Positions 1 to 64,000 of a DNA stretch of 64,000 nucleotides are shown here, in pieces. Each line of letters opens with the position of its first letter. Positions within the stretch are counted from its first letter, which is position 1. The position numbers and the translations under genes were made by a program. Source of the stretch: an uncultured cyanobacterium (GTDB taxonomy: Bacteria; Cyanobacteriota; Cyanobacteriia; PCC-9006; JAAUQQ01); contig OY970368.1 of assembly GCA_963718615.1 (NCBI GenBank), positions 5,056,001-5,120,000 of the forward strand, in the 5' to 3' direction. The notes beneath the pieces are model-generated. The model was not told the origin of the DNA. It made no database searches and was given only the letters and a program-made list of their open reading frames with translations.

Positions 1-2
1 AA

Positions 3-806
3 GCCAGCGCCGAGTCTCTCTTTCCTAGAGTCGCTCAACCGGGTTTCAAACCCCGCATTAGCCCTGGTATTAAACCCTGGGAACTGACCATCGGCATTGG
101 GGTAAGTGCGACAGCGGCGATCGCCGGGGCTCTCTTTCTCACGGCCCCCTTGGGGTCGTTTCAGGCTCTGACAACGGATCGACTGAGTTGGATGCAGGTG
201 ATGGTAGAGCATACCTTCGGGTCTAGGCAGCAGCCATCAAGCCCGCACCTAGCCCAATCCCCCGGCTTCTTCCAGCACCGTCGGGGCCAAACCGCAGCCA
301 AAGGGTCATCATCCGCATCATCTCCCGCACCTCAGCTCGATTTTGCTGATCCCATGATTGCTTCACCCGATGCGTTTATGCCATCCTCCCAGAGCACGTC
401 CTTCAGCTTGGTTTCTTCGGTGGAAGACATTCCGGTTCCCATTTATTTCAGCGCTGACAGTCATTCCCAAACACTATCCGGCACACTGTACGAACTGCCC
501 AGTCAGTCCTATTTAGTCGTGGCTCAACCCGGCCAACGCCTTGCCGTTCGAGTCGAAGGACTCGATGCCACCGTGACGGTTCTGGATAGCCAGGGTCAAG
601 TGATCAATTCTGCTGCCGAAGCCACTCAGCGCTGGGCCGGAGCCTTGCCAGGGAATCAAACCCCAGAACAGACGAAAAATGTTGCGGGAGGCCCGGTAGG
701 GAACAACAGCGGAGAAGATTGGGCGCGCGATCGCTACTTCATCCGAGTCAGCGGCAGCGGCGAATATCAGCTCAGTGTTCGTCTACAACCCCTCAAATCC
801 CGTTAA
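3..806 (+). CDS. 3' part of a membrane-anchored protein with C-terminal PPC-like beta domain (5'-truncated by window; possibly a Ser/Thr kinase tail)
   Basis: Frame of ORF 150..806 stays open back to position 3 and encodes a TM helix (LTIGIGVSATAAIAGALFLTA). C-terminal QSYLVVAQPGQRLAV...YFIRVSG..YQLSV pattern. Kinase identity is inference only. Confidence 0.5.
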   Translation, partial: ASAESLFPRVAQPGFKPRISPGIKPWELTIGIGVSATAAIAGALFLTAPLGSFQALTTDRLSWMQVMVEHTFGSRQQPSSPHLAQSPGFFQHRRGQTAAKGSSSASSPAPQLDFADPMIASPDAFMPSSQSTSFSLVSSVEDIPVPIYFSADSHSQTLSGTLYELPSQSYLVVAQPGQRLAVRVEGLDATVTVLDSQGQVINSAAEATQRWAGALPGNQTPEQTKNVAGGPVGNNSGEDWARDRYFIRVSGSGEYQLSVRLQPLKSR

Positions 807-831
807 ACCCATCACTCCATCACTCCATCCC

Positions 832-1461
832 CTAACTCTCCAACTCCGAAATATCAATCCCCACAATATCCTCTCGCTCCCCCAACGCATCCAAGTCCGA
901 ATTCCCCGCGTCAACCTGTTCCTCCGGCAACAAATTCAGCCGAGGCCGCTGCACCACATAGGGCAAGGCAGCTCCTCGCAACCCTCGCAACACCCGAATC
1001 GGCGTATCATCAAACAGCAAAAATAGCGGCAGCACATCCTCCGCCCCATCGCTGAGCAAATGCTTATAGCGAGGGGGTAAAACCCATTCATAGTCGTTAC
1101 TCAACAACACTTGGGTTTTGCGCCAACGTCCCAGCAAATCCGAAAAATCCTCGCCAGGACGATAGATAAAAATAAAAATTTCGACCCCGGTTTTAATCTT
1201 CCATTCGGGGTCACACATCAAAATGCCAATGTCGCAAGGCAACTCCACCACCTGCTGACGATAGCGATTGACCCCCACCGCCGCTTCTTCAATGCGCAAC
1301 CGAATCAGCGGGAGAGGCACACTAATCAAACTCTCTCCCGGTCGGCGCATGCTGGGGAGCATTTCCAGGTAGGGACGGAACTGTTTGAGCAGTTCGATTA
1401 GGGCATGGCGATCGCTATACTCCGCCAGCAGCGCCTCATAGTGGGCAGGATTCAGGGACAT
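832..1461 (-). CDS. conserved cyanobacterial hypothetical protein downstream of pilC
   Basis: 209 aa ORF starting 3 bp after the pilC stop; conserved-looking LMCDPEWKIKTG motif. Confidence 0.7.
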   Translation of the reverse strand: MSLNPAHYEALLAEYSDRHALIELLKQFRPYLEMLPSMRRPGESLISVPLPLIRLRIEEAAVGVNRYRQQVVELPCDIGILMCDPEWKIKTGVEIFIFIYRPGEDFSDLLGRWRKTQVLLSNDYEWVLPPRYKHLLSDGAEDVLPLFLLFDDTPIRVLRGLRGAALPYVVQRPRLNLLPEEQVDAGNSDLDALGEREDIVGIDISELES

Positions 1462-1464
1462 GAT

Positions 1465-2694
1465 TTAGCCCATGGTATCGAAGACCTTGAACATCGGTAG
1501 ATACATGGAGAGGAGAATCGTACCAACCATGCCGCCAACCACCACAATCATCATGGGCTCCAGAATACTCGTCATGGCTTTTACCGCCTGCTCCACTTCA
1601 TCCTCATAAAAATCGGCCACTTTCATCAACATCGCATCTAGTTCACCGGTTTCCTCACCAATCATCATCATTTGCAGCGCCATCGTAGGAAAGGCCTTTT
1701 CCTGAGCCAAAGCAGAACTGATCATGCCACCGCTTTGGACCTCAATGCGAGCATTATCAATGGTGTCGGCAATCACTTGGTTACCGGAAGTATCTCGAAC
1801 AATTTCCAGAGAGGTTAGAATTGGCACCCCTGCTCGGGTTAAGGCACCAAAGGTTCTGGAGAAACGCGCCACAGAGTTTTTCTGAATCAAATCACCAAAT
1901 AAAGGCACATTCAGCGAAAGGCGATCGACGGTCTTCCGACCCACAGGGGTTTTGTAATACTGTTTGAAGGCAAAGACCGCACCGACGATCACGCCAAACA
2001 TCAACAGGATATTGAGCGGTTGTCTCAAAAATCCACTAATCCCCAACATAATCCGCGTAAATAGCGGCAGTTCAGTCCCCAAGGTTGCAAAAATTTCAGC
2101 AAAAATCGGAATGAGAAAAATCGTCAACCCGAGAAAGACTAATAAAGCAAACGAACCAACCGTGACCGGATAGGTCATGGCGGATTTAATTTGGTTCTGC
2201 AACCGGGCCGTATCTTCCAACAATTTTGAAAGACGGGCGAGGACTTCGTCTAAAACGCCGCCGATTTCCCCGGCTTGGATCATGGCGATGTAGAGGCGAT
2301 CGAAACATTGGGGAAACTTTCGCATAGACTCCGACATATTGGAGCCCTGTTGCACATCTTCACTCAGCGCCTCTAGGGCTTTCTTCAGCTTGGGATTGGC
2401 ACATTGCTCTGAGAGGATGCCGAGCGATCGCACAATCGGCACCCCCGCATTGACCATCACCGAGAGCTGCCGCGAAAAGACGGCCTTATCTTTAACCGTC
2501 ACCTTGGCCATCGCTTCGCTCAGGTTAAATTTACCTAAGCTTTCGAGGTCAAAGCCCTGGGACTCAGTCAAGTCCTGAACGAATAGCCCTTGATCCCGCA
2601 ACAACGCACGGGCATCACGGGCATTAGGAGCCTCAACTTTGCGCTTGCTAATTTGTCCCTGACCATCGCGAATCTGTGCAACGTAAGTCGCCAT
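1465..2694 (-). CDS. pilC: type IV pilus inner-membrane platform protein PilC (GspF family)
   Basis: FSRQLSVMVNAGVP, AGEIGGVLDEVL, IGEETGELDAML, SMYLPMF motifs; follows pilT. Confidence 0.96.
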   Translation of the reverse strand: MATYVAQIRDGQGQISKRKVEAPNARDARALLRDQGLFVQDLTESQGFDLESLGKFNLSEAMAKVTVKDKAVFSRQLSVMVNAGVPIVRSLGILSEQCANPKLKKALEALSEDVQQGSNMSESMRKFPQCFDRLYIAMIQAGEIGGVLDEVLARLSKLLEDTARLQNQIKSAMTYPVTVGSFALLVFLGLTIFLIPIFAEIFATLGTELPLFTRIMLGISGFLRQPLNILLMFGVIVGAVFAFKQYYKTPVGRKTVDRLSLNVPLFGDLIQKNSVARFSRTFGALTRAGVPILTSLEIVRDTSGNQVIADTIDNARIEVQSGGMISSALAQEKAFPTMALQMMMIGEETGELDAMLMKVADFYEDEVEQAVKAMTSILEPMMIVVVGGMVGTILLSMYLPMFKVFDTMG

Positions 2695-2822
2695 TTCTGC
2701 TCTCCTCGTCAGCGAAGCCTAGTCATACCGTGGACAGAACGCTAAGAAACCCAAAGATTTCCTGGCCCTCTGGAAGAAGTTGGCCCTATCTTAGGGGAAC
2801 TGGGGAAGAATCGGTTAAAATC

Positions 2823-3950
2823 TCATCGACGCACCGCCGGGGGACGCCCTCCCATCGCACCGGCCATATTAGGATTGCCGATTAAACGCTGGAGTTCATC
2901 TGGTTTTGAGGTCTTCGACATGGCCGCCTCAAAGGAAATATCTCCAGATTTATAGAGATTGGCCAAGGCCGTTTCGAGGGTTTCCATGCCCAGCTTTGCG
3001 CCAGTCTGGATTTGCGAATAAATCTGGGCCGTCTTGCCCTCGCGAATCAGGTTAGAAATTGCAGGGGTAATAACCATAATTTCCTGGGCCATCACCCGGC
3101 CAAATTCACCGGGTTTAGGATTCATCTTGGACACCAAGGTTTGGCTAAAGACCGCCACCAGGGAGTTGGAGAGCTGCACCCGCACCTGAGTTTGCTTATC
3201 CGAGGGGAACACGTCGATGATCCGGTCGATGGTCTGAGCCGCAGAACTGGTGTGCAGGGTTCCCATCACCAAGTGACCGGTTTCCGCTGCCGTAATGGCC
3301 AGGTGAATGGTCTCAAGGTCCCGCATCTCACCCACCAGGATGATGTCCGGATCTTCCCGCAAGGCCGACTTCAGCGCATTGGCAAAGCTCTTAGTATCTT
3401 CCCCGAGCTGCCGCTGGTGGATGACGCTCTTGATCGGTTCGTAGACAAATTCAATCGGATCTTCAACGGTCAAAATATGCTCAGCTCGGGTGCGGTTGAT
3501 CAAATCAATCATCGCCGCCAAGGTGGTGGTTTTTCCGGAGCCGGTGGGACCCGTCACCAGGATGAGCCCCCTCGGTTTTTCTGCCATTTCCCGCACCACA
3601 TCTGGCAATCCCAACGACTCAAAGCTCGGAATCTTAGAGCTGAGGGCTCGCAAGCAAGCCGCATAGGTACCGCGATCTTTATAAACATTCACCCGGAAAC
3701 GCGCCAATCCCTTCACCCCGTAGGAGCAGTCTAGTTCCCAGGTTTGTTCAAGGGTTTTCCGTTGGGTGTTGTTGAGCATGCTGAAAATTAGCCGCTGGCA
3801 TTCTTCGGAGGTCATGGGCTCATTGCCAATGGGCGTCAGCTTCCCGCTAATCCGAAAGTAAGGGGGTAAGCCCGCAGAGAGGTGCATGTCGGATCCCCCC
3901 ATCTCCACAAGCTGTTCCATCAAGTCCTCAATCATGAAGTCCATGGCCAT
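2823..3950 (-). CDS. pilT: type IV pilus retraction ATPase PilT
   Basis: Walker A GPTGSGKTT, EDPIE, LREDPDIILVGEMRD, AISNLIRE motif. Confidence 0.97.
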   Translation of the reverse strand: MAMDFMIEDLMEQLVEMGGSDMHLSAGLPPYFRISGKLTPIGNEPMTSEECQRLIFSMLNNTQRKTLEQTWELDCSYGVKGLARFRVNVYKDRGTYAACLRALSSKIPSFESLGLPDVVREMAEKPRGLILVTGPTGSGKTTTLAAMIDLINRTRAEHILTVEDPIEFVYEPIKSVIHQRQLGEDTKSFANALKSALREDPDIILVGEMRDLETIHLAITAAETGHLVMGTLHTSSAAQTIDRIIDVFPSDKQTQVRVQLSNSLVAVFSQTLVSKMNPKPGEFGRVMAQEIMVITPAISNLIREGKTAQIYSQIQTGAKLGMETLETALANLYKSGDISFEAAMSKTSKPDELQRLIGNPNMAGAMGGRPPAVRR

Positions 3951-4020
3951 GGCTGAAAATCTCCTGGTGATAAAAGAAAGGTTTTAAATTGAACCTAGCG
4001 ATTGAACCTGGCTATTAAAC

Positions 4021-6021
4021 CTAGCTAAAGCGAGGCGTCAAACAATAAGGGCAGTCCAACCACTCCTGCTGAAGCCCTGCATTGCAAGTGCGACAGGTGA
4101 GCGAGGTCTTCCGCTTGGCCTTGAGCTCGGATTCAAGACCGGAATCCGTAAAGGTGACCCGCTCCACTTCTGCGAGAGTGGTATAGCCTTCTTGAACCAG
4201 TTGCAAACTGTAGGCTAGCAGGGTTTTCATGCCGCCTTCGACCGCAATTTCCTTGATGCGATCGGTGGAAGCCCCTTGGTTAACGGCGGTTTGTAGTTCT
4301 TCCGTAATCCGCATGACCTCATAAACCCCGACCCGACCTCGGTAGCCACTTCCCCCACAGGTTTCGCAAAGAGACCCAGCAATTTTTTCCCGTTGGATCT
4401 GGTCGGTGGTCAGCGTACGGGCTCGATAGAGCGTCATCTCCAAATCTAGAGACGCGGAAAGACCAAAACGGGCCAGTTCTTCAGGGGTAGGATTGAAGGG
4501 GATTTTGCAATCGCCACAGACCCGCCGTACGAGACGCTGGGCACAAACGCCAATCAACGAAGCGGAGACCATAAACGGCTCAACCCCCATTTCATCCAAC
4601 CGGGCAACCGAGCTGGGAGCATCGTTCGCATGGAGCGTGGTGAGGACCAAGTGGCCCGTTAATGCCGCTTCGATCGCCGTCTTCGCGGTTTCTAGGTCTC
4701 GGGTCTCACCCACCAGAATCACATCAGGATCCTGGCGCATAAAGGCTCGCAGGATTGAGGCAAAGTCCATGCCCTTTTCTCGAATCACCTGAACCTGCGT
4801 GATCCCTGGCAGAGAATATTCAATCGGGTCTTCTGCCGTACTGATATTCAGGCCAGGATCATTGCGTTCGGCTAGACAGGAGTAGAGGGTCGTGGATTTG
4901 CCGGAGCCGGTCGGCCCGGTCACGAGGATCAAGCCAAAGGGCTTGCTGGCCATATCCCGAACCAAGGCCAGCGTGTCGGGGTCTGTAATCAGCTTGTCGA
5001 GACCTAGCTGTGTGGACTCACTATTGAGCAGCCGCATACAGATTTTTTCACCGTAGCGACTGGGAAGTGTATTAACCCGAAAATCGATCCGCTTGCCCTG
5101 GAACGATCGCCGAATCCGACCATCCTGAGGGAGTCGCCGCTCTGCAATGTCCAAATCCGCCATGATCTTGAACCGGGAGGTAATTGCAGGGGTAATTTTT
5201 TTGGGAAATGGCTGGAAGGCTTCCTGCAAAACCCCATCCTTCCGGAAGCGAACCCGCAGAAATTCTTCTTGGGGCTCAATGTGAATATCTGAAGCCCCAT
5301 CGGTCAGGGCCTTGACCATAATTTTGTTCGCTAGACTAATAATCGGAGCCCCTTCCGCGTCCTTAAGCGCCGCGCCTAGGTCGGCCTCTACTTCATCGGC
5401 GGCTTCAACCAGGCCAATATCCTCTAACCCCGCCAAGTCCGACATCACATCCACCGCTTGCTGAGAGGCTTCTTGGCGCTCTCGCTCTAGCTGGCGGTTG
5501 AGATAGCGATCGATCATATGCTCATAGTCTTCCTGAGCAATGACCACCCGCTGGAGCTTTAGTCCCTGGGGCCGCAGGATGCGATTGAGATCATCCTGAG
5601 CGTCCAAATTATCAGGATGCACCATTGCCACCAGAACCGAAGGGGGCTGGGTTTGTTGCCGAGATAGGGGAATGAGCTGATGACGACGACAAATATCGAT
5701 GGGTATCAACGTGTCAATTAATTCCCCAACTTCATCAATGGGCCGTTGCTCCAGCTCTGGGTCTAGGGACTCAACACCATAGAGAATCTTCAGCTCAAAG
5801 AGCTGCTGCTTTTTATACTGGCGGATGAGATCCGGTGGTAAAGCTTGACCCGTCAGGGCTTCGACGATTTGCGTTAGGGGCTTACCGGTTCTACGACTTT
5901 CAACCAGCGCCTGCTGCATTTGATCTCGGTCGACGTAACCTGCTTGAATCAGCTTATTGCCAAAGGGCGAGAAGCTGCCCTGGACAACCAAGGCACGACG
6001 CTGAGAAGAAGAGTTAGTCAT
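4021..6021 (-). CDS. pilB: type IV pilus assembly ATPase PilB (PilB1-type, C-terminal Cys4 zinc ribbon)
   Basis: ASDIHIEP, GPTGSGKS, RQDPDVILVGETRD; terminal CRTC...CPYC as in cyanobacterial PilB1. Confidence 0.96.
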   Translation of the reverse strand: MTNSSSQRRALVVQGSFSPFGNKLIQAGYVDRDQMQQALVESRRTGKPLTQIVEALTGQALPPDLIRQYKKQQLFELKILYGVESLDPELEQRPIDEVGELIDTLIPIDICRRHQLIPLSRQQTQPPSVLVAMVHPDNLDAQDDLNRILRPQGLKLQRVVIAQEDYEHMIDRYLNRQLERERQEASQQAVDVMSDLAGLEDIGLVEAADEVEADLGAALKDAEGAPIISLANKIMVKALTDGASDIHIEPQEEFLRVRFRKDGVLQEAFQPFPKKITPAITSRFKIMADLDIAERRLPQDGRIRRSFQGKRIDFRVNTLPSRYGEKICMRLLNSESTQLGLDKLITDPDTLALVRDMASKPFGLILVTGPTGSGKSTTLYSCLAERNDPGLNISTAEDPIEYSLPGITQVQVIREKGMDFASILRAFMRQDPDVILVGETRDLETAKTAIEAALTGHLVLTTLHANDAPSSVARLDEMGVEPFMVSASLIGVCAQRLVRRVCGDCKIPFNPTPEELARFGLSASLDLEMTLYRARTLTTDQIQREKIAGSLCETCGGSGYRGRVGVYEVMRITEELQTAVNQGASTDRIKEIAVEGGMKTLLAYSLQLVQEGYTTLAEVERVTFTDSGLESELKAKRKTSLTCRTCNAGLQQEWLDCPYCLTPRFS

Positions 6022-6367
6022 GGCGGCTCGAAGAGGGTCTCCTTAGGATTTCAGTATTCCCACAATTCCCTGTAATTTTTCTAGGGAGCAGAGAAATTAA
6101 TATAGGGGCGATCGCCAAAGCCCATCGGCTCTGGGAACAAACCTGGCTTCGCGACTCGGACCTCATAAAAACAGGCTGAAAACCAGGACAATGTTCTGAA
6201 AGTAGGGTGTGTATAGGGTTAAACTACCCCCTATGTGCCACTTCTACTTCCAACGTAGAATAATTGAAAGAGATCCGATGCTAGCGATCTTAGCGGTTCT
6301 ACACCGTGCTGGGTGCTTGCCAATCTTCGTAATCGGCTTAAAGTAAGACACATTCTAGGAATGATAG

Positions 6368-7129
6368 ATGACTGAGTCAGACAAGCAGATGGAGAAAAAT
6401 CTTGAGGAGGTTCGCGCTGAGGCCATGGCGGCAGAGTCCGATCCCCCAGAAATAGCCCCCGAACCCGAAGAAACTCCGACGGATGCGGTCGAGACGCCCC
6501 CCGAGTCGGCTGCTGCTTCTGATGAGGCTGCGGAAGCAGTCGCAGATATCCCTTCCGATTTTGAATCGCTGGAATTAGAGGGAGAAGGCGACGAAACGAT
6601 TTCGCCTGCAGCGGCCCAGGTGGAAGCGCTCACCCGTGAACTGCAAGCGTTGCGAGGACAGGTGGAGGATCGCAACACCCAATATCTGCGAATCACAGCA
6701 GATTTTGAAAACTTTCGTAAACGCACCCGTAAGGAGCAAGACGAGCAGGAAGAGCGCATCAAATGCGCCACAATCCTAGAGTTGTTACCGGTCATTGACA
6801 ACTTTGAACGGGCTCGGGTCCAGCTCAAGGCTGAGGGCGAGGAAGCGGTCAATATCCACAAAAGTTATCAGGGCATCTATAAGCAGCTTGTGGACTGCCT
6901 CAAGCGTATCGGTGTTGCCCCCATGCGAGCGGAAGGCAAAGAGTTTGATCCGATGCTCCATGAGGCGGTGATGCGAGAACCGACCGATGCCCATCCCGAT
7001 GGTACGGTCATCGAGGAACTCCAGCGGGGATATGTGCTGGGTGAACGGGTTTTGAGACATGCCATGGTGCGGGTCGCCGTTGCACCCGAGCCTACCGCTC
7101 CAGCAGAAGAAATCTCGGAGGACGCTTAA
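6368..7129 (+). CDS. grpE: nucleotide exchange factor GrpE
   Basis: ADFENFRKR, LLPVIDNFERA, FDPMLHEAV, GYVLGERVLRHAMV. Confidence 0.97.
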   Translation: MTESDKQMEKNLEEVRAEAMAAESDPPEIAPEPEETPTDAVETPPESAAASDEAAEAVADIPSDFESLELEGEGDETISPAAAQVEALTRELQALRGQVEDRNTQYLRITADFENFRKRTRKEQDEQEERIKCATILELLPVIDNFERARVQLKAEGEEAVNIHKSYQGIYKQLVDCLKRIGVAPMRAEGKEFDPMLHEAVMREPTDAHPDGTVIEELQRGYVLGERVLRHAMVRVAVAPEPTAPAEEISEDA

Positions 7130-7320
7130 TATTGATTGTCTGAATGGGAAGAATAGTCCCTAGTTCTACCCCTCATCCCCTTCCTCAAGGGTGCAAGAGG
7201 TAGTCTCGCTCACGAAACAGGTCGGAATTGCGTGTCAGCATGAGTTAGGGAAACGACTTTTCTGAGCTTGGTTGCACCTGTTCTGCCGATTGCCGCTAGT
7301 TGCTTTTCGCGCTACTCACT

Positions 7321-9297
7321 ATGGGAAAAGTTATAGGAATCGACCTGGGAACCACAAATAGTTGTGTCGCGGTCCTGGAGGGGGGGAAGCCCATCGTTAT
7401 TTCCAATTCGGAAGGCGGGCGAACCACCCCGAGTATGGTGGGTTTTGGCAAATCGGGCGATCGCCTCATTGGTCAATTGGCCAAGCGTCAGGCAGTCACC
7501 AACGCAGAAAACACGGTCTACAGCATCAAGCGTTTTATTGGTCGCCGCTGGGATGATACCCAGGAGGAGCGATCGCGCGTTCCCTACGGCTGCATCAAAG
7601 GACGGGACGATACGGTAGATGTGGAAGTGAGGGGAAAGAACTATACCCCTCAAGAGATTTCTGCCATGGTTCTGCAAAAACTCAAGCAGGATGCAGAAGC
7701 CTTTTTGGGCGAAGCCGTCACCCAAGCCGTCATCACCGTTCCGGCCTACTTCACCGACGCCCAACGCCAAGCCACCAAAGACGCTGGGACGATCGCCGGT
7801 TTGGAGGTGATGCGGATCATCAACGAGCCCACAGCCGCAGCGCTCTCCTACGGTCTGGATAAACAAGAGGAAGACCAAACCATTCTGGTCTTTGACCTCG
7901 GGGGAGGAACGTTCGACGTTTCCATTCTTCAACTCGGCGATGGCGTCTTTGAGGTGAAATCAACCTCCGGCAACAACCATCTCGGGGGCGATGACTTTGA
8001 TAATGTCATTGTCGAATGGATGGTCATGACCTTTAAGGAGCAAGAAGGGGTTGACCTCGCCGCCGACAAAATGGCCCTTCAGCGCCTCCGGGAAGCTGCC
8101 GAGAAAGCCAAAATTGAGCTTTCTAGCATGCAGACCACATCCATCAATCTGCCCTTTATCACAGCGGATGAGAGTGGCCCCAAGCATCTGGAAATGCAGC
8201 TAACCCGTGCCAAGTTTGAGGAATTGGCATTGGATCTGATCAAGGGCACCATCAACCCTGTCCGTCAGGCACTCAAGGATAGCGAGCTCCGGCCTGAAGA
8301 TATCAACCGTATTATTTTGGTCGGGGGCTCTACCCGAATTCCAGCGGTTCAAAAGGCCATTAGTTCCTTCTTTAGCGGCAAAGCACCCGATCGCTCGGTC
8401 AATCCCGACGAAGCCGTTGCCTTGGGGGCGGCCATTCAAGGCGGTGTCTTGGGGGGTGAGGTTAAGGATCTACTCCTGCTCGATGTCATCCCGCTCTCCC
8501 TGGGGATCGAAACCCTCGGGGGCGTCTTCACCAAAATTATTGAACGCAACACTACGATTCCCACCAGCCGCACCCAGTCCTTCTCAACGGCCACCGATGG
8601 CCAAACCATGGTTGAGATCCATGTGCTCCAAGGGGAGCGCGCGATGGTGAATGACAACAAGAGCCTCGGTAAATTCCAGCTCACCGGCATTCCGCCCGCC
8701 CCCCGTGGTGTTCCTCAGATTGAAGTGTCGTTTGATATCGATGCCGATGGCATTCTCAATGTCTCAGCCCGAGATAAGGGGACAGGTCGTGAACAAAGCA
8801 TTCGCATCACCAATACGGGCGGTCTGAGTTCAGCCGAGGTGGAGCGAATGCGCAGCGAGGCTGAAATTTATGCGGAAGATGACGATCGCCGGATTCAACT
8901 GGCGGAGCTCCGTAACCAGGCCGAAACCTTGTTCTATAGCTATGAAACGGCGCTGAAAGACAACAGCGACTTGGTCAGCGATAGCATGAAAGCCCAAGCA
9001 GAAGCCAAACGGGCCGAGCTCGCAGCAGCGGCTGAAACAACAAAAACAACACCCGAAGCCATGAAGGCTCTGTTAGATGAGTTTCAGCAGGTGGTGCTCT
9101 CCATTGGCGCGGCAGTATATCAGCAGTCTAATGCGGCTACACCCGCTTCCATGCCCGACGCAGACGACTTCTTAAGCGTCAGCGAACCATCAATGGCAGA
9201 AGCTGCCACCACAGGCTCTGAGCTCATTGGTGAAGACGACTTCTGTTTTGACGATGAGGAGGATACGGTGGTCTCTGACTACGAGGCGGTGGAATAG
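7321..9297 (+). CDS. dnaK: molecular chaperone DnaK (grpE-linked DnaK1-type paralogue)
   Basis: [25 protein letters not shown], acidic tail; ATG at 7321 preferred over upstream TTG. Confidence 0.97.
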
Positions 9298-9326
9298 GTG
9301 AAAGCCTTTCCTGCCGATTTTTGGCA

Positions 9327-9358
9327 TTGCGCATCTGAATCTCCCCTCGGATGCGCAA
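9327..9358 (+). terminator. stem-loop between dnaK and dnaJ
   Basis: TTGCGCATCTGA-N8-TCGGATGCGCAA inverted repeat; no U-tract, so it may be an mRNA-stabilising hairpin. Confidence 0.45.
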
Positions 9359-9414
9359 ATAATTGTTAAGGTTGAAATTGCTCTCTCCTGCGGATTGTTA
9401 CTCCCAATCTCTCT

Positions 9415-10536
9415 ATGGCCCGTGACTACTACGAGATTCTAGGTGTCCCCCGAACAGCGGACAAAGATGAGCTGAAGCGAGCTTACCGTCGCCTTGCCCG
9501 TAAGTATCACCCCGATGTGAACCGAGAGCAGGGGGCAGAGGAGCGTTTTAAGGAAATCAATCGCGCCTACGAAGTCCTCTCTGAGCCCGAAACCCGAGCC
9601 GCCTACGATCGTTTTGGCGAAGCCGGGATCTCAGGGGCCGGGGGACCGGGTTTTCAAGACATGGGAGATATGGGCGGCTTTGCCGATATCTTTGAAAGCT
9701 TTTTTAGTGGCTTTGCTGGGGGAGGCCCCGCCGGAGCCACGCGGCGTCGGGGACCCATGCGAGGGGACGATCTGCGGCTGGATCTACGGCTGGATTTTCA
9801 AGAAGCCATTTTTGGGGGCGACAAGGAAATCCGCATCAATCATCTAGAGACCTGTAACTCCTGCTCCGGCAGCGGTGCAAAACCTGGGACTCGTCCGCGT
9901 CCCTGTCCGACCTGCTCCGGCAGCGGCCAAGTTCGTCGCGCCACCCGGACGCCCTTTGGCAGCTTTACTCAGGTTTCGGTTTGCCCCAACTGTGAGGGCT
10001 CGGGCCAAATTATTGAGGACAAATGTATTGATTGTGGTGGCTCGGGCCAAAAGCAAATCAAGAAGAAGCTCAAAATTACGGTGCCCCCCGGTGTAGACAG
10101 CGGTACGAGGCTACGGGTACCGGGTGAGGGAGATGCGGGTCAGCGCAATGGCCTTCCAGGGGATCTCTACGTCTATCTCTATGTCAACGAAGACCCCAAA
10201 TTCCGGCGGGATGGGATTAATATTCTGTCGGATATCAAGGTGACCTATTTGCAGGCCATTTTGGGGTGTCACATTGAAGTGGAAACGGTTGATGGTCCAG
10301 CGGAGGTAACGATTCCTGCCGGGACGCAGCCGAACACGGTGTTGACGCTAGAAAAGCGGGGTGTTCCTCGCTTGGGGGATCCCGACACCCGTGGTGACCA
10401 TCTGATGACCGTTTTGGTGGAAATTCCGACCAAACTCTCCCCTGAAGAGCGTGATCTCCTAGAAGGGCTGGCCCGATTGCGGGGAGAACAAACCGGTAAA
10501 GGGGGAGGCTTTCTCGGGGGCCTTTTCCGGAGCTAG
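9415..10536 (+). CDS. dnaJ: chaperone DnaJ (type A)
   Basis: J-domain HPD, G/F region, four CxxCxGxG repeats. Confidence 0.97.
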
Positions 10537-10543
10537 GGCGACC

Positions 10544-10795
10544 ATGACTATCCAAACACAGCCTTACGAATCCCTCGATCTGCGAGGCACGCCTTGTCCC
10601 CTCAATTTTGTGCGGACTAAGCTCAAGCTTGAACAACTGCCCCCTGGCACCTTGCTTGAGGTCTGGCTGGATCCGGGGGAACCGATCGAACAGGTGCCCG
10701 ATAGCCTGAAGATGAGCGGTTATCCCATTGAAAGTTTGGAAGCGCGGGAGGGTTTCTTTGCGCTCCAAGTGCGGCGTCCTGCGGAAGCTTCATGA
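10544..10795 (+). CDS. TusA/SirA family sulfur carrier protein
   Basis: LDLRGTPCPLNFVRTKL motif. Confidence 0.9.
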   Translation: MTIQTQPYESLDLRGTPCPLNFVRTKLKLEQLPPGTLLEVWLDPGEPIEQVPDSLKMSGYPIESLEAREGFFALQVRRPAEAS

Positions 10796-11904
10796 CCCGC
10801 GAACGCCAAGGAGAGCCTGAAAAGGTCCTGAGGGATCTGTTGGAGGGAACCGTGGTGGCGGTGCAGGCCAATTTTTACCAGGTTCAATTTGCCCAGGGAA
10901 CAAGCCTGCTGTGCACTCGGCGATCGCGTCTCAAGAAAATGGGTCAGCGGGTGATGGTGGGCGATCGCGTCCAGGTCGAAAAACCCGATTGGGGAGGCGG
11001 ACGCGGGGCGATCGCGGCGGTCTTGCCGCGCCGTAGCGAGCTCGATCGGCCTCCGGTTGCTAATGCGGATCAAATTTTGTTGGTGTTTGCCCTCGAAGAA
11101 CCGACCCTTGATCCCCATCAGCTCACGCGCTTTTTGGTGAAGGCGGAATCCACGGGATTAGAGATTTTGTTGGGGTTGAGTAAGGGGGATTTGCTGAGTG
11201 AAGCGCAGCGTCAGGACTGGCGCGATCGCCTAACAAATTGGGGCTACCCGGTCTATTTTCTCAGTCTGTTTCAAGCCGATGAATTTGACTCATTGCAACA
11301 GGCCCTTGTCCAAAAGATCACGATTGTTGCGGGTCCATCGGGGGTGGGCAAGTCGAGTTTAATCAATCGCTTAATTCCTGATTTAGCTTTGCGGGTGGCA
11401 GCCGTCTCCGGCAAGCTTGGGCGCGGACGACACACCACGCGCCATGTGGAATTGTTTGAACTGCCCCAGGGCGGACTGCTGGCAGATACCCCCGGCTTTA
11501 ATCAACCCAGTTTTGACTGCGGACCCGTGGAATTGGGACAATTTTTCCCGGAGATTCGGCAACGACTCACGCAGCAGTCTTGCCAATTTAGTGACTGTCT
11601 CCATCGGACAGAACCGGGCTGCGGCGTGGGCAAAGACTGGGAACGTTACGGGGATTATCTAACGCTGCTGGAAGAGGTGGAGCAGGGCTATTGGGCGGCG
11701 CGGAGCCAGCATACTAGCGAGGCTGGAGTAAGGGAAAAAGTGGGCAGTGATGGCCAGGTACAAATTGAGCCCAAGTTGATCCAAAAGCGATTTCGTCGTC
11801 AATCTCGCCGCTCTAAGCATCAAGAATTTGCCCATTTAACGGGCAGGATGGAGGATGTGAGGCGGTCCTTGGATGAAGAGGGAGGGCTAGATGCTGATGC
11901 TTAG
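10792..11904 (+). CDS. rsgA: small ribosomal subunit biogenesis GTPase RsgA
   Basis: GPSGVGKSS, GRHTT, DTPG, CQFSDCLHRTEPGC zinc motif. Confidence 0.95.
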   Translation: MTRERQGEPEKVLRDLLEGTVVAVQANFYQVQFAQGTSLLCTRRSRLKKMGQRVMVGDRVQVEKPDWGGGRGAIAAVLPRRSELDRPPVANADQILLVFALEEPTLDPHQLTRFLVKAESTGLEILLGLSKGDLLSEAQRQDWRDRLTNWGYPVYFLSLFQADEFDSLQQALVQKITIVAGPSGVGKSSLINRLIPDLALRVAAVSGKLGRGRHTTRHVELFELPQGGLLADTPGFNQPSFDCGPVELGQFFPEIRQRLTQQSCQFSDCLHRTEPGCGVGKDWERYGDYLTLLEEVEQGYWAARSQHTSEAGVREKVGSDGQVQIEPKLIQKRFRRQSRRSKHQEFAHLTGRMEDVRRSLDEEGGLDADA

Positions 11905-11951
11905 GAGGGAGGAGATGTAGATGTGGGCGCACTTGGGTCTGAAGGTTGGTC

Positions 11952-12650
11952 CTAAGGCAGAGATTTTGGGAAGTAAGTTTTGAGAAAAGGCTCACGGCAC
12001 CCCAGACGTTTGAGTACAGCCAAACAGTCTCGATTGCGAATTTCCAGCACAAGGCTGGTGATCGCTTGGGCTTGCTCGGGTTGGGCGGTGATTGTTTGGG
12101 TCTGATCGACCTGACTCAGAAGTTGCTGTTGTTCCTCAGGTTTTCGCCGTAGGGCAAAATCCCTCTGGAAATAATTGCGTAGATAGTTGAGCCCAGAGAT
12201 AGGGGTTGCGCTCGGCTGCAAAAGTTCAACCTCAAGATCGGTTGTAAACGCGGCCAGTTTACCGCTTTGTCGTGCCGCAATTTGCTGGTAGGCCAGTTGA
12301 GTCAGGGCAAAGTAGAATTTGTCGAGGGGCACGCCAGCAAAGCCCAGATCGATATTTGCATTGACAAAGGCGGTAAATCCAAGACCTACAGTAATGGCCT
12401 TGAGAACGATATCGAGCGTGATGGGAGTCTGGAGGCTAGCGGGATACAGAAGCCACAGGCAGGCCATGGGCAAGAAAAGCTGAAGGAGCACCCACCACCA
12501 AAGGCCAATAGATTTCCAGGGGGCGAAGAAGGGCGATCGACAATCGCGGGCAAATTTTTCGTAGGCAATGAGCAGGTTAAACACACCTGTGAGCAAGGCT
12601 ACGGCGGCAACAGGAAGCCAAGTGCCAATCTGCTGCATGATCTGCTGCAT
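11952..12650 (-). CDS. hypothetical membrane protein (about 3 TM helices plus helical C-terminal domain), third gene of the CHAT operon
   Basis: ATG at 12650 overlaps the TAA of the upstream gene (TAATG); hydrophobic segments WLPVAAVALLTGVFNLLIA, LWWWVLLQLFLPMACLWLL, IVLKAITVGLGFTAFV. Confidence 0.75.
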   Translation of the reverse strand: MQQIMQQIGTWLPVAAVALLTGVFNLLIAYEKFARDCRSPFFAPWKSIGLWWWVLLQLFLPMACLWLLYPASLQTPITLDIVLKAITVGLGFTAFVNANIDLGFAGVPLDKFYFALTQLAYQQIAARQSGKLAAFTTDLEVELLQPSATPISGLNYLRNYFQRDFALRRKPEEQQQLLSQVDQTQTITAQPEQAQAITSLVLEIRNRDCLAVLKRLGCREPFLKTYFPKSLP

Positions 12651-13348
12651 TAACGGTTGCCTCGCCTTGCCCATTGAATGGGGGGGTGGAGATGAAAGTA
12701 GCCTTTTGAGGTGAGGGAAAGGAAAAGCTTGGATGAAACGGGTTGTTGGCGGTATTGGCGATCGCGCAATCCCGGCAAAACCGTATAAAGCATGGGCGCA
12801 GAGAGTTGATCGATGTACCCTTTTCTCCAAAGCGATTGAACTAGAGCTTTGGTTTGGTCGAGGGGTTGATTGAGGCGATAGGCTAAGTCTTGAGGGCGTA
12901 GCGGGTGCTGGGAGAGGGCTTGTAGGATCGCGGTTTGGATTTGGTGAGTGGTGGTTTCTCCGCAAGATTGCGAAGCGATCGACTCTGACATCTGAGTCAG
13001 TAACGTTTCGACTTGCTTGGCCAAAGCATTCGCGATTTGCCCTAAGCCATTTAGGGGGCCAACGCTATCGGCGACTAAAACAGCACTCTTGGCACGTTCT
13101 TGAGCACTATAGTTGCGCTTGCGTTGTTGCAGCGCTTGACCATAGGCCTGGTCGATGCTGGAAGAGGACTGCACGAGCTGGCAGAGCTGCTGCGCGGACC
13201 CAGGGGCTTGGTTTTGCCAATGTCGAATGGCCTCTAGGAGTTGAGTGAGTTCCTCACCTGAAATATCTGTGGCAAATTGCTCTAGGGCATCTTGCAGCAC
13301 AGCCAGATCGATCTGGTCTTTGCTCAGATTTTCGGGGGAAACGCTCAT
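12650..13348 (-). CDS. hypothetical protein: N-terminal helical domain ending Y..QERAKS, C-terminal winged-helix-like domain
   Basis: ATGA overlap with the CHAT gene stop; ILQALSQHPLRPQDLAYRL...LVQSLWRKGYI...LSLTSKG resembles a wHTH (inference). Confidence 0.7.
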   Translation of the reverse strand: MSVSPENLSKDQIDLAVLQDALEQFATDISGEELTQLLEAIRHWQNQAPGSAQQLCQLVQSSSSIDQAYGQALQQRKRNYSAQERAKSAVLVADSVGPLNGLGQIANALAKQVETLLTQMSESIASQSCGETTTHQIQTAILQALSQHPLRPQDLAYRLNQPLDQTKALVQSLWRKGYIDQLSAPMLYTVLPGLRDRQYRQQPVSSKLFLSLTSKGYFHLHPPIQWARRGNR

Positions 13349-16300
13349 GCGCTAATGCCTCCAGTGAGAATAAAGCCGGCCCAGTAGAAGGGATCCATGT
13401 AGGGCTGGGGTGCTGTTGTCATTTTACCCGGATTCTTTGCCCAGTCCTCTTCAAGCAGGATTTGTTCGGCTTCGAGTTCCTTGCGCCAGTGATAGCCCAA
13501 GTTGCCTCTATTTTTCAAGTCTGAAATCCAGGCAATCAGGGCTGGGTACTCAATTTCTCGGAGCCATTGTTGGGCTTGGTGAAGGGCGGTTCCAGGACTG
13601 CTGCCCTCCAAGAGAATCTGATAAAACCGGATCACAAGCCAGGTGCTGGCGATTTCGTCCACTTGCCAGAGGGTGCTGAGGACGTTGGCGGCTCCGGCTT
13701 TGAGGAAGGCGCTGGTGAGGCCGACGTATTCTTGGTCGAGGGTTTGGTTGCCGCTGAGGGCGGTTTCGCAGGCGGCGATCGCGGCCAGACAGTAGGGTTT
13801 GAGGTTGAGTTGGGCGATCGCCCGAGCATCCATCAAGCCATCGCTAAGCTGAAGGGCGGATTGCTCGGGCTGGCGGTAGTTGTGGGTGCCGTGGCCGGTG
13901 AAGTGGAAGAAGCCCTGATGGGTTTGGAGAGCTGCGGTGATGGCGGTTTGGGTCACGTCATCGGCGTCGAGGGTGGGGCCGTTGGGCAGGAGGGCTCGGA
14001 GGATGGCGGCTTCGAGGGCGGAGTAGAGCAGCGGCGGTTGGCTCAAGTCGGGGTCTTGGACGATGGGGTCTTTGATGCAGAGGAGGGCGGGGTCGTTCGG
14101 CAGGGGCTGCGCTTGGGCTTGGAGGCTGAGGCCGGTTTGGAGGCTGGGCAGGTAGGTGCAGCGGTATTGGTCGTCGAAGCATGCGTGCAGCGGGAAGCAG
14201 TGGAGGTCGCGGTGGGGGATGAGGATGAGGTGGTCGATGTTTTGGCCAGTTCCCTGGCCAGCTCCCTGAAGATATTGGGTTTCGATTTCGGGGAGGCCGA
14301 GGAGGTCGCGAAGCTCTTGGATTTGGGCACTGAGGCCGGTGCGCCAGGGGTGGGTTTTGCGTTCTGTGGCGGTGATGTCTTTGCCTTTGGCGCGGTAGTC
14401 GCGGTAGTGGGCATCCCAGGTTTTGCGCCAGGTGTTGAAGCAGTGCTGGCGGTGGCGCAGGGCGGCGGGGTCGGGGTCGAGCAGGATGGGGTCGGGGTGG
14501 TGGGGTAGGAGCAGGAAGGTTGTTAAGGCATCTGTGCTTAGGTGCCAATACACCACTGCGGCATGGCCTGGTTTGGGCGGGGACGAACGCGGTTCGTCCG
14601 TACGGTGGTGGGTTGGATTGGCAATTAATTGCCGTAGGGTGGCGTGGCTGGGGCTGGTGATGGTTTCTTGCCAGTGGTCGAGGATCCAGGTGAGGCGGCG
14701 GTTTTTATAGAATTCGGCGGTTTCGAGGGCGGCGATGGGTTGGCCCTCGGCGATGAGGCTATCGACAGCGATGTGGCTGAGGCCGCTGAATTGGGTTTCG
14801 AGGCGTTGTTTGGCTTGGGTTGTGGGGGCTTGGTTGAGGAGGGTTTGGAAGAGGCGGAGGGCTTCGATGCGGTATGCCGTGGCATTGGTGGGTTGGTGGA
14901 GGGTGAGGCAGAGGCGGATGAGGCTTTGTAGGACTTCGAGGCGGAGGGGGAGGATTTTGGGGGTGTCTGGGTGATTTTTGGGGAGGGTTTCGGGGGTGAG
15001 GAGGGTGAGGGCGGTTTGGTAGGCGGTGAGGGCTTGGTGCCAGCACTGGCGGGCTTGGGTGGGGTTTCGTTCGTTATCGGCGTGGTGGTTGCCCTGAAGG
15101 CGGTGGGTTTCGCCGAGTTGGTGTTGCAAGTAGCCGTGGCCGAGGGGATGGGTGGGGGCGGGGCATTGGCGCAGGCCCTCCTGCAGGCTGGCGAGTTGGC
15201 CGGGGTAGCCGCGTTTGTTCAGGTGAGGATTGTTGAAGCGGAGGGCGGCGGGGGTGTGGGGATGGGCTACGCTGGGGGTGGGGGCGGCGAAGGTGGTTGT
15301 ACCTACGCTATACGTAGAGCTTTTGGCAGCGATGCCCCGGTTGGTCCAGGCTTCGTGAAAGTCCGGTTTGATTTCGAGGGCTTTGTCGGAGCTGGCGATT
15401 GCTTCCTCATATCGACCTAAATGATCACATAGGGTTGCTCCCCGGTTGCCCCAGGCTTCGTGCAAGTCCGGTTTGATTTCGAGAGCTTTGTCGTAGCTGG
15501 CGAGCGCTTCCTCATACCGGCCTAAGTTATCGAGTGAATTGCCCCGGTTGGTCCAGGCTTCGTGAAAGTCCGGTTTGATTTCGAGGGCTTTGTCGGAGCT
15601 GGCGAGCGCTTCCTCATACCGGCCTAGGTTTCCGAGTGAAACGCCCCGGTTGTACCAGGCTTCGTGAGAGTCCGGTTTGATTTCGAGGGCTTTGTCGGAG
15701 CTGGCGAGCGCTTCCTCATACCGGCCTAAGTTATTGAGTGAATTGCCCCGGTTGGTCCAGGCTTCGTGAAAGTCCGGTTTGATTTCGAGGGCTTTGTCGT
15801 AGCTGGCAATCGCCTCCTCATCGCGGCCTAAGTTAGCGAGTGAATTGCCCCGGTTGGTCCAGGCTTCGTGATCGTCCGGTTTGATTTCGAGGGCTTTGTC
15901 GGAGCTGGCGAGCGCTTCCTCATACCGGCCTAGGTTTCCGAGTGAAACGCCCCGGTTGTACCAGGCTTCGTGAGAGTCCGGTTTGATTTCGAGGGCTTTG
16001 TCGGAGCTGGCGAGCGCTTCCTCATACCGGCCTAAGTTATTGAGTGAATTGCCCCGGTTGGTCCAGGCTTCGTGCAAGTCCGGTTTGATTTCGAGGGCTT
16101 TGTCGTAGCTGGCGATCGCTTCCTCATACCGGCCTAAGCTTCCGAGTGAAATGCCCCGGTTGGTCCAGGCTTTGTGGTCGTCGGGTTTGAGTTTGAGGGC
16201 TTTGTCGTAGCTGGCGATCGCTTCCTCATACCGGCCTAGGTTTCCGAGTGAAACGCCCCGGTTGTACCAGGCTTTGTGAAAGTCCGGTTTGATTTCGAGA

Positions 16301-17202
16301 GCTTTGTCGTAGCTGGCGAGCGCTTCCTCATACCGGCCTAGGTTTCCGAGTGAAACGCCCCGGTTGTACCAGGCTTCGTGAGAGTCCGGTTTGATTTCGA
16401 GAGCTTTGTCGTAGCTGGCGAGCGCTTCCTCATACCGGCCTAGGTTTCCGAGTGAAACGCCCCGGTTGTACCAGGCTTCGTGAGAGTCCGGTTTGATTTC
16501 GAGAGCTTGGTCGGAGCTGGCGAGCGCTTCCTCATACCGGCCTAAGTTATCGAGTGAATTGCCCCGGTTGGTCCAGGCTTCGTGAAAGTCCGGTTTGATT
16601 TCGAGGGCTTTGTCGGAGCTGGCGAGCGCTTCCTCATACCGGCCTAAGTTAGCGAGTGAATTGCCCCGGTTGGTCCAGGCTTCGTGATAGTCCGGTTTGA
16701 CTTCGAGAGCTTTGTCGTAGCTGGCGATCGCTTCCTCATACCGGCCTAAGTTGAAGAGTGAAAGGCCCCGGTTGTACCAGGCTTTGTGGTCGTCCGGTTT
16801 GATTTCGAGGGTTTTGTCGTAGCTGGCGATCGCTTCCCCATAACAACCCTGCCCAAAAAGCGCATTGCCTTTCCCTAACCACCGCTCCGCCGTATCCAAG
16901 ACGCCAGTCAACTCAGCTTCCCGCTGTTGCACCTGCCGCTCCAAAACCTCCATCCGCCGCACCGCCACCAACCCCGTATCTACCCCAAACGACTCCGCCG
17001 TCTTTAGGGTCTCCAACGCCTCTTCATACTTCTCCTCCTGAGCCTGCTGCCAAGCCAACCGCAACCAAAAATCCTCATCACTCGGCCCCTCCACCGAAGA
17101 ATCAGACAAAGGCTTCTGTAGCCCGCTCTCTGACCACTCTGGGCTCTCAGCCTCCGGCACCGCCTCAACCCGCTGCTCCCGCTTCCCAAACGGCCACACC
17201 AT
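13345..17202 (-). CDS. TPR-repeat CHAT (caspase-like) protease
   Basis: About 15 TPR units followed by a CHAT domain with LILIPH..LH..P, FHFTGHG (His), AACET (Cys), STLWQV and WAGF; ATG at 17202 (MVWPFGKR). Confidence 0.92.
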   Translation of the reverse strand: MVWPFGKREQRVEAVPEAESPEWSESGLQKPLSDSSVEGPSDEDFWLRLAWQQAQEEKYEEALETLKTAESFGVDTGLVAVRRMEVLERQVQQREAELTGVLDTAERWLGKGNALFGQGCYGEAIASYDKTLEIKPDDHKAWYNRGLSLFNLGRYEEAIASYDKALEVKPDYHEAWTNRGNSLANLGRYEEALASSDKALEIKPDFHEAWTNRGNSLDNLGRYEEALASSDQALEIKPDSHEAWYNRGVSLGNLGRYEEALASYDKALEIKPDSHEAWYNRGVSLGNLGRYEEALASYDKALEIKPDFHKAWYNRGVSLGNLGRYEEAIASYDKALKLKPDDHKAWTNRGISLGSLGRYEEAIASYDKALEIKPDLHEAWTNRGNSLNNLGRYEEALASSDKALEIKPDSHEAWYNRGVSLGNLGRYEEALASSDKALEIKPDDHEAWTNRGNSLANLGRDEEAIASYDKALEIKPDFHEAWTNRGNSLNNLGRYEEALASSDKALEIKPDSHEAWYNRGVSLGNLGRYEEALASSDKALEIKPDFHEAWTNRGNSLDNLGRYEEALASYDKALEIKPDLHEAWGNRGATLCDHLGRYEEAIASSDKALEIKPDFHEAWTNRGIAAKSSTYSVGTTTFAAPTPSVAHPHTPAALRFNNPHLNKRGYPGQLASLQEGLRQCPAPTHPLGHGYLQHQLGETHRLQGNHHADNERNPTQARQCWHQALTAYQTALTLLTPETLPKNHPDTPKILPLRLEVLQSLIRLCLTLHQPTNATAYRIEALRLFQTLLNQAPTTQAKQRLETQFSGLSHIAVDSLIAEGQPIAALETAEFYKNRRLTWILDHWQETITSPSHATLRQLIANPTHHRTDEPRSSPPKPGHAAVVYWHLSTDALTTFLLLPHHPDPILLDPDPAALRHRQHCFNTWRKTWDAHYRDYRAKGKDITATERKTHPWRTGLSAQIQELRDLLGLPEIETQYLQGAGQGTGQNIDHLILIPHRDLHCFPLHACFDDQYRCTYLPSLQTGLSLQAQAQPLPNDPALLCIKDPIVQDPDLSQPPLLYSALEAAILRALLPNGPTLDADDVTQTAITAALQTHQGFFHFTGHGTHNYRQPEQSALQLSDGLMDARAIAQLNLKPYCLAAIAACETALSGNQTLDQEYVGLTSAFLKAGAANVLSTLWQVDEIASTWLVIRFYQILLEGSSPGTALHQAQQWLREIEYPALIAWISDLKNRGNLGYHWRKELEAEQILLEEDWAKNPGKMTTAPQPYMDPFYWAGFILTGGISA
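15335..16840 (-). repeat. about 15 near-identical 102-bp tandem repeats encoding TPR motifs
   Basis: Recurring ...ccaggcttcgtg...gtccggtttgatttcgagggctttgtcg...cttcctcataccggcc at 102-bp period. Confidence 0.95.
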
Positions 17203-17289
17203 CGCCCCATCTCCCACCAATACCTCCCCGCATTCTCCCAGAGATACCCCAGCCCGTCCGCGTATTTTTAATAACCTTCAAGAAACCCA
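17161..17289 (-). repeat. direct repeat copy 1 (CHAT gene 5' end plus upstream region, about 130 bp)
   Basis: Aligns with 17817-17945 and, in its core, with 19563-19604 (ccccagccc..ccgcg.atttt.aataaccttcaa.aaaccc). Confidence 0.85.
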
Positions 17290-17360
17290 AATATTTCTCC
17301 AACCCAAGCCCCGGCCCAGATACCAAGCTAAACACCAGGTATTTATCTCAAATACCCGCC

Positions 17361-17456
17361 TCACCTTCCAGAATCAGAAAACACCCGGTGTCTGCGGTAG
17401 TCTAGTGAGTCGGTTATGAACCATAACAGGGCGTGGGTGTCGAGAAGTACTTTCAT
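17361..17456 (-). pseudogene. truncated PIN-domain (VapC-type) toxin
   Basis: ATGA overlap with the antitoxin stop; MKVLLDTHALLWFITD, then VapC-like sequence is lost and a stop follows after 31 aa. Confidence 0.85.
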
Positions 17457-17695
17457 TCCATGTACTCCCGAAAATCGTCGAGCGGGGCATTAAAGTCGGG
17501 GAGGATGCGGATGAGTCCTCGGGCAGAACCAGGTATGCGACGCTCTTGCGAGGCGGGTTTTAGTTCATGTCCGATCGCGTCGGTTGGTTGGGGGGCTTGG
17601 ATGTTGAGGAGGAAATCAATAAAGTCAAGGACGAGTTTGGCGAGGGGATCGGGGAGTTGGCGGAGTTTGGCGATCGCGGTTTCGTGGGTGTTCAT
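17453..17695 (-). CDS. DUF2281-type antitoxin
   Basis: LRQLPDPL..VLDFIDFL and C-terminal PGSARGLIRILPDFNAPLDDFREYM. Confidence 0.85.
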   Translation of the reverse strand: MNTHETAIAKLRQLPDPLAKLVLDFIDFLLNIQAPQPTDAIGHELKPASQERRIPGSARGLIRILPDFNAPLDDFREYME

Positions 17696-17816
17696 CGGTC
17701 TGTATGGATTGAGTTTGGAGTGCTCTCTATTTTAGCGTTTGTCCCTCAGGCCCAGAAGCACCCATTCTGTGTTGTCCAGGCATCTCGTCGTCCGTTTTCA
17801 ACTCCCGCTACGCCCC

Positions 17817-17945
17817 CGCCTCAACTCGCTCCGCCCGCTTCCCAAACGGCCAAACCATCGCCCCAGCTCCCGCAAAAACCTCCCCGCATTCTCCCAGAGA
17901 TTCCCCAGCCCATCCGCGTATTTTCAATAACCTTCAACAAACCCC
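17817..17945 (-). repeat. direct repeat copy 2, containing a dead copy of the CHAT gene start (MVWPFGKRAERVEAGA*)
   Basis: ATG at 17858; homologous to 17161-17289; in-frame TAG after 16 codons. Confidence 0.85.
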
Positions 17946-18124
17946 AAGCATCCCACCCGCATCCGCATCCGCCCAAAGCAAGACCCCAGAAGGTTCACCC
18001 AACCACTTTGGAACCTACCCCAGCCTCCGCAAACCCCTGGGGTCTGTCCACCCCAGCCCCCGCAAACCCCCGAGGTCTGAACTAATGCTAGCCTTAGCTC
18101 AATACCCTTTTCATCTCCCAGACC

Positions 18125-18385
18125 ATGACCGCCAAAGACCGACTCCTCCAAGAACTTGACCAAACCCCAGACTTCCTCATCGAAGAAGTCCTTCACTTTC
18201 TTCTCTTCCTCAAAAACCGCCTCTTCAACCGCCCCCCACAACCCAACACGCCTAAAGAAGACAGCCTCCTCAATTGGGTCGATCGCTTAACCACCCAAGT
18301 CCCAGAAGCCGCTTGGCAACAAGTCCCCACCGACCTCGCCCAAAACCTCGATCACTATCTCTACGGCTCCCCCAAAGAATCGTGA
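18125..18385 (+). CDS. antitoxin-type small protein (DUF2281-like N-terminus, DLAQNLDHYLYG tail)
   Basis: LLQELDQTPDFLIEEVLHFLLFLK; PTDLAQNLDHYLYGSPK is typical of VapC-associated antitoxins. Confidence 0.8.
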   Translation: MTAKDRLLQELDQTPDFLIEEVLHFLLFLKNRLFNRPPQPNTPKEDSLLNWVDRLTTQVPEAAWQQVPTDLAQNLDHYLYGSPKES

Positions 18386-18608
18386 AAACTTTGTCACACA
18401 AGCGATTACTCGTTCAGACATAGAAGTCATCGCAAAGTCTTCGGAGTTGTTTCAGCAGTCTTTGTTCCTCTACACACAACGGCCAGATCAAGACTGGAGT
18501 CAAACCGACTGCGCCTCATTTGTACTGATGCAACAAAACAGCATTACAGAAGCACTGGCCTACGACAAACATTTCGAGCAGGCTGGATTTATTGCCCTTT
18601 TACGCTAA
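18382..18608 (+). pseudogene. internally deleted PIN-domain (VapC-type) toxin
   Basis: GTGA overlap with the antitoxin. GTG AAA ACT TTG start is joined out of frame to the C-terminal half RPDQDWSQTDCASFVLMQQNSITEALAYDKHFEQAGFIALLR*. Confidence 0.85.
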
Positions 18609-18622
18609 AGAAGCAAACGCAT
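18605..18622 (-). pseudogene. 5-codon stub of a VapC-type toxin (MRLLL*)
   Basis: TGATG overlap with the antitoxin 18622-18870 stop; MRLLL is the canonical start of MRLLLDTH toxins. Confidence 0.65.
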
Positions 18623-18870
18623 CAGCCCTCGAACAAACTCAGAATTTCATCAGGTAGAGGTGCATCAAAATCATCCGGTACGACAAACTCACCCGCACAT
18701 AGACCAAAAGGCCGAGAAGTCGCTTCAGGCGCTGCCGTCCGCACTTCACCTGTTTCCACCCGAAACGACCAGATCCCTCGCCTTAAGAGAGCAAAAATCT
18801 TCAAAAGAATCTCGACCATTCCCTCGGGAGCTTGTAACAGTTCTTGGATCAGTTGCTCTCGTGGTGTCAT
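18622..18870 (-). CDS. DUF2281-type antitoxin
   Basis: REQLIQELLQAP and RPFGLCAGEFVVPDDFDAPLPDEIL..FEG. Confidence 0.85.
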   Translation of the reverse strand: MTPREQLIQELLQAPEGMVEILLKIFALLRRGIWSFRVETGEVRTAAPEATSRPFGLCAGEFVVPDDFDAPLPDEILSLFEG

Positions 18871-18967
18871 GGGCCTAGACGGTCAATCCTGTTTGTTAGG
18901 CTAGCATCCATCACCGGAACAGCGCTAGAACTTTGGGCAAGAAACACCCGTTGTTTAAGAGAGGAGA

Positions 18968-19354
18968 CTATCTTTTTCGACTATCCCAACCCCGAAAAGC
19001 CGCAAATTTAGCCAAAACGTTCAGAATTCGCCGAAAGAAAGACAGCCAGACCGGAACATCCGCCACCGCCGCTTGTGACATTGCCACCGCATGAGCCGTC
19101 GAATCTGATGGAGCGATTACTTCACAAGCTTTCGGAGAAATCGCCCCCACCGGCACCGTCACCACATACTGCTCCCGCACCAAAGACTGCGACAGCTCCA
19201 GCACCGCCCCCAGCTCCCCTCCGCCGGGGTGCTCCAGGTAGTCAATGAGGATGGCGCGATTGCTTCGCAAGCTTTCGGAGAAATCGCCCACCTTCAGATC
19301 AGCATCAGGTACAGAGCGAATCAGTTCAACCTCTTCATAAAGCTCAGACTTCAT
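18968..19354 (-). CDS. DUF4926-like protein carrying two in-frame 24-nt insertions
   Basis: LYEEVELIRSVPDADLKVGD..AILIDYLEHP.GE.GAVLE...VVTVP; RBS AGGAGG upstream. Confidence 0.7.
   Translation of the reverse strand: MKSELYEEVELIRSVPDADLKVGDFSESLRSNRAILIDYLEHPGGGELGAVLELSQSLVREQYVVTVPVGAISPKACEVIAPSDSTAHAVAMSQAAVADVPVWLSFFRRILNVLAKFAAFRGWDSRKR
19113..19144. mobile_element. 24-nt small dispersed element inserted into a HIP1 site
   Basis: GCGAT-TACTTCACAAGCTTTCGGAGAAAT-CGC; removing 24 nt restores GCGATCGC. Confidence 0.75.
19256..19287. mobile_element. 24-nt small dispersed element inserted into a HIP1 site
   Basis: GCGAT-TGCTTCGCAAGCTTTCGGAGAAAT-CGC; 22/24 identical to the copy at 19113. 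Confidence 0.8.
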
Positions 19355-19430
19355 TGCTCAGCCTCCTATCGATGAGGATACATTGATTCAGCTTGGCTGG
19401 AGGAATGATGGCATCTGGAGGGATTCTCAT
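19355..19430 (-). pseudogene. N-terminal stub of a DUF6883-like partner of DUF4926
   Basis: MRIPPDAIIPPAKLNQ resembles the ..P.DAII..AKL..YLL start of DUF6883 proteins; only about 75 bp remain before the DUF4926 start. Confidence 0.6.
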
Positions 19431-19562
19431 GCTTGCTCAACAGTACCGCATCGCATCTATGTTACTGCTCTCGCGGAGCTATTTCCTGAGCCCGTTGCCA
19501 AGCCAACCGCAACTAAAAATCCCTATCACCCGCTCCATCCACCGAAGCCGCTACGGATTCCT

Positions 19563-19604
19563 CCCCAGCCCAGCCGCGAATTTTCAATAACCTTCAACAA
19601 ACCC
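19563..19604 (-). repeat. direct repeat copy 3 (core only)
   Basis: ccccagcccagccgcgaattttcaataaccttcaacaaaccc matches the core of copies 1 and 2. Confidence 0.8.
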
Positions 19605-19806
19605 AGACATCTCGCCTGCCCAGGCACCCACTAAGACACTCTGCGTAGTGCTAACTTCCCTTCTCTCCCAAGCCTGAAAAAGCTGAAAATTTGCCAAAAA
19701 CCCAGACTCCATCACCGACGAAGCGCTCGAAGCACTAGAAATTAATCGGGTGCGCGCTAACGAGATATTGGGGCTATAGAGCATGGAGCCCAGCGTTTGA
19801 ACCCGT

Positions 19807-21012
19807 CTAAAGATAGTTCATCGGATCCACCGGCTCCCCATCCTTGCGCACCTCAAAATGTAAATGCGGCCCCGTTGACAACCCCGTCGACCCCGTCAGC
19901 GCAATAACCTGCCCCGCCTGAACCTCCTGCCCCTCCTGCACCAGCAACTCATTATTGTGGGCATAGAGACTGGTCATGCCATCGCCATGGTCAAGGATTA
20001 TTGCGTTCCCATAGCCCCCATACCAATCCCCATAGATCACCACCCCGGCTGCCGTCGCACCCACGGGCGTACCGTAATCCACCGCAAAGTCGATGCCGCC
20101 GTGAAACCGCTCGGTGCTCAGGACCGGGTGAATTCGCCAGCCAAAGGGGCTGCTAATGGGAGCATTGATGGGATAGCGGAAGGGACCTTTGCCATAAAAT
20201 CCAGGGGTATTGCGTCGCGCTGCGAGCTTTTGCTGAATCAACTGGGTAATACCTTCCGAGTCTCGCTGGAGCTGGGTTTGGGCCGCTTCTAGGGCATCGC
20301 GGTTTTCCTTCAGCCGTTGTATGAGCATTTGCTGTTGCTGATTCCGCTGCTCCAGGGTTGCCTTTTGCAGAAGCTGTTTTTGCCGCAGCAGGGCAATGCC
20401 GTTTTTTTGTTCTTCAATTTGTTCTCGCTGCTGGGTAAGCTGCTTGGCTTGGGTTTTGAGTTGGGTGAGGCGATCGCGATCACCCTCATACAACTTCTTC
20501 AAATAATACCGCCGCTGCAAAAACTCACTCACCGACTCACTTTGCAACAACACCGCCCAACCCTGAAGCTGCTGCTGTCGTTGCAACACCTGCAACCGAG
20601 CCACCGTTGCACCGCGCTGATTTTGATAGGTTTGCTGCGATCGCGCCAGATCTGTCTCTAATCCTTGCAGATAGCGCTCCGCCAAGTCCAAGCGGTACTG
20701 GCTATCCTGCAAGGCCCCTTCCGTTTGCACCAACGTCTGCTGAAGGTTCGTCAAATCCCCCTGCGCCTGTTGCTCTGCCCGCTTGATACGCTCCGTTGCC
20801 TGCTCAACCGCCTCCTGACGTTGTTCGATTTGTTGCTGCTGCTGTTCGAGCTGCTGGATTTCGTCTTGGGCGATCGCCGAAGGAGGCATGACCATGTTGA
20901 TCCAAAGCATCAAACCGAGAAACCCAACGAGAATATACGCGAAAACATTAGCGATCGCCCTCATCCAGATTCTCCGATCTAGCCACTGAGGTTGAGTTCC
21001 ACAGCGTTTCAT
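19807..21012 (-). CDS. EnvC-like coiled-coil M23 family peptidase
   Basis: Signal/TM segment, long coiled coil, HGGIDF and STGPHLHFEV motifs. Confidence 0.9.
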   Translation of the reverse strand: MKRCGTQPQWLDRRIWMRAIANVFAYILVGFLGLMLWINMVMPPSAIAQDEIQQLEQQQQQIEQRQEAVEQATERIKRAEQQAQGDLTNLQQTLVQTEGALQDSQYRLDLAERYLQGLETDLARSQQTYQNQRGATVARLQVLQRQQQLQGWAVLLQSESVSEFLQRRYYLKKLYEGDRDRLTQLKTQAKQLTQQREQIEEQKNGIALLRQKQLLQKATLEQRNQQQQMLIQRLKENRDALEAAQTQLQRDSEGITQLIQQKLAARRNTPGFYGKGPFRYPINAPISSPFGWRIHPVLSTERFHGGIDFAVDYGTPVGATAAGVVIYGDWYGGYGNAIILDHGDGMTSLYAHNNELLVQEGQEVQAGQVIALTGSTGLSTGPHLHFEVRKDGEPVDPMNYL

Positions 21013-21025
21013 TCCTTTGCCTGCG

Positions 21026-23143
21026 CTAAGACTTTGTTTTTTTCACTTTACCCGTTCCGGTCACCTTCGTATCCGTTTGGCGTTTTCCCTTTTGCTTCGA
21101 TTTTGGCTTCAAGGCATTCAACTCCTGGCTTGTTTTCGCAATGCGATCAAAGTCTACAATTCGCTTCTTCCAATGCGCAATTCGGGGATGATCGGACATC
21201 ACCGACTCCCAAATATTGAGCCAATTTTCAGCCGATTCAATCTCGCCTTTACGCCCCAATAACTCTAAATAGCCTTCTGAGAACTGGGCAAATTCCGAGA
21301 AATGGAATCGCTTAAATTTGAGGACGGGAAGCAACAACGCTTCTGCAGCGTCTAGCTCTTCTGCGTGAAGGTGTCGGTGGGCAAGAGACATCCTGGCAGC
21401 CAAATACGTGGGGTAGTCTTTGACCAGTTGTTCAAAGAGGGAAAAGGCTTCCTCTGTCCGTCCCTGGATTTGGTAGGCTACGGCTAAATTATTGAACAAA
21501 TCGGGGGTTTGACGAATCTCCAAGGCTTGTTTCAGCAGGGCTTCCGCCCGGACGGCTGCGTCGGTGGTGTTCTCTTTGAGCAGCGGCAAGGCTCTGTTCA
21601 ACAAATCCACCACTTTACGGGGATGGTTGTAGAGCGGATCGCCATGGATTTCAAAGCCAATAATGCTGATTTCTCGCCATTCACCTCCAAGCCACATCCG
21701 CACTTTTTCCGGGTCTAAAACATCTGCCTGAACTAGGGTTTGGGCCGCTTGATTACGCAAGGCATCAGGACCGGCTTGACCCAAGGCAAACTCTCGTAGC
21801 AGGTCAAAAAACTCAGGCGATCGCCCATGCTTCAGCAACTCTAAGGCCATGATTCGTCCCATCGGATCTCCCCGCAGCAGAGCCGTTTCTAACCAAGCGC
21901 GCAGTTCAGGATACTTTGCTTGTAGCTCGTTTAGGGCTGGGCCAAGTCGTATTTCCGCATCTTCTAGCTTCTGGACCAGTGGAGCCAGCAACTGAAAGAT
22001 CTCCTGCCCCATGGCTTGGGGCATCACATCAATGTTTTCAAAGGCCCAGGGACCATGGCGCTGACTGGCTGGAAGCAATTGATCTTGTAGGTTTTTCTCG
22101 GCGATTTCTAGATTGGGCGATCGCTCCAAGGCTTTTCGCCACAGGGCTTTGGCCTTTGCAATTTGCCCCGATCTGGCCATCGCCACCGCCACCAAATGCA
22201 AGCTTCTGCCATCCAGTGCTACGGATTGATCGTCATCCTCAGCTTTAGCTTGGTCCCAGATGTCCAGGACACCCGCATCATCGCCCAAATAGCTGAGGGC
22301 TTCAATTTTCTTGGTGAAGGGGTCCCAGGCTGCAGCTTGGCTTTTTTTCAGTTGTTCTGCATACCTCTGAGCTGTTTTCCGATCGCCCAGGGTGCAGTAA
22401 TAACGGACTAAATTTCCTAAGGCATGGATATTTTCAGGTTCAAGCGTTAGGACCTGTTCGGCTTGGGCGATCGCCTCTTCCAAATGCCCGGTTACCATAG
22501 CAATCAAGCTCAGATTGTTATAAGCCGGGGCAAAGTCTGCTTTTTGTTCAATAACCTTGAGTTCCGCTTCCTTCGCCAGGTCGTATTCTGCCAATCCGAG
22601 GAACAGTTGCCCCCATTCGTGCTGGAGCAGGAGGGCGATCGCCTGATCGCGAGGCAAATCTATTTCTCGGACCAACGCATCCCACAAGTCTTCGATTGTA
22701 TTCAACAGCAATTGAGTTTGCTCGGCCATGGGATGGCTGGGATCCTGCTCTAGGGCCGACGAACCCAAATGCCAAGCCAGGAGAGGATATTGTTGTTGGA
22801 AGGCAACCCCCGCCAAGACATAGCGGGCATCCTTGTGGTTGGGCTGAAGCTGAAGCAGTTGATTGGCCGCCCGACCTACAGTTGTGGTTGCATCCAACTC
22901 CAGAGCGACATGAATGAGGAGTTCCCACCCCGGCTTGTGCTGGGGATAATCCTGCGTCAGGTTGAGCAAATACTCATAAGCTTCGGTCGTTCTGCCCTGG
23001 GCGAAGAGTTTGTAGGCTCTTTGAAGTTCCTGGGGAAAGCTGGTGCGGGTGCCAAAACCGGCCCCCGAGCCTTTACCGGGTTGGATTTTGAGTCCCCGTT
23101 TTTTACTTTTTTTACTCACCAAGGTGCTTTTGCTCCAGTTCAT
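21026..23143 (-). CDS. TPR-repeat protein
   Basis: PAYNNLSLIA...AEQVLTLEPEN, DLFNNLAVAYQIQG TPR motifs. Confidence 0.8.
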   Translation of the reverse strand: MNWSKSTLVSKKSKKRGLKIQPGKGSGAGFGTRTSFPQELQRAYKLFAQGRTTEAYEYLLNLTQDYPQHKPGWELLIHVALELDATTTVGRAANQLLQLQPNHKDARYVLAGVAFQQQYPLLAWHLGSSALEQDPSHPMAEQTQLLLNTIEDLWDALVREIDLPRDQAIALLLQHEWGQLFLGLAEYDLAKEAELKVIEQKADFAPAYNNLSLIAMVTGHLEEAIAQAEQVLTLEPENIHALGNLVRYYCTLGDRKTAQRYAEQLKKSQAAAWDPFTKKIEALSYLGDDAGVLDIWDQAKAEDDDQSVALDGRSLHLVAVAMARSGQIAKAKALWRKALERSPNLEIAEKNLQDQLLPASQRHGPWAFENIDVMPQAMGQEIFQLLAPLVQKLEDAEIRLGPALNELQAKYPELRAWLETALLRGDPMGRIMALELLKHGRSPEFFDLLREFALGQAGPDALRNQAAQTLVQADVLDPEKVRMWLGGEWREISIIGFEIHGDPLYNHPRKVVDLLNRALPLLKENTTDAAVRAEALLKQALEIRQTPDLFNNLAVAYQIQGRTEEAFSLFEQLVKDYPTYLAARMSLAHRHLHAEELDAAEALLLPVLKFKRFHFSEFAQFSEGYLELLGRKGEIESAENWLNIWESVMSDHPRIAHWKKRIVDFDRIAKTSQELNALKPKSKQKGKRQTDTKVTGTGKVKKTKS

Positions 23144-23214
23144 GTACTCTCAATTGCCTGATCAATATCTTGTCTTTTTGGGGTGAATCACGGCAACCGA
23201 ACTTGTACATTTGT

Positions 23215-23823
23215 TCACAAAGGCGATCGCCCTTCCCCCGAAGCCTTGAACACAAACTGCCCAATTTTCTGAATCGCCAGGATGAGCACAATCGCCACGA
23301 CCGCCAGAGAGACACCGGGCAGGGTGAAGGCCAGGACGGAAAGCCCCACCGCCGCGATCAGCTCAAACGTGGCCACCAGGAAATTCGTCAGTCCTCCAGA
23401 AACTGCCGTAGAGGTGAGGCGAAGCAAATTGGTCAAAATTTTGGTTAATCCTGCCGTTCCTCCCCCAGCCACCAGGGCCAACGTCCACTGGGCGAGGGGG
23501 TCCATATCTGGAGCCAGGGAAGCGGAAACAGCCGTGCCCGCCAGGACGGCAGCAGGGGTCGCAACCACATCGAGAATATGGTCCACCCAGGGAATGTAAT
23601 AGCCGCCAATTTCGAGGAAACAGGCGGCAGCAAAAACCACAAAGGCTTGGGGGCTTTCGGCCCAGTCTAGTTGAGCAGGCAAATCAAAATGACCGAGGAC
23701 AGCGGCACCGCTGAGGGCCAGTAGGGGCACAAACACACGAAAGCCAGCAGCGGCGCTGAGACTGATGCCCAGCGCTAGCTCAAGCAGTGTGTGAATCCAA
23801 TCGGGACTGAGCCAAGCGTTCAT
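23215..23823 (-). CDS. DUF4126 family membrane protein
   Basis: GISLSAAAGFRVFVPLL, YYIPWVDHILD. Confidence 0.85.
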   Translation of the reverse strand: MNAWLSPDWIHTLLELALGISLSAAAGFRVFVPLLALSGAAVLGHFDLPAQLDWAESPQAFVVFAAACFLEIGGYYIPWVDHILDVVATPAAVLAGTAVSASLAPDMDPLAQWTLALVAGGGTAGLTKILTNLLRLTSTAVSGGLTNFLVATFELIAAVGLSVLAFTLPGVSLAVVAIVLILAIQKIGQFVFKASGEGRSPL

Positions 23824-23936
23824 GGGCGATCGCAGGAAAATACAAGGTTCACCAGAACCATTGTGCCAGCCAATCCCCTTAGAAGCTGCTTGTGATGGCC
23901 AATTTCGCCAACCGGAGCCGCAACCGGAGCCGCTAT

Positions 23937-25295
23937 CTAGGCCAGCTCAATCAACTTCAGCGCCTCCACCGGCTGGACCATACCATAGCCCCAACGATTA
24001 TCCGGACGGCGCTCTAGGCCTTGGGGATGGGCAGCGGTTTCGCGAATGGCTTTCATGACATCGGTTGCGGAGGCATCGGGATTGGCCGCCATCAGCAGCG
24101 CCGCCACCCCCGCAACATGGGGCGTAGCCATGGAGGTTCCGTCCATGTAGGTATAGGCAAAGGTACCATCGGGCCGCTGCTCCGGCGGAATGCAGGAATA
24201 GACCTGAGCACCGGGAGCCGCCACGTCCGGCTTATTCACCAAGGATTCCGGCTCCTGCCCTGGAAACACGAGGCTGGCCCCGCTGCTAAAAAATGTAATC
24301 CCCAGCTCCTCGTTGGGCAGTTTTTCCATAGCCCCCACAGAGAAAGCATTGTAGCTGTTGCCGGGTGAACTGGTATTGCCATGGTTTTCGTTGCCGATCG
24401 CCACTACCGGCAGCACATCAAACCGAGAAATCAGCAGGTCAAGAATCTTGCCAAACAGCGGCTCGTAATATTGCAGACCGAGGGACATGTTGATAATGTC
24501 CGCTTCATTCTCCACCGCCCAGGCCATCCCTTCAACCAGCGTCATCAAAGTCGCATCGCCAACTAAAACCCCTGCAACTAGGAGATTAGCTTCCGGTGCA
24601 ACACCAATGGAAATGCCATCCTCCGTTTTGCCGCCCACAATGGTGCCGGACACATGGGTACCGTGACGACCGGAATCAAAACTCGGCGTGACGCTAATCC
24701 GACGGCCCAGCGGGTCCACCACAATAAAGTTTTTCAACCGATCCTTGAGAGCCGGATGATCCCCATACACACCACTGTCAAGCACCGCAACGTTGACCCC
24801 CGCGCCTTTGGTGGTTTCCCAGGCTTTAGGAATATTGAGCTGTTTGAGGCCCCAGGTCAGCCCGTCTGTGGCTTCCTGCTGAACCAGGGCCGTAAAATCA
24901 ACGCGCTTGGGTTCAATCAGATGAATCGCTTGATTGGGCAATACCGCCAAAACCTCTGGTTGCTCAGCCAACGCGCCAAGGGTTTTCTGGGTGACTTCCA
25001 CAGCGACGACGGGTAGCGTATCCCCCCCAACGCTGCGCACATTCAGCGGGGTCCCACGATGACCCAGATCGCGGCTACGGTCTTGGTAATGGTCAACCAC
25101 ACGGGCTTCGACTTCGCGTTGGTGTCCGGCGACTTCACGAGACAGGCTGAGGCGATCGCGTCGGTTGATCCGCCGCTGGCCAGGGTCAACACCGGGCGCA
25201 CGATAAATCACAATGGCATCGCGGCGTGCATCGGGGTCACGATTGCTGAGAAAGGGTTCAAAGGCGGGAGAGATTTTTTTACGCTCTGTACTCAT
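23937..25295 (-). CDS. S8 subtilisin-like serine peptidase with N-terminal prodomain
   Basis: Catalytic triad motifs VAVLDSG, HGTHVSG, GTSMATP. Confidence 0.93.
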   Translation of the reverse strand: MSTERKKISPAFEPFLSNRDPDARRDAIVIYRAPGVDPGQRRINRRDRLSLSREVAGHQREVEARVVDHYQDRSRDLGHRGTPLNVRSVGGDTLPVVAVEVTQKTLGALAEQPEVLAVLPNQAIHLIEPKRVDFTALVQQEATDGLTWGLKQLNIPKAWETTKGAGVNVAVLDSGVYGDHPALKDRLKNFIVVDPLGRRISVTPSFDSGRHGTHVSGTIVGGKTEDGISIGVAPEANLLVAGVLVGDATLMTLVEGMAWAVENEADIINMSLGLQYYEPLFGKILDLLISRFDVLPVVAIGNENHGNTSSPGNSYNAFSVGAMEKLPNEELGITFFSSGASLVFPGQEPESLVNKPDVAAPGAQVYSCIPPEQRPDGTFAYTYMDGTSMATPHVAGVAALLMAANPDASATDVMKAIRETAAHPQGLERRPDNRWGYGMVQPVEALKLIELA

Positions 25296-25435
25296 GGATC
25301 AGGGTCCCGGATTGGGGCCGATGGGGGTTGTGATTACTCTAGCAATCGGGTTTAGTAATTGGCAGGAAGGGTGAGAGATCTCCGAGGGCGATCGCGATCG
25401 CCCCTCCTTGACGTTAGCCAGCTAACCATTTCTCC

Positions 25436-26260
25436 ATGAGCCTGAGCATGAACAGAGCAGAAATCAGTCTAAAAACCGCAGCCGTATTCAACGCTGCATC
25501 GGATCACTTTGATGCGCCAGCGCTGTCATTTTGGAATCGATTTGGGCAACAAACCGTTCAGCAGCTTTCTCTGCGGGTGGGCGATCGCGTTCTCGATGTC
25601 TGTTGCGGAAGTGGGGCTTCTGCCATTCCGGCAGCGATCGCAGTCGGTCCTACAGGAGAGGTTCTCGGGGTTGATCTGGCTGATTCTCTTCTACAACTCG
25701 CACGCCAAAAATCTCAACAGCAGGGGCTTGAGAATCTCGAATTTCGGCAGGGGGACTTTGAGAATCTGGGGTTACCCAATGAAAGCTTTGATACCATCGT
25801 CTGTGTCTTTGGCCTCTTCTTTGTCCCGGACATGGTTGCGGCTGTCCAGGAACTCTGGCGGATGCTGCGCCCCGGCGGTCAACTGGCGATTACCTCCTGG
25901 GGCGCGAACGTTTTTGAACCAGCGAATCAACGGTTTTGGCAAGCGATCGAAACTGAGCGTCCAGACCTCGTGAAGCCATTTACCCCCTGGGACCGGATCC
26001 GCGAGCCTGAGTCCCTCAAAGCGTTGCTCGAAGCGGGCGGTGCCACTCAGGTGGATGTCATGGCAGCGAAGGGGGTCCATGAACTGGCGGAGCCTGAGGA
26101 TTGGTGGACGATGGTGTTGGGTGGCGGGTTTCGGGGAACGATTGACCAACTGGAAGCCGCAGCCCGAGAGCGGGTGCGACAGGATAATTTGGAGTTTCTG
26201 CGGAGCCATGATCTTCGGGCGTTAGCCGTGGATGTGTTGTATGCGATCGCCCAAAAGTAA
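25436..26260 (+). CDS. class I SAM-dependent methyltransferase (UbiE-like)
   Basis: VLDVCCGSG, GVDLA, RMLRPGG. Confidence 0.88.
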   Translation: MSLSMNRAEISLKTAAVFNAASDHFDAPALSFWNRFGQQTVQQLSLRVGDRVLDVCCGSGASAIPAAIAVGPTGEVLGVDLADSLLQLARQKSQQQGLENLEFRQGDFENLGLPNESFDTIVCVFGLFFVPDMVAAVQELWRMLRPGGQLAITSWGANVFEPANQRFWQAIETERPDLVKPFTPWDRIREPESLKALLEAGGATQVDVMAAKGVHELAEPEDWWTMVLGGGFRGTIDQLEAAARERVRQDNLEFLRSHDLRALAVDVLYAIAQK

Positions 26261-26282
26261 AACCTCAACAGAAGACCTATCC

Positions 26283-27575
26283 ATGTCGATCGCCACCGGA
26301 CTGCTTATTCTTTTGGTCCTGCTCGGCTTCAGCCTCAGCCTCTGGATCCTCATCCCCGCTCCGATTTTCTCTCTGCTCCCCCTCAGCGTCGGCGTACCGG
26401 AAATTAGTCCCTGGCTAGCCATTGTCAACGCAACTGCTCTGTTTCTCTCACTCAGCCGTAAAGGGTTTCCCTCGTCATCGCTGCTGTCCGCCAAGGCATT
26501 AGGAATTGGACTGGTGCTGTTGAGCGCGATCGCCCTCGCCCTCAGCCTCTCCCCTCTGATGCGCTTTCCCCAAACCCAGCAACAGGCGGAACAGGCGATC
26601 GCCCAAACCCTCGGTCCCGATTATCTTGAACAAATTGATCCTGAAATTCGAAACCAGTTGCGATCGCATCCCCTCAATCTCCTCGACAACTTCCGGGGCA
26701 TTCCCATTCCAGCCGTCCGTGAAACCCTTGGCATTCCCTTTGCACAACCCGATGGCGTTCCCCTAACACTCAATCTTTATCGTCCCGAACCGCCTGGAAG
26801 TGAATCTACTGGATGTGACTCTGCTGAACGTTATCCTGCACTGATCACCCTCTACGGCGGTGCGTGGCAACGGGGCACCCCCGAGAGCGACGAGACCTTT
26901 AACCGCTATATCGCCGCCCAAGGCTATGCCGTCTGGGCTCTTTCCTATCGCCATGCACCAGACTATCACTTTCCGGCACAACTGGAAGATGTGCGATCGG
27001 CTCTGACCTTTATCAAAGCCCATGGCCTAAAGTACGAAACCGATCTGAACCGGGTCGCGGTGATGGGCCGATCCGCCGGTTCCCAACTGTCCATGCTGGC
27101 CGCCTATCAACCGGGACCCCTGCCGATTCGTGCGGTAGTCGATTATTACGGCCCCGTTGATCTCACCGCAGGGTACAACAATATCCCCAAACCGGATCCG
27201 ATTGAATCGCGATCGGTTCTCGAAGCTTTTTTGGGCGGAAGTCCCCATGAATTTCCCGAGTTGTATCACCAAGCTTCACCCATTAATACGGTCAAACCCG
27301 GCTTGCCCCCTTCGCTCTTGATCTATGGCGAACGGGATCATGTGGTTAAAGCTGAGTATGGTCAAGCCCTGGCAGCTCAGCTCAGGCAGGCTGGCAATCC
27401 GGTGGTATTTATCCAGATTCCCTGGGCAGACCATGCCTTTGACGCGGTTTTTCGAGGGTTGAGCAACCAGTTAGCGCTGTATTATACCGAGCGTTTTTTG
27501 GCTTGGACCCTGCATCCAGCGACCCCTGGGGCGCAAACTCAATTGTTAAAGGGTGGTAATTCAGGGCCGGTTTGA
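26283..27575 (+). CDS. membrane-anchored alpha/beta hydrolase (esterase/lipase)
   Basis: YGGAW oxyanion motif, GRSAG nucleophile, D..V and WADH; N-terminal TM helices. Confidence 0.88.
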   Translation: MSIATGLLILLVLLGFSLSLWILIPAPIFSLLPLSVGVPEISPWLAIVNATALFLSLSRKGFPSSSLLSAKALGIGLVLLSAIALALSLSPLMRFPQTQQQAEQAIAQTLGPDYLEQIDPEIRNQLRSHPLNLLDNFRGIPIPAVRETLGIPFAQPDGVPLTLNLYRPEPPGSESTGCDSAERYPALITLYGGAWQRGTPESDETFNRYIAAQGYAVWALSYRHAPDYHFPAQLEDVRSALTFIKAHGLKYETDLNRVAVMGRSAGSQLSMLAAYQPGPLPIRAVVDYYGPVDLTAGYNNIPKPDPIESRSVLEAFLGGSPHEFPELYHQASPINTVKPGLPPSLLIYGERDHVVKAEYGQALAAQLRQAGNPVVFIQIPWADHAFDAVFRGLSNQLALYYTERFLAWTLHPATPGAQTQLLKGGNSGPV

Positions 27576-27784
27576 GCCTGGTCCGACGGAGGAGCCTGTT
27601 GCTGAATCTGGGGGGAGTCCAGGGGCCAGAGGGGAAAGGTGCCGCGTTTGTCGTAGTTGGAGGCGATCGCCAAAACCAAGCCCCCCACAACCATCGCGGG
27701 CAAGGGCAGTTCCAGGTGTCGCAGCCAATCTAACAATTGGGCGAAGACAAACAGAATTACAAAACTAGTCATCCACACACGCAT
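27539..27784 (-). CDS. small cyanobacterial membrane protein
   Basis: 2 TM helices and LAIASN motif; RBS GAGGAG upstream. Confidence 0.7.
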   Translation of the reverse strand: MRVWMTSFVILFVFAQLLDWLRHLELPLPAMVVGGLVLAIASNYDKRGTFPLWPLDSPQIQQQAPPSDQAQTGPELPPFNN

Positions 27785-27872
27785 GGGTTTATCTCCTCAG
27801 CAAAATTCATTAATGTAACAAATGTGTCATGCTCATAGGATTGAGTTCTTGACGCTGCCTCGTATAACTTGC

Positions 27873-28850
27873 ATGAAGACTATAGCGAAGCTTTTGACCG
27901 CTGGCGAAGGCAGTTTCCCTGGGCGTTGGCGAAAACGCTGGAACCTCAGTCCTAGAGGGAAAGGCTGGGGCCTGGGCGCGTTTTTATTACTGACGCTGTT
28001 ATGGGGTAGCACATTTGTCGTCGTTAAGGATACCGTAGTCGAGGTTTCGCCAAGCATTTTACTCAGCGTTCGGTTTCTCCTCAGCGCAATACTGCTCACG
28101 CCGTTGCTTCGTCGCCGGTCCAGAGTGCAAACAACAGTGCAAACCACTTGGAACTGGGCCTTAGGTTGGGCTGGCCTAGAACTGGGGCTAGCGCTATTCG
28201 CAGGCTATATGACCCAAACCATTGGTTTACAGTACACCACGGTCTATCGTAGCGCTTTTGTCACCGCGCTCAATGTCTTTTTTGTACCGCTGTTTTTAGG
28301 ACTATTGGGGCACCGCCTGGGATGGCCAATTTGGCTGGCGTCGCTGTTGGCGCTGGGCGGGGTTGGGCTGTTATCCTACGATGGCTCACCGCCTAACCTA
28401 GGGGATCTTTGGACCTTGGGCACTGCGATCGCCTATGCGGTCTATATCATTCGTCTAGGGTACTATACACAACGTTATTCAGCCTTATCTTTGTCGGTCG
28501 CACAACTGTGGGTGACGACGATCGCTTCGGTGATGTGGGCGATCGCCACCGATTTCAAGGCCTTAATGCCGGAACAACTGATGCGATTGCCCTGGGGACC
28601 GCTGTTGTATTTGGCGATCGCCTGTACCGCCGGAACCACGCTTCTCCAAGCCTGGGGACAACAGCGGGTGAACGCGGTTCAATCCTCAATTTTGTTTACC
28701 CTCGAACCCGTTTGGGCTTCGGTGTTTGCCTATCTGCTCTTGGGCGAAACCCTGGGGACTCAAGGGCTGTTGGGAGCTGCGGCAATTGTTGGCGCAACTT
28801 TGTTAACAGCTGTACCAAACGTCGCTGGCCCTTCGGCGCATTGTGGTTAA
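27873..28850 (+). CDS. DMT/EamA family transporter
   Basis: LWGSTFVVVK, QTIGLQYT, LEPVWAS; about 10 TM. Confidence 0.9.
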   Translation: MKTIAKLLTAGEGSFPGRWRKRWNLSPRGKGWGLGAFLLLTLLWGSTFVVVKDTVVEVSPSILLSVRFLLSAILLTPLLRRRSRVQTTVQTTWNWALGWAGLELGLALFAGYMTQTIGLQYTTVYRSAFVTALNVFFVPLFLGLLGHRLGWPIWLASLLALGGVGLLSYDGSPPNLGDLWTLGTAIAYAVYIIRLGYYTQRYSALSLSVAQLWVTTIASVMWAIATDFKALMPEQLMRLPWGPLLYLAIACTAGTTLLQAWGQQRVNAVQSSILFTLEPVWASVFAYLLLGETLGTQGLLGAAAIVGATLLTAVPNVAGPSAHCG

Positions 28851-28866
28851 GCGGTTCGAGTGAATC

Positions 28867-30795
28867 TCATTCCGGCTGCCAAATTTGAATCCTTTGGTCC
28901 TGAGTGACCAAAAAGCGGTTGTCAGCACTAAAATTCGCCTGCTGAACTTCATCCAAAGATAGCAGATGAACACCCGTCAGACCATCCCGCAAATCCAGGG
29001 CAAAACCAGAACCGGGAACAGTTGTCCCTGGCAAGGGGACAGCGGCAATGGGAATGGCAAAGGTCTTGCTGTCTGGGCTAATCAAAATCGGCTGCTGGGT
29101 GGCTCTAGAATCCCTCGGATCCACCTGGGGGTTGGGGCGGTTACCGGAGTCAACGAAGGCTGAGCGATCGCTCTTGTAGGTTTTCAGATTCCAAAATAGA
29201 ACGAGTTGACTGTCATCTCGGCTGAGCAGCGTTTGACCATCGGGGCTAAAGGCGATCGCCTCCACAGGTCGCTGATGCCGACGCAACGTAATAATTCTGG
29301 CCCCATTATTGGCGTTCCACAACTTGATGCTGTTGTCCAGATCCAGCGTCGCCAAGCTTTTGCCATCGGGGCTAAACGCCATGGCTTGGGGCAGCGTCGG
29401 ACCGAGGGTTTTGGCTTGCTGGGGCGATCGCGCAAAGGCTACTTTTACCAGTTTTCCATTGGGCAAATCCCAGAGCTGGATCGTGCGGTCGGTGGCGATC
29501 GCAAGTCTCGTACTGTCGGAGCTCATGAGCAAATCTTGCACAGCGCTGGCCTGGGTTTCGCCTGCGCCCAAGCTCAGGGTTTTGAGCAGTTTGCCGCTGT
29601 TGAAATCCCAGAGTTTGACCGTGCGATCGCCGCTGCCACTGACCAGCCATTGGCCATTGGGGCTGAGAGCCAGGGCGTTGGGCTTGTCGGCATGGGCTTT
29701 CCAGCTCCGTTGAGCTTTTCCAGTGGTTGTATCCCAAACTTGAGCTTGACCGTTGGCCAGAATCGCAGCAATGCGTTTGCTATCGGTGCTGAAGGCGATC
29801 GCTTGGGCCGGGGAACTGCCAGGTTTGAGCAGCGTGACCAGCCGAGTGCCACTCTCCAAGTTCCACAGGGCAAGGGTGCTGCTGGAAACCTGGGCTGATT
29901 TCTGAGCAAGGCTGGCCACCGCGAGCAGTTTACTATTGGGGCTGATGGCATGGTGCAGCGGGGTGACGGGGCCGCTGCCAGCGGGATAGAGGGCGGCGAG
30001 ATTGAGGCGGTGGAGGAGTTTGGGCGATCGCCAATCGCTGAGGCGGATCTCGGGAGTCTCTAGGGCAAGCTGAACCTGGGAAAACAATCGGGGTAAGTAA
30101 CTATAAAATCGCTCATTGCGCAGCTGCATGGCGTCGGTGGTACAACTGCCGCAGCCCTCTGCGACGCCCGAAAGCAGCGATTGAACCTCCGCATCAAAGA
30201 CCCCGGCCCAGGGCAGGTGGCCGGTTGGGGCTTGGAGTGAATAATTCAGCTCGGATTCGTTGAGCCAGTCACTGCTAATGAAGTCGTTTTCGGGGCGGGG
30301 CTTGAGCAGCTTCCAGCCGACGCGATCGCGAAAAGCATTGACCGCTGCTTCGGTATTATTCGGATGTTTTGTCACAGCCTCGCGCCAGAGCTTGGCCTGA
30401 ACACTGAGGCCAAACCGGCCACCGCTGGCCTGAAGCCAAGCTTGGTCAATCCCTCGAATCAGGCTGCCCATCTGCGCATCAGAGCCCCCTTGGCTTGCGG
30501 TTAGCAACCGGCGGGTTTCTTGGTCAGCAGCGGCCCAGTTTTTGGCATTGAGGTGTTGTTGGAGGGTAGAAATTTGGGCACTACCATTGCTGCGGCTAGT
30601 TAAAGACTGGGTGAGGAGATACTGACCTTGCAGATTCACAGAAGTAGGCTGGGCGAGTAGGGGAGTCGTCGTCAAGAGGGTGGTAAGGCAACTGAGTAGT
30701 AGGCGCTGGACTGGGAGGGAGGCGATCGCAACAAACCTTCGATAGTTTTCGATCGTAGTCGCTCTCAAAGTCGGCAGGTACAACGGAAGGGACAT
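28867..30795 (-). CDS. GUN4-like domain plus WD40 repeat protein, probably exported
   Basis: W.AADQET, IDQAW..AS.GRFGLSVQ, APTGHLP (GUN4); SGSGDRTVKLWD WD40 repeats; signal-like segment ending LLA-Q. Confidence 0.85.
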   Translation of the reverse strand: MSLPLYLPTLRATTIENYRRFVAIASLPVQRLLLSCLTTLLTTTPLLAQPTSVNLQGQYLLTQSLTSRSNGSAQISTLQQHLNAKNWAAADQETRRLLTASQGGSDAQMGSLIRGIDQAWLQASGGRFGLSVQAKLWREAVTKHPNNTEAAVNAFRDRVGWKLLKPRPENDFISSDWLNESELNYSLQAPTGHLPWAGVFDAEVQSLLSGVAEGCGSCTTDAMQLRNERFYSYLPRLFSQVQLALETPEIRLSDWRSPKLLHRLNLAALYPAGSGPVTPLHHAISPNSKLLAVASLAQKSAQVSSSTLALWNLESGTRLVTLLKPGSSPAQAIAFSTDSKRIAAILANGQAQVWDTTTGKAQRSWKAHADKPNALALSPNGQWLVSGSGDRTVKLWDFNSGKLLKTLSLGAGETQASAVQDLLMSSDSTRLAIATDRTIQLWDLPNGKLVKVAFARSPQQAKTLGPTLPQAMAFSPDGKSLATLDLDNSIKLWNANNGARIITLRRHQRPVEAIAFSPDGQTLLSRDDSQLVLFWNLKTYKSDRSAFVDSGNRPNPQVDPRDSRATQQPILISPDSKTFAIPIAAVPLPGTTVPGSGFALDLRDGLTGVHLLSLDEVQQANFSADNRFLVTQDQRIQIWQPE

Positions 30796-30992
30796 AGGAA
30801 TCTAACCGACAACGGTTGGGGCAACAGCAAAACGACAAAATAGCTTGAGAAGAAAAGCGGAAACCATAACAAAATACAGGGAAGCAGCGTGAATCAAGAA
30901 ATTAGAAATATTAGCGAATCTTGTCAGGCCAGTCTTTGCTTAACTGTTGATTCAAACTTTTGCAAAAGGAACGATTCTAGCTAGATATTATC

Positions 30993-31018
30993 GACGTAAC
31001 CGAGATGGCAAGGTTACC
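30993..31018 (-). promoter_or_regulatory. putative ECF-sigma promoter GGTAAC-N16-CGTC
   Basis: Minus strand GGTAACCTTGCCATCTCGGTTACGTC about 200 bp upstream of 30795. Confidence 0.45.
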
Positions 31019-31255
31019 AGCAATATAAAACCTAATCGCTCCCCGATTGAACCATAGCTGGACTGTTCTTATAGTATCGTACTAAAATCCATGGATGCCG
31101 CTACTTTTATGCAACCACTTGAATAAGTGGCATTATCCCGAGCCGAGTCGATGGGTCAGTCCTCAAACTCACCGCAAGATGCTTTAAGATAATGCTTTAG
31201 CCCCCCGTTGATTCACTATTTAGTTTCGGTTCTATTCATCTGAGGAAGGGGAACC

Positions 31256-33064
31256 ATGGTTACCACTCCTATGGGTTTGTTGCGATCGCTATTACTCGGC
31301 TACGCTCTGCTGGCAGCCCCTGCGGCCAATGCCCAGACCTTTCGCGACACCCCCCAACATTGGGCAGGAGCCTGTATCGATCGCCTCGCCCAGCGCAAAC
31401 AGCTCAACGGCTACCCCGACGGCAGGTTTCGCCCAGAGAACCGCCTCACCCGCGCGGAGTATGCCGTCCTGATGCTCAACAGCTTCCCCGAAGTACCAAC
31501 AAACCTCGTGGAAATTCCAAAATTCAAGGACTTGTCACCACAACACTGGGCTTATAAGGCAATGGGGCTCGCTTACCAAAAGCGCATCCTAGTGGGTTAC
31601 CCGGATAAGACCCTACGCCCCGATCGCCCCATTAGTCGAGCAGAGGCGATCGCCATCCTCTACAACCTGGTCTCCCCCCCATCGAATGGTAGCGAGGTGA
31701 TGGCCTGGAATCTCCCCCGATTCCCGTTGCCCAATAATCCCGACCAAATCTTGATCGAACAGTTTGAAGATGCCGCACAAATTCCCTCCTGGGCAAAGTC
31801 GAGTCTGTCAGGCGCTGCTGCTGGGTTTATGGTGGTCGATTATCCCCAAGGCCGAAACCTGCGACCCCAAGATGCCACGACCCGCGCAGAAGCCGCTGCC
31901 TTTCTTTGTCAGATCTCAGATATCGATGGCTTAGTTCCGGTGACAGCGATCGTGGGCACGCGCAAGTTTGCTCAATCGGCGGAATGGCAGCGGCTGTTGC
32001 GGGCTAGGGCAGAGGGAAAACAGGGCTGGTTCGATACGCAACGGCAAGTCGCAGTAATTGCACAAACAGTACCGGGCTGGCAACTGCTAAGTTTAGAGAA
32101 ACCCCAAGAAAATCGAGTTGCAGCTTGGTTTAACGATGCCGATCAAGTTCAAAAAAGAGGATTTCTGGACCATCAGGGACGGGTAGCGATCGCTCCTCAA
32201 TTTGAGGCCACAGGTGATTTTTCAGAAGACCTAGCTTGGGTACAGAAAAACGGAAAAGTTGGGTTTATCGACTCCACAGGACAGGTTGTAATTCCGCTGA
32301 AGTTTGATCAAGCTCAGCCCTTTCAAGAAAATTTAGCGGCGGTTCGTCTCGATGATAAATGGGGCTTTATCGATCGCCAGGGCAGCTTGATTATCCCCGC
32401 TCAATTTTATCAAGTTGCTCCCTTCTCGGAAGGGCTGGCTCGGATTGAAGCCACCCCCGTAGTGCCATTTACGCCCAGTAAATTTGGCTTTATCAACCGC
32501 ACGGGTCAGACGGTGATTGAACCCCAATTTAGCGGGGCAGAATCGTTCTCCTCAGGATTGGCCTATGTCAGCTCTAATCCAAACGATAGTCTCAGTTTTC
32601 AGGAAAAGTACTATATCACCCCCACGGGGCAGAGGGTACTGCAAGATCTTTCAGGTGCCGAAGCAAGCTTCTCCGAAGGACTGGTCGCCCGAAGAGTGGA
32701 GAGACATGAAGATCCACTGCAACCAGTTAAGGTGGAATATGGCTATGCGAATCCCCAAGGTCAATGGGTGATTTCGCCCCAAATGCTGGTTAGCCAATCA
32801 GGGCTCACCTCGATGCAGCAGGCTGGCCCGTTTCAATCGGGATTTGCGGTAATTAAAAGCGGCGATCGCTTTGGCATCATCAACCGCCAGGGCAAGCTTG
32901 TAGCTCCGCCCATTTTCTCCTGGATCGATGGCATCGAAAATGGCTATGCCTACGTCAATTATGGTGGACGGATGGTGAGTTACATCGGTGGATACGATAG
33001 CTCAGCCACCCCTTTTTCAGAGCAAGCATTTCGGGGTGGCCGTTGGGGATACATCAAACTTTGA
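31256..33064 (+). CDS. S-layer homology (SLH) plus WG-repeat exported protein
   Basis: Signal peptide, GYPDGRFRPE..TRAE SLH repeats, KWGFID/FSEGLA WG repeats. Confidence 0.88.
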   Translation: MVTTPMGLLRSLLLGYALLAAPAANAQTFRDTPQHWAGACIDRLAQRKQLNGYPDGRFRPENRLTRAEYAVLMLNSFPEVPTNLVEIPKFKDLSPQHWAYKAMGLAYQKRILVGYPDKTLRPDRPISRAEAIAILYNLVSPPSNGSEVMAWNLPRFPLPNNPDQILIEQFEDAAQIPSWAKSSLSGAAAGFMVVDYPQGRNLRPQDATTRAEAAAFLCQISDIDGLVPVTAIVGTRKFAQSAEWQRLLRARAEGKQGWFDTQRQVAVIAQTVPGWQLLSLEKPQENRVAAWFNDADQVQKRGFLDHQGRVAIAPQFEATGDFSEDLAWVQKNGKVGFIDSTGQVVIPLKFDQAQPFQENLAAVRLDDKWGFIDRQGSLIIPAQFYQVAPFSEGLARIEATPVVPFTPSKFGFINRTGQTVIEPQFSGAESFSSGLAYVSSNPNDSLSFQEKYYITPTGQRVLQDLSGAEASFSEGLVARRVERHEDPLQPVKVEYGYANPQGQWVISPQMLVSQSGLTSMQQAGPFQSGFAVIKSGDRFGIINRQGKLVAPPIFSWIDGIENGYAYVNYGGRMVSYIGGYDSSATPFSEQAFRGGRWGYIKL

Positions 33065-33092
33065 GAGGCGATCGCCTCTCTTCTCTCCAGAT

Positions 33093-35327
33093 TCAGTTGC
33101 TCAAGCAAGCCAAACGCTGGAGCGTTGCCTCCCGGTCTTGGCGGTTGGGCAGCATTTGAGCCGCCTGCTTGGCTTTGGCACTATTGCCGAGGCGCAGATA
33201 GCCATTGATTAAGGATTGCCACCAGCGCGATCTATCATCATCAGCAACATTGACATTGGGCAGGGCGGCAAGGGCACGGTCGTACCAGGCGATCGCCTTC
33301 TCCGGCTGGTCCCGCAGCAGCCACTGATCCCCCAGGTAACTGAAGCGGTCTACTTGCAGCATGGGGGTCTGACTTGCGGGAACAACCCACTGTTCCATGG
33401 CGGGCAAGTCAATAGCAGCGACGCTTTGACGGAAGATCCAATCGGCAAACTCGGGGTGGTTCGTCACGGCGATCGCCTCCGCCAAGCTGAGCAACTGTTC
33501 CAGGGGCAGGGGTGACCATTGAAACATCACTTTGAACTGCTCAAAGCGCTGGTTTAAATCAGGGGTTTCGTTCAGTTTGGCAACGAGCATCTGCTGCATT
33601 TGGTTAGCGGCAGTGGTCTGACCTTGGGCGTGCAAACTAGACACCATAGATTGAACCAGAGGAACAGTGTATTCCAGTCGTTCTCGCTGGGCTAGGCCGA
33701 GCTTCGCTTTTTGCTGAAGTAGCTCTACTAAGGGAGGAACAGCAGCAGCTTGTTCGTGATCTTGAAGGGCTGTAATCAGCTGCTGGGTAGTCGCAATTGC
33801 TCTGGCATCCACGTTTTCAGTGCGTAATTCCTGCTGAAGTCGCTGGCTAAGTTCGAGCAGTTGCTGGGGCTGACCGGCCTGGGCAGCGGCGATCGCCACC
33901 CGCAATAGCCAATCATTTTGCACCTCAAACACCCCGGCATCAATGGCCCGACTCATGGGAGTCGGCACGAGTTTTTTGGCTTTGTCAAATTGCTTGGCCT
34001 TGATCGCAGCGGTAATCAGAAATTCGGCCCCTTCCGATTGCAGCTTGAGTTGCTCAATAAACCGAACCATCTCCGGTTCATAGCCCTGGGCATTGCTCAA
34101 GGCAAACATCGGCTGACTCCATTCATAGTCTCGCTGATCACCAAACCCCATACCAAAGTTAATTTTGCGGCCCTGTTCCCCAGCTGCAAGCAGTTGCTTG
34201 AAGGCAGCGCTGGCCTCCTTCGGACGGTTTTGTTGGCGGGCTTCAGCGGCGATCGCCAACCAAGCCCTCGCCCGATACTGGGGCACATTGGCTGGAATCT
34301 TGGCCGCCGCTATCGCTGCGGTGGTGACGCCCCCCGCTTGGGCAAGGCTAATGATTGCCTCAGTGGCGACATAGTCCCAGTTGTCATTGGCGCTACGCGG
34401 GGCCTGAAACTGCTGCGTAATGGTTTGGTTGAAATAAGCTTGGGCTTTTTGGGGCTGTTTCGCGGCGAGGTAGGCAGCGGCGATGCGGGCATTGTAAGCA
34501 GCCCCTTCATCTCGGGGGTTGAGGGTTTGGGCAATGGCGATCGCTTCATCAAACTGTTGCCGTTGCAAATAGCGCGCAACCAATTTGTCTGCGATGGGGC
34601 CAACATATCCCGGCCCGTTCCGAGGCAGGGCCTGCAATGTCGCTCGGACTTGATCTAAGCTGGTGGTTTCGGCCTGGGTTTGCCCCCAAGCCGCTTGGGC
34701 CTGGGCCAACCGCCACTGGGTCTCGGCACGCAGCAGAGGCTGGGTGATCCCTCCAGCAACTTTGCTGGCTTTTTCCAGGAGCGCGATCGAGGAATTAGAG
34801 CCACTGGGTTGCTGACCCAACTGCTGATAGGCATGAGCCACCGCCACGAGGGCTCGGCTCTGGGCATAGTTATAGCCAGGGGGCAGGGCTTGGGCTGAGA
34901 CAAGCAATTGATTGATGAGATAAAGGAATTGCGGTTTTTGAGCGCTGGGGATGCGATCAATTAGGGTTAGCAACGGCTGGGGATATTGAAGGTTGTCGCC
35001 GCCAAATCCAGCGAGGGTGAGGCGATCGATGGCCAGTTGGGTTTGCTTGGGATTGCCCTTGGCGGCAGTGAGCAGTTGGGCGATGCGCTTGAGCTTGGCG
35101 TCAGAGAGGGGCGATCGCGGCGGCACCTCAGCACTCAGCCAAGGAGCCAGGTCCGCCCATTGGTCATAGGCTTGCTGCTGAAGCTGGGTTTGGCAAAAGG
35201 CTGAGGGTTGGCTGACGGGTGAACTGACGGGTGAACTGACAGGCTGGGGGGCAGCTAGCAGGGATGCCGTGGGCATCACCATCACCGCCAACAAGGCAAT
35301 CACCGAAGCTGAAGATTGAGCAGTCAT
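33093..35327 (-). CDS. exported alpha-solenoid (TPR-like) hypothetical protein
   Basis: Signal peptide and Q/A-rich helical repeats. Confidence 0.7.
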   Translation of the reverse strand: MTAQSSASVIALLAVMVMPTASLLAAPQPVSSPVSSPVSQPSAFCQTQLQQQAYDQWADLAPWLSAEVPPRSPLSDAKLKRIAQLLTAAKGNPKQTQLAIDRLTLAGFGGDNLQYPQPLLTLIDRIPSAQKPQFLYLINQLLVSAQALPPGYNYAQSRALVAVAHAYQQLGQQPSGSNSSIALLEKASKVAGGITQPLLRAETQWRLAQAQAAWGQTQAETTSLDQVRATLQALPRNGPGYVGPIADKLVARYLQRQQFDEAIAIAQTLNPRDEGAAYNARIAAAYLAAKQPQKAQAYFNQTITQQFQAPRSANDNWDYVATEAIISLAQAGGVTTAAIAAAKIPANVPQYRARAWLAIAAEARQQNRPKEASAAFKQLLAAGEQGRKINFGMGFGDQRDYEWSQPMFALSNAQGYEPEMVRFIEQLKLQSEGAEFLITAAIKAKQFDKAKKLVPTPMSRAIDAGVFEVQNDWLLRVAIAAAQAGQPQQLLELSQRLQQELRTENVDARAIATTQQLITALQDHEQAAAVPPLVELLQQKAKLGLAQRERLEYTVPLVQSMVSSLHAQGQTTAANQMQQMLVAKLNETPDLNQRFEQFKVMFQWSPLPLEQLLSLAEAIAVTNHPEFADWIFRQSVAAIDLPAMEQWVVPASQTPMLQVDRFSYLGDQWLLRDQPEKAIAWYDRALAALPNVNVADDDRSRWWQSLINGYLRLGNSAKAKQAAQMLPNRQDREATLQRLACLSN

Positions 35328-35394
35328 AGGAAGCTTAGGGGGTTAGAATTTCGACCCAATCAAGTTGATTAACGGAACCTGACGTCACGGCCAT

Positions 35395-35420
35395 GACGCC
35401 AACCCTGAAGTATAAGTTCA
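35395..35420 (-). promoter_or_regulatory. putative ECF-sigma promoter TGAAC-N17-CGTC
   Basis: Minus strand TGAACTTATACTTCAGGGTTGGCGTC about 70 bp upstream of 35327. Confidence 0.45.
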
Positions 35421-37743
35421 GGGAAGAGACCAGATTTGAAAGCGGCTAATACCAGCCTGTTCTTCAGATATTTTGGGCGGTATCTCGGTGAGAATAATCA
35501 GCTTCTGATTGAGGTTGAAGAGTTGCTGGGATGGAGGGCTGTCGGTTTGACCCAAGCGTCTGACTCGTACTGTCCCCTGAGCTGTGCCATCCGTGCGGTA
35601 GAGCGATCGCCCCCCAGTCGAAGCCCAAGCCAAGAAATACAGCCAGTCTCCCTGTGCCGTCAGCTCTTGAGGAGAACTGGAGTTTTGTTGCTCAGAGGGC
35701 GGGGGGCATTTGGGCCTTGGGTTCTGGGGATTTGGCGGCAGACAAGGTGAAACGATGAGCTGGGAGCCTGGTGCTAGGTCTACCACCTGTTGCGTGCCTT
35801 GAGGAGTGCCATCGCTACTCCACAGTTCCTGGCCGTCAGCACCGCCGCCGCTGAAGAACAAACGGTCTCGAAAAACCGTAAATCCTTCGACATTTCCGGT
35901 GGGGAATTGTGCCAGTTTCTGAGTCCCAGCAGGGGTTCCATCGGTGACCCAAAACTCGTAACCAGATTCCCCGAAGATTGCGCCATCTAAGGGGGTCGGA
36001 AAACTAAAAAATAAGCGATTGTTGAACACAAAAGCATTGCGTTCGGCACGGCCAGATTGCGCATGACTCAAGCGCTTTACCAGACGCGTACTGGCAGGGG
36101 TGCCTTCGGTGGCCCACAGCTCAAATCCCTGGGGCGAGTTGGCTAGGGCGAAAAAGCTGGAGCCCAGTCCTGTCAGCATTCGAGGGGCAGAACTCTCCGA
36201 GCCGGGATAGATATCCTTGAGCAACAGCGTGCCCTCAGGAGTCCCATCACTGGTCCACCATTCCCAACCCGCACTGGGCGTTTCGGCTTCGAGGTAAACG
36301 CGATCTTGCCAGGGGGTGAAGGGCTCTCCGGCGGGATTGAGCGGTTTGAGGGCGATCGCCCCAGTACCATCACTCCGCCATAGCTGGCTCATGCTCTGGG
36401 TATCGCCTAGGGCAAAGAAAAGCTGAGTGCCAGTGCTAGTCAGGCCTCCAAGAAAAAAGGTCCCTTGGGAGGGCTGATGGGGAAACCGGCCTAGAAGCTG
36501 GTTAGGGGCTGGTCTAGCACCACTATTCTGCCAGAGCTGAGTTTCGGTCGGGGTGACAATGGAAAAGACAATGTTGCCATTGAGCAAGACATTAGGTTGT
36601 ATATCCAATCGCTGACCTTGGCGGAGCGCTTGGGAGAGGGGGTCATTGGAAGCAGCAATTAACCCTGTACCTGCGGTCGTTCCATCGCTGCTCCAGAGGC
36701 GATCGCTAAGATCATTCGAGGCAGATGCATCGACCCTAAACCAAGCCCGCTGAGCCGAAGCCCCGATAAAGCCGGGCAGATTGTTTTGGGGAACGCCCAT
36801 CACCTCAGAAGGCAGCGTAATCTCTTGGACCAGGCGCGTCCCTGCCGTTGTGCCATCCGTCGCCCAAAGCGCTGACTGACCAAAGCGATTGGCTCCGCCA
36901 AGCTCTGAAGGATCGCCTGCTGCATCCTGGGTAAAAAACAGCAGTTGATTCTGCACAACCTGGGTGCTGCTGCTCAAGTCTATGGCACCAGGGAATGTAA
37001 ATTCTTTCAGCAATACAGCTCGTTGCCAAAGATCGTTATCCTCTCGGTTTAAACTGAACGACAAATTGGAGGGGCACTTTATAGCGAGCTTCTAGGCTAC
37101 TGGCTCGGGCTTGGCAGAGTAGCGCCGCGACTTCGCCTCGGGCGATCGCTTGCTCTGTTCTCAACTGTCTGGGATTCGGATAATTGACGATCAAATTGGC
37201 CTCGGTGGCAGCAGCGATCGCCCCTCGGGCATAGTCAGGAATCGCAGCTTGATCCTCAAAATATCGCGTGAGCGTATCGTCGATATCGATCGCTGGGTTG
37301 AGCTTTTGCGCATTGGCGAGAACGGCGATCGCCTGAGCCTTATTCAACACCTGGTTCGGCTTAAATTGACGATTGGGATAGCCCACCAAAAAGCCCCGTT
37401 GGGTCGCGATTTGAATTGCCGAATGCGCCCAATGACTCGAAGGAACATCGGTAAACGTAAGCGCGGGTCGTACGCTGGAAGCATCGGGATAGGCTTTGAC
37501 CATCAGCGCGGCAAATTCAGCACGGGTCAAGGTTCCACCGGGCCGAAAGCCCCCATCGGGATAGCCCTGCATGATACCCTGGGCCGCCATGCCCTCAATG
37601 CAGCCCGCCGACCAGTAGCTGGCAGTATCACGAAAACGCGGCGCAGTTCCAGTTTGTTGAGCCGTAGCTCCCCAGGGGGTGAGGAGGGAAAGGGCGATCG
37701 CCAAACTCCACAAGCTTCGAGTTCTAACTTGAGTAGTCATCAT
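35418..37743 (-). pseudogene. SLH plus ELWxxDGT-repeat protein split by a +1 frameshift near 37050
   Basis: SLH ORF 37036-37743 ends ..VQFKPRG*. ELWxxDGT ORF 35418-37064 has only a TTG start and no signal peptide. Deleting one A in TTTAAAC fuses them (VQFNREDNDLW). Confidence 0.7.
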
Positions 37744-38009
37744 AGTAAGACCATCAAACCAGTCCAAAAAATGCTTTTCATGGCCAACGATTCTAAAGTG
37801 AAGAAAGGGATATCCAAGCGTACAAGCAGAAAGAGAAGTTCGAGCTAGCGTTACTAAATTTGATACTAATTGGGGCTAAAACCTTTGCAAGACAGGCCCC
37901 AAAATCCCAAGGAATAGGGACAAAAAGACGTAAAAAGAGCAGCCTGCTTTCCGCATCGGAATCCTTGTTATTGAAAACCTCATCCTCCGAGAAATTTTGG
38001 GGGATAATA

Positions 38010-38036
38010 GACGATCTGAACCTGGGTTAGGTTGCC
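38010..38036 (-). promoter_or_regulatory. putative ECF-sigma promoter GGCAAC-N17-CGTC
   Basis: Minus strand GGCAACCTAACCCAGGTTCAGATCGTC about 270 bp upstream of 37743. Confidence 0.45.
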
Positions 38037-38220
38037 ATCGACCAAACGCAAGCTAGCAAAGAGACCAATAGACAGATGCGCTTCTGTCTACCGATGCGGA
38101 TGGAAGCGAAGGCGATCGCCTAGACTTAAATCAAGTCAGAGACCCAGGCTAGGTGCGATCGTCCTAGGGTAATCAACTCAGTGCTTGCTATCCATCGCTT
38201 CATACTCTGGCCGAGGTCCT

Positions 38221-39480
38221 ATGCTGGCTCCCCTGCGTCGAATATTTGCTCGTTTCTTCAGAAATTCCCGCCAGGTTAATAATGAACCACTCAACAAAGT
38301 CAGTTTAATCGTTATTATCCTGATCGATTTGTTCATTCTTTTTAATACTTTTCAAGGGCTCAACGAAATTTCTCGCTGGCCGATGAGTCCTGACTTAGCC
38401 AATCCTTGCTATGGCGATTGGAACAGTTATCGTCAGGAGAAAGTTGAGAATAAAGACTTTACTATCTTGCGCAACACGCTGGAGCAACAGCCCTATGCAC
38501 CCGCGTCCACAGCAACAGGAGCACCAACAACCTTTGTACAACAGTTTCGTCGCAATGAGCAGGGACACTTGGGACAGGTTTCGGCCACTTGTTTGAACTA
38601 CGCAGCGTTGCAGGATCAGGTCACCAATTCTAAGGCGAAGGCCCTCAAGCAACAAATCGATCAAAAACAGCAGCAGGTACAACAGCTTCAAGCATCCAGC
38701 GCCCAAATCCGTGCCGAGTATGACTCGACCTTGCTCGATCAACTGGCCGGTCAATCCCCCGATCAATCGATCAATACCGTTGCTGCCTCGAAAGCCAAGC
38801 AAACCCTAGCAGACAACAACAACAAAGCCTTTACCCTCAAGCAGGAAATCAAGGCGCTGGAACAGCAAGTTCTTCAGCAACCCAATAGCATTGAATTTTT
38901 AAATTTTCTCAAAAATGAGCAGCAGTGGAATCCGCTAGAAAAAGCCTATAAACGGGCACAGTTCTGGTATCCCACGATTCAGTTGCTCTTTCAATCTGCT
39001 TTTCTCTTTCCCTTGATTGGGTTTACATTTTGGATTCATCGCACCTGTCAGCGGCGAGGCTATGGCTTAGCGGCTCTGATTAGCTGGCATTTGCTGGTGG
39101 TTTTCTTTATTCCCTTTGTTTTTAAGCTGTTTGAGCTGCTGCAATTTGGCCCTATTTTCACAGCTATCTCTAGCTTTATTTTAGGAATTTCTCAAGGGCT
39201 GATTTTTCTCGTTCGCTATGCCACAATCTTGATGATTCCCCTGCTGGGTTTTGGCTTAATCCGATTCTTTCAGCGGTTTGTTTTTAACCCCAAAATCCAG
39301 GCTGCAAGCCGAGTGCAGAAAGGCCGCTGCATTCGCTGTGCCAAACGGCTGAGCCCCCATGATCAGCATTGTCCCCACTGTGGCTATCACCAGCACACGG
39401 CCTGCCCTAGCTGCCACAAACCCACCTATAAACACCTGCCCCACTGCAAAAATTGCGGTGCGTTCCAGGGGCAATCCTAA
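38221..39480 (+). CDS. membrane protein with periplasmic coiled coil and C-terminal double zinc ribbon
   Basis: TM segments plus CIRC..CPHC..CPSC..CKNC. Confidence 0.75.
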   Translation: MLAPLRRIFARFFRNSRQVNNEPLNKVSLIVIILIDLFILFNTFQGLNEISRWPMSPDLANPCYGDWNSYRQEKVENKDFTILRNTLEQQPYAPASTATGAPTTFVQQFRRNEQGHLGQVSATCLNYAALQDQVTNSKAKALKQQIDQKQQQVQQLQASSAQIRAEYDSTLLDQLAGQSPDQSINTVAASKAKQTLADNNNKAFTLKQEIKALEQQVLQQPNSIEFLNFLKNEQQWNPLEKAYKRAQFWYPTIQLLFQSAFLFPLIGFTFWIHRTCQRRGYGLAALISWHLLVVFFIPFVFKLFELLQFGPIFTAISSFILGISQGLIFLVRYATILMIPLLGFGLIRFFQRFVFNPKIQAASRVQKGRCIRCAKRLSPHDQHCPHCGYHQHTACPSCHKPTYKHLPHCKNCGAFQGQS

Positions 39481-39527
39481 CGCGATGTAGATTGTAGACG
39501 GTAGATTGTGGTGATTGTTTTCCAGAG

Positions 39528-40304
39528 TTACGGATCTAGCATTGCTGTTAGCCAAGCTTGATCTGCTTCAGAAAATTGTGGGGGCGGTGGGGGTTGGCCA
39601 TAGTCGATCGCCAAATCAAAGCCCGCCCGCTCATAGGTTGTCTGTAAAACCTGCTGCAAATCCAGACTCGCCCCCTCATCCGCTGCCCGCAGCGGAATTA
39701 GCAAAGTTGGCATCCCCTCTTGCAGCCCAAACCCGTAGAAATCCGCCCCCGGTCTTTCCTCGGCACGACTGACAATCACGGAGTAAAGCGAGGGCTCCAC
39801 TGTGCCGAGCCAAGCCATGGCCCGACCAGCCCGCAACAAATCAATTTCGACCAAGTGCACCCGACTGCCGAGAACGCGTCTCCGCTTGGCTTCATAGGCC
39901 TCGCGTCCTGGACCAGCTTTCTTGTTTTTAGGGGACAGTAACTCGATGACTGTGACTACAAGTCCTGTGGCGACATCCTTAATTTCTAGATAGCTTTCTC
40001 GGACTTCTTCCGGCATGGGTAGCACGATGCGCCGAGGTTGCAAGATACTTGAACGGGTCACATTCCCCAAGGTTTCTACAGGGGGTGTTTGCAGCGAGCG
40101 AGATACGGTGACATCAGGAATACCAACGGTAACGGATTCTCCGTTCACCATTTCGTAAACGCGACGTTCCACTGCTACCCGGTACTTAGGCATCACTTGG
40201 GGGTTGAGTACGTCTGCGATCGCCACCACCAAACGACTATGAACCTCGGGCCAGAGCTGGGGATCTTCTAAGTACGGGTTCATTCCGGGGAAGGGAGAAG
40301 GCAT
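39528..40304 (-). CDS. DUF4058 family protein
   Basis: MPSPFPGMNPYLE, IELLSPKNK, HLVEIDLLRAG. Confidence 0.88.
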   Translation of the reverse strand: MPSPFPGMNPYLEDPQLWPEVHSRLVVAIADVLNPQVMPKYRVAVERRVYEMVNGESVTVGIPDVTVSRSLQTPPVETLGNVTRSSILQPRRIVLPMPEEVRESYLEIKDVATGLVVTVIELLSPKNKKAGPGREAYEAKRRRVLGSRVHLVEIDLLRAGRAMAWLGTVEPSLYSVIVSRAEERPGADFYGFGLQEGMPTLLIPLRAADEGASLDLQQVLQTTYERAGFDLAIDYGQPPPPPQFSEADQAWLTAMLDP

Positions 40305-40406
40305 GGGTAGGCTAGGGGCGATCGCTGTGTTTATCATAATGCCGGCTCACCCAACGCATGCCCTTGGTTTGGCGCGTCCCTAACAAACTCGGCAACCCAT
40401 TTGCAT

Positions 40407-41306
40407 TTAAGTAACGGTTTTCATCCAAGCGATGCACTGCTGCATTTGTTCCTGGACAGCGTCGCGATCGCCCCCATACCGCCGCCCGTGCCCCGGCAAC
40501 ACCCACTCAAATTCATAGGTGGCTAGCCGTTCCATCGACTCAATTTGCTTCTCCCAGGAGTACCAACAAAAGCGATTAAACCCAGCTAAATGCCCTAGGC
40601 GTGCAGACCAAGCCAGGTGATCTCCCGTGAACAAAAATTTGTTTTGGTACAGCAACACTGTATGGCCTTTGGTGTGGCCAGGAACGGGAATAATGGTTAA
40701 CTCAGGTTCCAGTTGCATGGGATCGGTGCCCGTGAGTTGAATTTCGACATCCTGGGTGTCTGGACCGATTTCGTCGGCGTGGAGAATGCGATCGCAAGCC
40801 ATTCCCACCGGATTCACCTGACTAAAATGCCGCTGCAACTCAGCATGGTCGGCAATGTCATCGCGATGGGTCAGATAAATATAGCGAATCCCGCCCAAGG
40901 CTTCCAGTTGCCTTACCAACGGTGCGGCAAGGCGAGGAGAATCTATCAAAATATTGCCCTCGGGTCGCTGAATCAAATAGCTGGCAGCCCCGTAGGATTT
41001 TTGCGAGTGATAGCCACAGTGATAGACATTGTCGGCAATGGGCAGGGGAAACTCGGCCTGGACGGTTTTGATGTCAGTGGGCGGGGTGACGGTGCCGATG
41101 GAAGCGGTAGGACAGGATAAAAGGGCCTGTAGGGCGGGGTGGCGATCGCCCGCGCCTTCCGGCTGATGCACCACAGCGGATTGCTCACCCAAACGCCCAA
41201 AAACTGCGGGAGCCATCCAGCGGCAGGTGTCGCAGTCGATGCAGGTGCTGTCAACGTAAAAATCCCCTTCGACATTTTCCGGGCGGCGCTGGGCAAGATG
41301 AGCCAT
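40407..41306 (-). CDS. ferredoxin-fused MBL-fold metallo-hydrolase
   Basis: CIDCDTC..CP, THRDD, PGHT.GH, FTGDH, LPGHG. Confidence 0.88.
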   Translation of the reverse strand: MAHLAQRRPENVEGDFYVDSTCIDCDTCRWMAPAVFGRLGEQSAVVHQPEGAGDRHPALQALLSCPTASIGTVTPPTDIKTVQAEFPLPIADNVYHCGYHSQKSYGAASYLIQRPEGNILIDSPRLAAPLVRQLEALGGIRYIYLTHRDDIADHAELQRHFSQVNPVGMACDRILHADEIGPDTQDVEIQLTGTDPMQLEPELTIIPVPGHTKGHTVLLYQNKFLFTGDHLAWSARLGHLAGFNRFCWYSWEKQIESMERLATYEFEWVLPGHGRRYGGDRDAVQEQMQQCIAWMKTVT

Positions 41307-41430
41307 GATTCTGATTCCGCAACTCAATACCTTAGATCATAGCCATTATGATTATGGGTTGGAGGAAGACTTCGGTAATCGTAAGATAGATTAAGTCTGG
41401 CAATTCAGTCCTGCGGACCCTGAGACGACC

Positions 41431-41476
41431 CTATCTCTAAGATTTCCATCTCTAAGATTTCCATCTCTAAGATTTC
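41431..41476. repeat. 15-bp tandem repeat x3
   Basis: (c[t/c]atctctaagattt)3 just upstream of the hugZ-like gene. Confidence 0.85.
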
Positions 41477-41484
41477 TATGCCCT

Positions 41485-41997
41485 ATGTCCAAATTTGAAG
41501 ACGCCGTTGCGACCTACCAAACCTTTGCGGAAGGCTTTCAGAGCCTCATGCTCAGTACCGTCAGCGCCGACGGCATGCCCAATGCCAGCTATGCGCCCTT
41601 CGTTAAAGATGAGGCCAATCATTTTTACATTTTCGTCAGCGGCCTTTCGACCCACACTCAAAACCTTCACACCGTACCCAAAGCCAGCATTTTGCTAATC
41701 GAAGACGAACAGAATACGGCCCAGATTTTTGCGCGGCGACGGCTGACGTTAGATTGTGAAGCGACTTTGCTGGAACGGGAAATGGATGGCCAGGAAACAG
41801 AAGCTTGGGCGGCGATCGCCAATCAGTTTCAAGCCCGTTTTGGTCCCATGATCGAAATGCTGCGCGGCTTATCAGATTTTCGCATTTTCCAGTTGCGACC
41901 CTTTGCGGGACGCTTTGTTCTTGGGTTTGGCGCTGCCTACGCGGTAGATCCCAATCGTCTAAACCAACTCTTGCCCCTGCAAGCCGAACAGAATTAG
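41485..41997 (+). CDS. HugZ/HutZ-like pyridoxamine 5'-phosphate oxidase-fold heme utilization protein
   Basis: PNASYAPF, SGLSTHTQNL, FARRRL, GRFVLGFG.AY. Confidence 0.85.
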   Translation: MSKFEDAVATYQTFAEGFQSLMLSTVSADGMPNASYAPFVKDEANHFYIFVSGLSTHTQNLHTVPKASILLIEDEQNTAQIFARRRLTLDCEATLLEREMDGQETEAWAAIANQFQARFGPMIEMLRGLSDFRIFQLRPFAGRFVLGFGAAYAVDPNRLNQLLPLQAEQN

Positions 41998-42036
41998 CCA
42001 AAATGCAAAAACCCAACTGAATGGGCAGGGCCAAAT

Positions 42037-42072
42037 CCAAGAAAACCGAAGCAATTCGCTCGGCTTTCTTGG
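42037..42072. terminator. hairpin between convergent genes
   Basis: ccaagaaaaccga...tcggctttcttgg inverted repeat. Confidence 0.55.
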
Positions 42073-42094
42073 CTTCAATGCTTTACAACTGCGA

Positions 42095-42307
42095 TTAACC
42101 TTCGCCGCCTTCGCCACCTTCTTCGGCAGGAGTTACTGTAGGGCTAGCCGCATCGGAAGGAGTCGCGGCGGGGTTAGCTTCCGGCGTCATGGTTTCGGTT
42201 GCGGCGGGGGCATCCGTCGCCGGGGTTTCAGTCGTGGGACTACTACAAGCCACCATGGAAGAGGCTAGACCCAGGGCCAAAAATAGTTCAACGGGCTTCA
42301 GTTTCAT
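42095..42307 (-). CDS. small lipoprotein with C-terminal EGGEGGEG motif
   Basis: Lipobox-like MVAC, Pro/Ala/Thr linker, EEGGEGGEG end; RBS GAGGAG. Confidence 0.8.
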   Translation of the reverse strand: MKLKPVELFLALGLASSMVACSSPTTETPATDAPAATETMTPEANPAATPSDAASPTVTPAEEGGEGGEG

Positions 42308-42431
42308 AATCATTCACTCCTCAATGTGGGTTTCTGACACAGACGCAGAAACATAGTTTTCCAATATAGGTCAATTTGTCAAAATCGTTTCTTTCCCAAG
42401 ATGGATTTTTCTGTTAATTCCGTGATTTGGC

Positions 42432-43523
42432 CTATTTCCAGCCGACCCGATCCATGAGGGCGATCGCCTCCGGATTATTCTTGCCATAAACCGAAACATT
42501 AACACTGGCGGGCTGGTAGTCCCCAAAGGCTTTCAGCACCGGATCGAGGGCAATCCCTTTCACAACGGGATATTCATTGTTACCCTCGGCAAAAAACTTT
42601 TGGGCTTCAGGGCTGGCTAAATAGTCCAAAAATTTAACGGCATTGTCCTTGTGGGGTGATTTTGCCAAGACCCCGGCTCCGCTGATATTGACATGGGTAT
42701 CCGTGGGAAAAAAGGCCGCAACTTTCGCCGTAACGGCCTTGTCCTGGGGGTCCTCAGACTTCATCAAGCGGGCCAGATAATAGTGATTCACTAAGGCCAC
42801 ATCGCAGCTACCTCCTGCAACGGCTCGAATCTGATCCACATCGCCCCCTTCCGGTTGCCGCGCAAAATTATTGACTAGTCCTTGAGCCCAAGTTTCCGTA
42901 GCAGCGGCACCCTCCTTTTCGATTAAGGCTGCGACCAAAGACTGATTGTAAATATTGCTAGAACTGCGAATGCAGAGCCGTCCTTTCCATTTCGGATCCG
43001 CCAGGTCTTCGTAGGTCGAAAGCTCCTGAGGCTGAACTTCAGCTGGGTTGTAGACCATAATTCGAGCGCGCTCTGAAAATCCATACCACAGTCCATCGGG
43101 ATGACGCAGATTTGCAGGAATCGCAGCTTCTAGGGTCGGCGATTGGACGGATTGCAACAGCCCTTCCTGTTCGGCGCGCCAGATCCGACCGGCATCGACG
43201 GTGATGAAGACATCCGCAGGACTGCGATCGCCCTCACTCTTGAGTCGCTCTAGCAATTCACTGTCTTTCCCTTCAATGATATTGACTTGAATTCCTGTTT
43301 TCTGTTTGAAGCCGTCATAGAGCGCATTGTCAGTGTTGTAGTGACGGGCTGAGTAGATGTTGACCACCGCATTGCCTTGAGCCTGATCCTGGCTACCTTG
43401 AGCGCCTGAAACGATCTGCTCCGTTGGCGTCACTGTACAACCCGTCAGCAGTGCCAGCACTGCAACGATGCCCCAGGACCGGCGAACTCCCCGACGGGGT
43501 GTGCGATCGCTTGCGATATTCAT
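42432..43523 (-). CDS. futA: Fe(III) ABC transporter substrate-binding protein FutA/IdiA
   Basis: YSARHY, ADVFITVDAGR, IRSSSNIYNQSL, NHYYL, HVNISG, NNEYP. Confidence 0.93.
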   Translation of the reverse strand: MNIASDRTPRRGVRRSWGIVAVLALLTGCTVTPTEQIVSGAQGSQDQAQGNAVVNIYSARHYNTDNALYDGFKQKTGIQVNIIEGKDSELLERLKSEGDRSPADVFITVDAGRIWRAEQEGLLQSVQSPTLEAAIPANLRHPDGLWYGFSERARIMVYNPAEVQPQELSTYEDLADPKWKGRLCIRSSSNIYNQSLVAALIEKEGAAATETWAQGLVNNFARQPEGGDVDQIRAVAGGSCDVALVNHYYLARLMKSEDPQDKAVTAKVAAFFPTDTHVNISGAGVLAKSPHKDNAVKFLDYLASPEAQKFFAEGNNEYPVVKGIALDPVLKAFGDYQPASVNVSVYGKNNPEAIALMDRVGWK

Positions 43524-43542
43524 GGAATTTTCTAAAATACTT

Positions 43543-43562
43543 ATTGAGATTAATTACTATTT
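43543..43562. promoter_or_regulatory. Fur-box-like AT-rich site upstream of futA
   Basis: ATTGAGATTAATTACTATT, 20-40 bp before the futA start; resemblance only. Confidence 0.4.
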
Positions 43563-43609
43563 AACATAATTTAGAGCAAAATTTGGAGCAAATCGTAATC
43601 CTGACTCCC

Positions 43610-44548
43610 CTAGCGGAACAGCAAGGCAATCCCCAGCAGCGAAGCGGCAACGCCCAAAAGCGCTCGGGCCGAGAGAGCCTCGCCTTGCCAAACCGCAAGG
43701 GGCAAAATAAAGAGCTGACTGGTGCTGCTCAGGGCCTGGGAAATCCCCGTTGGGGCATATTTGAGAGAGATTTGCTGGAGCCAGATGCCGAGGAAAGTAC
43801 CGAAGAGCGCGGCGATCGCCACCCCACCCAGCAGCCTCGGCTGCCTGACCCCCTGCCATACCGGTTGCAGCCGTTCCGCCCAGGACCCCAACCGCTGTCC
43901 CCCCTTTCCCCAGGACCCTACCCCCAACCACAACAGCAGGACCAGCGTCCCCGCCCCAATCCGGATCAGGGCACTCCAGAGCGGATCGATTGTCGTCTCG
44001 GCAAGGGCAGCACGGGACATCACGGCCCCACTCGCCTGTCCCACCACCGCCAGTAGGCCATAACCAATACCGGGCCCTAAATTCTGGGGACTGATGACAC
44101 CACTGCCCACCGGCAACCGCTCGCTCACGGCCCAAGTCACGCCCCCGACAGTGAGCAAAATTCCAGCGAGATCAAGCCCGCTCAAAATTTCCTGTAAGAA
44201 CCCTAGGGCCAGCAGGGCCGAAAGCGGGGGAGCGAGGGATTCGATTAGCAGTGCCCGTCGAGGGCCAATGAGGAGGAGCGATCGAAAGAAAAACGTGTCC
44301 CCCAGGCCAATGCCGATGATGCCGCTGAGAGCAAGGCCGATGAGGGGTGGGGGAGTGATGGGGTGGGGAAAGGGACGCTCAAGCAGTAAAAGCGTGAGGC
44401 AGAGAAAGGCGATCGCCACCAACCCCTTGAGGAGATTGAGGATCAGCGGTGCAATCCGAGTGCCGACACGGGCGTAGATCATGGAGGCGATCGCCCAAAA
44501 CAACGCAGCCGTCAGCGCCGCCAACTCCCCCCGCAAGCCTGAAACCAT
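43610..44548 (-). CDS. DMT/EamA family transporter
   Basis: GELAALTAALFWA, SGIIGIGLGD; about 10 TM. Confidence 0.88.
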   Translation of the reverse strand: MVSGLRGELAALTAALFWAIASMIYARVGTRIAPLILNLLKGLVAIAFLCLTLLLLERPFPHPITPPPLIGLALSGIIGIGLGDTFFFRSLLLIGPRRALLIESLAPPLSALLALGFLQEILSGLDLAGILLTVGGVTWAVSERLPVGSGVISPQNLGPGIGYGLLAVVGQASGAVMSRAALAETTIDPLWSALIRIGAGTLVLLLWLGVGSWGKGGQRLGSWAERLQPVWQGVRQPRLLGGVAIAALFGTFLGIWLQQISLKYAPTGISQALSSTSQLFILPLAVWQGEALSARALLGVAASLLGIALLFR

Positions 44549-44694
44549 AGACACTCCCATCTCACCAGCCCCGATTTTCCATCACCCGATTTCCCATTAC
44601 CCGATTTCCCATCACCCATCACCCCACCGCACTCCAGTATGATGGACAGAAACGAAACCCTTATAAACCTCTATTCAAGACAGGACCGCTGACC

Positions 44695-45285
44695 ATGGAT
44701 GCAATGGAGTTTTTTCGTCGCAGTGCAGGCCAATGGCAATCGCAGCGCACGACCCACCATTTGCCCTTTCGCCGGGCGGAAAGCGGCTCTTCTTCGATTT
44801 TAGTCAAGGCCCTGGAGCCCCAGGATCCTCGGGTGATTGAAATTTGCCAGATGCACGAATTTGACCCGTCTCGGGCGATCGGCGGGGCCTATGTCACTTG
44901 GAACGGCTCCATGGAGTGGGATAAGGACACCGAAGACCATGAGGGCAGCACGGTGTTTGCGCTGGTTCCCGATGAGGGCAATCCCCGCGAGGGCAGCCTG
45001 CTGCGGGAGCGCGGCTACGCAGAGATTGCACCGGTCGTGGGCCGTTATCTGTTGGACGATGAAGATGGCCTAGTCCTGACGACGGAATACGAAACCATGA
45101 GCTCGGTCGAGCGGTTCTGGTTTATGGGACCCAATTTACGGTTGCGCAGCAGCACGGTGAAGCGGTTTGGGGGGCTGAGTACGTCCTCGTTCTGTGCAGA
45201 AACCCGCGTGGCCGAAGCGAATTCATCGGAGCGTACCGAGAAATCCTGGGAGGAAACAGCACTATATTCCAGCTTGGGCTGGTAA
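44695..45285 (+). CDS. cpcS: CpcS/CpeS-type phycobiliprotein lyase
   Basis: FFRRSAGQWQSQRTTHHL, LLRERGYAE, ERFWF..PNLRLRSS. Confidence 0.88.
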   Translation: MDAMEFFRRSAGQWQSQRTTHHLPFRRAESGSSSILVKALEPQDPRVIEICQMHEFDPSRAIGGAYVTWNGSMEWDKDTEDHEGSTVFALVPDEGNPREGSLLRERGYAEIAPVVGRYLLDDEDGLVLTTEYETMSSVERFWFMGPNLRLRSSTVKRFGGLSTSSFCAETRVAEANSSERTEKSWEETALYSSLGW

Positions 45286-45341
45286 AGGAAAAAACCTGGA
45301 CATTGCTGAATCAAGGGATGCAGTTTTCTGCCCAGATGGTC

Positions 45342-46130
45342 CTAAATCAATTCGTTGGGATCAACGCCCAATTCCCGCAGCCGAGCCATGAGCTTGGCCT
45401 TGGACAATCGTTCTTGAGCAAGCTGCTCTTGTACCTGAGCAGCTTGTTCTTGTGCCTGAGCGGCTTGGGCTTCTGCCAGTTCTGCTCGGGCGGCTTCGGC
45501 CTCTTCCGGGGAAAAAACCAAATCCCCCGTGGCGGTAAAAAACCTTAACTGGTTGCTATGGATGCCCAAAAATAATTGCAGTTGAGCACTCCACAACCAG
45601 CCCTCTGGGTTGGGTTCAAGGGGGCGATAGACACCGTTAACCAGGCTAAAGCCTTGGAGCTCTAGGGTTTCAGGATGGCACCAGAAGTAGTCCATCACCC
45701 GCCAAGTGTCCTGGTAGAGTGCTTTCTTGGTCGTGCGATCGACCTTTGCCGTTGAGTCAGAGAGCAATTCGATGACGACATGGGGATATTTACCCGCCTC
45801 TCGCCAGACCATCCAGCTTTTGCGATCGCGCTTCTCCGTTCCCAAAACCACATAAAAGTCCGGTCCGCGAAAATTTCGGGTGGTTCGTTGCTCGGGGTCA
45901 TAGAAAACCGTCGTGTTGCCCGAAGCATAGAAATCTTGCCGATCGCGCCAGTGATACTCCAGCAGGCGAATCAGCAAGTCAATTTGTCGGCGGTGAAAAT
46001 CAGATTCCAAGGGGGGTTCGTCACTTTCCCATTCTTCAGAGAGCCAGTCTGCATGGAGCGCTTCCCAATCTTCTAGGGAGCCATAAAAGTCTGGCGGTGG
46101 TGAGGGGACTGGCAGGCGAGCTTGGACCAT
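45342..46130 (-). CDS. Uma2 family endonuclease-like protein
   Basis: SDEPPLES, FRGPDFYVV, VIELLSDST..D...K. Confidence 0.9.
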   Translation of the reverse strand: MVQARLPVPSPPPDFYGSLEDWEALHADWLSEEWESDEPPLESDFHRRQIDLLIRLLEYHWRDRQDFYASGNTTVFYDPEQRTTRNFRGPDFYVVLGTEKRDRKSWMVWREAGKYPHVVIELLSDSTAKVDRTTKKALYQDTWRVMDYFWCHPETLELQGFSLVNGVYRPLEPNPEGWLWSAQLQLFLGIHSNQLRFFTATGDLVFSPEEAEAARAELAEAQAAQAQEQAAQVQEQLAQERLSKAKLMARLRELGVDPNELI

Positions 46131-46193
46131 AAACTGAACCAGCGCTTTCTTTGATCATACCGAATTCGGAGCTTGAGAAATTCAGGCCAAGGG

Positions 46194-47354
46194 TCAGGCC
46201 AAGGGTAATGAGAACCGAAATTCGCTGCCGATGCCGAGCTGGCTGTTCGCCTGGATTTCTCCCCCTTGGAGCTCGACCAGACGGCGGGCGATCGCCAACC
46301 CAATCCCCGAACCACTCCCATCCCGCTGTCGGGCCTTATCCGCTCGCCAAAAGCGCTCAAAAATCCGAGGCAAATCCTCCGGGGCAATGCCCTGTCCCGT
46401 ATCCACCACCGCAATCCAGAGGCGGGCAGGTTGGGTCAACTGAGGGTCTACCCAGGCTCTGACGGTGATTGAGCCCTTTTCGGTGTAGCGGATGGCGTTG
46501 CCCAGGAGATTCACCAAAATTTGTTCGATGCGGGCGCGATCGCCCCGCACCTCCGGCAGTTCAGGCTCCAGCGCCAGACCCAGCACCGGGCCATCTTCCC
46601 AAATTTGGTCCGCGAAGCGAGCCACCAGGTTTTTGAGCAGAGGGGCGATCGCCAGGACTTCAGACTGAATCGGCAAATACCCCGCCTCCGCCTTCGAGAG
46701 AGTCTGAAAATCTTCCACCAAGCGCTGAAGTCGCCGCGTTTCCTGGGTTAACCGTCCAAAGACCTCCGGCGAAGACTCTAGGGTCCCGTCCTGCATCCCT
46801 TCCAGATACCCCATCAGCACCGTGAGCGGGGTACGCAGTTCGTGGGTCAAATCGCCAACCAATTCCCGACGGCGCTGTTCAACGTTTTCAAGCCCCATGG
46901 CCATCTGGTTAAAACTCAGCGCCAACTGATTGAGTTCTTCGATTTCGCTCCCTGGTAGCCGCGCATTCAGTTCCCCCTCCGCAAACCGCTGGGTAATTTG
47001 CTGCATCCGCTTCAGGGGCTGCGTGATTCGCCGCGCCAGCCAGTAGCTCAGTCCGCCGGCCACGCCGCCCCCCAATAGCACCGACCACTTCGCCCCTTGA
47101 CTCCAAGCTTTTTCAAACCCTTCGACCAATTGATAACGCAGCTGAGCCACCCGAATTCCCCGTCCCTCCAACTGTCGCAATTGCCAGACAAAGAGTTGGG
47201 GCGTGTAAATCCGGCCTACGCCAATCAGTACCGCAATTCCCACCACCATCACCACCAAATGGGAAATCAGCAGACTGGTTTGCAGATCCGGTCGGGGCAA
47301 GGGAGAGGGACGTAAGCGTCGCTGATCTGGTCGCTGATCTGGGGGTTGACCCAT
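46194..47354 (-). CDS. sensor histidine kinase (HAMP-HisKA-HATPase; CopS/Hik31-like)
   Basis: HELRTPLT, NLLGNAIRY, DTGQGI, FERFWRAD, GSGIGLAI. Confidence 0.92.
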   Translation of the reverse strand: MGQPPDQRPDQRRLRPSPLPRPDLQTSLLISHLVVMVVGIAVLIGVGRIYTPQLFVWQLRQLEGRGIRVAQLRYQLVEGFEKAWSQGAKWSVLLGGGVAGGLSYWLARRITQPLKRMQQITQRFAEGELNARLPGSEIEELNQLALSFNQMAMGLENVEQRRRELVGDLTHELRTPLTVLMGYLEGMQDGTLESSPEVFGRLTQETRRLQRLVEDFQTLSKAEAGYLPIQSEVLAIAPLLKNLVARFADQIWEDGPVLGLALEPELPEVRGDRARIEQILVNLLGNAIRYTEKGSITVRAWVDPQLTQPARLWIAVVDTGQGIAPEDLPRIFERFWRADKARQRDGSGSGIGLAIARRLVELQGGEIQANSQLGIGSEFRFSLPLA

Positions 47355-47366
47355 GCAAATAGCCTC

Positions 47367-48095
47367 TTAAAGGACCTCGTCTTCAAACTTGTAGCCCACA
47401 CCAATGACCGTTTTCACAAAGCTAGGCTTCCCTGGATCCGGCTCGATCTTCTTGCGCAGTCGGGCAATATGCGTATCCACAACCCGCTCATCGCCATAAA
47501 AATCCCCCTCCCACAGTTTATCGATGAGCTGACTGCGGCTCCAAACCCGTCCGGGGTAGCTCAAAAACGCGCTGAGCAGCTTGAATTCCAGCGTCGTCAG
47601 ATCCAATTCCTCTGATTCTGCCCCTGGGCCATGGCCCTCATCTAGCATCCGATAGGCTTTGTGCTGCTCCAGGTCCACCAGGAAATGGACAGTGCGATGG
47701 GTGAGGGTGGCGGTGGGTGCGATTTGGCGGAGCGATCGCCTCAACAACGCCCGCACCCGCGCCACCAACTCCTTTGGGCTAAAGGGTTTGACTAAATAAT
47801 CATCCGCCCCGGTCGAAAGCCCAATAATCCGATCGACCTCCTCTCCCTTGGCGGTCAGCATCAAAATATAGGGATCCTTCGGCCCCGGCTGTTGCCGTAC
47901 CCTTGCACAGACTTCCAGCCCATCTAACCCCGGCAGCATCAAATCCAGAATGATCAGGTCTGGGGGTTGCGATCGCACTTCCTCCAGCGCCGTCAATCCA
48001 TCCCGACACCAGCGGCAGCCAAACCCCTCTCGCTCCAGCAGCAGGTTCAGCAATTGCCCAATCTCAAAATCATCTTCCACGATCAAAATATCCAT
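47367..48095 (-). CDS. OmpR-family response regulator (CopR/Rre34-like)
   Basis: ILIVEDD, ILDLMLP, ADDYLVKPF, VDTHIARLRKKIE; ATG at 48095. Confidence 0.92.
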   Translation of the reverse strand: MDILIVEDDFEIGQLLNLLLEREGFGCRWCRDGLTALEEVRSQPPDLIILDLMLPGLDGLEVCARVRQQPGPKDPYILMLTAKGEEVDRIIGLSTGADDYLVKPFSPKELVARVRALLRRSLRQIAPTATLTHRTVHFLVDLEQHKAYRMLDEGHGPGAESEELDLTTLEFKLLSAFLSYPGRVWSRSQLIDKLWEGDFYGDERVVDTHIARLRKKIEPDPGKPSFVKTVIGVGYKFEDEVL

Positions 48096-48146
48096 GATTT
48101 CCCCTTTGCCTTTCCTCCTGATTTCCGAAAACTCGTTTCTGAGAAA

Positions 48147-48164
48147 AACGTAAAGTTTTGCAAA
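48147..48164 (-). promoter_or_regulatory. HLR1-like (RpaB) direct repeat upstream of cpcG
   Basis: Minus strand TTTGCAAA-AC-TTTACGTT; one mismatch per half-site versus (G/T)TTACA(A/T)(A/T). Confidence 0.4.
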
Positions 48165-48275
48165 GTTAAACTCTGTAATGTTTTGCCACAACCTGCCGTG
48201 ATGCGTCCCTCATCGCTTTATGATCAGCCAGAGTCTTCGTTTTTTAAGATTTCGTTAGGTTAGGGAGACACTAAC

Positions 48276-49031
48276 GTGGCCATTCCTTTATTAAATTACG
48301 CACCCACTACGCAAAATGCGCGGGTGGCCGGATATGAAATTCCAGGTGATGAACAGCCCAAAATTTATTCCGCCGAGAACTTGCTTTCTCCTGGCGAAAT
48401 GGGCGAACTGATCGAAGCTGCCTATCGTCAGTTCTTTTTCCACGCTTTTAAATGCGATCGCGAACCCTATCTAGAGTCTCAACTACGCAACGGTCAAATC
48501 ACCGTGCGTGACTTTGTGCGGGGTTTGGTGCTGTCGGATAAATACCGCCGCAGCTTCTACGATCTCAATAGCAATTATCGCTTTGTAGAGCAGACAGTCC
48601 AGCGCGTGCTGGGCCGCCCGACCTACAGCGAGAAGGAAAAAATTGCTTGGTCGATCGTGGTCGTCAACACAGGCATTGAGGGCTTCATTGATGCCCTGCT
48701 GGAAAGCGAGGAATACCTCGAAAATTTTGGCTACGACACCCTACCCTACCAGCGTCGCCGGGTCCTGCCCGGTCGTCGGGAAGGTGAGCGTCCTACCAAC
48801 ATCACGATGCCCCGCTACGACGAGTACTACCGCACCATCTTGGGCTTCCCCAAAATGGTTATGTCGGGTCCGATTCGTCGCTTCAGCGGCAGTCAGAAGC
48901 CTCTGGGTTCAGGCAGCCCCAGCTACTTCTTGGATATGGCTCGCGGCGTCACCGTGGGTCCCCAAATGGCATCCATGCCCAACATCAAGAATATGGACTT
49001 CAAGAGCAAAGTTCCCTATCGCCGGGTCTAG
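48276..49031 (+). CDS. cpcG: phycobilisome rod-core linker CpcG
   Basis: MAIPLLNYAP.TQN.RV.GYE, LESQLRNGQITVRDF, PYQRRR; hydrophilic C-terminus, so not CpcL. Confidence 0.93.
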   Translation: MAIPLLNYAPTTQNARVAGYEIPGDEQPKIYSAENLLSPGEMGELIEAAYRQFFFHAFKCDREPYLESQLRNGQITVRDFVRGLVLSDKYRRSFYDLNSNYRFVEQTVQRVLGRPTYSEKEKIAWSIVVVNTGIEGFIDALLESEEYLENFGYDTLPYQRRRVLPGRREGERPTNITMPRYDEYYRTILGFPKMVMSGPIRRFSGSQKPLGSGSPSYFLDMARGVTVGPQMASMPNIKNMDFKSKVPYRRV

Positions 49032-49114
49032 TGCTAGTTCATCCATAACATTTACCCTTTCTGAGAGGCTGTCATTATCCGTGAACGGCCTCTCATAAAA
49101 GTTCAATAAATCTC

Positions 49115-49149
49115 AAGGGGCACGTCCTGACCAAGGCGTGTCCTTTTTG
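49115..49149 (+). terminator. rho-independent terminator after cpcG
   Basis: GGGCACGTC-N8-GGCGTGTCC stem followed by TTTTT; second hairpin at 49062-49095. Confidence 0.7.
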
Positions 49150-49232
49150 TTAGCTTAGGCATACATTTTGGCCTGAGCCTGTCAGATTGACGCCCGATTG
49201 AGCCCCAGGCCGAGTTGACCCCAGGAAAGACT

Positions 49233-49520
49233 ATGGATAAACCCCTCGAAAAAACCCTAGATCAGACGCCCGACCAAATACCCGACCAAATACCCGACCA
49301 AATACCCGAGCAAACGCCCCAATCCTGGTACATCCTTTCTCAAGAATCGGGAGGCTGCTTGATTGTCACAGCCCAAGACCTGGTGAACTATGGGGGAGAG
49401 GGCAATGAGGACGAAGATGAAATGCCAACCATCACTTGCTGGGGTCCCTTCCCGTCGAAGGAGGAGGCGATCGCAAAACGAGTGGGGCTGATTCGTGCAG
49501 GCAAATGCAAACCCCAATAG
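49233..49520 (+). CDS. small conserved cyanobacterial hypothetical protein
   Basis: WYI...C.I...WGPF...AIAKRVGLIRAGKC.P; N-terminal PDQI repeats from a 12-bp tandem duplication. Confidence 0.7.
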   Translation: MDKPLEKTLDQTPDQIPDQIPDQIPEQTPQSWYILSQESGGCLIVTAQDLVNYGGEGNEDEDEMPTITCWGPFPSKEEAIAKRVGLIRAGKCKPQ

Positions 49521-49805
49521 GGGGTCTCATGGGATCTTCCCAAAGAGATAGATATAACGCTTTGGCAACAATTATTTAGCAAAAGTTAGCAGACTCCCAG
49601 AAAAATTGGATTTACGGGGCCGCGAAGACCCGGTAAACTGAGAACGGTTAACAAAAGTAAACAACTAAGCCAAGTTTGCGGAGAAGCATCTCAGGGGTTT
49701 GAATCTCCTTTCTGTTACCTAGGATGCATCGCTCCCTGAGGATCCATGGCTAACTTGACTTAAAATTGCACTTTTGACACTGATCGGTCGTCCTGGCAAA
49801 TCATA

Positions 49806-50762
49806 ATGTCAACTTCCTACGCTTCCTCAGATTTAGTTCGGACTTACCTTCGCGAAATTGGTCGGGTCCCTCTCCTTACCCATGAGCAGGAAATTGTTTA
49901 TGGGAAGCGGGTTCAGCGATTGGCTGCCCTGCAGGAGTCCCGCCGAGGCTTGCTCGAGATTCTTCACCGCGAGCCAACTTGGGCGGAATGGGCCGAGGCC
50001 GTTAAGCTTTCCGAGGCGCAGCTCAAAGAGGCGATCGCCGCTGGAAAAACCGCGAAGCAACGCATGATCGAGGCCAATCTGCGCCTTGTAGTCTCTGTTG
50101 CCAAAAAATATTTGAAACGCAATCTGGATCTGCTCGACCTGATTCAGGAGGGCACCATCGGGATGCAGCGAGGGGTTGAGAAGTTTGACCCGACTAAGGG
50201 ATATCGCTTTTCGACCTATGCCTACTGGTGGATTCGGCAGGCGATTACGCGGGCGATCGCCGAAAAAAGCCGCACCATTCGGCTACCCATCCACATCACC
50301 GAAAAGCTCAACAAGATCAAAAAACAGCAACGGGAGCTTTCCCAACAGTTGGGACGGGCTCCTAGCGTGAGCGAGCTCGCCACTGCAACGGAGCTAACGC
50401 CCAAACAGGTGCGGGATTATCTGGAACAAGCCCGGACCCCCCTCTCCCTCGACCTGCGGGTTGGGGATAATAATGATACCGAGCTCAGTGAGCTGCTAGA
50501 GGACGAAGGGCCTTCACCGGAAGACTTTGCCACCCAGCGCTCGCTCCGCCTAGAGCTCGAAGGCCTAATGTCAGAACTCACCCCCCAGCAGCAGCTCGTC
50601 ATTAAGCTACGATTTGGCCTAGAGGATGGCCAAGGCATGACCCTTGCCAAAATTGGCGAACAGCTCAGCATTAGCCGAGAGCGGGTGCGCCAAATCGAGC
50701 GGGAAGCCCTCAATCGCCTCCGCAAGCGCAAGGGGGATATGGGGGCCTATTTGGCCAGCTAA
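49806..50762 (+). CDS. sigD: group 2 sigma-70 factor, SigD-like
   Basis: [51 protein letters not shown]; subtype assigned from sequence signature and context. Confidence 0.78.
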
Positions 50763-50873
50763 ATAAACCCAACTCTCCGCAGAATCCCCCCCGAAAAGTT
50801 CGGTTCCGCCCACTCCACCCCCGCCCTCTAGGGTTGTTACCTTAAAAGGGCGGGATTTATTGAGGTAGACGCA

Positions 50874-51254
50874 GTGAACGACGAACGTCAAATTCAATCC
50901 GGCTTCTTAGGCGGTGGCTCCAACCAGGGCAGCAACCAGCTCTTGCAGTATATTCAAAACCTGCATCCTGATACGGTGGGCAAACTGTCTCGACCGGATA
51001 CCCATGAAGTGCTTCATCTGATGGAGCAAAATATTACGGGCCTTCTGGGACATATTCCCCAGGGCGCGTTTAATGTTGAAATTACAACCGATCGCGAAAA
51101 CCTAGGTCGTCTGTTGGCCTCAGCGATGATGGGGGGCTACTTTCTGCGCAACGCGGAACAGCGGTTTGCCTTTGAAAAAACCCTGTTAGGCGCAACCCTA
51201 CCGGATCCGGGACCTTCGGCGGAGCCCTCGAACGAAACCGATACCCTGGCCTAA
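50874..51254 (+). CDS. DUF760 family protein
   Basis: LLQYIQ, ITGLLG, RENLGRLLASAMMGGYFLR. Confidence 0.85.
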   Translation: MNDERQIQSGFLGGGSNQGSNQLLQYIQNLHPDTVGKLSRPDTHEVLHLMEQNITGLLGHIPQGAFNVEITTDRENLGRLLASAMMGGYFLRNAEQRFAFEKTLLGATLPDPGPSAEPSNETDTLA

Positions 51255-51257
51255 CCG

Positions 51258-52382
51258 ATGGCCAAACCCATGGCCGAACTATCATTTCCCCTGTCTTCAT
51301 CGGGACTAGAGGCGATCGCCCTACGGCGATCGCTTTTGATTTGGTACCAGACCACAGGCCGAGATTTGCCCTGGCGACGCAGCCGCGATCCCTATACCAT
51401 CTGGATTTCGGAGATTATGCTCCAGCAAACCCAGGTGAAAACCGTCATTCCCTACTACGAACGCTGGCTGGCCAAATTTCCCACGATCGAAGCCTTGGCA
51501 GCGGCGGACCAAACCGTAGTCCTTAAGACTTGGGAAGGTCTCGGTTACTACGCCCGCGCCCGCAATTTACACCGAGCCGCCCAGCAAATCGTCGCCGACC
51601 TTGAGGGGAAATTTCCCCAGGAGCTTGACCAGGTTTTGAAGCTTCCCGGCATCGGCAAAACCACAGCGGGCGGCATTTTGAGTGCCGCGTTCAACCAACG
51701 CACGGCGATTTTAGATGGTAATGTAAAACGCGTGTTAGCCCGGCTGATCAACCTGCCGCTGCCGCCTAGCAAAGCCTTGCCTGCGCTGTGGGCGTTGTCT
51801 GAAGACCTGCTCGATCCCGAGCATCCCCGCGATTTCAATCAGGCATTGATGGATCTGGGCGCAACGGTCTGCACCCCCAAAAACCCGGCTTGCCTGCTTT
51901 GTCCTTGGCAACCGGATTGTCAGGCCCATCGTTTAGGAACCCAATTAGAACGACCCATGCGTGAAGCCTCTCGTCCCTTGCCCCACAAGATCATTGGGGT
52001 AGCCGTGATTCGCAATCAGCAAAACCAAATTTTAATCGACCGGCGCTTGCAGGAAGGGTTGCTGGGGGGGCTGTGGGAATTTCCAGGGGGAAAAGTGGAA
52101 CCGGGCGAAACCCTAGAAGCCTGTGTCAAACGGGAAATTCAAGAGGAAATTGGCATTGAGATTGAAGTGGGCGATCGCCTCATCACCATTGACCATGCCT
52201 ACACCCACTTCAAGGTGACCTTAAATGTCTTCAACTGCTGTTATCTCTCCGGTGAACCACAGCCGATCGAATGTGATGAAGTGCGCTGGGTTACGCTAGA
52301 TGAGATCGACCAGTATCCCTTTCCGAAGGCCAATATCCAAATTATTGAAGCCCTCAAGGCACAAGCAACCCGCGCCGTCTAG
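51258..52382 (+). CDS. mutY: A/G-specific adenine glycosylase MutY with C-terminal MutT/Nudix domain
   Basis: SEIMLQQTQV, WEGLGYY.RARNL, LPGIG, DGNV.RVL, FCL cysteines, Nudix box. Confidence 0.95.
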   Translation: MAKPMAELSFPLSSSGLEAIALRRSLLIWYQTTGRDLPWRRSRDPYTIWISEIMLQQTQVKTVIPYYERWLAKFPTIEALAAADQTVVLKTWEGLGYYARARNLHRAAQQIVADLEGKFPQELDQVLKLPGIGKTTAGGILSAAFNQRTAILDGNVKRVLARLINLPLPPSKALPALWALSEDLLDPEHPRDFNQALMDLGATVCTPKNPACLLCPWQPDCQAHRLGTQLERPMREASRPLPHKIIGVAVIRNQQNQILIDRRLQEGLLGGLWEFPGGKVEPGETLEACVKREIQEEIGIEIEVGDRLITIDHAYTHFKVTLNVFNCCYLSGEPQPIECDEVRWVTLDEIDQYPFPKANIQIIEALKAQATRAV

Positions 52383-52471
52383 GCTGACCCAAGTTACTCC
52401 AGCAAACCCGGCATTTCTGCAAAACTTTGCTACCTTTGCTGTTAGATTAAACTGCTGTGTCCCTGACTGCC

Positions 52472-53563
52472 ATGATTGAAGTCGATCAGCTCAGCAAATT
52501 TTACGGACCTTACCAGGCGATCGCCGACCTGAGTTTCTCCGTCGAAAGCGGTGAAATTTTGGGGTTTCTGGGTCCTAACGGCGCGGGCAAAACCACCACC
52601 ATGCGCATCCTCACGGGCTATCTGCCCGCCACCAGCGGCACCGCCCGCGTGGCAGGGTACGATGTCCACGATAATTCCATGGCCGTGCGCAAATGCATTG
52701 GCTATCTGCCGGAGACGCCGCCCCTCTACCCGGACATGACCGTTGAGGGCTTTTTGCATTTTGTGGCCCAGCTCAAGGGGGTGAGCGCAGGCGATCGCGC
52801 CGGTCGAGTGGATTCGGCCCTGAATCGCTGTGGATTGGGCGATCGCCGCCAAACCATCATCGGCAAACTCTCCAAGGGCTATCGCCAGCGGGTCGGCATT
52901 GCCCAGGCCATTGTCCACGACCCCCCGGTGATTGTCTTGGATGAACCCACTGTCGGTCTCGATCCGCGTCAAATCATTGAAGTGCGGGAGCTCATCAAAA
53001 GTCTCGCGGGCCAACATACGATTATTTTATCCACGCACATTTTGCCCGAAGTCAGCATGACCTGTAACCGGGTCGCCATCATCAATCAGGGCAAACTGGT
53101 GACAACCAATTCCCCGGAATCCTTGATGGAAGAACTCACCGGGGGAACCCACTACACCCTCGAAATTGAAGGCGAAACCGAACAGATTCAGCGATCGCTC
53201 CAGGCCCTAGGGGGCGTCCAGCGGGTGGCGATCGCCCCAGGCTTACAGGAGGGCCGCAGCCAGGTCACGGTCACAAGTGAAGGCAGCGGTGACATTGGGC
53301 GGGAGGTTGCGGCGACGGTGGTGCAGTCGGGGTTGGGGCTGTATGAAATGCGGCGATCGCGCGCCAGCCTAGAGGATGTCTTTCTCAAACTCACTACCCA
53401 GGACACCGACCACGCAGAAGCCGCCCTTGATGCCCATTCACTCATGAGCCCCGCAGCCACCGCCGAGGCCCTCGCCAGCGTGGTAGATAAGGGTATGGAC
53501 AAGGCCGAGGTAGAGCCAGGACCAGAGCCTGTTGTAGAACAAGAGGAAGAATCCCCCACATGA
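52472..53563 (+). CDS. ABC transporter ATP-binding protein (GldA-like)
   Basis: GPNGAGKTT, LSKGYRQRVG, LDEPT. Confidence 0.92.
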   Translation: MIEVDQLSKFYGPYQAIADLSFSVESGEILGFLGPNGAGKTTTMRILTGYLPATSGTARVAGYDVHDNSMAVRKCIGYLPETPPLYPDMTVEGFLHFVAQLKGVSAGDRAGRVDSALNRCGLGDRRQTIIGKLSKGYRQRVGIAQAIVHDPPVIVLDEPTVGLDPRQIIEVRELIKSLAGQHTIILSTHILPEVSMTCNRVAIINQGKLVTTNSPESLMEELTGGTHYTLEIEGETEQIQRSLQALGGVQRVAIAPGLQEGRSQVTVTSEGSGDIGREVAATVVQSGLGLYEMRRSRASLEDVFLKLTTQDTDHAEAALDAHSLMSPAATAEALASVVDKGMDKAEVEPGPEPVVEQEEESPT

Positions 53564-54363
53564 ATATCCCCTTCGGCAATGGGTTCGCCATCTACAAACG
53601 CGAGCTGCAAAGCTACTTCAAGTCGCCCTTGGCCTACGTGATTGCCGGAATTTTCTGGCTGATTGCCGGAATTTTCTTCGTGATTACCATGGGCGATGTC
53701 CTCGGTCGAGTCGCCGAGATGGATTTGCAACAGCAACAATTTAATGGACCCGCAACCCCCGTCGATGTGCCCTACATCTTGCTCCAAAGCTTTTTGGGCG
53801 TACTGGCTTCGCTGGTACTGGTACTGATGCCGATGCTCTCCATGGGCCTCTATGCCGAGGAACGCAAGCGCGGCACCCTCGAACTGCTGGCAACCTCCCC
53901 CATCACCAACTGGGCCGTCGCCCTGGGCAAACTGGCGGCAGCCATCACGTTTTTTGTAGGCATGATTCTGCCGATGATGGTTTATGAGTCGGTCATTTTT
54001 TCCTCAGCGACGCCCCCGCTACCGCCCACGGTCTTTTTGCTCAGCCATTTGGGCCTGGTGCTCTTGGCCAGCGCCATTCTCTCCTTGGGAATGTTTATTT
54101 CGTCGCTCACCAGCAGCACGATTATTGCTGCCGTCATGACCTTTGGCCTGGTGCTTTTGCTTTGGATTGTCGATGCCCTTGGCAACAGTGCATCGGGCTC
54201 CCTGGCGGCGGTGGCGACTCATCTGTCGATGGTGCGTCAGTACAATACCCTGGTCCAAGGGATTGTGGATACGGGCAGTTTTGCCATGCTCGTTAGCTAT
54301 ATCTTTTTGGGAATTTTCTTGACCGCTCAGTCCGTTGAAATTTTCCGATTCCAACGCTCGTAG
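53560..54363 (+). CDS. ABC-2 permease (GldF-like)
   Basis: KRELQSYF.SPLAY, AEERKRGTLELL.TSP. Confidence 0.9.
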   Translation: MNIPFGNGFAIYKRELQSYFKSPLAYVIAGIFWLIAGIFFVITMGDVLGRVAEMDLQQQQFNGPATPVDVPYILLQSFLGVLASLVLVLMPMLSMGLYAEERKRGTLELLATSPITNWAVALGKLAAAITFFVGMILPMMVYESVIFSSATPPLPPTVFLLSHLGLVLLASAILSLGMFISSLTSSTIIAAVMTFGLVLLLWIVDALGNSASGSLAAVATHLSMVRQYNTLVQGIVDTGSFAMLVSYIFLGIFLTAQSVEIFRFQRS

Positions 54364-54470
54364 ATATCCGCTCGTAGATATCCGCTCGTAAACATCGATT
54401 TGATGGTGCAGCCGCCCAGCATCTGGAGCGTTGCCCATTCCACCGGGGTTATGGTTGCTCTTTGATCATT

Positions 54471-56048
54471 ATGAACATTTCGATCGCAAAATCTAAGGTT
54501 CTGAAATATCTCATTTGGCCGGGTCTGTCCCTGTTTTTGATCGGTCTATCCGCCGGGATTGTGGCGGGGAAATGGGGTACAGCACCGATGATCCTAATGA
54601 TCCTGGGGCTGGCCATTATTGCCTTTTGGATTTTGCTGCAAGTCACGGCCCAGGGCTTCTGGATGAAGCGATCGACCCAGGTAGGCACCAATGCCTTTAT
54701 TGCCACCACGGCAATGATGGTGATTTTGATTTTGCTTAATGTCCTAGTCGCCCGCTATCCCCAACGGCTGGACCTCACCGAAAACCAAATTTATAGCCTT
54801 GCCCCCCAGTCGAAGCAAATTGTTCAGGAGCTAGCACAGCCGGTTCGGCTGTATGTCTTTAGTCCGACAAAACCGCCCCAGGTGGAAAATCTGCTGAAGA
54901 ACTATGCCCGCCTCAGTACTGACCGCTTTTCCTATCAATTTGTTAACCCCACCCAAGAACCGGGCCTCGTCCAAAAGTTTGAGCTGAAGGATGTCGGGGA
55001 TGTTTTTCTAGAGGCTGGGGATAAGCAGCGGTTTGTGCAAAATATTGGGCGTGAGCCGTTTTCGGAGAGCAAGCTGACCAATGCCCTGGCTCGGTTAAAG
55101 CGCGATCGCACCGACAAAGTCTTTTTCCTCCAAGGCCACGGCGAACACAGCCCTGAGCAACTTAGCCAAGCAATCAACTTACTCAAGGACCGTAATTATG
55201 AAATCGAACCCCTGACCCTCGCCCAAACACTCAACAACGGTGAAGGCATTCCCGCCGATACCAGCGTCATCATGGTTTCGGGGCCGCAACGGGCACTACT
55301 GGAGCCAGAGGTCAAGGCCCTCAGTGATTTTTTGAACCGGGGCGGGGGCGTGCTGCTCTTGATTGACCCCAATACGGATCCGAAACTCAGTGCCCTGCTC
55401 GACCCTTGGGGCGTCAAGCTGGACGATCGCCTGATTATCGACGGTTCCGACACCCTGGGCATTAATGGTACAGGCGGGGTCGTTGGCATTGGCCCGACCT
55501 CCCCCCTCGTCACCCGTTATGGCGATCATCCCATCACTGCCGAATTTGGCAACGGGATTTCCTTTTATCCCCTATCACGGGCAGTAGAGCTGCAAGAGCG
55601 ACCGGGTATTAACGCTGTCCCGTTATTGTTGACCCATGAACAGAGTTGGGCCGAGAAGGACGTGCAGGCCCAGGTGCAGTACGACCCCAGCCGAGATTTG
55701 AAAGGTCCCTTGGCGATCGGCGCGGCTTTGAGTCGTCCGGTGGCAGAAGCTTCTGAGAATCGTACAGAGGAGAATCCCACCGAAAGCCGGTTGGTTGTGA
55801 TTGGCAATGCCAGCTTTATCACCAATGGTCCGGTCGAGCAGCAGCTCAATCCCGATGTCTTTGCTAATGCGATCGCCTGGCTCAGTCAACGGGAAGGTGA
55901 AGTCCTCAGCATTAGCCCCCGAGAGCTGACCAACCGACGCATTATCCTAGGCCCCGTCAAAGGCAATGCGGTAGCCTTCAGCGCGGTGCTGCTCCTGCCC
56001 CTACTGGGCTTTGGCACGGCGGCCTTTCTCTGGTGGAAACGTCGTTAA
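54471..56048 (+). CDS. GldG-family ABC auxiliary protein
   Basis: DLTENQIYSL, FLQGHGE, RLVVIGNA.F, C-terminal TM ending WWKRR. Confidence 0.9.
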   Translation: MNISIAKSKVLKYLIWPGLSLFLIGLSAGIVAGKWGTAPMILMILGLAIIAFWILLQVTAQGFWMKRSTQVGTNAFIATTAMMVILILLNVLVARYPQRLDLTENQIYSLAPQSKQIVQELAQPVRLYVFSPTKPPQVENLLKNYARLSTDRFSYQFVNPTQEPGLVQKFELKDVGDVFLEAGDKQRFVQNIGREPFSESKLTNALARLKRDRTDKVFFLQGHGEHSPEQLSQAINLLKDRNYEIEPLTLAQTLNNGEGIPADTSVIMVSGPQRALLEPEVKALSDFLNRGGGVLLLIDPNTDPKLSALLDPWGVKLDDRLIIDGSDTLGINGTGGVVGIGPTSPLVTRYGDHPITAEFGNGISFYPLSRAVELQERPGINAVPLLLTHEQSWAEKDVQAQVQYDPSRDLKGPLAIGAALSRPVAEASENRTEENPTESRLVVIGNASFITNGPVEQQLNPDVFANAIAWLSQREGEVLSISPRELTNRRIILGPVKGNAVAFSAVLLLPLLGFGTAAFLWWKRR

Positions 56049-56109
56049 AGCACCATTTTTCACCTTGCCCTAGACCACAGTCTAGACTGATACCTCAGGG
56101 AAAACCGCA

Positions 56110-56772
56110 ATGCGAATTAAAGGCAGTACCCTAGCGCTCTTGCTCACAGCTACGCTCCTAGCCGGTGGCGTCTTAATCACCGATCTAGTCCGCAATTCCC
56201 AGGGAGAGCAGCAGGCTGGATCGGGACCGGGCAATTCTGGACCGGGCAATTCGGGACCGGGCGACCCGGAACAGCCTAACGCCGCAACCCCAAAGACCAA
56301 AGCCCTTCCCCTCTTTCCGTTTCAGGAATCAGAGATCACCGCTTTTACCCTCCAGCGACCGGATCTCACCCTCAAATTTGCCCAGCGCAATCCACCGGAC
56401 ACCGCTAAGCCCAAATGGCAGATGCTCCAACCCGAAGCCCTCGACGCCAGCGATGGAGCCGTTGCCTATTTGCTCAATTTGTTGGCCACAGAAAGCTCCC
56501 GTGAAACCTTTAGTATGGCGGGCGATCGCAAAGCTGAATTTGGCTTAGACCGACCCACCGCCATCGTCAACGTCACCTTACAATCGGGCCAATCCCACGT
56601 GTTTGTCCTCGGCGCGCCCAACTTCAACAGCACTCAGTTCTACGCCCTCACCGACACCCCTCCCAATGCGGATCCCCTGCCCATTCAAGTGGTTACGTCA
56701 GATTTTGGACCCGCGGTAACGCGCCCCTTGGCGGAGTGGAAATATACTGCCGAAGCACCGCCGCAATCTTAA
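56110..56772 (+). CDS. DUF4340 family protein
   Basis: N-terminal TM, W.M..P, EFGLDRP, LGAPNF; follows gldG. Confidence 0.75.
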   Translation: MRIKGSTLALLLTATLLAGGVLITDLVRNSQGEQQAGSGPGNSGPGNSGPGDPEQPNAATPKTKALPLFPFQESEITAFTLQRPDLTLKFAQRNPPDTAKPKWQMLQPEALDASDGAVAYLLNLLATESSRETFSMAGDRKAEFGLDRPTAIVNVTLQSGQSHVFVLGAPNFNSTQFYALTDTPPNADPLPIQVVTSDFGPAVTRPLAEWKYTAEAPPQS

Positions 56773-56970
56773 GCCTGCTTAACAAGACCGCACAATCTCG
56801 ACAGAGTGAGTAAGATATGAGGAGAAGTCCGTGTCTCTCTGTCAAGGTGTCGTGATATCTTCGCGATCGCATTGCAGAATAACCCTCTAAGACTGTTATT
56901 TTTACGGTCTCCCAGAGTTTTTGGACAACTTATTCTTCAATTAGAATTACCCATCGTTCTCCACTACTGA

Positions 56971-57510
56971 ATGGCTCCAAATATTCGTTCCAGACGACCC
57001 ACCCGTAATCTTCCTCAAATCAACGAGCGTATTCGATTTCCAGAAATTCGCGTTGTGGACAGTGACGGCACCCAGTTGGGTATTATCACGCCTCGCGAGG
57101 CTCTAGAAATTGCAGAGCAGCGTGAACTTGACCTCGTCCTGGTGAGCGATAAGGCAGACCCACCGGTCTGTCGCATCATGGACTACGGTAAGTACAAATT
57201 TGAGCAGGAGAAGCGGGCAAGGGAGGCTCGGAAAAAACAGCATAACGCCGAAGTCAAAGAAGTGAAAATGCGCTACAAGATTGAGGAGCACGACTATAAC
57301 GTGCGGCTCAGCGCAGCGCAGCGCTTTTTAAAGTCGGGGGATAAGGTCAAGGCCACGATTACGTTTCGGGGCCGTGAGATCCAACACACTGACTTGGCCC
57401 GACAATTGCTCGATCGTCTAGCAAAGGACCTCGAAGAGGTGGCTGAGATTCAGCAATACCCTAAACGGGAAGGTCGCAACATGATGATGCTGCTCTCTCC
57501 CAAAAAGTAA
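56971..57510 (+). CDS. infC: translation initiation factor IF-3
   Basis: [27 protein letters not shown]. Confidence 0.97.
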
Positions 57511-57577
57511 TGTTTTGGGAGTCACGTTCTAGTGCTTCTGTCCTAGACACAATCCTAGACGCAATCCTCCAGACCCC

Positions 57578-58048
57578 ATGACTTTTATCTACCCTCGCCA
57601 AATTCGTTTCCATGAGACGGACGCAGCGGGGGTTGTTTATTTTGCCCAGGTGCTCATGCTTTGCCATGAAGCCTACGAGGCCTCCTTGGACGCAGCGGGG
57701 ATCGAACTGAAAACGTTTTTCAGTGGTCAAGGGAGCATGGCGGTTCCCATCGTTCACAGTAGCGTTGACTTTTTTCGGCCTTTGTTTTGTGGCGATCGCC
57801 TCACCATTCACCTTGACCCTCAGCCGCTCAACGAGAGTGAATTTGAAATTCACTATGAAATTTGGCCAGCACCGTCTTTTCCGGCACAACCTGACAAAAC
57901 CTCGGCTCCCAGTCGTCCCTGCGCCACCGCCCTCACCCGCCACGTTTGCATCAATCCAGCCTGCCGCCGTCGTCTTCCCTGGGCTCCCATTTTAGGACAT
58001 TGGCTCAAACTTGCTCAGGAATCAACGCCCGTAGTGCCAACCGATTGA
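57578..58048 (+). CDS. 1,4-dihydroxy-2-naphthoyl-CoA thioesterase (hotdog fold)
   Basis: RFHETDAAGVVYFA...CHEAYE; adjacent to men genes. Confidence 0.85.
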   Translation: MTFIYPRQIRFHETDAAGVVYFAQVLMLCHEAYEASLDAAGIELKTFFSGQGSMAVPIVHSSVDFFRPLFCGDRLTIHLDPQPLNESEFEIHYEIWPAPSFPAQPDKTSAPSRPCATALTRHVCINPACRRRLPWAPILGHWLKLAQESTPVVPTD

Positions 58049-59684
58049 GTTTTCCCTGGGCATTGCGGGGGAGTGCAGTCACCGCCAGCCAGGTTTTGGG
58101 TCGCTTGGGCGGACTGAGCTGGGTTTGGAGGGCCAGCTGGAGGGCTTGCTGAAGCGGTATGTTCGCGTTAGAGCCAGCAGGCACATAAACAGCCACAAGG
58201 CGCTCACCCCATTCCGCATCCGCCACGCCCATCACCGCCACATCCGCCACCAGGCCAGTGGCCCGAATCGCGGCTTCGACCTCCGCCGGAAACACATTTT
58301 CACCCCCCGTAATAATCTTGTCGCTGCTGCGCCCCACCAAATGCAAATAGCCTTCGGCATCCAACCAACCTAAATCATCCGTCGCTAAGTAGGGACCTGC
58401 GGCATCTTCTGGGAGGGGTTCAAACCGGGTCGGCTCTGGACAGGCGCGATCGCCCGCAGATACGTACCAATACCCAGCCGCCAGAGCGCGCGATCGCACC
58501 CGTATCTGCCCCACGACCCCTGTAGGCAAGACCTGACCCTGGTCATCACAAACAGTCACCGACGCATGGGGCAAAACCCGACCACAGCCGGATTTTCCAG
58601 CTCCAAAGGCCCCTGGTGCTAGGGTGACAATTTGGGAGGCCGTTTCCGTCATGCCATAGGTTGGAGCGAGGGCAATATTGGCCGCTTTGGCGGCCTTCAG
58701 CAAGCTGGGCCAGGCCGGAGCTCCGCCCAATAAAACCATCTGAAACTGTTGGAGCCACTGCGTCTTCGCGGGATCCTGGAGCAACCGCTGCAGCTGAGTT
58801 GGAACCAAGGAAATCCAAAAAGAATCGAGACCGATGTTAGTTTGCTGGATTTTTTGGGCACCCTTGATCGATCTAGGTAAAGAATCTGTCATACTGGTAA
58901 AGCTAAGTTTAAGAGATTGGGATGAAGCGATAGCACAGTACCCTCCAGAGGTAAGCGATCGCACGAACTGCATGAGCCCGCTCACATGGTAGAGGGGCAG
59001 CACACAGAACGAGTGAATCGATCCCGGCTCCGGAGTTAGCTCCGACCGTAACAAACCTTTGACCGACGCTTCGAGCGTTCTCCAAGAATGTTGGGCAAAC
59101 CGCAGTCTGCCAGACGATCCACCGGTCGCAATGCAGATCCGCGAGTTTTCCACAAGGGAGCCATCTGGGCTCCGTTTTTTCTCAAGCCAGCCTTCTCTGG
59201 GCAAGGGTTTGGGGTGTTTTCCATAAGTTTTCCACAGGAGGCCAAATCTGTGGAAAACTTTCGTTTGCCTGTGGAAAACCTGTGGAATTTGCTCAATGTT
59301 TCGCAGTGATACCGGTAGCCTGCGGGGTCCTAAAATCAGCTCAGGCTGAAGCCCTCGAATGACTCCCTCCAATTCAGCCTCGCTCCAATCGGGATTGCCC
59401 AGAAAAACCCGCAACCCAAGATGACAGGCAGTGCAAAAACTCGCGAGAAAGCCGATGGGATTGGCAATGACTAAGAGCAGCGTCAGGGGCTGTTGCTCGC
59501 ATTGTTTTAGCGTCGTCAATGCCGTTCGTAGGGCGATCGCCATCTCAGCCAAGTCCGCTGACATCGGCAGGCTTGAGGCTGGCAAATCCACCGGATCAAC
59601 CTGCCAAATCCAATCCTCTGACGCCCTTGCTAGCAGCAAATCCAGGGGATCAGAAGACCCAGCGACGTTATGGGTCAACAACAT
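58005..59684 (-). CDS. menE: o-succinylbenzoate-CoA ligase MenE
   Basis: TGGSSG, LPLYHVSG, YGMTETAS, TDDLG, GRSSDKIITGGENV, GKL. Confidence 0.9.
   Translation of the reverse strand: MLLTHNVAGSSDPLDLLLARASEDWIWQVDPVDLPASSLPMSADLAEMAIALRTALTTLKQCEQQPLTLLLVIANPIGFLASFCTACHLGLRVFLGNPDWSEAELEGVIRGLQPELILGPRRLPVSLRNIEQIPQVFHRQTKVFHRFGLLWKTYGKHPKPLPREGWLEKKRSPDGSLVENSRICIATGGSSGRLRFAQHSWRTLEASVKGLLRSELTPEPGSIHSFCVLPLYHVSGLMQFVRSLTSGGYCAIASSQSLKLSFTSMTDSLPRSIKGAQKIQQTNIGLDSFWISLVPTQLQRLLQDPAKTQWLQQFQMVLLGGAPAWPSLLKAAKAANIALAPTYGMTETASQIVTLAPGAFGAGKSGCGRVLPHASVTVCDDQGQVLPTGVVGQIRVRSRALAAGYWYVSAGDRACPEPTRFEPLPEDAAGPYLATDDLGWLDAEGYLHLVGRSSDKIITGGENVFPAEVEAAIRATGLVADVAVMGVADAEWGERLVAVYVPAGSNANIPLQQALQLALQTQLSPPKRPKTWLAVTALPRNAQGKLNRLALRALIPEQV
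59146..59289. promoter_or_regulatory. cluster of DnaA boxes inside menE
   Basis: Perfect TTTTCCACA at 59146 and 59228; TGTGGAAAA at 59249 and 59270; near-matches at 59217 and 59281. Confidence 0.7.
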
Positions 59685-60714
59685 AGCTTTCCTCCACCGG
59701 AGCACCGTCTGCCAAACTTTGCCAAATGCGTTCCGGATCCGGATCCTCTAACCCATCCGGGATCAACCACTGCTGGACCCCAAAGCCCAGGGCACGCTGA
59801 ATGCCAAGGTCCTCCGCCAGATGTAAGACGGCATGGCGCGCGATCGCCGTTTCAAACACCGAGGACAGCACCAGATCTAACGGTTGATGCCGAGCCAGTT
59901 GCCGCTGAGCCAGTTGCCGCAGGCCCTGGGGAGCCCCCACGATCGCCCCCTTCACCACAAAAACACCACGCCAGCCCCGCCGGTAACCGTCCTCTAGCTG
60001 AGAGAGGCTAGCCACGGATTCGTCTAGGGCCAGGGGCGTTCGATACCGGGTGGCCAATGCCAAGAGCTGAGTCCAATGGCTCGGGGGGAAGGGCTGTTCG
60101 AGAAACTCAATGCCGAGGCGATCGCACAGGGCCAACCAAACCTCTGCTTCCGCTTCACGAAGTCCCCCATTGGCATCTAGCCGCAGCTGAGCCGAGGGGG
60201 GGAGTTGCGATCGCAAGCGCCGTAAAATCGCCCGCTCTCTCTCAGGCTGATCTACCCCTATTTTCCACTTGAAGGTGCGATGTCCTGCGGCCCAGAGTTG
60301 CGGCCAAGCCCCTAGGGCGTCAGCCCCCGTGGGCAAGAGGGCACAAATCGCCGCCGGTTCCAACACGGGCAAGGGCCGGGGCATCGCGATGGCCAATTGC
60401 TCTAGGGCTGATCCCAGGGCAAATTGAGTCGCGGGATATCGAGCCCCGAAGCTGGGATTTAGAACCGTTGCGAGCTTGAAAGTTTCCAGAGGGATGGAAA
60501 GATCACCCCATTGACGACAGCAGGCGATCGCCTCGGCCAGGGTTTCGGTGCCAAACGCCGGTAAGGGCGCAATTTCCCCATAGCCCCTTCGACCCCGATG
60601 ATCTTCTAGCCGAAGAATTAAGCCCTCTCGCCATTGCCAGACCCCGTGATGGGTGCGGAGGGGCGAGCGAAACCGACGACGGTAGGGGCGAACATTGAGG
60701 CGGAGGACCGGCAT
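59668..60714 (-). CDS. menC: o-succinylbenzoate synthase MenC
   Basis: GEIAPL, TFKWKIG, LRLDANG, EFLEQP, ALDES. Confidence 0.92.
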   Translation of the reverse strand: MPVLRLNVRPYRRRFRSPLRTHHGVWQWREGLILRLEDHRGRRGYGEIAPLPAFGTETLAEAIACCRQWGDLSIPLETFKLATVLNPSFGARYPATQFALGSALEQLAIAMPRPLPVLEPAAICALLPTGADALGAWPQLWAAGHRTFKWKIGVDQPERERAILRRLRSQLPPSAQLRLDANGGLREAEAEVWLALCDRLGIEFLEQPFPPSHWTQLLALATRYRTPLALDESVASLSQLEDGYRRGWRGVFVVKGAIVGAPQGLRQLAQRQLARHQPLDLVLSSVFETAIARHAVLHLAEDLGIQRALGFGVQQWLIPDGLEDPDPERIWQSLADGAPVEESYVVDP

Positions 60715-60797
60715 GGGCGAAACATTCGACGAGCAATCCAATAGACAATTCGATCAGACAATTTGATGGCACCCTAAAACACCGCCTAAAACACCGC

Positions 60798-61742
60798 CTA
60801 AAACACCGCCAGCCCGTAGCCCAAGCTACACAGCAACCCACTCCAAAAGTGCAGCCCAACTGCAATAAATTTACAGTTCATCACCTGGGCGGGCTGATCG
60901 TGATAGCAACCCACATGACGACAGAGATGCACCGCAAAGGGCACACTCAAGAGCCCCAGAAGGATCCAGAGGGGAGCCAGCCCCAAGACGACCAACAATC
61001 CCATCAGCCCGTAGGTAAGGCCGCATAGCCAGGGCAACAGCGCTGCGCCCCGCTGGGTTCCGAGACGGACAATGGGCGATCGCTTCCCCGCCGCCAAATC
61101 ATCTTCAACCTGATGAAAATGGGAGCAAAACAATACCAGGCTGGTCGTGATGCCTAAAATCACCGAAGCCACCAGACTGCTGGCCGAAAAGGTTTGGGCC
61201 TGACTGTAATAGGCCGCACTCACCGCCAGCGGCCCAAAGGCAAAAAAGCAAAGAATTTCACCCAGGCCCTGATAGCCCAGCCGAAAGGGCGGTCCTTGAT
61301 AGAGATAGCCCAACCCACAACAGACCAGAATCAGTACCAGCACCATGGGATCCTGCTGCATCCAGGCGATCGCCCCAATTCCCCCCAGTCCAGCCAGCAA
61401 ACAGCCATTTGCCAACGCAAAAATTAGCCCCCGCCGCCCCGTCAAATTGACCAACGAATGATCCTTATGGGTATCAATACCGGTCTCTGCATCAAAGACA
61501 TCGTTGGCCAAATTCTCCCAGGCCAGGATCAAGACCGCTGAGAGCAAAAACACCCCAAAAATCAGCCAATTCATGGTCTGGGTTTCGTAGAAGGCGATCG
61601 CACTTCCCCAGAGAATGGGCATGACTGCCACGCTATACATGGGAGGTTTGATCGCCGCCATCCACAGGGCAGAACGAGGGCGATCGCCAATGCCGCTTGG
61701 GGCTTGGGATCCTACACTCGGTGCAGCAGTTGGGGAGGTCAT
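60798..61742 (-). CDS. menA: DHNA phytyltransferase MenA
   Basis: AAIKPPMYSVA, NDVFDAETGID..K, YQGPPFRLGY, HFHQVEDD..AGKRSP. Confidence 0.93.
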   Translation of the reverse strand: MTSPTAAPSVGSQAPSGIGDRPRSALWMAAIKPPMYSVAVMPILWGSAIAFYETQTMNWLIFGVFLLSAVLILAWENLANDVFDAETGIDTHKDHSLVNLTGRRGLIFALANGCLLAGLGGIGAIAWMQQDPMVLVLILVCCGLGYLYQGPPFRLGYQGLGEILCFFAFGPLAVSAAYYSQAQTFSASSLVASVILGITTSLVLFCSHFHQVEDDLAAGKRSPIVRLGTQRGAALLPWLCGLTYGLMGLLVVLGLAPLWILLGLLSVPFAVHLCRHVGCYHDQPAQVMNCKFIAVGLHFWSGLLCSLGYGLAVF

Positions 61743-61932
61743 AGGCACTGGATCAAGAGAGGGTAGTTTGATCAATACCAATTCCTACAAAAGATAAAGA
61801 GATTTGACACCTTTTTTATCACTTCCCAGCTGCGGATTTCGCAGGGGTACCAGGGCATTGGATAAGAGCGAGTAAGATCAGAAGCATCTTTTTCTCAATT
61901 TTTTCTTTAACAAACTGCGATAAACCTAATCC

Positions 61933-63432
61933 ATGGTTTTTATCCCTACAAAAGAAGCACGCCTCAGTCCTCCCGTCGATTTTTCTCAGTTTTACGAACA
62001 GCTCGAAACCACACTGGCCCAGCAGACTCAACCCTGCCACTGGCTCAGTTTGACGCTGCCACTCCCGCCCCTAGATCCGCTCATGGCACTCCAGCAGATC
62101 GGGGGACTTCGGTCCCAACATTTTTATTGGGAGCAGCCCAGTGCCGAAATTGCAGTGGCAGCGGCGTTTCCTAGTCTATCCATCCAGTTTGAGGGACCTG
62201 AGCGGTTTACCCAAGCCCAAGCCTGGATCAAACGGCGTTTGGCGGAAACGGCGATCGCGGGAGATTTGTCTTTGCCGTTTAGCGGCCCGCATTTTTTTTG
62301 CAGTTTCACATTTTTTGACCAGGTTGCGGCGATCGCGCCTTTTCCCCCCGCCCAACTGCTATTGCCCCAGTGGCAGGTTGCCTGTGGCCCCCAGCGTGAG
62401 GGCGGCCTGCGCCAGGGCAGTTTTGTCACCAATTTGGCACTGCACCATCAGCGATTGGATCCGGTGGCCTGTCGCTGGGTTTGGCAGCAGTATCAAACCC
62501 TGCGTCAGCCCCATCCCCGAGACCGGCTGGCGGCTCGCGCCCCCCATCGCCCAGCAGTCCTGGCTGCAGCTCCCACCCAAACAGACCTCGACGGTGCCCC
62601 ATTTCTTGCCTCGGTGGAGTCGGCCCTAGGGGCAATCGCCCAGGGGCAACTGCACAAAGTCGTCCTCGCCCATACCCTCCGAGTTCAAGCCGCTCGCCCC
62701 CTGTCCATTGCAGCAGCCCTCGCAACCCTACGCCAACGCCATCCCGATTGCTATACCTTTTCCGTCGGTAGCGGCTTGGGACCCGTTTTTCTCGGGGCCA
62801 GTCCAGAACGACTGCTGCGGGTCCATCAACGGCAGCTCCAAACCGAAGCGATCGCCGGATCGGCTCCCCGAGGGGAGAATGCCCAGGCAGACCGGGCGAT
62901 CGCCGAAGCCCTGCGCAACAGTCCCAAGGAGCTCCACGAGCATCAGCTCGTCAGCACTTTCATTGTCAAAACACTCCAGCAGCTGGGCCTCGATCCTCAG
63001 CATCCGCTCTTGCCCAGGGTTTTGTCGCTCACGGGTATCCAACATCTCCAGACCCCGATTCAATGTCGACTCCCGGCCCATATTCATCCCCTGGATGTGT
63101 TGGCGCGGCTTCACCCAACCCCTGCGGTGGCGGGAGTTCCCCAGCAAGTTGCCTGTGAACAAATTCAACAGTGGGAAGGATTTGAGCGATCGCTCTATGC
63201 CGCCCCCCTCGGCTGGATTGATCGTCAAAGCAACTGTGATTTTTGTGTGGGGATTCGCTCAGCCCTCATCGAAGGTCGTCAGGCCCAACTCTTTGCCGGG
63301 GCGGGAATCGTCAGCGGTTCACAGCCCGAACAGGAGCTCGCAGAAATCGTGCTCAAACTCCGTACCTTGCTCGCCGTTCTGACCGGTGAAGGCCCACCGC
63401 CCTATCCGCGCCAGCCGTCTACGCAAACGTGA
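61933..63432 (+). CDS. menF: isochorismate synthase MenF
   Basis: KVVLA, GASPERL, KELHEH, LHPTPAV, AGAGIV..S..E. Confidence 0.92.
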   Translation: MVFIPTKEARLSPPVDFSQFYEQLETTLAQQTQPCHWLSLTLPLPPLDPLMALQQIGGLRSQHFYWEQPSAEIAVAAAFPSLSIQFEGPERFTQAQAWIKRRLAETAIAGDLSLPFSGPHFFCSFTFFDQVAAIAPFPPAQLLLPQWQVACGPQREGGLRQGSFVTNLALHHQRLDPVACRWVWQQYQTLRQPHPRDRLAARAPHRPAVLAAAPTQTDLDGAPFLASVESALGAIAQGQLHKVVLAHTLRVQAARPLSIAAALATLRQRHPDCYTFSVGSGLGPVFLGASPERLLRVHQRQLQTEAIAGSAPRGENAQADRAIAEALRNSPKELHEHQLVSTFIVKTLQQLGLDPQHPLLPRVLSLTGIQHLQTPIQCRLPAHIHPLDVLARLHPTPAVAGVPQQVACEQIQQWEGFERSLYAAPLGWIDRQSNCDFCVGIRSALIEGRQAQLFAGAGIVSGSQPEQELAEIVLKLRTLLAVLTGEGPPPYPRQPSTQT

Positions 63433-63438
63433 AGCTCG

Positions 63439-63909
63439 TCAACGCCCCAGGCCTTCGTCCGAAAAAGCAGTAGCCGACCAAGCTTCCCGGTTATTGCAAC
63501 TTTCCTCTAAATTGGCATTTTCCAGCTTGGCCCCTTCGAATTGCACATCCCAAAGCAAAGCTCCCCAGAGATTAGCGCCGCGCAAATCGGCTCCTCTGAG
63601 ATCCGCTCCCCGTAAATAGGCCCCCGTCAGATCTGCCCCTCGCAAATCTGCCCCTCGCAAATCTGCCCGCTTGAGATAGGCCCAGCGCAAATTGGCCCCC
63701 TCCAAATTGGCCTGCCTCAAATTTGCATCGGACAGCAGGGCATTTTCCAGATTGGCCCCTTGCAAAGGGCGACCTTGCCAGTTCACCCCTTGGAGGAAAA
63801 CACCTCGGAATGCCATCAATCGGGCTGAAGACGGTCGCGATGGCAGGGACTGAGGGGAAAGAGACCAGGATTCAGACTCGGGCGGTAAGTAGGATTGAGC
63901 ATCAGACAT
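63439..63909 (-). CDS. pentapeptide repeat protein
   Basis: A(D/N)LRG repeats. Confidence 0.88.
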
Positions 63910-64000
63910 CAGGGGCTCTCTCCAAATGGAGATCGAGGGTTCTGTTCTGCCTCTATCTTCCGGAGGTCAGCAGCGTCTCTCCATCAGCCACTTCACCGAT

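Follow-up and report, generated by a model that had tools for sequence, protein, structure and literature searches.

Organization of the locus

The window, that is, the whole stretch of cyanobacterial DNA analyzed (64,000 nt), contains three minus-strand genes, here designated G1, G2, and G3, that are joined by ATGA (13348–13345) and TAATG (12652–12648) overlaps and lie convergently to rsgA (RsgA_GTPase, E 2.6e-55) across a gap of 47 nt. This arrangement, described in an earlier note made from the DNA letters, was confirmed from the open reading frames and the minus-strand letters. The features of the locus are listed below in window positions.

13345..17202, minus strand: G1, TPR-CHAT protease, 1285 aa counted from the ATG at 17202 (open reading frame 13345–17220, with an alternative TTG start at 17220)
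15332..16842, minus strand: TPR array of G1, a 102-nt tandem DNA repeat in 14.8 copies
13360..14322, minus strand: CHAT protease domain, G1 residues 961–1281
13891–13893, minus strand: codon of catalytic His1104, within FTGHG
13768–13770, minus strand: codon of catalytic Cys1145, within AACET
12650..13348, minus strand: open reading frame of G2, 232 aa
13088..13102, minus strand: QERAK motif, G2 residues 83–87, at the boundary of N-domain and linker; candidate cleavage or recognition site
11952..12650, minus strand: open reading frame of G3, 232 aa
17151..17760, no strand assigned: 5′ end of G1 and upstream region, with a second copy before a paralogous CHAT operon of the same genome

The neighboring ORFs comprise rsgA, tusA, dnaJ, dnaK, DUF2281 ORFs, and an M23 peptidase; cas genes, including gRAMP/Cas7-11, were not seen among them. 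The duplicated segment (92.7% identity over 617 aligned bases to positions 7276–7879 of the paralogous locus, L085; blastn) includes, in its upstream region, a DUF2281 antitoxin-like ORF and a 31-codon PIN-like stub. A promoter scan returned 0 promoter-like sites, and terminator-like sites were fewer than in shuffled sequence.

The TPR-CHAT protease

Pfam assigned TPR_1 to 15 stretches of G1 and placed its C-terminal part in the CHAT family (PF12770; E 4.3e-41, 141.7 bits against a cut-off of 24). The FTGHG and AACET motifs each occur once in G1, and His1104 and Cys1145 are invariant in 6 of 6 G1 orthologues, in full agreement with the earlier description of about 15 TPRs followed by a CHAT domain with intact His and Cys. 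The tandem repeat encoding the TPRs has 89% matches (Tandem Repeats Finder), and the array is ~88% identical to that of the paralogous operon L085. An N-terminal hydrophobic segment is not visible in the translation, and G1 is a predicted cytoplasmic protease. Its closest solved relatives by profile are the Craspase CHAT proteins (Csx29, E 1.7e-8), and the NCBIfam Csx29 model scored 45 bits on G1, below its cut-off of 300. Because the source genome has about 50 CHAT matches, loose CHAT proximity alone means little.

The winged-helix protein G2 and the membrane protein G3

In the AF2 model (pLDDT 84.9), G2 is composed of a helical N-domain (residues about 4–90), a flexible linker (91–101), a long helix, and a MarR-like winged helix (130–232); the N-domain forms a well-folded bundle of helices (pLDDT about 90). 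The modeled C-domain can be assigned to the winged-helix fold; its best structural match is MarR 2qww (Z 11.5, rmsd 2.6 over 75 residues; VIA-align) among 94 chains at Z ≥ 8, and its best profile match is AdcR (E 5e-4). The helical domain, linker, and wHTH-like domain seen earlier by eye are thus borne out. No Pfam family scored above cut-off on G2 (HTH_IclR 15.4 bits versus 22, MarR_2 14.1 bits versus 27), and no PDB chain of Csx30 was matched by the G2 profile at E ≤ 1.

G3 is predicted from hydropathy, charge, and an AF2 model (pLDDT 86.7) to have 3 TM segments (residues about 8–100) and a cytoplasmic six-helix C-domain (about 129–230), in line with the about 3 TM helices and soluble tail described earlier. 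The alignment of 23 sequences has 37 invariant columns, and a conserved basic loop, KFxRxxRSPFF, is also predicted by hydropathy and charge analysis to be cytoplasmic, which would make the C-domain and this loop accessible to G1 and G2. The best structural match of the C-domain is the Apaf-1 CARD (rmsd 3.1 over 84 residues) at Z 7.0, which lies within the chance range of the tool for helical bundles; CARD/death folds make up at least 27 of the 50 matches listed. Foldseek of G3 against the PDB gave nothing at E ≤ 0.001, the PDB profile search with G3 gave no death-fold match, and the 23 G3 members had no sequence-profile match to the Death, CARD, and EAD families at E ≤ 10. A homotypic domain common to G2 and G3 was rejected (hhalign probability 0.2%). 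An Atlas search with the C-domain remained at noise level (0.76). With whole G3, it found unnamed clusters from cyanobacteria, Acidobacteria, and Actinobacteria at 0.93, a lead only.

Neither G2 nor G3 matched any Pfam, NCBIfam, or PADLOC family over threshold, upholding the earlier statement that they belong to no named system. Among the papers listed in a literature search, none described the trio or the G2/G3 pair. G2 and G3 represent two uncharacterized protein families, and by this search the pair is previously undescribed.

Distribution of the pair and of its protease

The G2/G3 pair is present in 40 of 401 cyanobacterial genomes, at 42 loci, with exactly one pair in 39 of the 40 genomes. 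With a G2 homologue directly upstream of the G3 homologue on the same strand in 41 of these 42 loci, the two form an obligate pair; since the two reading frames overlap in 28/42 loci, their coupling is not due to chance. Neither the alignments nor the tree include the locus L078, where G3 is degraded (113 aa) and a 122-aa ORF does not match. A search for related loci gave one genome locus and two metagenome loci, and the latter (one identical to L009, the other near-identical to L040) were not counted.

Only a short winged-helix G2 (97–107 aa) is retained in seven loci, and in 6 loci short G2 and G3 are placed between two flavodiiron genes, in genomes with just two flv genes; dnaX/rnhA synteny surrounds the pair in other lineages. 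ColA/Sll0218 is described as the membrane protein of the flv4-2 operon in PMC5742850. An identity of G3 with ColA/Sll0218 was rejected, the gene between flv4 and flv2 in genome G042 encoding a 180-aa protein that is unlike G3 by eye. In a divergent pair (L099), a GAF domain (E 8.5e-10) is fused to a G2-type wHTH (hhalign 97.5%, E 5.9e-12) and followed by a gene for a G3-like protein (hhalign 98.1%, E 1.2e-13). By these comparisons, the winged helix and G3 form the predicted core, and the input domain varies, being absent, the domain that accompanies CHAT proteases, or GAF.

A TPR-CHAT gene lies directly upstream of the pair in 8/42 loci, plus one remnant, and the protease is therefore accessory. 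No intact CHAT gene is directly upstream in 33 of the 42, and at E ≤ 1e-40 relatives of this CHAT subfamily are lacking altogether from 31 of the 40 pair-bearing genomes. The three genes had been proposed earlier to act as one system; since the homologues of genes 2 and 3 mostly occur without CHAT, formally an outcome that the earlier note had named as refuting its proposal, the conserved unit is the G2/G3 pair and not the trio. The coupled proteases are 38–43% identical across about 620–650 non-TPR residues and score >900 bits on the profile A3, all other CHATs in the 40 genomes scoring ≤538 bits; as judged from these scores, they constitute one subfamily, seen only beside the pair. The CHAT gene overlaps G2 by 4–40 nt in 6 of the 8 loci with coupling; the overlap could not be measured in L047.

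The next-best CHATs (422–538 bits) precede a second family, A4, which shares the N-domain of G2 (hhalign 85.3%, E 6e-6, 72 columns; no strong HMMER match stands behind this homology) and is represented in the same genome as G1–G3 by the operon L085. Among 13 loci with an A4-type N-domain, C-domain-only matches having been left out, a CHAT gene is directly upstream in 8, and relics are found in 2 more. Some CHAT genes are followed directly by a gene for the N-domain alone (a protein of 156 aa in L093 and of 153 aa in L090). In both G2 and A4, a conserved acidic-Arg-x-Lys closes the N-domain, QERAK aligning with the invariant DRQKR of A4, and the linker behind it is variable or of low confidence. 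The basic motif at the end of the N-domain is found in 9/9 CHAT-coupled or remnant loci, versus 4/25 uncoupled loci with full-length G2; in one of the coupled loci, Gly takes the place of the acidic residue (QGRTK). The motif pattern was defined after the alignment was viewed, and of the independent tree pairs about 3 point the same way, 0 the opposite way, and about 1 shows no difference (p 0.25). Because the full N-domain is kept in the 25 uncoupled loci, it must also serve some purpose where this protease is absent. The earlier proposal of a CHAT cut in gene 2, perhaps close to QERAK, nevertheless gained comparative support, from the recurrence of the N-domain behind paralogous CHATs and from the motif tracking the coupling; the cut itself is what we infer. 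Together, these patterns suggest that the protease may switch the regulator by cutting it.

Discussion

The results described above make it quite possible that the trio operates as a protease-gated, membrane-associated transcription switch akin to Craspase Csx29/Csx30. In the mechanism that we tentatively favor, the MarR-like winged helix of G2 and the three-pass G3 would be the conserved core, and the domain ahead of the winged helix an exchangeable input (none, the helical N-domain, or GAF in the distant paralogue), served here by a dedicated cytoplasmic TPR-CHAT protease. Binding of a ligand to the TPR array would activate the His1104/Cys1145 dyad, and G1 would then recognize G2 through its helical N-domain and cut it at or beside the conserved E-R-A-K (residues 84–87), immediately ahead of the flexible linker. 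Loss of the N-domain may alter the hold of the cytoplasmic face of G3 on the winged helix, or its DNA binding, and the altered winged helix would bring about a transcriptional response. Separase likewise combines TPR-like repeats with a CHAT-type protease domain, cleaves at an ExxR motif, and is controlled by securin. The E-R-A-K of G2 and the D-R-Q-K of A4 resemble this motif in being acidic-x-x-basic, with an acidic residue at the putative P4 and a basic one at P1, although P1 here would be Lys and not Arg.

It is also conceivable, but in our opinion unlikely, that the N-domain of G2 regulates the protease, as a chaperone, an adaptor, or an inhibitor resembling securin, the substrates of G1 being elsewhere and G2/G3 signaling independently. 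Such a role would be in keeping with the N-domain-only proteins behind CHAT genes (L093 and L090), with the well-folded nature of this domain, and with the control of separase by a co-evolving inhibitor, as given in PMC11506125. However, the basic motif, the disordered linker, and the exchangeable C-terminal output rather resemble a cleavable tether, and the N-domain is present in 25 loci that lack the protease.

Somewhat more remote is the reading of the protease as a mere co-transcribed neighbor, with G2/G3 forming either a sequestration switch of the SdpR/SdpI type or a photoprotection-linked, non-transcriptional membrane assembly factor. In Bacillus subtilis, the gene of SdpR, a small wHTH repressor, is followed by that of SdpI, a multi-pass membrane protein that controls the repressor by sequestration. 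The short G2 and G3 form parallels this order, an analogy only, the family sizes and the numbers of TM segments being different; the absence of CHAT from most pair loci and the 6 loci between flavodiiron genes would also fit this reading. It accords poorly with the confinement of the coupled CHATs to one subfamily found only beside the pair, the CHAT/G2 overlaps in most coupled loci, the recurrence of the N-domain behind paralogous CHATs, and the difference of G3 from ColA/Sll0218, and we regard it as improbable.

Equally improbable is a function in defense or abortive infection, the latter also named in the earlier note; in this reading, the TPR-CHAT protein would sense a phage cue and activate G3 as a membrane-damaging effector, perhaps by oligomerization of its CARD-like domain, with G2 as regulator or inhibitor: it can draw on the CARD/death-fold matches of the G3 C-domain, the TA-like genes upstream of G1, the TPR array as a fast-evolving tandem repeat, and the use of CHAT proteases in Craspase and related defense cascades (10.1101/2023.06.23.546230), but PADLOC matched no system (0 families for G3, one weak JetC match for G2 at E 0.0041, and weak generic wHTH matches only for the relatives of G2/G3), the pair is single copy and mostly without a protease, its synteny is stable and of a housekeeping kind (rsgA here, dnaX and rnhA or two flv genes in other lineages), and the death-fold similarity falls within the chance range of the tool and finds no echo in the sequence profiles of the G3 members. 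None of the results pointed to phage defense.

The protease-gated switch is worth comparing with known systems. Precedents for TPR-CHAT or related proteases that free transcription factors include Craspase Csx30/CASP-sigma, CalpL/T/S, and PCaspase (10.1101/2023.06.23.546230), and proteolytic release of a transcription factor has been proposed for DdvA/DdvS (PMC11506125). Type III-E Craspase (Csx29, Csx30, Csx31, and CASP-sigma/RpoE) is similar in that its TPR-CHAT protein is encoded alongside a multi-domain substrate and, by cleaving it, sets a transcription factor free. Here, in contrast, the presumed substrate itself carries the putative transcription factor as a fused winged helix, where Craspase has a separate sigma factor, and the third gene encodes a membrane protein. 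DdvA/DdvS of Myxococcus xanthus also ties a TPR-CHAT to a membrane protein, a transmembrane anti-sigma factor, but according to PMC11506125 its TPR-CHAT is periplasmic, anti-sigma-fused, and has an incomplete active site, whereas G1 is a separate protein, predicted to be cytoplasmic, whose dyad is complete, and the putative factor here is of the wHTH type. The EACC1-caspase systems of multicellular bacteria (Kaur et al. [quoted passage not shown] With gene order and architectures thus different, the trio is not an EACC1-caspase system.

Should the favored reading be correct, the freeing of a transcription factor by a CHAT protease would extend beyond CRISPR-linked systems to ordinary chromosomal signaling. 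To our knowledge, cyanobacterial genomes encode dozens of CHAT proteases, almost none of which has a known substrate. The operon and its L085 paralogue offer a concrete candidate protease–substrate pair for which both the recognition domain and the cleavage motif are predicted, and the G2/G3 families constitute a conserved pair of putative regulator and membrane partner, carried by about one in ten of the cyanobacteria sampled. A bolder extension, which we hold to be doubtful, is that cyanobacteria carry an ancestral, modular caspase-like cassette composed of a separase-like TPR-CHAT, a CHAT-partner domain, and interchangeable outputs, each with a membrane protein. The TPR-CHAT would dock on the helical CHAT-partner domain and cut after the conserved acidic-x-x-Lys, setting the outputs free, and the G2/G3 output would be a winged-helix transcription factor kept at the membrane by a CARD-like domain, making the cassette a prokaryotic counterpart to death-fold/caspase signaling that regulates genes instead of killing. 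Repeated loss of the protease, perhaps caught in progress at L059, would have left the free-standing regulator pairs.

Results

The trio consists of three minus-strand ORFs laid out as the earlier note gave them, encoding a TPR-CHAT protease (G1), a winged-helix protein (G2) and a membrane protein (G3), with rsgA lying convergently downstream; both overlaps that it described were confirmed.

17202 (ATG), minus strand: start of G1, 1285 aa counted from this codon, with TPRs (15 stretches) plus a CHAT domain
13348–13345, minus strand: ATGA, overlap of the G1 stop and the G2 start
12652–12648, minus strand: TAATG, overlap of the G2 stop and the G3 start

The description of G1 as about 15 TPRs followed by an intact CHAT also holds: Pfam detects the CHAT domain (E 4.3e-41) and 15 TPR stretches, and the dyad residues are present as His1104 (within FTGHG) and Cys1145 (within AACET). 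At the DNA level, the TPR region is a 102-nt tandem repeat (14.8 copies, 89% matches). G2 and G3 (232 aa each) gave no family above noise in Pfam, NCBIfam or PADLOC, in line with the earlier note, which recognised neither as part of a named system.

The structure model of G2 (pLDDT 84.9) bears out the proposed helical domain, linker and wHTH, comprising a helical N-domain (~5–90), a low-confidence linker (91–101), a long helix, and a winged helix that resembles proteins of the MarR and PadR types (Z up to 11.5, with rmsd 2.6 over 75 residues) and matches AdcR by profile (E 5e-4). The G3 model (pLDDT 86.7) likewise contains the expected membrane part and soluble tail, with three hydrophobic helices and a C-terminal domain (129–230) forming a six-helix bundle (pLDDT 93–97), which should be cytoplasmic because the loop 31–46 holds four K/R residues. 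The best structural matches of this domain are CARD/death folds (at least 27 among the best 50 rows), headed by the Apaf-1 CARD (Z 7.0, rmsd 3.1, 84 residues). Since Z values of that size arise by chance for helical bundles, according to the comparison tool, and since Foldseek, Pfam at E ≤ 10 with 23 G3 family members, and a PDB profile search with G3 all gave no support for a death fold, the predicted likeness serves only as a lead.

The G3 profile retrieved 94 representatives in 1.84 billion proteins and, of the 401 cyanobacterial genomes sampled, had hits in 40, single-copy save for one genome with two. In the set of 42 loci compared (the window, all 40 non-window matches and one MAG locus), G3 is always directly preceded by an ORF on the same strand, which is a G2 homologue in 41, the exception (L078) being degraded; the two reading frames overlap in 28/42. 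The conserved unit is thus G2 plus G3 and not the trio that the earlier note had proposed, as G2 is immediately preceded by a TPR-CHAT gene at only eight loci (the window, L009, L040, L041, L043, L047, L074 and L079, with L041 and L047 cut by contig ends), and a ninth (L059) keeps just the last ~65 residues of a CHAT. At five further loci, a CHAT gene of another kind occurs within 8 kb of the pair, in three with a CHAT-DUF928-CHASE2/GGDEF cassette and in two with divergent TPS-CHAT genes; other neighbourhoods consist of housekeeping genes, such as dnaX upstream and rnhA downstream. In the sister genus (L048, L052, L056), the pair stands 210–250 nt behind a CHAT-DUF928-CHASE2/GGDEF cassette. 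At L061 (3606–7052), the dnaX divergent from the pair holds an intein (Intein_splicing, E 2e-13) and encodes 1149 aa, compared with ~700 in relatives.

The coupled proteases share 38–43% identity across 620–650 non-TPR residues and score above 900 bits with their own profile (A3), everything else in the 40 pair-bearing genomes reaching at most 538 bits; 31 of these genomes have no A3 match at E ≤ 1e-40. In the G3 tree (41 rows, L078 excluded), the coupled loci are scattered, the label needing five changes and a single clade being rejected (p-AU 1e-4), with L059 scored as coupled and L047 as unknown or among the others. The combination of one protease subfamily with a scattered distribution and one remnant fits an old three-gene operon that lost its protease repeatedly. 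Most pairs are without the protease, yet retain the N-domain, a weakness of the switch model discussed below.

Seven loci carry a short G2 (97–107 aa) composed of the winged helix alone, and L099 (G002:C105, 4514–7185) holds a divergent paralogous pair, in which a protein of 594 aa combines GAF domains with a winged helix of the G2 type and the next gene encodes a G3-like membrane protein of 264 aa. On this basis, the winged helix and G3 form the core, to which exchangeable input domains are joined. Six of the seven short-G2 loci (L042, L050, L057, L062, L064, L066), all of one lineage, have the pair next to, or in between, the only two flavodiiron genes of the genome; in most other cyanobacteria these two genes are direct neighbours. 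From a comparison by eye, G3 was judged not to be ColA/Sll0218, which the flv4-2 operon encodes as its membrane protein.

A paralogous coupled operon (L085) occurs in the window's genome, headed by its next-best CHAT by A3 (422 bits).

G000:C1:4356500-4364500, outside the window: TPR-CHAT (1028 aa), then P0127 (207 aa), then a third protein (169 aa) containing a coiled coil and two TM segments

The alignment of the P0127 family (A4) matches the G2 N-domain with an hhalign probability of 85.3% (E 6e-6, 72 columns; 65% with a single sequence); beyond it, these proteins have a variable linker and an alpha/beta C-domain unlike that of G2. Among 13 loci bearing the N-domain outside the G2 family, CHAT is directly upstream in eight and a relic in two, two have no CHAT within 6 kb, and at the last one a contig end restricts the search. 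The window's genome has yet another copy, its third and a decayed one (L091, G000:C1:672000-681000), where a 200-aa member of the A4 family comes immediately after the C-terminal fragment of a CHAT. Three free-standing 131-aa proteins (L094, L095, L096) consist of the G2-type N-domain alone, with no CHAT gene nearby; one belongs to genome G104, whose own G2 is of the short form, a hint that the gene may have been split.

The QERAK of G2 aligns to DRQKR, invariant in A4. The pattern [QRH][EGQS][RK][ATS]K, written post hoc from the alignment, is found in 9/9 coupled or remnant G2 proteins versus 4/25 uncoupled full-length ones (8/8 versus 5/26 before L047 was reclassified), a trend of ~3 to 0 on independent tree pairs (p 0.25). 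Both the N-domain homology and the correlation of motif with coupling are of moderate strength, which is a further weakness of the model.

Discussion

The most economical model, offered tentatively and at slightly less than even confidence, is that the trio acts as a protease-gated switch, for which we infer cleavage, G2–G3 binding, DNA binding and a ligand. G1 would recognise the G2 N-domain and cut G2 at the basic motif, just ahead of the linker, and the cut would alter the state of a winged-helix regulator acting with its membrane partner G3. Such a mode would resemble those of Craspase (Csx29/Csx30/CASP-sigma), CalpL/T/S and DdvA/DdvS, although the membership features of each are absent here; the EACC1-caspase system, as described in PMC8195603 and PMC7159879, differs in gene order and architecture. 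The earlier reading as a defence or abortive-infection module is unsupported, a PADLOC search that included relatives giving no evidence of a phage-defence role, and a search of the accessible literature found no description of the trio or of the G2/G3 pair.

The two CHAT operons have 617 bases in common (window 17151–17760 versus L085 7276–7879, 92.7% identity), which take in the region upstream of G1 and the initial codons of this gene, and their TPR arrays agree at ~88% identity. These likenesses suggest that duplication was recent, or that gene conversion took place, and that regulation is shared. The duplicated upstream region also holds what looks like a toxin-antitoxin pair in decay (17363–17695, minus strand), made up of an antitoxin-like ORF of the DUF2281 family (80 aa, E 3.3e-10) and, behind it, a 31-codon stub that starts like a PIN/VapC toxin; at 18125–18385 there is another DUF2281-like ORF. 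The CHAT repertoire of the window's genome is unusually large, with ~50 domain matches in 6.1 Mb.
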